Shown: positions 1 through 6,300 of the stretch, one piece after another | Position numbering within the stretch: position 1 is the first letter of the stretch | Layout: each line of letters starts with the position of its first letter | Virus genome (UHGV): UHGV-1436680 | Source of the DNA: a virus | Direction: 5' to 3' (one strand) | DNA: 6,300 nt | The notes under the pieces: model-generated | Databases searched by the model: none | What the model saw: only the letters and a program-made list of their open reading frames with translations | Told to the model about the DNA's origin: nothing | Position numbers and translations under genes: made by a program

Positions 1-66
1 CAAGCAGAAGACGGCATACGAGATAGGAGTCCGTCTCGTGGGCTCGGAGATGTGTATAAGAGACAG
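1..66. other. Illumina Nextera adapter (technical, not biological): P7 flow-cell sequence, 8-nt i7 index, transposase adapter and mosaic end
   Basis: 1-24 is CAAGCAGAAGACGGCATACGAGAT (P7); 25-32 AGGAGTCC is the reverse complement of GGACTCCT (the Nextera N705 index as I recall it); 33-66 is GTCTCGTGGGCTCGG followed by the mosaic end AGATGTGTATAAGAGACAG. Confidence 0.95.
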
Positions 67-237
67 CAGATAAACAGCCTTGCCAGATTCCTTACCATCC
101 CACGGCTTAAACTCGCCATTGTCCGCCAGCATCAGCGGGGTAAATTCCTGAATAACGCCAGCATCAGCGGCAAAATGTACCAGCGTCGTGGCGACCTGCT
201 GACTGCCTGCAAATAACTCAATGTATGGAGTGTCCAT
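67..237 (-). CDS. Hypothetical protein, 5' part only (57 codons, truncated by the adapter junction); next gene downstream of the capsid gene
   Basis: ATG at 237-235 (complement) sits 5 nt after GGGGGA and 11 nt after the capsid stop. The frame stays open to the insert edge: MDTPYIELFAGSQQVATTLVHFAADAGVIQEFTPLMLADNGEFKPWDGKESGKAVYL. Not in the ORF track because it has no stop. Family not recognised. Confidence 0.5.
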
Positions 238-248
238 AGAATCCCCCG

Positions 249-1304
249 TTAACCAATTTTGACGGTAACAAATTTACGAATATCTGCCGGAACCGGCTGC
301 GGTGCGCTGTGCGTCTGCACGTACTCAATCGCCGGATCGCCGTCCCCAATCCAGTTTTTCGGGTAAAACATGTTTTGCGTTGCGCCCGTTCTTACTGCGT
401 CCTGATCCATAATCGCACCATAGGCCACCAGCCCTTTATTGTTGGTGTTGCCCAGAACCAGCAAATCAGGCTCAAGGAAATATTTTTCTGTGCCGTCGCT
501 GTCAGTGTATTTGCCGGAATAGACGATAAGGGCAATATCGCCCAGATAGCCTTTAAAGCTCACCACTTCGCCCAGGTTTTTACAGGCCAGTTCGGCGGCG
601 GACTCTGAACCACGGGAAAGATCGTACAGCTCACGGAATTTTTTAAAGCTGCGTAACGTGCGCCATACCTCAGCGCCCATAATCATGACGTTTGCGGGGC
701 AACCAGCCTGATCAGCATAAAGCTCGATGTCATAGATTGGGTCGTGCATGTCTTTATCCTGCTCGGACCATTTTTTACCCTTGGCCTGCTCTATGATGCA
801 GTTTTCCGGTATTTTCCAGTCGATTTCATAGCGTTCTATGCCTTCGCCCTCAATGATGTTTTTTCCGGTCGTTATCGCATTCACCGCCAGCCATTCCACG
901 CGCGCTTTAATGGCGTTTACCTGGCGGCGCATGTTGCCAGTAATCAGGCGCATACGGCGGTAGGTAGGGTCGTTAAGCTGTGCCGGATCTTCTCCAGCCA
1001 TGCGCATGATGGTTTTTGTTGGATCGATTTCGTGCTTTGGCTTCATGTAGCCAGGTTTAATTGTGCTGGTTTCGTACCCTTTATCGCGCTGTACCTGGCT
1101 GCCAACCATAGGCGAACAAAACGCCGACATGGTGACTTCTTCAATGTCCAGGGTATCCAGCATGATGTTTTGCGTGCTGAATGTCGCCACGTTCGGGAAA
1201 AACAGCGTAGTAAACAGAGGGTTGAATTTAAAATCCGCAATATCCCCGCGATTCAGGTACATGAAAAGCTGGTTAGTGTTAAGTGCCGTTGCTTTGCCTG
1301 TCAT
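249..1304 (-). CDS. Major capsid protein, phage lambda gpE family (351 aa)
   Basis: Blocks match lambda gpE as I remember it: FKFNPLF (lambda FKFDPLF), PGYMKPKHEI (PGYVKPKHEV), GEDPAQLNDPTYRRMRL (DEDPQNLADPAYRRRRI), FKGYLGDIALIVYSGKYT (YKGMYGDVAIVVYSGQYV), VLGNT, YPKNW, GDPA, SAP. Length is similar (351 vs about 341 aa). SD GGGGGTGA lies 4 nt before the ATG. Confidence 0.9.
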   Translation of the reverse strand: MTGKATALNTNQLFMYLNRGDIADFKFNPLFTTLFFPNVATFSTQNIMLDTLDIEEVTMSAFCSPMVGSQVQRDKGYETSTIKPGYMKPKHEIDPTKTIMRMAGEDPAQLNDPTYRRMRLITGNMRRQVNAIKARVEWLAVNAITTGKNIIEGEGIERYEIDWKIPENCIIEQAKGKKWSEQDKDMHDPIYDIELYADQAGCPANVMIMGAEVWRTLRSFKKFRELYDLSRGSESAAELACKNLGEVVSFKGYLGDIALIVYSGKYTDSDGTEKYFLEPDLLVLGNTNNKGLVAYGAIMDQDAVRTGATQNMFYPKNWIGDGDPAIEYVQTHSAPQPVPADIRKFVTVKIG

Positions 1305-1510
1305 TATTCACCCCCGTGAACCTGATTCATACCCAGCGCCGCGCGTAAATAGGCGCGTACCTGCCAGCCTGTTGACGGCTCAACCATCGCCAGCGGATCA
1401 AGTCCTGCCGCAATGCCTGCTTTTACGTTCTGCTGGTGGCGTTCCTTGAGCGCCTTCACGATGTCGGGGCTTATGTACACCGAAACACCGCCTTTTTTCT
1501 CTTCAGCCAT
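1304..1510 (-). CDS. Hypothetical small protein (68 aa), translationally coupled to the capsid gene; not lambda gpD-like
   Basis: Its TAA stop overlaps the capsid ATG by one base (TAATG). SD AAGAGGAA lies upstream of its ATG at 1510. It is the first ORF after the promoter/operator region. The segment GVSVYISPDIVKALKERHQQ is weakly reminiscent of a ribbon-helix-helix strand-helix, with no firm homology. Confidence 0.5.
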   Translation of the reverse strand: MAEEKKGGVSVYISPDIVKALKERHQQNVKAGIAAGLDPLAMVEPSTGWQVRAYLRAALGMNQVHGGE

Positions 1511-1538
1511 AGTAAGAAATTCCTCTTTGACTTAAAAA

Positions 1539-1568
1539 ATCATAACTGGATGTTCATCCAGTTATGAT
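1539..1568. promoter_or_regulatory. Perfect 30-bp palindrome (14-bp arms, 2-bp spacer), candidate operator over the capsid-unit promoter and start site
   Basis: ATCATAACTGGATG (1539-1552), TT, CATCCAGTTATGAT (1555-1568); the arms are exact reverse complements. It abuts and overlaps further palindromes: TGATTATAATCA (1565-1576) and ATCATGAT (1573-1580). Confidence 0.6.
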
Positions 1569-1594
1569 TATAATCATGATTGCATTTTGTGCAA
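1567..1594 (-). promoter_or_regulatory. Putative sigma70 promoter for the 68-aa/capsid transcription unit
   Basis: On the minus strand: -35 TTGCAC (complement of 1589-1594), 16-nt spacer, -10 TATAAT (complement of 1567-1572). The predicted start near 1560 gives a leader of about 50 nt to the ATG at 1510. By-eye prediction only. Confidence 0.45.
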
Positions 1595-1675
1595 TGATAT
1601 TGAGTTGCGTTGCAAATTATGAAATGATTATCCCGATCATGTGTGTCAGTGCACCAAAAAACCTCATATGCAAAA

Positions 1676-1714
1676 GCCCGATAAGATGCCTCCTGTACTT
1701 ATCGGGCTTTTTTT
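1676..1714. terminator. Intrinsic terminator hairpin, strongest for the plus strand, possibly bidirectional
   Basis: Stem GCCCGATAAG (1676-1685) pairs with CTTATCGGGC (1698-1707) around a 12-nt loop, followed by T7 (1708-1714) on the plus strand and preceded by AAAA, which gives a shorter U tail on the minus strand. Confidence 0.6.
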
Positions 1715-1720
1715 GGGTAC

Positions 1721-1743
1721 AAAAAAGCCGGATTACTCCGGCT
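1721..1743 (-). terminator. Rho-independent terminator ending the minus-strand replication/SSB operon
   Basis: Read on the minus strand just after the TAA stop at 1749-1751: AGCCGGA, loop GTAA, TCCGGCT, then TTTTT(T). A 7-bp GC-rich stem with a T tail. Confidence 0.65.
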
Positions 1744-1748
1744 GTTGA

Positions 1749-2021
1749 TTAGCTGTCTGGGTAATTACGCCATATTTCATCGCTTACACCATCTATACCC
1801 ATTTCAGCATAAGTGCGATCTACTGCCTTTCTCAGGTCTCCGAAGTTATCCGGCGGCTCCGGTGGCTTCTGTGCCTTCCTGGAACATTCCAGCCGTCGCA
1901 TCGTAACCTGATGCCGTTCCTTGTCTGTCTCCACCAGCAGCATGACTTCACCCCATCGCGCCGATGCCCTCCGGTAAAAGCCTTTTGCCTCGAGTTCCTC
2001 CGCTATGCGGTCATGTACCAT
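1749..2021 (-). CDS. Small hypothetical protein (90 aa), possible helical regulator (ANR-family-like resemblance is tentative)
   Basis: Start chosen at the ATG at 2021, which follows GGGGGTGACG located 10 nt after the SSB stop. The 130-aa track ORF would overlap SSB by about 110 nt. Sequence begins MVHDRIAEELEAKGFYRRASARWGEVMLL...; the family call is a weak recollection only. Confidence 0.5.
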   Translation of the reverse strand: MVHDRIAEELEAKGFYRRASARWGEVMLLVETDKERHQVTMRRLECSRKAQKPPEPPDNFGDLRKAVDRTYAEMGIDGVSDEIWRNYPDS

Positions 2022-2031
2022 CGTCACCCCC

Positions 2032-2442
2032 TCAGAACGGAATATCATCACCGTAGGGGTCATCGTCTCCCGCTGGTGGCTGATTACCCTGTGTGCCTGT
2101 GGTTTTGCGTCTGTTCCCGCCAGGACGTGCCGCACGGGCACTGATTACGCTGTCTGCAATAACCTGATAACCCTGCCGCGTTTCCCCGTTCTGTCCGGTC
2201 CACTGGCTGACCTGCATCGTGCCGGATACGCTGGCAACGTCGCCTTTTTGATGTTTAGCCAGGAAGTCGGCCTGCTTACCAAATGCGATGACCGATAGCC
2301 ATAACGTAGCCTGCCCATCCTGCGCCTGACTACATGGCAACGATACCGCCATACGTGCCAGCGTCATTGGTGTGCCCTTGCTGGTCTGTTTTACCTGCGG
2401 GTCGTCCACCAGCCGCCCGTAAGCTGCTATCTGTGCTGTCAT
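2032..2442 (-). CDS. ssb: Single-stranded DNA-binding protein (SSB) homolog, 136 aa
   Basis: The C-terminus DDDPYGDDIPF is the canonical acidic SSB tail ending in IPF. The OB-fold region resembles E. coli SSB, with a Gly/Gln-rich linker (PGGNRRKTTGTQGNQPPAG). The ATG overlaps the upstream stop (ATGA at 2439-2442). Confidence 0.85.
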   Translation of the reverse strand: MTAQIAAYGRLVDDPQVKQTSKGTPMTLARMAVSLPCSQAQDGQATLWLSVIAFGKQADFLAKHQKGDVASVSGTMQVSQWTGQNGETRQGYQVIADSVISARAARPGGNRRKTTGTQGNQPPAGDDDPYGDDIPF

Positions 2443-2690
2443 GATTCCACCTCTCCGGTTTTAACGTTGATGGTTGTCACCTGTTCAGCTTCCGCAATCT
2501 CCCGCTCTGTCAGCGTGGCAAAATTTGCCGCCGTCGTGGTCATGAATGCGCTTATCAGTTCGGGATGTGCTTTCGCGTATCCTTCCCCCGCGTGGCGGTC
2601 TATCGTTCTGATTGCCACCTTTAAGGCGTGCTCTGTCATGTCTAACGCTTTATATTTTGGCTCTGTTCTGTCTCTGTGTTTTTGAGTCAT
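2439..2690 (-). CDS. Hypothetical protein (83 aa), translationally coupled to ssb
   Basis: Start chosen at the internal ATG at 2690 (MTQKHRDRTEPKYKAL...), preceded by GAGGTGG. The 114-aa track version begins inside the iteron array and is probably an over-extension. Family not recognised. Confidence 0.5.
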   Translation of the reverse strand: MTQKHRDRTEPKYKALDMTEHALKVAIRTIDRHAGEGYAKAHPELISAFMTTTAANFATLTEREIAEAEQVTTINVKTGEVES

Positions 2691-2692
2691 TT

Positions 2693-2893
2693 GCCCACCT
2701 CTACCCACTTTTTTCGCCCACTTTTTACGTTTTCCCACTTCGTCCAACGTGGGAAATTTGGGATTTATATCATCTTGTTTCATAGGTATTTTTTAGTGCC
2801 CACTTTTTGGGATATATACACGTGGGAAAGTGGGTAATTTTGTTAAAATTCCGTTAAATCGCCCACCTTTCCCACTTTTAATGCCCACTTTTT
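2693..2893. repeat. Iteron array, putative origin of replication
   Basis: Core CCCAC, usually followed by a T-run (GCCCACTTTTT), occurs 8 times in direct orientation (starting about 2694, 2704, 2717, 2734, 2799, 2862, 2871, 2884) and 3 times inverted as GTGGG (2749, 2822, 2830). Includes the inverted pair TTTCCCAC-N10-GTGGGAAA (2731-2756) and an AT-rich stretch (2757-2820). It lies immediately 3' of the Rep gene and overlaps its stop codon. Confidence 0.7.
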
Positions 2894-4301
2894 ACAGTGG
2901 TCCTACATCATCACCGTCAATGTAGATCACGTCGTCTTTTTCCAGTTTGGCTAACCATCGTTTAAGGTGTTTTGTGTCATACTCCAGCTTTTTCATATCG
3001 TCACGTAACAGCGGGATCGTGCACTTGTCGCCGTGCTGTGTGCGTGAACGTATGCATCCCCATAGCGCGGTATGGTTTTCCGTCTTGTTGCCTGCCTCCT
3101 CGATGCGCTCCAGTTCAACGGGAGGGCGCGGCTTATCCACCACCACCAGCGACGTGATTAACTCCCCGTCAGCGTCGGTAAAAAGCTCCACCACGCGTAA
3201 GTCATATGCGGCTTCTTTGAGTTCCTCCGCGTCCTTCATTTTGGTGCATGAGATAACCAGCGCTTCGCTTCCTGCGTCCTCCCTGCGTATCCGGTATTCA
3301 GCATCCAGCGAAGCACGAAATGCACTGGAACCGCGCGCGCCTTTCGTCTCATCCTTGCCGGAATGGTGAACCACCAGCACCGTGGCCCCTGTGCGTCGTT
3401 TCAGTTCGTCACAACCACGGATAAACGCCCCCATATCACGGGAATCATTTTCATCATTACCACCAAAGCAACGCGCCAGCGTATCCAGAATAATCATGCG
3501 AACAGGTTTACCCGTTTCCCTCTCCACCTGACGGGCAGCGATAACCATTTCATCAACATCAAGCGGGACCGCCGGAAAGATGGGACGGTTTACCAGATAC
3601 AGATTTTTCACCTGCTCACCGTGCACAACCTCCCAGGCTTTTACACGACGCGGAACGCCGATACCGCCTTCACCAACCACATAGAGAACAGCGCCATGCG
3701 CCACCCTGCGGCCTCCCCACTGGCGGCCCGTGGAAACGTGACACGCCCACGATCCGGCAAGGAATGATTTATAGGAACCGCTCGCCCCGTATATGCTGCA
3801 AAGCGACGATGCCGGAATAATCCCCTTTACCACGTAATCAAGCTGTGTGTCGTATCCGGTAGATCCAACGCTCATCGGTAGCGTGGTTTTTCGCTGGGGG
3901 ATTTTTTTCATGACCAGGCTTTCCCCGCGTTCCCATGCCTCCCTAAGCCGTGGAAGCTGGTCGCTCCATTCCTCCAGCAATTCGAAATTTTCAGAAAGTA
4001 GCCGCGCCTCCTGGACTCCGGCGATCGCCAGTTTCGTGGCGATGGTTAACAGCTGCGGCTCTTCAATATTTCCGGCGCGTATCACCGTCGCCCTGTATCG
4101 CCCATCATCAACAATCTGGAGGTTATCCAGTTCGCTTAACTGATAACGCCCCAGATAAACGGGAGGGACTGGATCTCCTGCTTTTTTTGCCTGTGCAATG
4201 ATGTAATGCTCTGCGAATGAATGAGCATCAATACCCGCAAAAATAATCGCATCGGTGTATTTATCTTTCGGTAATCGTTTTACGTTCGGTGCCAGTTTCA
4301 T
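2892..4301 (-). CDS. Replication protein, RepA/DnaB-like RecA-fold helicase-family ATPase (AAA_25-like), 469 aa, with an unassigned N-terminal domain of about 150 aa and a C-terminal putative DNA-binding region
   Basis: P-loop-like GASGSYKS (complement of 3765-3788), Walker B-like VRMIILDTLARCFGG, and VLVVHHSGKD...GSSAF matching the hhhHHxxK...GssA pattern of RepA-type helicases. Strong SD AGGAG 7 nt before the ATG. Start overlaps the upstream stop (ATGA at 4298-4301). Iterons lie directly downstream. No primase motifs seen. Confidence 0.8.
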   Translation of the reverse strand: MKLAPNVKRLPKDKYTDAIIFAGIDAHSFAEHYIIAQAKKAGDPVPPVYLGRYQLSELDNLQIVDDGRYRATVIRAGNIEEPQLLTIATKLAIAGVQEARLLSENFELLEEWSDQLPRLREAWERGESLVMKKIPQRKTTLPMSVGSTGYDTQLDYVVKGIIPASSLCSIYGASGSYKSFLAGSWACHVSTGRQWGGRRVAHGAVLYVVGEGGIGVPRRVKAWEVVHGEQVKNLYLVNRPIFPAVPLDVDEMVIAARQVERETGKPVRMIILDTLARCFGGNDENDSRDMGAFIRGCDELKRRTGATVLVVHHSGKDETKGARGSSAFRASLDAEYRIRREDAGSEALVISCTKMKDAEELKEAAYDLRVVELFTDADGELITSLVVVDKPRPPVELERIEEAGNKTENHTALWGCIRSRTQHGDKCTIPLLRDDMKKLEYDTKHLKRWLAKLEKDDVIYIDGDDVGPL

Positions 4302-4597
4302 TTTTTACTCCTGAATCCGTTAATCATGGTTTTCAGCTTCTGGATGTTTGCCCGTGCCCTGGCGTTGCTGGTGGGCACGTTATGCGGCGCGGTCTGTACC
4401 AGAGAAAAATCACGCCGGAACTGATAAACAGGCATCACGCAATCATATTCGTAACCTTCACGGCGGTAGGTTACGCGCCGTTCTTCCACGCCCTTAATCA
4501 TTACCGTGCCGCCGTACTGGTCGCGGTAAATATCACCGCGCGTAAATTTAGGGTGAGTGTTGCCACTGGCAGTTAAGCCAGAATATTTAAGTTTCAT
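4298..4597 (-). CDS. Hypothetical protein (99 aa); possible DUF4222-like small protein of the kind found upstream of satellite replication genes (low-certainty recollection)
   Basis: ORF with GGAGA upstream of the ATG, coupled to the Rep start by an ATGA overlap. Contains the motif RVTYRREGYEYDCVMPVYQFRRDF. Confidence 0.55.
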   Translation of the reverse strand: MKLKYSGLTASGNTHPKFTRGDIYRDQYGGTVMIKGVEERRVTYRREGYEYDCVMPVYQFRRDFSLVQTAPHNVPTSNARARANIQKLKTMINGFRSKK

Positions 4598-4602
4598 TAT
4601 TT

Positions 4603-4836
4603 TTATTCTCCGGTGTGCTGTTCGTTATATCTGTCGTGCAATGTCTCTATTTCCTGCAACTCATTTATTACAGGCTCAAGAAGCGTTATTAATGATGTAA
4701 TAATCCGCGTTTTTTTTGCATTACGTTCATTATCGCCAAAGGATTCAAGGCACATCCGCAATATTTCGTACATACCTTCAGCGTAAGCAAGGGCACTAAA
4801 TGCGCGGTCTATTGTTTCAAGATAAATATCACGCAT
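4603..4836 (-). CDS. Hypothetical small protein (77 aa)
   Basis: ATG preceded by GAGGA. The start overlaps the stop of the upstream ORF by 8 nt (ATGCGTGA). Lies in a low-GC stretch. No family recognised. Confidence 0.5.
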   Translation of the reverse strand: MRDIYLETIDRAFSALAYAEGMYEILRMCLESFGDNERNAKKTRIITSLITLLEPVINELQEIETLHDRYNEQHTGE

Positions 4837-5062
4837 GGCTTACATCCTCAGGAAATTTTCTTCTGTAACGCGCCTCTGCCACATATTCCGCATAATCGGC
4901 GGCGATATTCAGTACATCAAGTCCCGTTGATTTATATTCTTTCGTGGAAAGTAAGAAAAAAGCCGCTCTAATAAGTTCTGGCATTGACGAAAGCGCATCA
5001 GCCGCATCATCAGGAACGCCGGAAAATTCTTGTTTCAGGGAATTAAAACGATCATCACGCAT
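4829..5062 (-). CDS. Hypothetical small protein (77 aa)
   Basis: The ATG immediately follows the G9 tract (GGGGGGGGGTTATG). The ORF overlaps the 3' end of the upstream ORF by 28 nt. No family recognised. Confidence 0.5.
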   Translation of the reverse strand: MRDDRFNSLKQEFSGVPDDAADALSSMPELIRAAFFLLSTKEYKSTGLDVLNIAADYAEYVAEARYRRKFPEDVSHA

Positions 5063-5277
5063 AACCCCCCCCCATTTTCACAATCAGCAACAAGAATATT
5101 TTTAGCGTCATTCAGCGACCGCGTTGCGATGTATCGGATACATTCCAGGGCGAACTGTGTCCGGTCTTTCTGTTCTTCTCCCTGCGCAAGCTCTGCCGTG
5201 CATTCAATATCAATAAGCGCGTGCATCAGCGTAGTGAGTGCGGCGGCTGCTGCGTTCGGTGTGGTTTTATTGTGCAT
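5035..5277 (-). CDS. Hypothetical small protein (80 aa)
   Basis: Start chosen at the internal ATG (MHNKTTPNAAAAAL...) preceded by GGGGGA. The 3' end reads through the G9 tract (ENGGGLCVMIVLIP). Predicted helical; no family recognised. Confidence 0.45.
   Translation of the reverse strand: MHNKTTPNAAAAALTTLMHALIDIECTAELAQGEEQKDRTQFALECIRYIATRSLNDAKNILVADCENGGGLCVMIVLIP
5065..5073. repeat. Homopolymeric C9 (G9 on the coding strand) tract at the junction of two overlapping small ORFs
   Basis: Nine consecutive C at 5065-5073, read directly from the sequence. Confidence 0.9.
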
Positions 5278-5467
5278 AGGTTTCCCCCTGACGAATACGG
5301 GCGGCGAATACAGCAACACAACCGGACGGGCAACGGCTACGCGCTTCGCGTTCCGTCCAGGCGGTTACGTGGATGATTTGAGATTCTCCGGCACTCAGGG
5401 CCAGAAAACGCCACACAAAGGCCGTTTGTGTGTGTACAAGGTGTGGTATATGATTTACGGCAACCAT
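5267..5467 (-). CDS. Hypothetical small protein (66 aa), possible first gene of the minus-strand early operon
   Basis: ATG at 5467 preceded by a strong SD (AGGAG, 5-nt spacer). The frame is open for 66 codons (MVAVNHIPHLVHTQTAFVWRF...). The stop lies 8 nt downstream of the next ORF's ATG. Support is start context only. Confidence 0.35.
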   Translation of the reverse strand: MVAVNHIPHLVHTQTAFVWRFLALSAGESQIIHVTAWTEREARSRCPSGCVAVFAARIRQGETYAQ

Positions 5468-5557
5468 AACGGCTCCTAGTTTACGTTGTTGGTTAGAAGC
5501 CCTGCGAGTGGTAATGACACTTGCGGGGCTTTGCTTTTTTAAGTGCTCTTGTGTTAA

Positions 5558-5601
5558 GGTGACCACCTAACAATGGAAAGGCTAATTCAATAGGTGACCA
5601 C
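5558..5601. promoter_or_regulatory. Two copies of GGTGACCAC(C) in the divergent intergenic region; candidate operator half-sites
   Basis: GGTGACCACC at 5558-5567 (near-palindrome, arms GGTG/CACC) and GGTGACCAC at 5593-5601, 35 bp apart. The second overlaps the SD and start of the Arc-like gene. A weak -35/-10 candidate (TGACCA, 17 nt, TAATTC) overlaps the first copy. Confidence 0.4.
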
Positions 5602-5793
5602 TTGTCAACAATCAAACGCGATAAAAGCCCTAAAGGGGACGGGCAATCCCCACAATTCAGAATGCGAATTTCTCCAGAGCTAAAAGAGCAATTCGACAAA
5701 GAAGCACAGAGCGACGGCATAAGCCTAGCCAACTGGCTTAAAGAGTTGGGGCGCACTGAACTAAAGCGGCGCGGCATAGAACCCAAAGGATAA
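5602..5793 (+). CDS. Arc/Mnt-like ribbon-helix-helix DNA-binding protein (63 aa, TTG start)
   Basis: PQFRMRISPELKEQFDKEAQSDGISLANWLKEL aligns with the P22 Arc (PQFNLRWPREVLDLVRKVAEENGRSVNSEIYQRV) and Mnt beta-strand/helix A/helix B pattern. SD AGGTGA lies 4 nt before the TTG. The internal ATG at 5662 would delete the beta-strand. Confidence 0.6.
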   Translation: MSTIKRDKSPKGDGQSPQFRMRISPELKEQFDKEAQSDGISLANWLKELGRTELKRRGIEPKG

Positions 5794-5850
5794 AAACTAT
5801 CAGCGCCGTGGTGTGAGGTATTACGGCGCATTGCTATGCAGGACAACACA

Positions 5851-6024
5851 ATGACCGATAAAGAATTGACCAAAACATTATCACCGGCACGGAAAAGACG
5901 GCGCAGAAAGATAGAGCATGAATCAGAAAGATTCGCACCATGTGCTTTTGCCCTTGAGCAATTCCTTAAAGAGTATAGGGAAAAGCGCTCATTGCAGGTA
6001 TGGCAACGAACTGAACCAGACTGA
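5851..6024 (+). CDS. Hypothetical small basic protein (57 aa)
   Basis: ATG at 5851 with AGGA 7 nt upstream. Arg-rich segment ARKRRRRK. Followed by a terminator. Weak evidence, no homology recognised. Confidence 0.3.
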   Translation: MTDKELTKTLSPARKRRRRKIEHESERFAPCAFALEQFLKEYREKRSLQVWQRTEPD

Positions 6025-6118
6025 TTGCATTGCCCACCAGCCTGATAGCGGCTATCATCCCCGTGCTTATGTTTGGGATCACATACACATAAGGCGCAGC
6101 GGGTTAATTGTTCAGAAA

Positions 6119-6146
6119 GGCGGCTCCATATCGGGGCCGCTTTTTT
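6119..6146 (+). terminator. Rho-independent terminator for the plus-strand Arc-like unit
   Basis: Stem GCGGCTCC (6120-6127) pairs with GGGGCCGC (6133-6140), with one G-U pair, around a 5-nt loop, followed by T6 (6141-6146). Confidence 0.6.
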
Positions 6147-6239
6147 CGTGTTTGTCATATCTGTGATACCCGTTAAGCAGCCGTTCCGCGTGCTTCCTGT
6201 TCGCGTTCTTTCTGCCAGGCCAACACATCATCCTCATAC

Positions 6240-6300
6240 CTGTCTCTTATACACATCTGACGCTGCCGACGAAGAGGATAGTGTAGATCTCGGTGGTCGC
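6240..6300. other. Illumina Nextera adapter (technical): mosaic end, read-1 adapter, i5 index, P5 sequence (reverse-complement orientation)
   Basis: CTGTCTCTTATACACATCT (6240-6258), GACGCTGCCGACGA (6259-6272), AGAGGATA (6273-6280; reverse complement of TATCCTCT, the S503/N503 index as I recall it), GTGTAGATCTCGGTGGTCGC (6281-6300, start of the P5 complement). Confidence 0.95.

Follow-up and report, generated by a model that had tools for sequence, protein, structure and literature searches.

The window analysed here, 6,300 nt of DNA from a single Nextera library molecule, carries a gene for a major capsid protein of the lambda gpE family (HK97 fold) at positions 249–1304 on the minus strand. 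The 351-residue product matched Pfam Phage_cap_E over profile positions 15–328 of 329 (E-value 1.7e-50, 172 bits against a cutoff of 22.9), and the HMM search therefore upholds the capsid call made in a first-pass annotation of this DNA. Searches of the PDB returned 3BQW (6e-230) and lambda gpE, 7VI9 (2e-81). The protein is the orthologue of c1499 of E. coli CFT073, with 95% identity to c1499 and its crystal structure 3BQW, and it is 43% identical to lambda gpE over its full length. The closest of 407 phage records was 46.9% identical. At all five sampled loci encoding homologues with 55–68% identity, the gene lay in a PICI, an island with the organization int-alpA-rep-SSB-E-D-TerS/Rpp. Capsid peptide patterns, when scanned against species-representative genomes, yielded no confirmed relatives. 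Judged by these sequence comparisons, the satellite capsid forms a lineage to which no capsid of the searched phage collection exceeds 47% identity.

The first-pass annotation had described the capsid gene as standing alone. Instead, it occupies second place in a row of at least five co-oriented, tightly spaced late genes (orf68, E, D, Nu3-like and TerS). A lambda gpD-type head-decoration gene starts at position 237 on the minus strand, 11 nt past the capsid stop, and its first 56 codons lie within the window (70–237) before the gene is cut by the end of the insert. This end, at position 67, had been reported in the first-pass annotation and proved to be the site of an Illumina Nextera adapter. 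The insert, positions 67–6239, matches E. coli MS 21-1 (NZ_CP146670.1) at 100% identity, and in this source genome the further head genes that had been considered possible downstream are present: the gpD-type gene, a Nu3-like gene and a Nu1-type terS. The full decoration gene encodes 111 residues (8835–9170 of source-genome locus L002; Pfam HDPD 4.4e-17, phrog_49 2e-26). Its product is 99% identical to CFT073 c1500 and 36% identical to lambda gpD, and its PDB matches were SHP and gpD. The Nu1-type TerS has 180 residues (Pfam Phage_Nu1 2.3e-23); lambda Nu1 is 35% identical to it over residues 3–180, a span that includes the gpA-binding region in lambda. A PDB sequence search with TerS returned noise alone, and an NCBIfam scan found no family for any late gene.

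Upstream, as had been noted, the capsid gene is coupled to a 68-aa ORF (orf68; 1304–1510, minus strand), whose TAA stop shares one base with the capsid ATG (TAATG). The product of orf68 matched phrog_3255, a family of unknown function (8e-37), and is the orthologue of CFT073 AAN79967 (98.5% identity). Homologues turned up in E. coli, Salmonella and Pluralibacter alone, and the coupling to the capsid gene is kept in diverged PICIs at 48–66% identity. Structure prediction, which the first-pass annotation had proposed for this ORF, yielded an AF2 model (pLDDT 74.5) with a beta-hairpin and two helices; Foldseek found nothing in the PDB below E 1.7, and neither Pfam nor NCBIfam gave a match. We considered whether orf68 could be a ribbon-helix-helix repressor of the palindrome described below. 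With Foldseek, Pfam and NCBIfam all empty, this idea was unsupported.

The late genes follow a predicted sigma-70 promoter on the minus strand (1567–1594), read from the sequence as TTGCAC (1594–1589), a 16-nt spacer and TATAAT (1572–1567). TATAAT and TTGC were invariant in all nine islands compared, and the promoter is conserved in PICIs, Salmonella PICIs included, with capsids 64–68% identical. A consensus promoter scanner missed it; the −35 box agrees at three of six positions. A conserved dyad, TTTGCAA-N14-TTGCA(C)AAA (1588–1615, minus strand), lies over the −35 box, centred about −41.5 from the predicted start, and is possibly an activator site. Between the −10 box and the ribosome-binding site of orf68 is a perfect palindrome (1538–1569), which the first-pass annotation had recognized, with 15-nt arms and a 2-nt spacer; zero palindromes of this kind were expected in shuffled sequence. 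TTTTTT follows it on the minus strand. Its core, CTGGATG-AA-CATCCAG, was exact in seven of nine islands, with variable outer arms and one compensatory pair. The palindrome was found in one Salmonella PICI and is missing from one E. coli lineage, and a second copy was found neither elsewhere in the island nor in the helper region of CFT073. The sequence features behind the claim of an operator-controlled promoter are thus present, but operator control was an interpretation rather than an observation: the palindrome is predicted to be either an operator or a 5' stem-loop.

Two hairpins with T-runs (1672–1743) divide the replication operon from the late operon, in agreement with the two terminators originally described. 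One is a terminator-like match at 1743–1726 on the minus strand and the other an inverted repeat (1672–1685/1698–1711) with an A-run on one flank and a T-run on the other; both are kept in CFT073 and RM9154. A search of Rfam across the whole window gave zero matches. We also examined the late promoter as a copy of a lambdoid pR'/qut site antiterminated by helper Q and rejected this candidate: blastn of positions 1511–1680 against phages returned chance-level matches alone, with E-values of 0.1 or worse, and TTCATA-18-TATCAT, the upstream promoter candidate needed for the idea, has an unconserved −10 box.

Beyond the terminators lie replication and regulatory genes, all on the minus strand. A PerC-family regulator gene (1749–2021; 90 aa as annotated; Pfam PerC 1.6e-44) is followed by genes for a single-stranded DNA-binding protein, SSB (2032–2442; Pfam SSB 4.2e-17, phrog_44 1e-40), and a conserved hypothetical protein of 83 aa (2439–2690; phrog_1231). 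A predicted iteron-type replication origin (2704–2891) contains seven CCCAC[CT]TT repeats, six on the plus strand and one on the minus, and the rest of the window is free of the motif. It sits directly 3' of rep (2892–4301), which encodes a 469-aa RepA-family helicase/replication initiator (Pfam AAA_25 2.2e-44, phrog_2850 8e-223), a position that agrees with the published location of PICI origins (PMC6092414). The first-pass annotation had the order of SSB, iteron origin and Rep helicase right and overlooked the PerC gene between the terminators and SSB. Next comes a gene for a DUF4222 protein (4298–4597; Pfam DUF4222 1.6e-24), which in each related island we looked at holds the same place immediately upstream of rep. 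Finally, the other end of the insert cuts an AlpA-like helix-turn-helix regulator gene, of which the last 22 codons remain (6173–6239). The assignment comes from a profile match of the complete 68-aa gene in the source genome (L002 15106–15312; Phage_AlpA E 0.0035, 17.6 bits with a cutoff of 21, whole profile covered), and the equivalent gene in related island L011 has a recorded PF05930 match.

In MS 21-1 the insert belongs to an island of ~10.7 kb flanked by tRNA-Pro/yejM on one side and yejO on the other. Imperfect 37-nt direct repeats, 10,679 bp apart and outside the window in the source genome, bracket it. The integrase gene, likewise outside the window, adjoins tRNA-Pro(GGG) (Pfam Phage_integrase 5.7e-29 and Arm-DNA-bind_3). 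From int, the early side runs through AlpA-like, Icd-like and small genes, DUF4222 and the RepA helicase, then the iteron origin, the 83-aa gene, SSB, PerC, the double terminator and the late promoter. The late operon comprises orf68, the gpE-type capsid gene, the gpD-type decoration gene, a 137-aa gene and the Nu1-type TerS; 3' of TerS there are three 17-bp repeats, a putative cos site, and then the island end. Annotation of the whole island and its flanks revealed no TerL, portal, protease, connector, tail or lysis gene inside the island. Importantly, the flanks were also free of a complete head-tail module, the arrangement that the first-pass annotation had associated with a rearranged full prophage.

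These features correspond to those of a PICI. The island is small, within the range of about 10–20 kb for this type, with a tyrosine integrase at one end and a specific chromosomal attachment site, and it encodes its own replication initiator, directly followed by an iteron origin of predicted activity. A 68-aa helix-turn-helix gene sits downstream of int, where an alpA-family regulator is expected, but its Phage_AlpA score below the Pfam cutoff counts against the assignment. The Nu1-type TerS, its last intact gene, places a packaging-redirection gene near the 3' end, and island annotation and late-gene family scans showed that tail and lysis genes are absent and the head set is incomplete. 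Against a P4-like satellite, Rep matched AAA_25 only, without the primase domain of a P4 alpha-type primase-helicase, and there were no counterparts of sid, psu or delta among the island annotations or Pfam/PHROG matches. Identity with a known phage was dropped, as megablast found no counterpart of the insert among 50,697 phage genomes. Because the insert matches MS 21-1 perfectly, shares its late module with the mobilised island EcCICFT073 and comes from an island without other virion genes, we conclude with high confidence that the element is an EcCICFT073-family Gram-negative PICI, a ~10.7-kb satellite of lambdoid cos phages, in its tRNA-Pro(GGG) copy. This confidence applies to the identity of the element alone and does not extend to any mechanism of shell building. 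Region 249–1600 is the promoter-proximal stretch of the late (morphogenesis and packaging) operon of this PICI. The original reading of a satellite layout rather than a prophage head operon was correct, and the full island with its int, AlpA-like gene, rep/ori and short late module bears it out; it was also already known, as EcCICFT073-type PICIs are well described.

EcCICFT073 is the prototype Gram-negative PICI and excises, replicates and transfers at high frequency: a helper phage turns on alpA, AlpA leads to excision and replication, and helper proteins package and transfer the island (PMC6092414). The same paper named c1499 and c1500 as capsid and decoration homologues and equated this PICI family with O-island 51 (PMC6092414), and capsid genes are present in 21 of 29 reference Gram-negative PICIs (PMC10111431). 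EcCICFT073 and the MS 21-1 island have alpA, Icd-like, DUF4222, rep, ori, SSB, PerC, terminators and late promoter in the same order, followed, again in the same order, by orf68, capsid, decoration, 137-aa and packaging genes. Their late proteins are 95% (capsid), 99% (decoration), 100% (137 aa) and 98.5% (orf68) identical, and the regulatory region, palindrome included, is nearly so. By contrast, the RepA-type helicase of MS 21-1 (469 aa, AAA_25) is replaced in EcCICFT073 by a 584-aa primase-family protein, the 180-aa Nu1-type TerS by the 144-aa RppA, and integration near yejM at tRNA-Pro by integration on the phoQ side. RppA matches RppC (6HLK) at 5e-31, whereas the MS 21-1 TerS had no RppC match. 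An island adjoining phoQ in O157:H7/O55:H7 has the same pairing of RepA helicase and Nu1-type TerS and the same late module, with ~92% DNA identity over 87% of the insert; it differs in lying on the phoQ side, in having Icd-like duplications and in carrying one more small gene, placed between PerC and the late promoter.

We compared the late operon with the lambda head module (Nu1, A, W, B, C/Nu3, D, E, FI, FII). The island encodes homologues of E (43%), D (36%) and Nu1 (35%) and a counterpart of the C-terminal ~90 residues of Nu3, but nothing corresponding to A, W, B, the C protease, FI or FII. Gene order is reversed in the island (E, D, Nu3-like, Nu1), and lambda lacks the extra 68-aa gene coupled to E. 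The Nu3 homologue, p137, has one repeat and 137 residues, compared to 201 for lambda Nu3. Its family is phrog_1999, and it also matches phrog_53 (head protease C-terminus) at 1e-8. A deep profile search with p137 retrieved three-repeat scaffold proteins; scaffold proteins P0072 and P0074 match phrog_1999 at 1e-41 and 1e-46, and over the final ~90 residues of p137 the alignment to the Nu3 C-terminus is colinear. A comparison by hhalign with a shallow profile gave only 4% probability, and the AF2 model of p137 (pLDDT 47.8) was too poor for a fold search. On the strength of the deep profile matches, p137 is a predicted truncated scaffold of the lambda Nu3 type, with one repeat instead of three. 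A 141-aa homologue of p137 (28% identity) accompanies the capsid lineage at 64% identity.

The late module was present in 598 of 5426 complete E. coli genomes, or about 1 in 9, with carriers including O157:H7, CFT073 and Nissle 1917, and the same ~10 kb architecture occurs at several attachment sites. In all nine sampled island copies the late genes were intact and of equal length. Across these nine islands dN/dS was lowest for capsid (0.11) and decoration (0.14) and higher for p137 (0.32) and orf68 (0.35), and the capsid module is kept under purifying selection. These data bear on the idea that the element is the decaying remnant of a rearranged lambdoid prophage with functionless head genes. 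Genome annotations often call such islands defective prophages (O-island 51; PMC6092414), one gene of the MS 21-1 island is frameshifted at a C9 run, and the reversed late order would fit a rearrangement. However, several attachment sites across 598 genomes hold this architecture, its late genes are intact with dN/dS between 0.11 and 0.35, capsids of the phage collection do not exceed 47% identity, and EcCICFT073 is highly mobile (PMC6092414). Purifying selection and the shown mobility of the near-identical CFT073 island contradict the remnant idea, which we regard as very improbable. The prevalence count, the purifying selection, the separation of the capsid lineage and the Nu3-type scaffold homology are new in this analysis.

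What the late module does is a separate question, for which we offer a tentative proposal with less than an even chance of being right in all its parts jointly. The late operon would be read from its own conserved sigma-70 promoter. The satellite coat, decoration and mini-scaffold proteins would then form shells on the helper portal with the helper protease, and the Nu1-type TerS would bring helper TerL to the satellite cos site. In this scheme the helper would contribute only unique-vertex, enzymatic and tail parts.

Several observations run against shell building. The role in building or remodelling capsids that the first-pass annotation had suggested is without experimental support: deletion of c1499 or c1500 left lambda interference and resident-prophage transfer unchanged and had no phenotype (PMC6092414), and EcCICFT073 DNA inside particles is phage-sized (PMC6092414; PMC6893505). 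Islands of the TerS type, IHE3034 and 18098, transferred poorly in the sole reported test, with no helper known, and some PICI lineages retain E and D but lack the 137-aa gene. The c1499 and c1500 deletions were built in a c1501::tetA island (PMC6092414). The order of accessions makes the 137-aa scaffold gene the most likely identity of c1501, and if so the control in these deletion experiments may already have been impaired.

A more self-sufficient arrangement, in which the island is a cf-PICI that makes a complete head by itself and borrows nothing but tails from the helper, has next to no probability in our estimate. cf-PICIs such as EcCIEDL933 have a related int/alpA/rep backbone and also encode capsid proteins, and the MS 21-1 island has four head and packaging genes, for coat, decoration, scaffold homologue and small terminase. 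But these four are all that it has, whereas cf-PICIs carry a complete head and packaging set of TerS, TerL, HNH, portal, protease and connectors; TerL, portal, protease, HNH and adaptor/connector genes are their hallmarks (PMC10085698; bioRxiv 10.1101/2022.09.08.507074), and we found none of them between the att boundaries.

Alternatively, the satellite capsid could act mainly against the helper, co-assembling with helper coat to shrink or poison its heads. The mini-scaffold would perhaps co-assemble too, altering head size to suit a ~10.7 kb satellite. The island is about one-fifth of lambda's size and its Nu3-type scaffold is shortened, to a single repeat rather than three; in SaPI1 a scaffold-kind protein, CpmB, sets shell size. 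SaPIbov5, through Ccm, and PmCI172 are satellites that likewise carry a diverged homologue of a helper-type coat (PMC6893505); Ccm, 23% identical to its helper's coat, alters capsid shape and redirects size, and PmCI172 forms small capsids (PMC6893505; PMC6092414). Unlike Ccm, the island coat is a full-length homologue accompanied by decoration and scaffold homologues encoded in the same island; its decoration partner and full-length 43% identity to gpE suggest a complete shell subunit rather than a modifier. Furthermore, c1499, the nearest tested relative, showed no size redirection and no phenotype, packaged EcCICFT073 DNA is phage-sized, interference survived loss of c1499 or c1500 (PMC6092414), and RppA alone explains EcCICFT073 interference (PMC6092414, PMC6739421). 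We consider action against the helper unlikely.

We assign a still lower probability to the capsid and decoration genes being spare or decoy copies, either a backup for the helper coat or a variant that evades capsid-sensing defences. Helper-embedded PICIs insert in the helper E gene and bring their own E, and a backup role has been discussed (PMC10111431); we met one helper-embedded case, L014, and the absence of a laboratory phenotype fits a conditional function. Most copies, those in MS 21-1, CFT073 and O157 among them, nonetheless sit at chromosomal sites outside helper genes, 43–47% identity to phage coats makes a swap with helper scaffold, portal and decoration doubtful, and no defence-related evidence was found in this analysis.

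Publications from 2008 to 2018 had already described this family of satellites, both its capsid and its decoration gene, and the crystal structure of the capsid. An intact coat, decoration and scaffold set is maintained under selection in roughly one of every nine complete E. coli genomes, and no function has been found for it. Our analysis sharpens this functional question by adding the scaffold homologue and by indicating that the key knockouts were probably made in a scaffold-disrupted background. Returning to shell building on helper parts, EcCICFT073-type PICIs may, though we would not count it as probable, be "half capsid-forming", with orf68, coat, decoration and mini-Nu3 building most of the shell and portal, protease, TerL, connectors and tail alone coming from the helper. 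The published lack of phenotype would then be attributable to tetA in the scaffold gene c1501 and to lambda and phi80 not being natural partners. If true, "half capsid-forming" PICIs would represent an intermediate stage between classical PICIs and cf-PICIs.

The DNA carries Illumina Nextera adapters at 1-66 and 6240-6300: one end has P7, the i7 index AGGAGTCC, the N7 arm and the mosaic end, and the other has the mirror set with i5 and P5. The window is therefore a single 6.17 kb library molecule and not a piece of an assembled genome. The full insert (67-6239) is 100% identical to positions 1828908-1835079 of the E. coli MS 21-1 chromosome (NZ_CP146670.1), and a megablast search of the insert against 50,697 phage genomes returned no match. 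In MS 21-1, the island to which it belongs lies between tRNA-Pro(GGG)/yejM and yejO and is flanked by imperfect direct repeats of 37 nt, set 10,679 bp apart. It begins with an integrase, a small gene and an AlpA-like helix-turn-helix gene, followed by small genes (one Icd-like), DUF4222 and a replication part composed of a RepA helicase, iterons, an 83-aa gene, SSB and PerC. Downstream of PerC are two terminators, a late promoter and the late genes, in the order orf68, capsid, decoration, 137-aa gene and Nu1-type small terminase (TerS). The island lacks genes for large terminase, portal, protease, connector, tail and lysis functions, and thus does not contain the complete head-tail module whose discovery in the flanks, according to the first-pass annotation, would have refuted the satellite reading. 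We regard a capsid-forming phage-inducible chromosomal island (cf-PICI) as scarcely credible. Outside the window, 3' of terS (6878-7157 of L002, the MS 21-1 stretch holding the island), the 17-bp palindrome GTGGTCATTATGACCAT occurs three times, at spacings of 95 and 168 bp; these copies are candidate TerS-binding (cosB R-type) sites of the satellite.

Within the window, almost all features listed in the first-pass annotation are present. The major capsid ORF (351 aa; 249-1304, minus strand) matches Pfam Phage_cap_E at 1.7e-50, and the TAA stop of orf68 (68 aa; 1304-1510, minus strand) overlaps its ATG (TAATG). The capsid gene had been described as standing alone, which is wrong: a gene for a lambda gpD-type decoration protein starts 11 nt past it, at 237, and is interrupted by the insert end. 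The order proposed upstream of the capsid gene holds for the elements named, namely a perfect palindrome (1538-1569; 15-nt arms, 2-nt spacer; none expected by chance), two hairpins with T-runs (1743-1726 and 1672-1711), SSB, an iteron cluster of seven CCCAC[CT]TT repeats confined to 2704-2891, and an AAA_25 RepA-type helicase; it overlooked a PerC-family gene (1749-2021) between the terminators and SSB. Elsewhere in the window, a minus-strand gene at 4829-5319 is split into two overlapping ORFs at a C9 run (5065-5073). The related RM9154 island has an intact 154-aa gene here, and PGAP labels the gene "frameshifted" in the complete MS 21-1 genome; the tract could be genuinely slippage-prone or a shared sequencing error. 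No family matches the 221-aa ORF annotated on the minus strand at 5493-6158, which is probably a spurious call. The same interval probably contains a real pair of small divergent genes: the plus-strand ORF 5836-6024 matches a divergent gene annotated in the CFT073 island at 100% identity, the plus-strand ORF 5602-5793 has a marginal HicB (ribbon-helix-helix) match, and a terminator-like hairpin (6114-6146) lies beyond.

The stretch from the terminators to orf68 has a mean column identity of 92% across nine islands. Its best conserved element is a predicted late promoter (TTGCAC-16 nt-TATAAT; 1594-1567, minus strand), in which TATAAT and TTGC are invariant in all nine and which is also found in PICIs with capsids 64-68% identical. 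The palindrome begins within the -10 box and would cover about -9 to +23, a placement that, judged from the sequence, is operator-like; if transcription began farther upstream, its RNA would instead form a 14-bp hairpin with U6 directly after it. Seven of the nine islands have its core, CTGGATG-AA-CATCCAG, without a mismatch, and one shows a compensatory change in the outer arms. The palindrome occurs in a Salmonella PICI and is absent from one E. coli lineage. A second dyad, TTTGCAA-N14-TTGCA(C)AAA (1588-1615, minus strand), is conserved in PICIs of both E. coli and Salmonella and overlaps the -35 box, with its center about -41.5 from the predicted start; geometry centered on -41.5 is typical of class II activator sites. 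The "operator-controlled" promoter of the first-pass annotation is plausible but unproven. A mimic of Q antitermination was also examined but not supported.

EcCICFT073, the prototype Gram-negative phage-inducible chromosomal island (PICI), has the same late module, with protein identities of 98.5% (orf68), 95% (capsid), 99% (decoration protein) and 100% (137-aa protein). The capsid also shares 95% identity with PDB 3BQW ("putative capsid protein of prophage"), which corresponds to CFT073 c1499 (AAN79968). The satellite interpretation is correct, and had been published for exactly this gene family: EcCICFT073 is induced by a helper through AlpA and replicates from its own origin, a resident prophage as well as lambda and phi80 transfer it at high frequency, and c1499 and c1500 were designated capsid and decoration homologues (Fillol-Salom et al. 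2018, PMC6092414). Of 29 reference Gram-negative PICIs, 21 carry a major capsid gene (Mageeney et al. 2023, PMC10111431). Compared with EcCICFT073, the MS 21-1 island is a mosaic relative: its attachment site is different, it has a RepA helicase rather than a primase-family Rep, and in place of RppA it encodes a 180-aa Nu1-type TerS that shares 35% identity with lambda Nu1 across residues 3-180. The O157:H7 and O55:H7 islands share its RepA/TerS combination. Across islands the packaging gene behaves like an exchangeable cassette, some having a Nu1-type TerS and others Rpp (1518-1952 in L010 and 11138-11722 in L011, two related PICI loci); it is inverted relative to the capsid operon in two genomes (rppA in NR329, a Nu1-type gene in L011).

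Of 5426 complete E. coli genomes, 598 carry the block of capsid, orf68 and promoter, among them O157:H7, O26, O145, CFT073 and Nissle 1917. In nine islands differing in Rep type, packaging gene and attachment site, the four late genes are all intact and identical in length, with dN/dS values of 0.11 (capsid), 0.14 (decoration), 0.32 (137-aa gene) and 0.35 (orf68). The best capsid identity among 407 phage-genome matches is 46.9%, and five loci from E. coli and Salmonella with capsid homologues at 55-68% identity are all int-alpA-rep-SSB-E-D-TerS/Rpp islands. The satellite capsid thus forms a lineage of its own. That the locus is a prophage remnant is very improbable. In one of the five loci (L014), a PICI of the family interrupts gpE of a lambdoid prophage, leaving pieces of 91 and 254 aa (1511-1786 and 12309-13073), an example of the published helper-embedded PICI type.

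By sequence comparison, the 137-aa protein is a truncated homologue of Nu3-type scaffolds. Its match to phrog_53 (head protease/scaffold) falls at the C-terminal end of that family (1e-8), and the lambda Nu3 C-terminus is colinear with its last ~90 residues up to the final residues. Searching 1.8 billion representative proteins with a profile retrieved three-repeat scaffold proteins, whose own matches to the 137-aa family reach 1e-41 and 1e-46. The lineage with a 64%-identical capsid carries a 141-aa version, 28% identical, and some lineages with E and D lack the gene. Translational coupling of orf68 to the capsid gene is kept in diverged islands (48-66% identity); the predicted orf68 model, a beta-hairpin with two helices (pLDDT 74.5), had no structural match.

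The course shown for the family is that a helper turns on alpA, excision and iteron-origin replication follow, and helper proteins package the DNA. In MS 21-1, the late operon would use a promoter of its own, and the helper large terminase may act with the Nu1-type TerS at the satellite's own cos region. Our preferred reading, a tentative one, is that the capsid set assembles shells on the helper portal using the helper protease, because the coat protein is full length, has its own decoration protein and scaffold homologue, and, like both of these, is under purifying selection. Counting against shell-building are the phage-sized DNA and the published null phenotypes: deletion of c1499 or c1500 altered neither interference nor transfer (PMC6092414). 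We judge it unlikely that the set redirects capsid size or poisons the helper, and more doubtful still that it serves as a backup or decoy. The deletions were built in an island marked with c1501::tetA. From the CFT073 accession order (AAN79967, orf68; AAN79968, capsid; AAN79969, decoration), c1501 most likely encodes the 137-aa Nu3-like scaffold (7084-7497 in L003, the CFT073 island region); if so, the capsid module was possibly already impaired in the control strain. The satellite nature of this capsid gene family was already known; the present analysis adds that its coat, decoration and scaffold genes form a widespread, selected module.

Follow-up and report, generated by a model that had tools for sequence, protein, structure and literature searches.

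The promoter of the capsid operon of a phage-inducible chromosomal island (PICI) of E. coli probably carries an SOS box: the 20 bp at 1544-1563 of the window (the whole stretch of 6,300 nucleotides of DNA that was analysed) have the form of an operator for a dimer of the host protein LexA. Binding of LexA to this site, the point at which transcription would start and SOS-inducible expression of the operon are predicted from sequence. This reading draws on the match of the 20 bp to the LexA box, on the rarity of such a match, on where it lies with respect to the predicted promoter and on the pattern of its conservation among related loci.

The island and its capsid operon

The window is from an EcCICFT073-type PICI of E. 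coli. Over the stretch that was tested, positions 62-6239 are 100% identical to an island of about 10 kb that lies beside tRNA-Pro in E. coli MS 21-1. All of the island genes are on the minus strand, in the order int, an alpA-like HTH gene, an Icd-like gene, RgdR, a RepA-type helicase, the iterons of the origin (ori), SSB, a PerC-family regulator, two terminators, an ORF of 68 amino acids, capsid, decoration, an ORF of 137 amino acids, a terminator and a TerS-like gene. EcCICFT073-type PICIs (Fillol-Salom et al. 2018, 2019) have the same gene order, and the architecture is that of the EcCICFT073/O-island-51 family of Gram-negative PICIs, in which c1499 is the capsid homolog, c1500 is the decoration homolog and RgdR is a 99-aa protein with an RGD motif (PMC6092414, PMC3378721). 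A query of 751 bp, comprising the end of PerC, the intergenic region and the start of the capsid unit, gave partial or full matches in 901 of 5,426 complete E. coli genomes, i.e., the island type is found in about one-sixth of them; megablast of the whole window against phages gave no match. The relevant features are the following.

249-1304, minus strand: major capsid protein homolog of the lambda gpE family, c1499 of EcCICFT073 (PF03864, E 1.7e-50; RefSeq annotation; PMC6092414)
1304-1510, minus strand: first gene of the operon, 68 amino acids (phrog_3255; AF2 model, pLDDT 74.5)
1520-1537, minus strand: 5′ leader with a T-run (TTTT(TT)AAGTC) and the Shine-Dalgarno sequence GAGGAA (1525-1520), before the ATG at 1510
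1538-1569: full perfect palindrome, arms 1538-1552 and 1555-1569 of 15 nt each, 100% complementary, with a 2-nt centre
1544-1563: predicted LexA (SOS) box, the conserved core of the palindrome; plus strand AACTGGATGTTCATCCAGTT, centre AA on the minus strand
1565-1576: palindrome TGATTATAATCA around the -10, read in the sequence
1572-1567, minus strand: predicted -10, TATAAT, within TGATTATAATCA, read in the sequence
1573-1580: palindrome ATCATGAT, read in the sequence
1594-1589, minus strand: predicted -35, TTGCAC, three of six matches, 16-bp spacer, embedded in repeat A, read in the sequence
1580-1594: repeat A, inverted TTGCA-N5-TGCAA, overlapping the -35 and the spacer and extending to ATGATTGCA-N5-TGCAATGAT at 1576-1598
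1610-1631: repeat B, TTGCA-N5-TGAAATGATTAT, a direct copy of repeat A (79% identity) 30 bp upstream of it, centred near -57
1672-1746, minus strand: two terminator hairpins (1743-1726 then T6; 1711-1672) between the PerC/replication unit and the capsid promoter
1749-2021, minus strand: PerC-family regulator, directly upstream (Pfam PF06069, E 5.8e-45)
2032-2442, minus strand: SSB
2892-4301, minus strand: RepA-type helicase
4298-4597, minus strand: RgdR/DUF4222

The capsid operon comprises four genes (the 68-aa ORF, the lambda-E-like capsid gene, a gpD-like decoration gene and the 137-aa ORF), is headed by a predicted sigma-70 promoter and is closed by a terminator after the fourth gene (positions 11173-11152 of locus L001). 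The two terminators upstream isolate the operon, which therefore needs a promoter of its own. The promoter given here (TTGCAC-16-TATAAT) is a consensus reading; a stricter scan, which requires four of six matches in the -35, does not list it, because TTGCAC matches at only three of the six. The TerS-like gene was considered as a further member of the operon and rejected, since a terminator separates the two; as a candidate for Rpp, it had no sequence match in the PDB. A plus-strand small RNA ending at the 1672-1711 terminator was likewise discarded, the promoter scan having given no plus-strand promoter.

Transcription is predicted to start at about 1562-1558, within the promoter-proximal arm of the palindrome, which also covers the final three bases of the -10. 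The earlier note, which was made from the letters of the window, had described a perfect palindrome with 14-bp arms overlapping the -10 and the start of the capsid unit, together with TGATTATAATCA, ATCATGAT and TTGCA-N5-TGCAA as its companions. All of these are in the sequence, with zero mismatches in the palindrome, each arm of which is actually one base longer. Perfect arms of 15 bp exceed the length that LexA requires.

The predicted LexA box

The core of the palindrome, AACTGGATG-AA-CATCCAGTT (the centre being AA or TT according to the strand), is CTG-N10-CAG within a 20-bp dyad, and this is the form of a LexA box; the E. coli consensus, TACTGTATATATATACAGTA, and the definition of the box as a 16-mer are those of PMC8072944 and PMC2994835. 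Sites were graded by their heterology index (HI), for which a higher value is a worse one. The HI matrix was recovered by regression on 140 published CTG-N10-CAG sites of K-12 (PSOSP Table S1, PMC12527982), and the recovered matrix reproduces all 140 values with a maximum residual of 1e-4. The HI of the core is 6.81 on either strand, which places it just above lexA box 1 (6.40) and just below uvrA/ssb (6.98); recA is at 4.31, whereas uvrD (8.80), ruvAB (9.19), cho (9.54) and polB (12.09) are all worse than the core. In the PSOSP table for K-12, the LexA-binding cluster of low HI reaches 13.6 and validated boxes range from 2.4 to 12.9, so that the HI of the core is that of a LexA-binding site, nearer to the better end of the range. 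A low HI predicts binding by LexA but does not prove it. The statement of the earlier note that the palindrome is not a LexA box is therefore contradicted by the core, which scores better than three established boxes (ruvAB, cho and polB), whereas its proposal of an operator for a dimeric repressor was right in kind, a LexA operator being the best reading of the site.

Within the window the core is the only site with an HI of 16 or less, the next-best CTG-N10-CAG having an HI of 18.7. An equally good site is expected by chance 2.5e-4 times per 6.3-kb window and about 0.2 times per 4.6-Mb genome. The box covers the predicted start, at approximately -3 to +17 of a predicted promoter whose -35 is weak, and 33 nt separate it from the ATG; in genes that are tightly controlled by LexA, the boxes typically overlap the start site and are near the ATG (PMC8072944).

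The core resembles particular boxes of the host as well as the consensus. Its arms, CTGGAT...ATCCAG, are identical to those of the ruvAB operator, CGCTGGATATCTATCCAGCA, and it shares with ruvAB and with the cho/ydjQ operator, CACTGGATAGATAACCAGCA, the less common CTGG...CCAG form of the arms. As in E. coli SOS boxes generally, a 20-bp CTG-N10-CAG dyad lies over the (here predicted) promoter and start; unlike them, this box is on a mobile satellite rather than at a DNA-repair gene, and is embedded in a longer perfect palindrome.

If the 20 bp are bound as predicted, LexA would sit as a dimer across positions -3 to +17, approximately, and block RNA polymerase at the capsid-operon promoter in undamaged cells. 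Upon DNA damage, RecA is activated and LexA cleaves itself, whereupon the capsid promoter would be freed. Lambdoid helper prophages are induced by DNA damage too, so that the capsid genes of the satellite would come on at the time of helper induction. This mechanism would not require the symmetry that extends beyond the 20 bp. Of the earlier suggestion that capsid expression is tightly gated and possibly triggered by a helper phage, the gating would probably stand, and in place of the helper an SOS trigger is proposed that would coincide with the induction of helper prophages. The remark that no cognate regulator is present in the window becomes moot because the proposed regulator, LexA, is encoded by the host chromosome; the same remark had overlooked PerC (1749-2021) and RgdR/DUF4222 (4298-4597).

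An unlikely alternative is that the palindrome is the operator of some other dimeric regulator, encoded either by the island (the PerC-like protein, RgdR, AlpA, an Arc-like ORF or the 68-aa product) or by a helper phage. The palindrome of the present variant does exceed the 20 bp that LexA needs, the window has genes for several small regulators (PMC3378721), and the further conserved repeats of the promoter must bind something. However, neither the window nor the 10-kb island contains a second copy of the half-site beyond chance; nor is a homologous promoter region found in any phage, since blastn (word size 11) of 1511-1671 against 50,697 phage records returned nothing. PerC is missing upstream in about half of the loci (45 of 91 in the E. 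coli group and all eight diverged loci that were scored), whereas the promoter block is kept in all of them, including the 46 of 91 in which PerC is present; PerC is thus probably not an obligate partner of the promoter and was rejected as its cognate regulator. The 68-aa product, the sequence of which looked beta-alpha-alpha, was considered as an autoregulator of the ribbon-helix-helix (RHH) type (Arc, CopG, MetJ) and was rejected as well: it has no Pfam or PDB match, and its AF2 model (pLDDT 74.5), when compared with the PDB, has no significant neighbour (Foldseek best E 1.7) and hence no recognisable DNA-binding fold. A scan for this protein in one genome per species found no relatives, which implies that the protein family is narrow. 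The manner in which the sequence varies also bears against another regulator: changes in the outer arms are uncompensated, but those in the core are the ones to be expected from the LexA matrix.

Variation of the palindrome across related loci

The comparison set for the LexA reading consisted of about 119 loci (112 further loci found via the 68-aa protein, and annotated E. coli copies), which fall into two groups: an E. coli group and a diverged group of 10 loci with about 65% protein identity. Across these loci, only the inner 20 bp of the palindrome are kept as a unit. A LexA-grade box is present at the same position in 108 of the 119, with an HI between 5.41 and 9.61; those without it are the 10 diverged loci and a single copy that has gained an insertion of 1 nt. 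Where the box is present, CTG, CAG and the AT dinucleotides adjoining them are invariant, and the eight types of substitution that are seen fall at positions of low penalty (mean dHI +0.57, compared with +2.48 for all possible substitutions; p about 0.001). Thus, in the box-bearing loci the variation follows the sequence requirements of LexA, and the diverged group is without a box. The changes that break the hairpin all lower, i.e., improve, the HI: CATACAG brings it to 5.41, a TA centre to 5.87, and GGATA reduces it by 0.54.

The longer symmetry behaves differently from the core. Perfect arms are found in only about 35 of the 119 loci, and in most of the others one to three bases of the promoter-proximal arm, toward its outer end, are mismatched. 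Within the E. coli group there is essentially no change in the inner CTGGAT...ATCCAG, in the -10, in the T-run or in the Shine-Dalgarno sequence. The trinucleotide that separates the -10 from the inner stem does vary (ATAAC, AGAGC, AGATC, AGGAC, ATGAC, ACAAC), usually with no matching change in the other arm. In 11 of the 24 distinct variants that were compared, pairing is lost at the first position beyond the 20-bp box (pair 12-33), so the maintained symmetry ends exactly at the boundary of the box. Beyond this boundary, one side of the outer symmetry is the -10 region, in which TGATTATAATCA is itself palindromic; at the variable outer positions the symmetry looks lineage-specific, and template switching within a quasi-palindrome may have sharpened it. 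The full 30 bp of perfect symmetry described in the earlier note are not the functional unit: what lies outside the 20-bp box is either lineage-specific or a consequence of a -10 that is nearly self-complementary.

It could be argued from the same facts that the symmetry has no function at all and is a by-product of an AT-rich promoter and of the mutational dynamics of quasi-palindromes. DNA containing TATAAT is nearly self-complementary, the perfection of the palindrome is lineage-specific, and flips of the loop (AA to TT) and one-step 'corrections' of several bases are observed (among loci L011, L050 and L080), which are the expected product of template switching in a quasi-palindrome. Such dynamics do not account for a 20-bp core that is kept in 108 of 119 loci with CTG and CAG invariant, nor for its LexA grade, as even a random perfect palindrome would reach the HI of the core with a probability of only 8e-5; an absence of function is accordingly very improbable.

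A further reading is that the element acts as RNA on the minus strand, either as a terminator or attenuator (a hairpin of 14-15 bp followed by a U-run) that would halt read-through or transcripts begun upstream before they reach the capsid genes, or as a stem-loop that stabilises the 5′ end of the mRNA. On this strand the palindrome is indeed a hairpin followed by a T-run, as in a Rho-independent terminator, and was flagged as such by the terminator scan. The full hairpin, if transcribed from upstream, would have an energy of -17.7 kcal/mol (z = -5.7; none of 200 dinucleotide shuffles was equally good), and an alternative promoter-like site upstream, TTCATA-18-TATCAT (1623-1594), would transcribe the whole of it. 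From the promoter preferred here, whose conserved -10 lies within the 5′ arm, the predicted transcript holds a hairpin of only 7 bp (-7.5 kcal/mol, z = -2.1), and the TATCAT of the upstream site is not conserved in the diverged group.

The pattern of pairing is the other evidence for an RNA. Among the 24 distinct variants, 94% of the cells of the pair count are paired, double changes that preserve pairing occur (ACAAC/GTTGT, AGGAC/GTCCT, TTATAAC/GTTATAA), ten cells hold a G-U wobble, which is possible only in minus-strand RNA, and the covariation score is above those of all 500 shuffles, although these shuffles ignore the relatedness of the loci. Nevertheless, only three of the 15 pairs show double changes and eight never vary, so that the count speaks only weakly for selection on pairing; template switching, too, can yield double changes and AA-to-TT loop flips, in the absence of selection. 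The inner stem is without any covariation and carries changes that break the hairpin in six of the 24 variants, besides the breakage of pair 12-33, and, unlike a Rho-independent terminator, the element has an AU-rich stem with only four G-C pairs and overlaps a conserved -10. The diverged group keeps the T-run and the Shine-Dalgarno sequence with no stable hairpin (z = -0.7), from which it follows that the T-run is not there as the tail of a terminator. Rfam gave nothing at gathering thresholds, only chance-level matches with E values up to 10. A role as RNA is, on balance, quite unlikely.

The diverged group also bears on which parts of the promoter are deeply conserved. In these loci a 75-bp block, 1630-1559, is nearly unchanged; it contains two related repeats 30 bp apart, ATCATT(T/G)CA-N5-TGCAA, plus the -10, and unrelated sequence stands in place of the inner palindrome. 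Thus, the deeply conserved parts are the repeats and the -10 and not the palindrome. The -35, TTGCAC, is conserved in both groups; the -10 is TATAAT in nearly all variants of the E. coli group (TATAAC in variant A3) and TAAAAT in the diverged group. As the diverged loci keep the promoter block, the T-run and the Shine-Dalgarno sequence without the box, control by LexA would not be intrinsic to the module, and the LexA box may be a recent gain, or may be dispensable.

Likeness to other satellites and a possible second input

The closest parallel to a capsid operon with a LexA box is operon I of the SaPIs, the packaging and capsid-morphogenesis operon of staphylococcal PICIs, which is described as LexA-controlled (Ubeda 2007, as cited in PMC6739421 and PMC6092414). 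There a late capsid or packaging module of a satellite is under host LexA and is switched on when the SOS response induces helper prophages, as is predicted for the window, where capsid (PF03864) and decoration genes lie downstream of a promoter with a predicted LexA box. The hosts, the LexA consensus and the genes are nevertheless unrelated, so that the resemblance would be convergent rather than homologous. The Gram-positive LexA consensus is of the CGAAC-N4-GTTCG type. The E. coli operon also departs from the SaPI type, in which an operon required for packaging of the satellite would be expected, c1498-c1501 having been dispensable for transfer in published tests: deletions of c1499 and c1500 had no phenotype, and replacement of c1498-c1501 left transfer intact (PMC6092414, PMC10460865). 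Because the diverged relatives have no box and transfer proceeded without the operon in these tests, the biological weight of the box is uncertain.

The published regulation of Gram-negative PICIs is by AlpA at the early promoter, is induced by the helper and is independent of SOS (PMC6092414). The literature search found no report of LexA binding or SOS induction for the capsid-operon promoter, no description of it, and no SOS box reported for a Gram-negative PICI. In the CFT073 lineage, the copy of the box in clone D i14 (locus L005) has an HI of 7.87. In Sakai O157, the capsid-forming PICI that occupies the same chromosomal site lacks a box ahead of its late genes, which counts against the LexA reading. 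RNA-seq of O157:H7 PA20 treated with SMX-TM, an SOS-inducing treatment (PMC5931665 S2, mapped to Sakai), showed that ECs1589-1599 were not induced at 5 h and were down at 12 h; because the late promoter of this element, Sp7, is a different one that lacks the box, these data neither support nor refute control of the present promoter by LexA.

Homologs of capsid and decoration proteins are the commonest late genes of Gram-negative PICIs and are without a known role. The LexA prediction bears on when, and hence why, the capsid genes are expressed. If it is correct, part of the satellite would sense DNA damage of the host directly, as SaPIs do, and the SOS regulon of pathogenic E. coli would extend to genes of a mobile element, a point of relevance to antibiotics that induce SOS. 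The finding of a predicted SOS box is in itself incremental and introduces no new principle.

Repeats A and B are the most conserved non-coding feature here: they are conserved in both groups despite divergence of the DNA around them and of the coding sequence, and they are kept even where the LexA box is absent. A weak -35 together with two deeply conserved repeats suggests that a second factor also acts on the capsid promoter. Tentatively, the promoter might be a gate with two inputs, host LexA at the start (for SOS) and a second factor at the twin repeats (1576-1598 and 1610-1631), such that capsid and decoration would be made only when both signals coincide. The second signal of such a gate would be encoded by the helper or by the island, and the gate would be a convergent Gram-negative counterpart of SaPI operon I and a route into the function of the capsid homologs of PICIs. 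As candidates only, and on our own assumption, the TTGCA repeats might be read as CytR-like, or antitermination of the Q type (from the helper) or of the AlpA type might act on the hairpin.

Module junction and replication origin

The replication/PerC module of the island meets the capsid module at about 1713-1722, between two terminators, and this boundary is a recombination junction. In relatives (the loci L002-L006 and L120), one side of this boundary is shared without the other, and the cargo found there differs from relative to relative: in O157 it consists of additional small ORFs, in strain B771 of a gene of the ProQ/FinO family, and in strains of the CFT073 lineage about 180 bp of additional non-coding sequence stands in the place of PerC. 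At the potA-phoQ site, O157 EC4115 has a gpE-type module, whereas O157 Sakai has a full HK97-type capsid-forming module.

A repeat array follows the helicase gene and precedes the next ORF:

2693-2895, both orientations, repeats GCCCACTTTTT / CCCACTT / GTGGGAAA

The repeats are spaced by about 82-85 bp, and the array constitutes the iterons expected of a PICI replication origin. It is overlapped by a 114-aa ORF listed at 2439-2783, for which the RefSeq start is later, giving a protein of 83 aa (14140-14391 in the related locus L001, in its own coordinates).

Regulatory elements and palindrome variants

Upstream of the capsid genes, the predicted promoter is accompanied by a pair of repeats:

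1576-1598 and 1610-1631, related repeats at a spacing of 30 bp, covering the -35 element and DNA upstream of it

These repeats, which take the forms ATGATTGCA-N5-TGCAATGAT and TTGCA-N5-TGAAATGATTAT, are more strongly conserved between island groups than the adjoining coding sequence, and both have been kept in relatives that have no LexA box. They probably serve as the binding sites of a regulator.

Another LexA-like box, weaker than that of the capsid promoter by its heterology index (HI; lower is better), is found in related loci, in their own coordinates:

L001:18559-18578, also L119:6938 and L120:26150, second LexA-like box, HI 10.3-11.6

In L001 this position is about 560 bp past the right end of the window. 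The box, which is common to the window-type island and to the capsid-forming Sp7 of O157 Sakai, lies directly downstream of the integrase gene and ahead of a small ORF and the alpA region; in published work, induction of alpA was SOS-independent (PMC6092414).

In natural variants of the promoter region (loci L011, L050, L080 and L051/L054/L055), two kinds of change are seen: the centre of the palindrome flips from AA to TT or TA, and several bases change simultaneously to turn an imperfect arm into a perfect one (GTTAT, opposite AGGAC, becomes GTCCT). Such centre flips and one-step arm corrections are the characteristic marks that template switching leaves when a quasi-palindrome mutates.

Gene annotation and window ends

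One gene, of about 150 aa in its intact form, is split by a run of nine C at 5065-5073 (G9 on the coding strand) and is labelled "frameshifted" in RefSeq. The match of phrog_2512 to the 77-aa ORF at 4829-5062 is limited to profile positions 78-154. The C9 tract could be a sequencing error, the mark of a pseudogene or a slippage-prone tract.

Further to the right, two ORFs occupy the same DNA:

5602-5793, plus strand, 63-aa ORF, match to Arc-like repressors (phrog_228, E 5e-7)
5493-6158, minus strand, 221-aa "hypothetical protein" annotated in RefSeq

The 63-aa ORF also matched Pfam HicB, slightly short of the cut-off (E 5e-4). The 221-aa protein, of odd composition (rich in Cys, Ser and Arg), gave no family match in the searches. 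Of the two, the small divergent regulator may be the real gene and the RefSeq annotation possibly an artefact.

Positions 1-61 and 6240-6300 are Illumina/Nextera library adapters, ordered as P7, 8-nt index and transposase mosaic end on the left, and as mosaic end, index and P5, reverse-complemented, on the right. The assembly behind this "contig" thus extended into adapter sequence on both sides, and its first and last 61 or so bases are non-biological.

Follow-up and report, generated by a model that had tools for sequence, protein, structure and literature searches.

A short repeat fills the gap between a helicase gene, rep, and its 3' neighbour in the virus genome UHGV-1436680, and the locus raises the question of whether these repeats form a replication origin, which protein would read them and what kind of element they would serve. 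The window, that is, the whole stretch of 6,300 nt that was analysed, is 100% identical to the chromosome of Escherichia coli MS 21-1 from position 67 to 6240, and E. coli DNA is confined to that interval. Positions 1–66 comprise P7, an index and a read-2 adapter ending in AGATGTGTATAAGAGACAG, and positions 6241–6300 comprise CTGTCTCTTATACACATCT, an i5 index and P5. We take both ends to be Illumina/Nextera library adapters; the same ends occur at the contig ends of unrelated 'phage' records, and one CCCAC site, at 38, falls within the adapter. A megablast search of deposited phage genomes with the window matched the adapter ends only. Residues 135–469 of Rep, compared with phage genomes by tblastn, recovered only distant helicase cores, with at most 41% identity in true phages; thus, the module of Rep and putative origin is not a common phage replicon.

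The island and its repeat array

The source locus in MS 21-1 is a ~10 kb island at tRNA-Pro, which contains, in order, int, an HTH regulator, an Icd-like gene, a DUF4222 gene, rep, the array, an 83-aa gene, SSB, PerC, capsid E, a decoration protein and terS, all on one strand. Tail and lysis genes are absent from the island annotation in the genomic locus (L001). [quoted passage not shown] The island is also syntenic with the published satellite EcCICFT073. By its gene content, the element is a PICI of the EcCICFT073 type, and the pri-rep-ori module of PICIs, to which the first-pass annotation had likened the locus, was the right frame, with a gene order that matches EcCICFT073. The array itself has two properties of PICI origins, as it lies immediately 3' of rep on the same transcription strand and consists of short iterons in two sets, in opposed orientations, around an AT-rich region.

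Counted on both strands, CCCAC occurs 18 times in the window, with 11 copies at 2694–2888 and seven in the other 6.1 kb. Eight of the 11 array cores lie in one orientation and three (2749, 2822 and 2830) in the other (Table 1). In 300 first-order Markov shuffles of the window, each scored by its densest 201-nt stretch, CCCAC reached at most 5 copies (mean 2.3), and sequences simulated with the base composition of the region averaged 0.76 copies, with 6 as the highest count. When every 5-mer was considered, the shuffles averaged 6.8 copies in their densest cluster and reached 9, and CCCAC is the most clustered 5-mer of the real window. Within the 30-kb genomic locus the array is the sole CCCAC cluster, with only scattered single AAGTGGG sites elsewhere, and 66 kb of CFT073 DNA holds no more than 4 copies per 200 nt. 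The cluster could be imagined to have arisen by chance or from low complexity in an AT-rich intergenic stretch, given that the plus strand is T-rich and the motif short, but the copy number stands at 11 against maxima of 5–6 in the nulls, and the architecture is conserved and has evolved in concert across genera. We attach next to no probability to this explanation, which is refuted by the nulls, by the E. coli alignment A1 and by conservation in 79 of 88 related loci.

The first-pass annotation, made from the letters of the window, fares well in this respect: its count of 11 copies is borne out, the enumeration against shuffled sequence that it proposed yields the excess just described, and an array-like density is missing from the host-type DNA sampled. 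It overstated the uniformity of the copies, however, in assigning most of them the extended form GCCCACTTTTT, since the exact form occurs three times only (2716, 2798 and 2883). Among the 11 cores, G precedes CCCAC in five and three or more T residues follow it in six; read along the rep sense strand, the iterons give the working consensus (A)AAAGTGGG(C/A/T). The inverted pair that it reported, TTTCCCAC-N10-GTGGGAAA, is present at 2731–2738 and 2749–2756, as is the adjacent AT-rich stretch, with a GC content of 0.39–0.41 over 2601–3000 compared with about 0.5–0.58 in the flanks.

The array takes up the 200 nt that separate the rep stop codon from the next gene. The rep TAA lies at 2892–2894 on the minus strand, and its A-run extends into the first iteron, TAAAAAGTGGGC. 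The iterons of the left arm, in the sense of rep, are AAAAGTGGGC, AAAAGTGGGA and AAGGTGGGC, the first of which overlaps the stop codon. In the origin core, iterons face each other across a TATATA element, which is the proposed melting site. At the other end, the iteron at 2694 sits between the Shine-Dalgarno sequence of the next gene (GAGG, 2698–2701, 7 nt upstream) and its ATG at 2690. An annotated 114-aa ORF beginning at 2783 runs through the array; its start had been suspected to be wrong, and rightly so, as the RefSeq start is at 2690 and the alignment with the EcCICFT073 homologue begins no earlier than residue 14 of the 83-aa form.

Table 1. Coordinates of the array, its parts and the adjacent genes in the window
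Feature	Position	Strand	Description
Left iteron arm	2862–2892	-	Three direct iterons, cores 2884, 2871, 2862
AT-rich spacer A	2835–2861		27 nt
Origin core (putative)	2799–2834		Inverted iterons 2830, 2822; then GTATATAT 2812–2819; then direct iteron 2799
AT-rich spacer B	2754–2798		45 nt
Right iteron arm	2694–2753	-	Inverted iteron 2749, N10, direct iterons 2734, 2717, 2704, 2694
rep, 469-aa RepA-family helicase/initiator	2892–4301	-	Pfam AAA_25, PDB profile, Foldseek, AF2 model
Rep C-terminal winged-helix domain, aa 405–469, proposed iteron reader	2895–3089	-	
His445 codon, recognition-helix N-cap, proposed reader of base 4 in GTG-N-G	2967–2969	-	
Downstream gene, 83 aa	2439–2690	-	RefSeq CDS L001 14373–14624
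SSB, island-encoded	2032–2442	-	Pfam SSB E 4e-17
DUF4222 gene	4298–4597	-	Overlaps rep start by 4 nt

Other signals were sought in the same interval. A DnaA box with 0–1 mismatch is lacking within the array, as had been noted at first reading, and the sole match with two mismatches (2829–2837) is an iteron. Scans for sigma-70 promoters and intrinsic terminators over 2400–3100 found neither, and an Rfam scan of the whole window returned no family. The lack of DnaA boxes fits initiation encoded by the element, as the first-pass annotation suggested.

Conservation of the array and comparison with published islands

Comparisons across related loci provide evidence that the array is an appendage of rep. 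The sample comprised 80 loci of other species that encode a Rep homologue, to which variants from E. coli and additional contigs were added. An array of this architecture follows the rep stop codon in 79 of 88 related loci, which represent Escherichia, Salmonella, Citrobacter, Xenorhabdus, Pantoea, Kosakonia, Serratia, Pectobacterium, Morganella and other genera; about nine of the 88 lack a clear array or a recognisable core unit. The layout opens with 2–3 direct iterons at the stop codon, a spacer, an inverted iteron, 26–28 nt containing (G)TATATA and a direct iteron, and closes with an AT-rich spacer and 3–4 direct iterons, often with one extra inverted copy. The central unit, with facing cores 30–32 nt apart, is likewise found in 79 of the 88, and the TATA element is conserved in alignment A1. 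Homologues of the origin region (301-nt query) are present in 837 of 5,426 complete E. coli genomes, 353 of which cover at least 80% of the query, and they also occur in many Enterobacterales.

The genes 3' of the array vary by locus and include SSB/PerC, ClpP-capsid fusions and tail genes. As the array stays constant while these genes change, it belongs to rep and not to the gene that follows. In three loci, from E. coli (L092), Yokenella (L090) and Salmonella (L093), the module of Rep and array has ClpP-protease/capsid fusions downstream, and in a fourth (L091) it adjoins tail genes; such varied neighbours suggest that the module moves between satellite or prophage backbones.

These comparisons also bear on whether the repeats might instead be operators for the AlpA-like HTH protein or for PerC, controlling the SSB-PerC-capsid operon without any role in replication. 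The array does lie upstream of this gene block, and the island encodes several small DNA-binding regulators. However, the array remains next to rep in loci with wholly different downstream genes, the 2400–3100 interval contains no sigma-70-like promoter, and EcCICFT073 has near-identical downstream genes yet different iterons and a different Rep. The array further covaries with a Rep residue that is the sole separator among close E. coli and Salmonella alleles (see below). An operator function is therefore very unlikely in comparison with an origin served by Rep.

The iterons of each array change together. Base 4 of the core, GTG-N-G, changes in concert across the whole array: the window has GTGGGC/A, and other E. 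coli islands in alignment A1 have GTGGGG, GTGAGG or GTGAGT, with Reps that are 96–99% identical to the window Rep over residues 135–400. Elsewhere the cores are GTGAGGA (Xenorhabdus), GTGCGGC, GTGGGGA, GTGGGGGA, GTGCGG, GTGCGC, GTGTGG and GTGGGAC. Xenorhabdus beddingii (L003, 5027–5455) carries two complete arrays in tandem after rep. The first, GTGAGGA, is cognate to the adjacent Rep, which has Asn at 445; the second has the same architecture with GTGGGGA and constitutes an orphan origin of different specificity, at which another satellite's Rep might replicate the element.

A close published counterpart of the island is EcCICFT073, the prototypic PICI of Gram-negative bacteria, which shares its element type and gene order. 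Experiments placed the EcCICFT073 origin immediately beyond the 3' end of rep, where an AT-rich region separates two sets of iterons; a rep-ori segment maintains a plasmid, and deletion of the origin lowers maintenance (PMC6092414). This is the one functional origin test that we found in the literature, and it concerns a different Rep family: Pri-Rep of EcCICFT073 is a 584-aa D5/SF3-type protein with GTCTACC iterons, whereas the window Rep is a 469-aa AAA_25 protein with GTGGGC/A. The two proteins have only their first ~130 residues in common (46% identity). On the other side of the array, the 83-aa gene product is 83% identical to an 85-aa EcCICFT073 protein from residue 14 onward. Shared flanks on both sides place the limits of the exchanged block at Rep residue ~130 and at the start of the following gene; the iterons thus travel together with the helicase and its C-terminus.

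A second published island, EcCIO42, has a Rep of the same family as the window, with N445, and a GTGAGG array in the same layout. EcCIO42 showed no transfer in the study of Fillol-Salom et al. 2018 (PMC6092414). Its publication with this Rep and this array layout means that the kind of origin is already in the literature; judged from the aligned sequences, the window origin is a specificity variant of the EcCIO42 type, in which GTGGGC/A and His445 replace GTGAGG and N445.

On this evidence, it is very probable that the array is the vegetative replication origin of an EcCICFT073-type PICI, and that it is read by the Rep C-terminal winged helix. An unlikely alternative is that Rep binds the array mainly as a control element, for copy number or incompatibility by handcuffing, for autoregulation or for translational repression of the downstream gene, and that replication starts elsewhere. 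Iterons of plasmids serve both initiation and control, and P4 needs its ori together with a separate cis replication region. The position of the last iteron, with the Shine-Dalgarno sequence of the 83-aa gene on one side and the ATG on the other, would suit such a role, as would the absence of a promoter or terminator between rep and the downstream genes, such that Rep would bind within a transcript. Against this, the 30-kb locus contains no second iteron cluster, 79 of 88 relatives have the AT-rich TATATA core at a constant spacing, an arrangement typical of an origin, and deletion of the equivalent region in EcCICFT073 lowered plasmid maintenance (PMC6092414).

The Rep protein and its pairing with the iterons

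The gene next to the array had been read as a Rep helicase, and this identification stands. Rep consists of an N-terminal domain (aa 1–134), a RecA-fold core (aa ~135–330), a beta-rich linker and a winged helix (aa ~405–469). Pfam AAA_25 matches aa 151–318 (E 2e-44), and the only PDB sequence match is RSF1010 RepA (1g8y; profile E 4.6e-5, positions 135–306). An AlphaFold2 model built on 58 homologues, searched with Foldseek, retrieved RecA-fold motors only: RSF1010 RepA (1olo, 1nlf and 1g8y; TM-score about 0.6 on target), Twinkle, T7 gp4 and KaiC. Both the 1g8y profile and the Foldseek matches thus support homology to the family of RSF1010/IncQ RepA, itself a hexameric RecA-fold helicase. Residues 1–134 and 331–469 gave no significant Pfam family, and a primase domain is recognisable neither in the window Rep nor elsewhere in the island. 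Homologues of ~700 aa in Serratia and Xenorhabdus have a zinc ribbon and a Toprim primase at the N-terminus, suggesting that the family is one of T7-gp4-like primase-helicases with an origin-reading tail, of which the window protein is a version without the primase.

The model has moderate confidence in the helicase region (mean pLDDT 73) and pLDDT values of 87–92 over aa 405–469. In this C-terminal domain, helices at 408–422, 429–438 and 446–455 (the recognition helix) are followed by a beta-hairpin wing at 459–468, and residue 445 immediately precedes the third helix. When the domain was modelled and searched with Foldseek apart from the full protein, its best structural match was the winged-helix domain of Orc/Cdc6. 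Among E. coli alleles, Rep varies most in this C-terminal stretch.

To relate Rep to the iterons, 55 Reps with clear arrays were aligned and their columns ranked by the information each carries on core base 4. Column 445 carries all of the class information (mutual information 1.41 bits, class entropy 1.405). In this set, H or K occurs with G in 28 pairs, N with A in 20 and S with C in seven. Residue 445 is H, N, G, S, K, L or Q among 221 homologues, and alleles looked up later comprise two N with GTGAGG, three G with GTGCG(C/G), a single L with GTGTGGC and a single Q with GTGGGAC. Altogether, 63 of 63 pairs of Rep and origin, including EcCIO42, follow the scheme H/K/Q–G, N–A, S/G–C and L–T, a raw count that is inflated by clade structure and an association that is a correlation owed in part to shared ancestry. 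A pairing of Gln445 with A had been guessed and was rejected, the origin of the Q allele being G-type.

The strongest subset consists of the switches within one background, namely H/N in four recognition-helix backgrounds of E. coli and Salmonella, and S/L/Q within one clade. In each of the four H/N backgrounds the helix is identical or nearly so apart from H versus N, some 18-mers differing in that residue solely, and the origin is G-type or A-type accordingly. Among nine close pairs from E. coli and Salmonella, with 203 variable columns, only 445 separates G-type from A-type. Asn commonly prefers adenine, His and Lys prefer guanine and Leu prefers thymine, and the observed pairings of residue 445 with base 4 fit these preferences.

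The covariation, the winged-helix model and the variable C-terminus together suggest that the predicted winged helix reads the iterons, with residue 445 facing base 4. Covariation with a recognition-helix residue also fits the first-pass proposal of the Rep C-terminal domain as the binding domain. More broadly, the proposal of an iteron-type origin served by the neighbouring helicase gains support from the RepA-family gene, the PICI type, the conserved layout and the covariation with Rep. In the literature we found no earlier work specific to RepA-type PICI origins or to a Rep-iteron code. We consider it rather more probable than otherwise that residue 445 alone sets origin specificity in RecA-fold helicase-initiators, according to H/K/Q–G, N–A, S/G–C and L–T. 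If so, repeated H/N switches with concerted G/A change in all 9–11 iterons would make co-resident satellites orthogonal, compatible replicons, and the double origin of X. beddingii would allow the Rep of one island to replicate another island.

The same covariation weighs on the suggestion that the array might be a pac or cos site for the small terminase of the island. TerS is encoded in the island, and TerS sites can be repeated short motifs. The array, however, lies 3.5 kb from terS, covaries with Rep, and is attached to rep in relatives that include EcCICFT073-type islands without terS. A packaging site is thus extremely unlikely.

Proposed mechanism and relation to other replicons

A plausible sequence of events is as follows. 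After induction, Rep would recognise the 11 short iterons through its C-terminal winged helix, with His445, at the start of the recognition helix, reading the fourth base of the core GTG-G-G. Rep bound to the two arms of direct iterons, and to the opposed iterons on either side of GTATATAT (2812–2819), would assemble helicase rings; these would open the AT-rich centre and self-load, with no need of DnaA. The island SSB would then coat the single strands, and the host primase and polymerase would complete replication. That Rep physically binds the iterons, melts the DNA at TATATA, loads itself and relies on the host primase is our inference from the features described above.

The architecture resembles that of the SaPI origins of Staphylococcus. 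The SaPI ori contains 6–12 penta- or hexanucleotide iterons directly downstream of rep, with an AT-rich centre and opposed iterons on either side; the C-terminal winged helix of a self-loading helicase, which needs neither a dedicated initiator nor a loader, binds the iterons, and two hexamers are believed to load, one on each flank of the AT-rich centre (PMC9371898). The Reps of SaPIs belong to the AAA+ MCM-like helicases and have 3'-5' polarity, whereas the window Rep has a RecA fold like that of RSF1010 RepA and T7 gp4. The two motors are unrelated, and the likeness is thus one of architecture and not of motor ancestry. By analogy, we infer that the window mechanism follows the logic of the SaPI origin with an unrelated motor.

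Other replicons resemble the window in part. The alpha protein of P4 is a satellite helicase with a C-terminal origin-binding domain for short repeats and acts independently of DnaA. The window resembles P4 in being a satellite replicon in which the helicase and a predicted origin-reading domain are combined in one protein, with no DnaA box, but P4 alpha is a primase with an SF3 helicase, its octamer iterons are different and two separate cis regions are involved, compared with a single array, a RecA motor and no primase domain here. The window Rep gave no D5_N or Pox_D5 hit, unlike Pri-Rep of EcCICFT073. The comparison with P4 drawn by the first-pass annotation thus holds as an analogy for an ori downstream of the helicase gene, but it does not extend to the helicase superfamily or the iterons.

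In RSF1010, RepA lacks a DNA-reading domain, and 20-bp iterons are bound by a separate protein, RepC; a primase, RepB', acts with ssi sites. The helicase core of RSF1010 RepA is homologous to that of the window Rep, in which, unlike RSF1010, a winged helix is predicted to be fused to the helicase. Genes for a RepC-type initiator or a RepB' primase were not found in the island, which does not have the composition of an RSF1010/IncQ replicon. Classical iteron plasmids (pPS10, RK2, F and P1) combine iterons of 17–22 bp with DnaA boxes, and their WH1-WH2 initiator brings in the host DnaB. As in the window, repeated initiator sites adjoin an AT-rich unwinding region in these plasmids, whereas the window has cores of 5–8 nt and no DnaA box, and its initiator would itself be the helicase. 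A Rep_3-type origin is not indicated, as the window Rep matches AAA_25 instead of Rep_3 and the array contains no DnaA box with one mismatch or fewer.

For annotation, these results would locate the origin of the island, mark the 114-aa ORF as spurious and make the 'helicase RepA family protein' a probable initiator as well. The pairs of Rep and iterons constitute a natural specificity series whose members differ by one residue and one base. They bear on how satellites avoid replication incompatibility, and on how self-loading of a RecA-fold helicase can proceed when neither DnaA nor a loader takes part. The find leaves the known picture of the PICI element type unchanged, and the residue-base relation is of specialist interest.

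Several neighbouring genes may contribute to the replicon. The position of the island SSB is the same in EcCICFT073 and other E. coli islands, and SSB is a probable accessory of the replicon. The DUF4222 gene always lies directly upstream of rep, both in islands with this Rep family and in EcCICFT073 with its SF3-type protein; the adjacency is seen in EcCICFT073, Yokenella, Enterobacter, Salmonella and other loci, and suggests a conserved partnership between the DUF4222 protein and the replication protein. The N-terminal domain of Rep (3900–4301, minus strand), which is shared with the otherwise unrelated SF3-type Pri-Rep of EcCICFT073 as noted above, may have a docking function that is particular to the PICIs of E. 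coli.

The remaining observations concern other genes of the island. A CDS at 4829–5277 (minus strand) is frameshifted in MS 21-1 according to RefSeq, and the window has overlapping ORFs at 4829–5062 and 5035–5319. A gene for a PerC-family activator lies at 1749–2141 (minus strand); PICI-encoded members of this family can activate the LEE pathogenicity island (PMC6092414). The island also carries a lambda gpE-like capsid gene at 249–1304 (minus strand), and deletion of the gpE-like capsid gene of EcCICFT073 left interference and transfer unaffected (PMC6092414).

Follow-up and report, generated by a model that had tools for sequence, protein, structure and literature searches.

A small-gene operon ahead of the replicase of an EcCICFT073-type PICI contains a poly-G joint of variable length between two of its genes

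The 6,300-nucleotide stretch of viral DNA analysed here (UHGV-1436680, hereafter the window) carries a group of small ORFs next to a replicase gene. Are these undescribed genes picked up as cargo, or do they belong to the replication operon of the element itself? The initial annotation leaned towards the former. Its description of sizes, positions and tight packing was borne out: five minus-strand ORFs of 66, 80, 77, 77 and 99 aa all lie upstream of a 469-aa replicase gene, overlapping or adjacent to one another, with a spacing that is kept across related loci. The second, third and fourth genes will be called N, C and X. In operon order, neighbouring genes overlap by 11, 28 and 8 nt at the first three junctions, are set 5 nt apart at the fourth and overlap by 4 nt (ATGA) at the fifth, with the replicase gene. 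A Shine-Dalgarno-like sequence precedes each of the five genes. With such packing, ribosomes could pass from gene to gene and into the replicase. A long ORF next door (5493-6158) matched no family and appears spurious.

The window is a 6.2-kb fragment of a phage-inducible chromosomal island (PICI) of the EcCICFT073/O-island-51 type. Positions 67-6240 are 100% identical to the genome of E. coli MS 21-1, and both window ends are untrimmed Nextera adapters. The gene order in MS 21-1 is int, AlpA-like HTH gene, Icd-like gene, N/C, X, DUF4222, RepA, SSB and PerC, then a capsid end comprising a lambda-E-type capsid gene (Phage_cap_E, 1.7e-50), a lambda-D-type decoration gene (HDPD, 4.4e-17) and a Nu1-type terS (Phage_Nu1, 2.3e-23). 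The element was assigned to this type because its gene order matches the published description (PMC6092414, PMC3378721). The tyrosine integrase, which lies outside the window (15810-17051 of the MS 21-1 locus L001; Phage_integrase, Phage_int_M and Arm-DNA-bind_3 domains), adjoins tRNA-Pro, and the site of the PICI in E. coli is tRNA-Pro adjoining yejM. A 68-aa HTH protein (L001 15107-15313), of which only the last 22 codons fall inside the window, aligned with the whole PF05930 Phage_AlpA profile at 17.6 bits (E=0.0035), below the cutoff of 21. The SatelliteFinder core of a PICI consists of an integrase, an AlpA-type regulator, a primase or replicase, a capsid-morphogenesis-like gene and a small terminase; genes for tail, holin, portal and head-tail connector are absent from it. 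As in Gram-negative PICIs, the ~10-kb MS 21-1 island has an integrase at a tRNA gene, its own replicase and a capsid-like gene with a small terminase, and no other structural gene (tail, lysis, portal or connector) is annotated in it. Helper-dependent induction, replication and high-frequency packaging have been shown experimentally only for EcCICFT073 and its relatives (PMC6092414). DNA resembling the module is present in 1,467 of 5,426 complete E. coli genomes, about one quarter, and no DNA match to the module was found among 50,697 phage records.

The likeness to EcCICFT073/OI-51 (CP-933C, Sp7) extends to int, a putative AlpA-type regulator, small ORFs, rgdR, a replicase, perC, a lambda-E-like capsid gene, a lambda-D-like decoration gene and terS; the 99-aa RgdR has its RGD at residues 20-22 in both, and O157:H7 relatives (L004) have N, C and X. 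The present element differs in having a RepA-type helicase instead of a primase, an AlpA-like protein scoring below the Pfam cutoff, and two opposite-strand genes (for a 63-aa ribbon-helix-helix protein and a 62-aa protein) between regulator and operon. The left operon of P4 offers a second comparison: it too is a string of small overlapping ORFs before a primase/helicase gene in an integrated E. coli satellite, and some relatives of our module adjoin 'DNA primase family protein' genes and carry 'ash family' genes. However, no P4 small protein was matched, and the capsid-related genes here are of the lambda type, not sid/psu. Fillol-Salom et al. (2018) regarded PICIs and P4 as distinct lineages, with nothing in common but distantly related Int, AlpA/Vis and Pri-Rep proteins (PMC6092414). 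An Rfam search of the window returned two sub-threshold chance matches only (26 bits against cutoffs of 55-60) and no C4 or P4-type immunity RNA.

Each of the five ORFs was present, by tblastn, in 76 to 94 of 94 related loci at identities down to 44%. All five are under purifying selection, with dN/dS between 0.22 and 0.40 (compared to 0.18 for SSB and RepA); an out-of-frame control for C gave 1.3-1.6. The notion that the region is a non-coding leader with ORFs arising by chance, named at the outset as the outcome that would overturn the gene calls, could draw on the shortness of the ORFs and on the spurious long ORF adjacent to them. Against conservation of this depth, dN/dS values of 0.2-0.4 versus more than 1.3 out of frame, matches to curated families, conserved start/stop spacing and the published function of RgdR, its chances are practically nil.

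The cluster had been described as AT-rich. This holds for X (GC 0.39, 4603-4836) and C (0.44, 4829-5062), with GC3 values of 0.36 and 0.33, respectively, but not for the 66-, 80- and 99-aa ORFs (0.54, 0.50 and 0.50), which are similar to Rep (0.53), the capsid gene (0.50) and the insert as a whole (0.50). Low GC, being confined to two of the five ORFs, was discarded as an argument for cargo. PICIs of E. coli, Shigella and Salmonella share these genes together with their order and spacing, and do so beside three different replicase families, which speaks against the separate acquisition initially proposed. In nearly all related loci the spacing from C to X (-8 or +1), from X to rgdR (+5) and from rgdR to the replicase gene (-4) is kept. 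The alleles are highly mosaic (44-100% identity), and N and C vary independently. Judged from these sequence comparisons, the operon genes act like a conserved core whose alleles have been reshuffled. For N, C and X in particular, horizontal acquisition as cargo directed against host defence or the helper phage seems a possible but rather unlikely origin, and one that is compatible with the early-operon explanation given below rather than an alternative to it. The AT-richness of C and X, the mosaic alleles, a tiny family limited to Enterobacteriaceae satellites and the lack of a known family for these small helical proteins, as is typical of phage-encoded inhibitors, would all agree with such an origin. 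Yet position, order and spacing are maintained across islands of E. coli and Salmonella that differ in their replicases, as expected of a core module; PADLOC had no defence-system model matching any of the ORFs, the 50,697 phage records yielded no match, and nothing links the genes to a defence or helper target.

The first gene of the operon (5267-5467, minus strand; 66 aa), preceded by an AGGAG Shine-Dalgarno sequence 6 nt upstream, encodes an Icd-like protein. Residues 17-60 matched positions 1-48 of the NCBIfam profile NF033153 (phage_ICD_like) with 64.6 bits, relative to a cutoff of 25 (6.1e-18). The gene falls in phrog_29966, phrog_1743 and phrog_6196, has a dN/dS of 0.36 and is named 'host cell division inhibitor Icd-like' in RefSeq. 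The protein had one match among the 50,697 phage records, a 16.5-kb "phage" that is probably a satellite in its own right; P1 icd gave no tblastn match to it in the same records. As with Icd of the P1 immI operon, we are dealing with a protein of ~70 aa encoded by the first gene of a tightly coupled regulatory or early operon in a temperate element, and the 44 residues of the domain match correspond roughly to residues 12-51 of P1 Icd, published as its active core. The two differ in showing no pairwise tblastn similarity, in the lack of a C4-type RNA detectable by Rfam at the window, and in what lies downstream: an antirepressor gene in P1 immI; N, C, X, rgdR and the replicase gene here. P1 Icd binds FtsZ (PMC11897509; Riedel 1993 cited therein). 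FtsZ binding, Z-ring block and filamentation have been demonstrated for P1 Icd only (PMC11897509). Since the match is at the profile level only, P1 icd having escaped tblastn, FtsZ targeting by the island protein is an extrapolation. A full-text literature search for 'Icd-like' returned unrelated medical uses of the abbreviation only. A terminator-like hairpin spanning icd codons 12-20 (5412-5432) was considered as an attenuator and rejected; it occurs in one of three icd allele classes and is probably incidental.

At the other end of the cluster, the 99-aa ORF (4298-4597, minus strand) is an rgdR homologue (DUF4222; PF13973, 1.6e-24) whose stop codon overlaps the replicase start (ATGA). The replicase gene (2892-4301, minus strand) encodes a RepA-family helicase of 469 aa (PF13481 AAA_25, 2.2e-44), called 'helicase RepA family protein' in RefSeq, and the -4 overlap is conserved with three replicase families. 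RgdR (ECs1581) is a 99-aa protein with RGD at positions 20-22, and every E. coli PICI analysed in published work encodes it (PMC3378721, PMC6092414). It is an activator of LEE1/T3S and a repressor of motility, and in ECs1581 T3S activation is governed by RGD 20-22 together with K35 (PMC3378721). Both R20-G21-D22 and K35 are present in the homologue; comparison with the variants in that study (PMC3378721) showed that it retains R20, K35 and R61 and has A10 and R45 as in the inactive ED1a variant. The occurrence of an Icd-family gene and of a published regulator of T3S and motility in EHEC supports the initial guess that an early-operon position would hold host-directed functions. It also corrects the statement that the ORFs have no recognisable family, as the 66-aa ORF is Icd-like, the 99-aa ORF is DUF4222/RgdR, and all five belong to PHROG families.

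N and C proved to be two parts of one family. The N gene (5035-5277, minus strand; 80 aa in the G9 frame; dN/dS 0.40) matches positions 1-77 of phrog_2512, and the C gene (4829-5062, minus strand; 77 aa, with its own ATG) matches positions 78-154 of the same profile and positions 1-77 of phrog_24341. Independent chance origin of the two ORFs was rejected, as they correspond to consecutive halves of phrog_2512 with only a run of nine G residues between them. The N product consists of a conserved helical hairpin of ~70 aa (helices 7-37 and 42-73 in a low-confidence AF2 model) ending in ADCENGGG, followed by an out-of-frame tail, LCVMIVLIP. The poly-G tract (5065-5073, minus strand; C9 on the plus strand) encodes the three glycines that end N, stands 2 nt ahead of the start codon of C and is probably the ribosome-binding site of C as well. 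An exhaustive profile search for the phrog_2512-type family gathered 65 cluster representatives, approximately 36 with N only, 21 with C only and 8 spanning the junction. The N-only homologues, of ~70-95 aa, are the commonest in the family, and the C-only homologues begin at profile position 78; in Salmonella islands C is found alone, preceded by an ordinary GGAGG of its own instead of a poly-G run. Members of this very small family come from satellites of Enterobacteriaceae only. A model of the fused N-C protein reached a pLDDT of 56, and a sequence search of the PDB gave nothing better than E ~0.2. Paralogy among N, C and X was not indicated by hhalign (probabilities below 1%); all three are helical and ~75 aa long, two starting with MRD. 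The published descriptions of EcCICFT073/OI-51 (PMC6092414, PMC3378721) are without N, C, X or the tract, and literature searches covering phase variation and poly-G tracts in prophages and PICIs of E. coli, as well as the small ORFs of EcCICFT073, turned up no description of them.

The tract is evolutionarily unstable, varying from G7 to G11. Three independent collections supplied 147 related loci, located by exact 13- and 16-nt flanks so that diverged junctions went uncounted; among them were 34 cases of G7, 62 of G8, 31 of G9, 6 of G10, 2 of G11 and 12 of an interrupted tract. Tract length differed in 24 of 67 pairs with identical flanks of 250 nt on each side, 8 of 18 haplotype groups defined in this way were polymorphic for it, and 85% of pairs at no more than 0.5% flank divergence had different tracts. 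Long-read and older platforms tend to make errors at homopolymers, complete genomes are in many cases assembled from long reads, and the window itself, with its untrimmed library adapters, was not carefully processed; sequencing or assembly errors could be invoked on these grounds. We consider them a very improbable source of the differences, since the same distribution (G8 most common, followed by G7 and G9) was obtained from isolate-derived IMG/VR contigs and from SPAdes-style short-read metagenome contigs. Furthermore, the lengths take five values up to 4 nt apart, interrupted variants such as GGGGAGGGGGGG recur at several loci, and the window and the independent MS 21-1 genome both have G9. 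Groups with identical flanks of 400 nt on each side mostly share one length (five with G7, for example), and match lengths were identical in ~20 genomes of the 042 clone, evolved lines included, and in 7 O26 genomes.

The length of the tract, modulo three, determines how N and C are arranged. G7 and G10 give a fused ORF encoding one protein of 145-155 aa, and G9 gives split ORFs overlapping by 28 nt; in the coupled state two proteins are made, the stop codon lying inside ATGCGTGA. Among the 147 loci, 27% were fused, 49% had the coupled stop/start arrangement and 24% the 28-nt overlap. RefSeq/PGAP treats N and C as one gene of ~150 aa and labels the MS 21-1 copy (L001 13763-14211, window 4829-5277) 'hypothetical protein, frameshifted', and likewise the copy in L005, which would make the window copy a pseudogene in a decaying cryptic island. 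Intact proteins of 154-155 aa are indeed common in E. coli, and the MS 21-1 island has one truncated gene at its far end. But a split frame was seen in 73% of the 147 loci, the ATG of C is retained in every case, 2 nt past the tract, and all 12 interrupted, hence stabilised, tracts are in a split frame. Most cluster representatives are stand-alone halves, and Salmonella islands have C alone. An intact C, of 73 aa or more, was present in 94 of 101 split-state loci (93%) and in 37 of 39 fused-state loci (95%), with dN/dS values of 0.22 and 0.23, respectively, against 1.3-1.6 in the out-of-frame control. Because C is intact and equally constrained in every tract state, the "frameshifted pseudogene" label is probably wrong, and we hold a decaying gene to be improbable. 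RefSeq applies this presumed mislabel at every G-run length other than 7 and 10. For annotation purposes, the region is to be described as containing an Icd-like gene, an rgdR homologue and an N/C pair, instead of unknown ORFs or a pseudogene.

Having 7 to 11 identical bases in a row exactly at the junction of two open frames also evokes programmed recoding, whereby slippage of RNA polymerase or of the ribosome would yield fused and separate products from any genotype. All three DNA frames are tolerated in nature, and ~45 nt around the tract are nearly invariant whereas the outer parts of N and C are strongly divergent. However, C has its own start codon, so that its expression does not need recoding, and known slippage and -1 sites differ from a G run: bacterial transcriptional slippage occurs at A/T runs, and -1 sites have the form X XXY YYZ with an A/U-rich second triplet. 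Recoding thus appears a poor candidate. The purity of the tract (1% non-G per site, compared to 17-29% variation at flanking third positions) was weighed as a sign of selection and found weak, since the surrounding 45 nt are equally invariant and the search pattern fixed 29 of these.

Heritable length variation brings to mind the simple-sequence contingency loci, the poly-G/C tracts responsible for phase variation in Neisseria, Haemophilus and Campylobacter. To our knowledge, simple-repeat contingency loci are not a recognised native mechanism in mismatch-repair-proficient E. coli. Like them, the N/C joint has a run of G7 to G11 within coding sequence whose length varies between otherwise identical haplotypes and shifts the frame, and an alternative X allele, X', has a second poly-G tract, at its loop, with the classic intact/truncated (ON/OFF) outcome: the frame was intact in 7 of 16 loci and truncated in 9. 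Unlike them, the N/C tract has no OFF state; both ORFs are open and constrained in all three frames, and the alternatives are fused and separate. Switching is probably much slower than at classical contingency loci, given the stable lengths in the 042 clone and the O26 genomes. That E. coli and Shigella PICIs use poly-G repeats as contingency switches, fusing or separating N and C and turning X' on or off, is a tentative proposal that we judge to be on the unlikely side. If it were true, a clonal host population would contain satellites differing in helper- or host-interaction phenotypes, and native phase variation by strand slippage would thereby be described for the first time in a mobile element of E. 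coli, as well as in a phage satellite. As the frame states are roughly comparable in frequency and the 042 and O26 genomes are length-stable, the tract may have no adaptive role as a switch and may simply be a mutational hot spot that is close to neutral. Should the tract states differ in phenotype, E. coli satellites would be seen to diversify by simple-sequence slippage; should they be alike, the tract would be a tolerated mutational hot spot doubling as a ribosome-binding site.

The X gene (4603-4836, minus strand; 77 aa) belongs to phrog_2196 (1.4e-30) and has a dN/dS of 0.32. Its product was modelled by AF2 as a two-helix hairpin (helices 2-32 and 37-75) with a pLDDT of 92, and a run of eight A residues (4710-4717) lies at the hairpin loop. 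A Foldseek search of the PDB and BFVD with this model yielded generic helical hairpins only, none with E below 0.2.

Altogether, the region is an ordinary satellite operon with one undescribed feature, and forms the promoter-proximal half of the replication operon. We find it likely that the early-operon PICI explanation is correct as a whole. Extrapolating from published work on the family, induction of a helper phage would allow the AlpA-type activator of the island to turn the operon on. The Icd-like protein would then block host division, by analogy with the action of P1 Icd on FtsZ. RgdR may be a small basic DNA-binding co-regulator, and the constant coupling to the replicase, irrespective of the replicase family, suggests that it also serves in island replication or regulation, in addition to its known actions on LEE and motility. 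N, C and X are most likely protein-binding modulators of host or helper proteins; they have gone unstudied in the literature though, by analogy, they would be co-transcribed with the replicase gene at satellite induction. Slipped-strand mispairing at the G run would generate heritable variants in which N and C are covalently linked or separate, and which probably also differ in the amount of C made. A candidate promoter/operator for the operon lies at 5557-5611 (minus strand), with a putative -35 element, TTGACA (5606-5611), that is a perfect match. Two copies of a near-palindrome, AGGTG-NN-CACCT, are found there 35 nt apart (5557-5573 and 5592-5608), and this repeat occurs only in loci sharing the regulatory allele of the window.

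From position 67 to position 6240, the window is 100% identical to a stretch of the E. coli MS 21-1 chromosome. Its two ends (1-66 and 6241-6300) are without match in MS 21-1 and consist of indexed Illumina Nextera adapters (P7 and P5, respectively); thus, the window is a tagmentation fragment or a contig from which adapters were not trimmed. The start carries the P7 side (index AGGAGTCC) and the end the P5 side (index TATCCTCT) in reverse-complement form, both adapters ending in the Tn5 mosaic end; the ORFs at 52-216 (plus strand) and 6112-6237 (minus strand) are in part adapter artefacts. In MS 21-1, the fragment lies inside an island of approximately 10 kb adjoining tRNA-Pro and yejM. The island encodes, in order, an integrase, a 68-aa helix-turn-helix regulator, the small ORFs, a RepA-family helicase, SSB, PerC, a lambda-E-type capsid protein, a lambda-D-type decoration protein and a Nu1-type small terminase, with no tail, portal or lysis genes. 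This is the published architecture of the Gram-negative PICIs EcCICFT073, EcCI042 and O157:H7 O-island 51 (CP-933C) (PMC6092414, PMC3378721), and the island agrees with SatelliteFinder's definition of a PICI by five components (PMC10085698). The one soft spot is the 68-aa regulator, which scores 17.6 bits against Pfam AlpA, just under the cutoff of 21. The element is a known kind of satellite; among complete E. coli genomes, 1,467 of 5,426 carry DNA similar to its small-ORF region.

Five small genes precede the RepA-family helicase gene (2892-4301) on the minus strand: an icd-like gene (66 aa; 5267-5467), N (80 aa; 5035-5277), C (77 aa; 4829-5062), X (77 aa; 4603-4836) and an rgdR/DUF4222 homologue (99 aa; 4298-4597). 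They are as tightly packed as the initial annotation had described: the first three junctions overlap by 11, 28 and 8 nt, the fourth is a gap of 5 nt and the last, at the helicase gene, is an ATGA overlap. All starts are preceded by a purine-rich, Shine-Dalgarno-like stretch, and from C onward the spacing is the same in almost all related loci. The low GC content ascribed to the whole cluster applies to the two 77-aa genes (0.44 for C, 0.39 for X) and not to the other three, which at about 0.50 equal the island average. Of 94 related loci, 76-94 (depending on the ORF) gave a tblastn match to the window protein, the most divergent alleles being 44% identical. Pairwise Nei-Gojobori dN/dS was 0.36 for the icd-like gene, 0.40 for N, 0.22 for C, 0.32 for X and 0.34 for the RgdR homologue, compared with 0.18 for SSB and the helicase; alignments of C (4829-5062) shifted one base out of frame gave 1.3-1.6. 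The tblastn conservation and the in-frame ratios of 0.22-0.40 contradict the alternative that these ORFs are unconserved and without coding signature. The cluster first noticed is thus real, though in part mis-described.

Families have been described for two of the five genes, so that the absence of any recognisable family holds only for N, C and X. The 66-aa protein scores 64.6 bits (cutoff 25) against NCBIfam NF033153, 'host cell division inhibitor Icd-like'. P1 Icd is a 73-aa FtsZ-binding protein whose active core spans residues 12-51 (PMC11897509). P1 was not among the tblastn matches of the Icd-like protein in 50,697 phage records, and the apparent kinship of the two proteins is at the profile level only. 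In Salmonella enterica PICIs (L096-L098), the Icd-like domain forms the C-terminus of a 193-aa protein, the layout of phrog_29966, and Bro-N or Phage_ASH genes lie upstream. The 193-aa protein suggests that the 66-aa form may represent a longer protein reduced to its minimum. The 99-aa protein matches DUF4222 (1.6e-24) and shares with RgdR/ECs1581 its length, the R20-G21-D22 motif and K35. Published work describes RgdR as a small, basic, non-specific DNA-binding protein that represses motility and activates the LEE1 promoter (PMC3378721). In related loci, the rgdR/DUF4222 stop codon overlaps the replicase start (ATGA; window 4298-4301) with three unrelated replicase types: RepA helicases (465-471 aa), primases (582-604 aa) and a DUF927 protein (about 707 aa). 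Maintenance of this overlap suggests that RgdR serves primarily in the replication or regulation of the island, in addition to the effects on LEE and motility already published.

N, C and X match PHROG families of unknown function only, with no match in PADLOC, Pfam, NCBIfam or PDB. X (4603-4836) is predicted to form a hairpin of two long helices (pLDDT 92). The model of a fused N-C protein is poor (pLDDT 56) and consists of a hairpin, a glycine linker, a short helix and a second hairpin. Fold searches returned generic coiled hairpins only, and paralogy among the three proteins was unsupported by profile comparison. N, C and X are small, helical and probably protein-binding products made together with the replicase.

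N and C are separated by a run of nine Gs (G9; 5065-5073). They match positions 1-77 and 78-154, respectively, of a single PHROG family, and RefSeq labels the pair as one 'frameshifted' pseudogene. In four other E. coli genomes, G7 or G10 yields a single ORF of 145-154 aa and G9 yields two. All loci with exact flanks of 13 and 16 nt and any 4-16 nt in between were collected from IMG/VR, a metagenome collection and species-representative genomes. Among the 147 loci, the tract was G7 in 34, G8 in 62, G9 in 31, G10 in 6 and G11 in 2, and was interrupted in the remaining 12 (e.g., GGGGGTGG, GGGGAGGGGGGG); isolate-derived and metagenome-derived samples gave concordant distributions. Tract length modulo 3 sets which of three states is found: a fused protein (27% of the 147 loci), an upstream ORF stopping at the TGA within ATGCGTGA (49%) or, as in the window, an upstream ORF extending 28 nt into the downstream gene (24%). 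Loci with identical 250-nt flanks on each side showed more than one tract length in 8 of 18 haplotype groups (24 of 67 pairs differing), and at a flank divergence of 0.5% or less, 85% of pairs differed, which is already the random expectation. Thus, the tract changes far faster than any adjoining base. The instability has limits: groups with identical 400-nt flanks on either side mostly share one length, and identical match lengths were found in some 20 genomes of the 042 clone and in seven O26 genomes.

C always has its own ATG, 2 bases past the tract. Full-length C occurs in 94 of the 101 split loci and 37 of the 39 fused loci, with equal dN/dS in the two classes (0.22 vs 0.23). Only 65 relatives were found when 1.84 billion cluster representatives were searched exhaustively by profile: about 36 stand-alone N-type proteins, about 21 stand-alone C-type proteins starting exactly at the internal methionine, and about 8 proteins extending across the junction. 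Together, these findings argue that the split state is not decay and that the pseudogene call is probably wrong. This recognition and the unstable poly-G junction itself are new within the searchable literature. The distant relatives in this search came from Salmonella, whose PICIs carry the C-type gene alone, preceded by an ordinary GGAGG and without poly-G. Since stand-alone halves also predominate, two genes are the general condition, the poly-G junction and occasional fusion being an E. coli/Shigella speciality. The position of the G run, and an interrupted variant containing GGAGG, suggest that it most plausibly doubles as a putative ribosome-binding site of C. About 45 nt around the tract (window ~5030-5090; 143 loci) are almost invariant in nucleotides; the outer parts of N and C fall into allele classes with identities of only 44-70%, and the alleles of the two genes assort independently. 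The junction resembles a recombination joint at which alleles are shuffled.

A second tract was found in 16 loci without the window's X allele (L008, L033, L036, L048, L059, L065, L066, L075, L099, L101, L114, L132, L133, L139, L144 and L150). These carry a 68-69-aa variant, X' (MDKIPFDVLIHSENAL...), with a related C-terminal helix, in which a G5-G10 run approximately 350 nt downstream of the N/C tract encodes glycines at the predicted hairpin loop. The X' frame is intact in 7 of the 16 loci and truncated in 9, including all six copies of the sub-allele TENNTERGG. In X, an A8 run (GCAAAAAAAACG; 4710-4717, minus strand) occupies the hairpin loop, structurally the position of the X' poly-G. A third variable poly-G, seen in L014 (G10) and L036 (G8), lies approximately 5 kb downstream of the N/C tract and directly ahead of a start codon (GATAATTAC-Gn-ATATGCCAAAG), the G run being again at the expected ribosome-binding-site position. 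Apart from these three sites, G/C runs of at least 8 are almost absent from 1.34 Mb of related sequence. The recurrence of poly-G at glycine linkers of these small proteins hints, without proving it, that slippage may be exploited and not just tolerated. Caution is advised in assigning a functional role to tract instability, since the three frames are used near-evenly and the tract is stable within clones.

In EcCICFT073, the helper phage induces alpA, AlpA activates the island genes and replication requires the island's own replicase (PMC6092414). Judged by their position, the five small genes would form the front of the AlpA-activated transcript. We postulate that the Icd-like protein would restrain cell division while the island replicates and is packaged, RgdR would act as a DNA-binding cofactor, and slippage in the G run would give rise to heritable variants differing in N-C linkage. 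For N, C and X, modulation of host or helper proteins is a reasonable guess. The initial interpretation (host takeover, anti-defence or helper interference) is partly right. The observed elements of this scheme are the anatomy, conservation, family matches and tract polymorphism only.

Ahead of the icd-like gene, the near-palindrome AGGTG-NN-CACCT is present in two copies 35 nt apart (5557-5611). The upstream copy adjoins a perfect minus-strand TTGACA (5606-5611), the candidate −35 motif of a promoter. The near-palindrome is limited to the loci that share the window's regulatory allele, 6 of 131; the inversion of one copy in L018 and in L046 would agree with a candidate palindromic operator. 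RefSeq places here a 221-aa 'hypothetical protein' (5493-6158, minus strand) rich in Ser, Cys, Arg and Leu and with no match in Pfam, NCBIfam, PHROGs or PADLOC. The call is probably spurious. On the opposite (plus) strand, two genes encode a 63-aa ribbon-helix-helix protein (HicB/Arc-like, of the YlcI/YnfO family in relatives; 5602-5793) and a 62-aa phrog_21027 protein (5836-6024), the latter gene being followed by a strong terminator (6114-6146, plus strand). Between the ribbon-helix-helix gene and the icd-like start, a 15-bp GC-rich hairpin with a T-run (5496-5540), which coincides with a weak Rfam 'rnk_pseudo' match, forms a plus-strand terminator antisense to the operon leader. Read on the minus strand, this hairpin lies in the 5′ leader, approximately 30 nt ahead of the icd-like Shine-Dalgarno sequence.

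Follow-up and report, generated by a model that had tools for sequence, protein, structure and literature searches.

The prototype of the Gram-negative phage-inducible chromosomal islands (PICIs) is EcCICFT073 (Fillol-Salom et al. 2018, PMC6092414). In that article homologs of capsid (c1499) and decoration (c1500) genes are described, and excision, replication and packaging induced by a helper phage are demonstrated experimentally for EcCICFT073 only. The window analyzed here, a 6,300-nucleotide stretch of the virus genome UHGV-1436680, is 100% identical to the chromosome of E. coli MS 21-1, and the locus of interest sits in an EcCICFT073-type PICI integrated at tRNA-Pro beside yejM. The genes of this island follow the order integrase, HTH regulator, hypothetical protein, Icd-like gene, ORF1/ORF2 locus, 77-aa ORF, DUF4222, RepA-family helicase, SSB, PerC, major capsid homolog, head-decoration homolog and small terminase. 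Pfam searches matched AAA_25, SSB, PerC and Phage_cap_E in the island. By gene order the island belongs to the EcCICFT073 type, as its context in the PGAP annotation is syntenic with the CFT073 island. The two have in common the integrase, the Icd-like gene, the small ORFs, DUF4222, a replication protein, SSB and PerC, as well as a c1499-like capsid homolog and a c1500-like decoration homolog. However, EcCICFT073 is placed between roxA and phoQ instead of at tRNA-Pro, and it has a P4-type primase where the window island has the RepA-family helicase. CFT073 carries the same ORF1/ORF2 pair, but with eight G's at the junction (G8) whereas the window island has nine (G9).

Term searches of two EcCICFT073 papers turned up neither the small ORFs nor the tract, and no relevant report of homopolymer tracts or phase variation was found in the literature on PICIs. 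Of the complete E. coli genomes, between about one fifth and one quarter contain the locus. Among species-representative genomes a single match with exact flanks was obtained, in Shigella flexneri, and a tblastn search against 50,697 deposited phage records gave no match. Judging from the species-representative genomes, the element with exact flanks is essentially confined to Escherichia and Shigella.

A poly-G tract between two small ORFs

The features of the junction and its surroundings are the following:

5065..5073, minus strand: poly-G tract, G9 (the plus strand reads C9), 2 nt upstream of the ORF2 ATG
5035..5277, minus strand: ORF1, 80 aa from its ATG in the G9 state, stop at 5035-5037
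4829..5062, minus strand: ORF2, 77 aa, with its own ATG at 5060-5062 and beginning MRDDRFNSLKQEF
5035..5062, minus strand: ORF1/ORF2 overlap of 28 nt, specific to the 3n tract state (G9, G12)
4829..4836, minus strand: ATGCGTGA, stop/start overlap of ORF2 and ORF3, a canonical coupling junction that G8 reproduces at ORF1/ORF2
4603..4836, minus strand: ORF3, 77 aa, next small gene of the operon, phrog_2196
5284..5288, minus strand: Shine-Dalgarno (SD) sequence of ORF1, a G5 run, caGGGGGaaacctATG, anti-SD duplex of -9.4 kcal/mol
5267..5467, minus strand: Icd-like gene (PGAP annotation; NF033153, 64.6 bits)

A G9 at 5065-5073 between overlapping ORFs of 80 and 77 aa had been noticed in a sequence-only reading of the window, and we verified both the coordinates and the frames. 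At the junction ORF1 reads GAA AAT GGG GGG GGG TTA TGC GTG ATG, with ORF2 read in its -1 frame. ORF1 is made of 71 conserved residues up to ADCENGGG, the tract coding for the Gly-Gly-Gly that closes this conserved part, and of nine further residues (LCVMIVLIP), a tail that depends on the frame. With G8 the 28-nt overlap is reduced to the 8-nt ATGCGTGA, and in the G7 and G10 states the ORFs are fused. Directly upstream, the Icd-like gene overlaps the start of ORF1 and serves as a marker of the early operon of the island. PGAP calls positions 4829-5277 a single "frameshifted" pseudogene, a label that is probably an over-call.

No other run like G9 exists within the window. Such a run is expected 0.04 times per window and appeared at least once in six of 200 dinucleotide-preserving shuffles. 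The earlier statement that G/C runs of eight or more are rare was borne out in 1.27 Mb of fetched E. coli-type DNA, which held 18 of them outside the tract, 12 of these being copies of two other recurring tracts. In K-12, 8-bp G:C runs are described as outliers (PMC8510543). Three poly-G tracts were seen in the island family, one at ORF1/ORF2, one of G6 or G7 before ORF2 in insertion variants and one in ORF3 of sister islands.

Searches of Pfam, NCBIfam and PDB sequences with the fused protein and with both halves gave no informative match, and all the PHROGs matches were to families of unknown function. A tandem-duplicate origin of ORF1, ORF2 and ORF3 was dropped, as BLASTP among them produced no alignment. 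The AlphaFold2 model of the fused protein, built on a 105-sequence alignment, is of low confidence (mean pLDDT 53.8); it predicts a helical hairpin for ORF1 and three helices for ORF2, separated by a segment of poor prediction that begins with the Gly run. Two modules would fit this all-helical layout, without being strongly supported by it.

Natural variation of tract length

Tract length was surveyed by a variable-gap pattern scan in 137 independent contigs, of which 52 were metagenomic, 84 came from IMG/VR and one was from Shigella. The scan yielded 33 G7, 62 G8, 29 G9, five G10, two G11 and six interrupted tracts, counts that are not phylogenetically independent and in which divergent alleles are under-sampled, since the pattern needed exact flanks of 12 and 17 nt. 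The interrupted tracts were GGGGGTGG (three loci), G8TGG (two) and G10AG (one). Complete E. coli genomes, sampled at even spacing, had G7 in 19 cases, G8 in 12, G9 in 11 and G10 in one. The length distribution is single-peaked and without 3-nt periodicity, all three frame relations are common, and the population has no preference for a reading frame. Alleles shorter than G7 were not found, though the scan pattern permitted G5. Five near-identical loci from complete genomes carried G9, G9, G10, G9 and G12, the G12 allele being that of JNEC-KY176.

It had been predicted from the window that G10 or G7 would fuse the two ORFs, and natural alleles of both kinds exist. N4220121 (G10) has an intact CDS of 145 aa and O157:H7 (G7) one of 154 aa, while protein P0036, of 149 aa, is identical in 146 of 149 residues to the conceptual G10 fusion of the window. 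Fused proteins measure 144-154 aa, fall into GG-VM (G7) and GGG-VM (G10) classes, and reach identities as low as about 61-63%. Another indel also leads to fusion, namely G8 followed by one T, which was present in two haplotypes. Taken together, the homologous loci cover G7 to G12 and include both fused and split ORFs.

The variation bears on whether the G9 of the window is real. The sequence-only reading had left room for an artefact that splits a single gene, in which case the true tract of MS 21-1 would be G10 (or G7, or G8) and G9 a miscall, homopolymers being error-prone on long-read platforms. This suggestion was rejected and we regard a miscall as extremely improbable. The exact 80-aa G9 product of the window occurs on 201 contigs, indexed in 421 blocks; on the 24 contigs where it was read, which come from unrelated NCBI drafts and an ENA metagenome, it always lies in the same neighbourhood. 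One metagenome contig agrees with the window at every position of 1,144 nt (863 + 281) and also has G9, and G9 makes up 21-25% of all alleles in the two surveys. The other forms are widespread too, the 73-aa ORF1 of CFT073 (G8) and the 154-aa fused protein of O157 (G7) being each found as exact products on at least 1,000 contigs, and the window ORF2 on 991. The tract is a genuine, heritable mutational hotspot whose length determines whether the ORFs are fused or separate, and both arrangements are common. In the window, G9 is most likely neither an assembly error nor the mark of a dead gene.

The same figures weigh on a recoding explanation, according to which the fused protein would be produced from G9 beside ORF1, either by ribosomes that shift by -1 on G GGG GGG or by an RNA polymerase that slips and adds one G, and the out-of-frame arrangement would be programmed. 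The heptamer formally fits X XXY YYZ in the zero frame, the shift required from G9 is -1 with ORF2 in the -1 frame, and the run is SD-like; SD-like sequences can stimulate frameshifting. Nevertheless, programmed sites keep their frame relation, whereas here the 0/-1 relation is not conserved and all three are common. RNA folding around the tract gave nothing significant downstream (z = -1.46), the only predicted hairpin includes the tract, and Rfam detected nothing in the window. As for slippage of the polymerase, the run is of G and not of A or T, and in the E. coli transcriptome the homopolymer insertions were all in A/T runs, G/C runs being reported as not slippage-prone (PMC5574713). We consider recoding very improbable.

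How fast the tract changes was estimated from the flanking sequences. When two loci have identical 800-nt flanks, their tract lengths differ in 19% of pairs, and with one or two flank SNPs in 89%, which corresponds to a saturated background. The tract therefore changes faster, by orders of magnitude, than a single nucleotide position, and its hypermutability fits the exponential increase of the E. coli indel rate with run length (PMC8510543). G7, G8 and G9 are all represented on identical 500-nt flanks, yet their distribution follows the clades: G7 is present in all the O157:H7 and O145:H28 genomes listed (at least 45), G8 in 13 complete genomes including six of O55:H7, and G9 in one. The 042 lineage, with about 20 assemblies, is uniformly G9. 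The tract could be used as a lineage marker, as O55:H7 (G8) and O157:H7 (G7) differ in it on identical flanks.

These results divide the earlier proposal of a contingency switch. The part that stands is that length varies, from G7 to G12, and toggles the ORFs between fused and split. The part that probably does not is speed, because whole clades are fixed for one length and the tract does not seem to behave like a fast phase switch. Taking clade-level fixation as a proxy, this argues against fast phase switching at least for G7 and G8. A classical contingency locus would have the fused protein of about 150 aa as its functional product, with G7 and G10 as ON and G8, G9, G11 and G12 as OFF states (the window being OFF), and the tract would be kept because stochastic switching is advantageous, for example in helper-phage conflicts. 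Length variation on identical haplotypes is in its favor, as are the persistence of pure tracts down to about 61-63% protein identity with none below G7, the independent T deletion that restores the fused frame, and another poly-G of variable length, within ORF3 of sister islands, where nine of 16 loci are out of frame with no restart codon. Apart from the fixation of clades, it has to face that its most frequent state would be OFF. With the evidence on ORF2 given below, we hold it unlikely.

Two probably coupled genes with a drifting junction

Several lines of evidence suggest that ORF2 is a gene in its own right. CFT073 (G8) has two CDS of 73 aa sharing ATGCGTGA, where ORF1 ends GGT TAT GCG TGA and its protein ends GGGYA*. 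In JE86-ST05 and EcPF14 a near-identical ORF2 stands behind an unrelated gene of 118-121 aa, the junction before it being a G6/G7 run, cattcaGGGGGG(G)taaacATG, and farther upstream the ORF1 homolog forms a 73-aa gene of its own. In about 239 of 889 genomes the match starts only at the ORF2 ATG. PHROGs holds separate families for the fused protein, for ORF1 alone and for ORF2 alone; ORF1 of the window matches phrog_5146 and ORF2 matches phrog_24341, the family of ORF2 alone. Of 120 fused homologs 119 retain the ORF2 Met, no stretch of the pair is more conserved than MRDDRFNSLKQEF, and the ORF2 N-terminus reaches about 99% column identity.

The junction also has the configuration of a coupled pair. 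ORF2 overlaps the end of the upstream ORF, by 28 nt in the window and by the 8 nt of ATGCGTGA in G8, and an SD-like sequence is located inside the upstream ORF before the downstream start. Against the 16S anti-SD the G tract pairs with -11.1 kcal/mol (G8 to G12), the second strongest value in the operon. The G5 SD of ORF1 shows the operon to use G runs as ribosome-binding sites, and the capsid gene, like ORF1, has a G5 run as SD. Since ORF2 has a conserved ATG, an SD-like run and a stand-alone existence elsewhere, the picture of one gene split in two is, as far as the sequence can tell, probably backwards. The same features of ORF2 suggest that the locus has no OFF state. Two of them, the stand-alone occurrence of ORF2 and the re-creation by G8 of the normal coupling overlap of the operon, speak against the contingency explanation, and so do the locked alleles. 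Of the six interrupted tracts five are in the split 3n+2 frame, and five, not counting one G8TGG locus with a short ORF2, have an intact 77-aa ORF2.

The reading that we favor, with a probability of roughly 0.55, is that the two genes are translationally coupled and that the tract at their junction drifts through three arrangements, all of them tolerated. A poly-G run at the boundary of two small co-transcribed genes of the early operon would perform two jobs, encoding the Gly-Gly(-Gly) end of ORF1 and supplying the SD for the ORF2 ATG. Replication slippage would alter its length over evolutionary time and move the locus among 1) the 3n+1 state (G7, G10), with the ORFs fused through a GG(G)V linker into a protein of 144-154 aa, 2) the 3n+2 state (G8, G11), with two putative genes in the canonical 8-nt overlap ATGCGTGA of the operon, and 3) the 3n state (G9, G12), that of the window, with two putative genes overlapping by 28 nt and an alternative 9-aa tail on ORF1. 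ORF2 would initiate alone in the split states, and because it can do so both modules would be made in all three. If no state were strongly selected against, a single-peaked length distribution without 3-nt periodicity would result. We infer from the sequence that ORF2 is translated independently or by coupling, and the fused and split forms would be functionally equivalent.

Some observations run counter to the two-gene model. PGAP takes the fused protein as the reference and flags the locus as frameshifted, and fused forms are very common, including those of the successful O157:H7 and O145:H28 clades. As to the G8-plus-T route, it could mean that the fused form is at times favored.

It may also be asked whether the pair is simply dispensable cargo in neutral decay, the tract a mere mutational hotspot and the G9 allele a true pseudogene. 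PGAP labels the locus "frameshifted" in MS 21-1, AF39 and JNEC-KY176, the frames show no preference, the proteins have no Pfam, NCBIfam or PDB match, and dN/dS, at about 0.5 for ORF1 and about 0.37 for ORF2, points to modest constraint. These values are nonetheless below 1, and neither half has an internal stop in about 125 of 131 loci, even with about 70% of the loci "split", a condition found also in phase-variable genes and to that extent in line with a contingency locus. Decay is further contradicted by the junction-proximal residues and the ORF2 start being the most conserved parts, by the maintenance of ORF2 as a separate gene in other island types, and by the rarity of interruptions and of tracts below G7, both of which decay would accumulate. 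We judge it decidedly unlikely. The dN/dS values were identical across tract states, a comparison that cannot discriminate between the models because the tract flips faster than substitutions accumulate.

A different role for selection would be that the poly-G tracts of the island family are kept as evolvable switches of a small helper-phage-interaction module, which would be split, fused or truncated. This is unlikely in our estimate. If true, a phage satellite would be carrying a contingency system in E. coli, to our knowledge a species with very few simple-repeat contingency loci, and switching might then occur mainly during the replication burst of the island after induction.

The locus is a homopolymer hotspot behind a natural polymorphism of gene fusion and fission, and G runs of such length are unusual both for this element and for the species. 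G:C runs longer than eight are exceptional in E. coli, and here one is conserved, with sister tracts at satellite gene junctions. Annotation pipelines do not agree on the locus, which they label in some genomes as one gene, in others as two and in others as a frameshifted pseudogene, whereas all three forms are stable natural alleles. The locus offers a tractable natural case of homopolymer-driven gene fusion and fission, and it is a candidate for asking whether satellites use repeat-mediated variation in the arms race with their helper phages.

Comparison with known systems

Fusions by transcriptional slippage, as in Shigella mxiE, the transposases of IS elements and Thermus dnaX, resemble the locus in that overlapping ORFs flank a run of about nine nucleotides and one additional nucleotide fuses them. 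In those systems, however, the runs are of A or T and the out-of-frame arrangement is conserved, while the run of the window is of G and its frame varies at the DNA level.

The poly-G/C contingency loci of Neisseria, Haemophilus and Campylobacter are closer. There, too, a homopolymer of seven to 12 G's lies in a coding region, slipped-strand mispairing shifts the frame and length is polymorphic among near-identical strains; at our locus repeat number differs even among identical haplotypes. Contingency loci switch reversibly at roughly 1e-2 to 1e-5 per generation, and this is visible within a clone. By contrast, the tract studied here is fixed within E. coli clades, so its rate appears far lower, and its host is proficient in mismatch repair. 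No frame is preferred, and ORF2 has its own start and SD, so a change of frame would probably lead from fused to split and not from ON to OFF.

The coupled overlaps of phage and satellite operons (ATGA, ATGnnTGA) share with the locus the SD-like run inside the upstream ORF and the G8 junction ATGCGTGA, the same as between ORF2 and ORF3 and as before ORF2 elsewhere. Unlike in those overlaps, the SD is here a slippage-prone homopolymer, so that the geometry of coupling is itself polymorphic, with an 8-nt overlap, a 28-nt overlap or a fusion. The locus is in part like a poly-G contingency locus and in part like an ordinary translationally coupled gene pair.

Length and fusion state of the ORF1-ORF2 tract

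The variable poly-G tract between ORF1 and ORF2 is G8, with split genes, in all listed O55:H7 strains (loci H105-H111 of those compared), whereas all listed O157:H7 strains (H116 onward) carry G7 and a fused gene. The 500-nt flanks of the tract are identical in the two groups. Its length thus serves as a clade marker between O157:H7 and its O55:H7 relatives. A further fused subtype, ENGGG-MRDD, was found on two haplotypes among the related loci:

L147:799-824 and L150:799-824, fusion by G8 plus a single T

Here G8 is followed by one T in place of TT, so that the indel sits in the 2-nt spacer and not in the G run.

Further poly-G runs in related islands

Other G runs were located in related loci and contigs:

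L039:4778-4786, second poly-G tract (about 355 nt 3' of the first tract)
L144:1480-1510 and L145:1480-1510, junction ahead of ORF2 in insertion-type islands
L066:8905-8914 (G10) and L088:1662-1669 (G8), further poly-G run

The second tract varies from G5 to G10 within the counterpart of ORF3 in one sub-family of islands, and is also carried by L008, L021, L038, L045, L085, L098, L108, L114 and L123; the window itself lacks it. Like the first tract, it encodes Gly-Gly(-Gly). The ORF3 counterpart is in frame in seven of 16 loci, with a product of 68-69 aa, and frameshifted in the other nine, where the product is 47-52 aa and no restart codon was found downstream.

In L144 and L145 an additional gene of 118-121 aa is inserted between ORF1 and ORF2, and the junction ahead of ORF2 reads cattcaGGGGGG(G)taaacATGCGTGA. 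The difference between G6 and G7 at this junction shifts the upstream stop, from a ATGCGTGA overlap to a TAA right before the ATG. The run in L066 and L088 lies immediately 5' of an ATG (TTAC-Gn-ATATGCCAAAGAATG) and appears to be a third variable run of SD-like character.

Other window genes and comparison with CFT073

4710-4717, within ORF3 at codons ...AKKTR..., a T8 run on the + strand that reads A8 in the coding direction
5493-6158 (-), Cys/Ser-rich ORF of 221 aa, annotated by PGAP
5602-5793 (+), ORF of 63 aa antisense to the 221-aa ORF
2892-4301 (-), RepA-family/AAA_25 helicase of 469 aa

The 221-aa ORF had no match in Pfam, PHROG or NCBIfam. Its 63-aa antisense ORF gave a HicB/RHH match of 20.4 bits, close to the cut-off of 21, and occupies the position of a divergently transcribed YlcI/YnfO regulator in relatives; for these reasons the 221-aa call may be spurious.

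A DUF4222 gene of identical type precedes the replication gene both in the window island and in the prototype CFT073 island, yet at the position of the 469-aa helicase CFT073 encodes a 584-aa P4-family primase. The difference amounts to a module swap in an island otherwise syntenic with CFT073.
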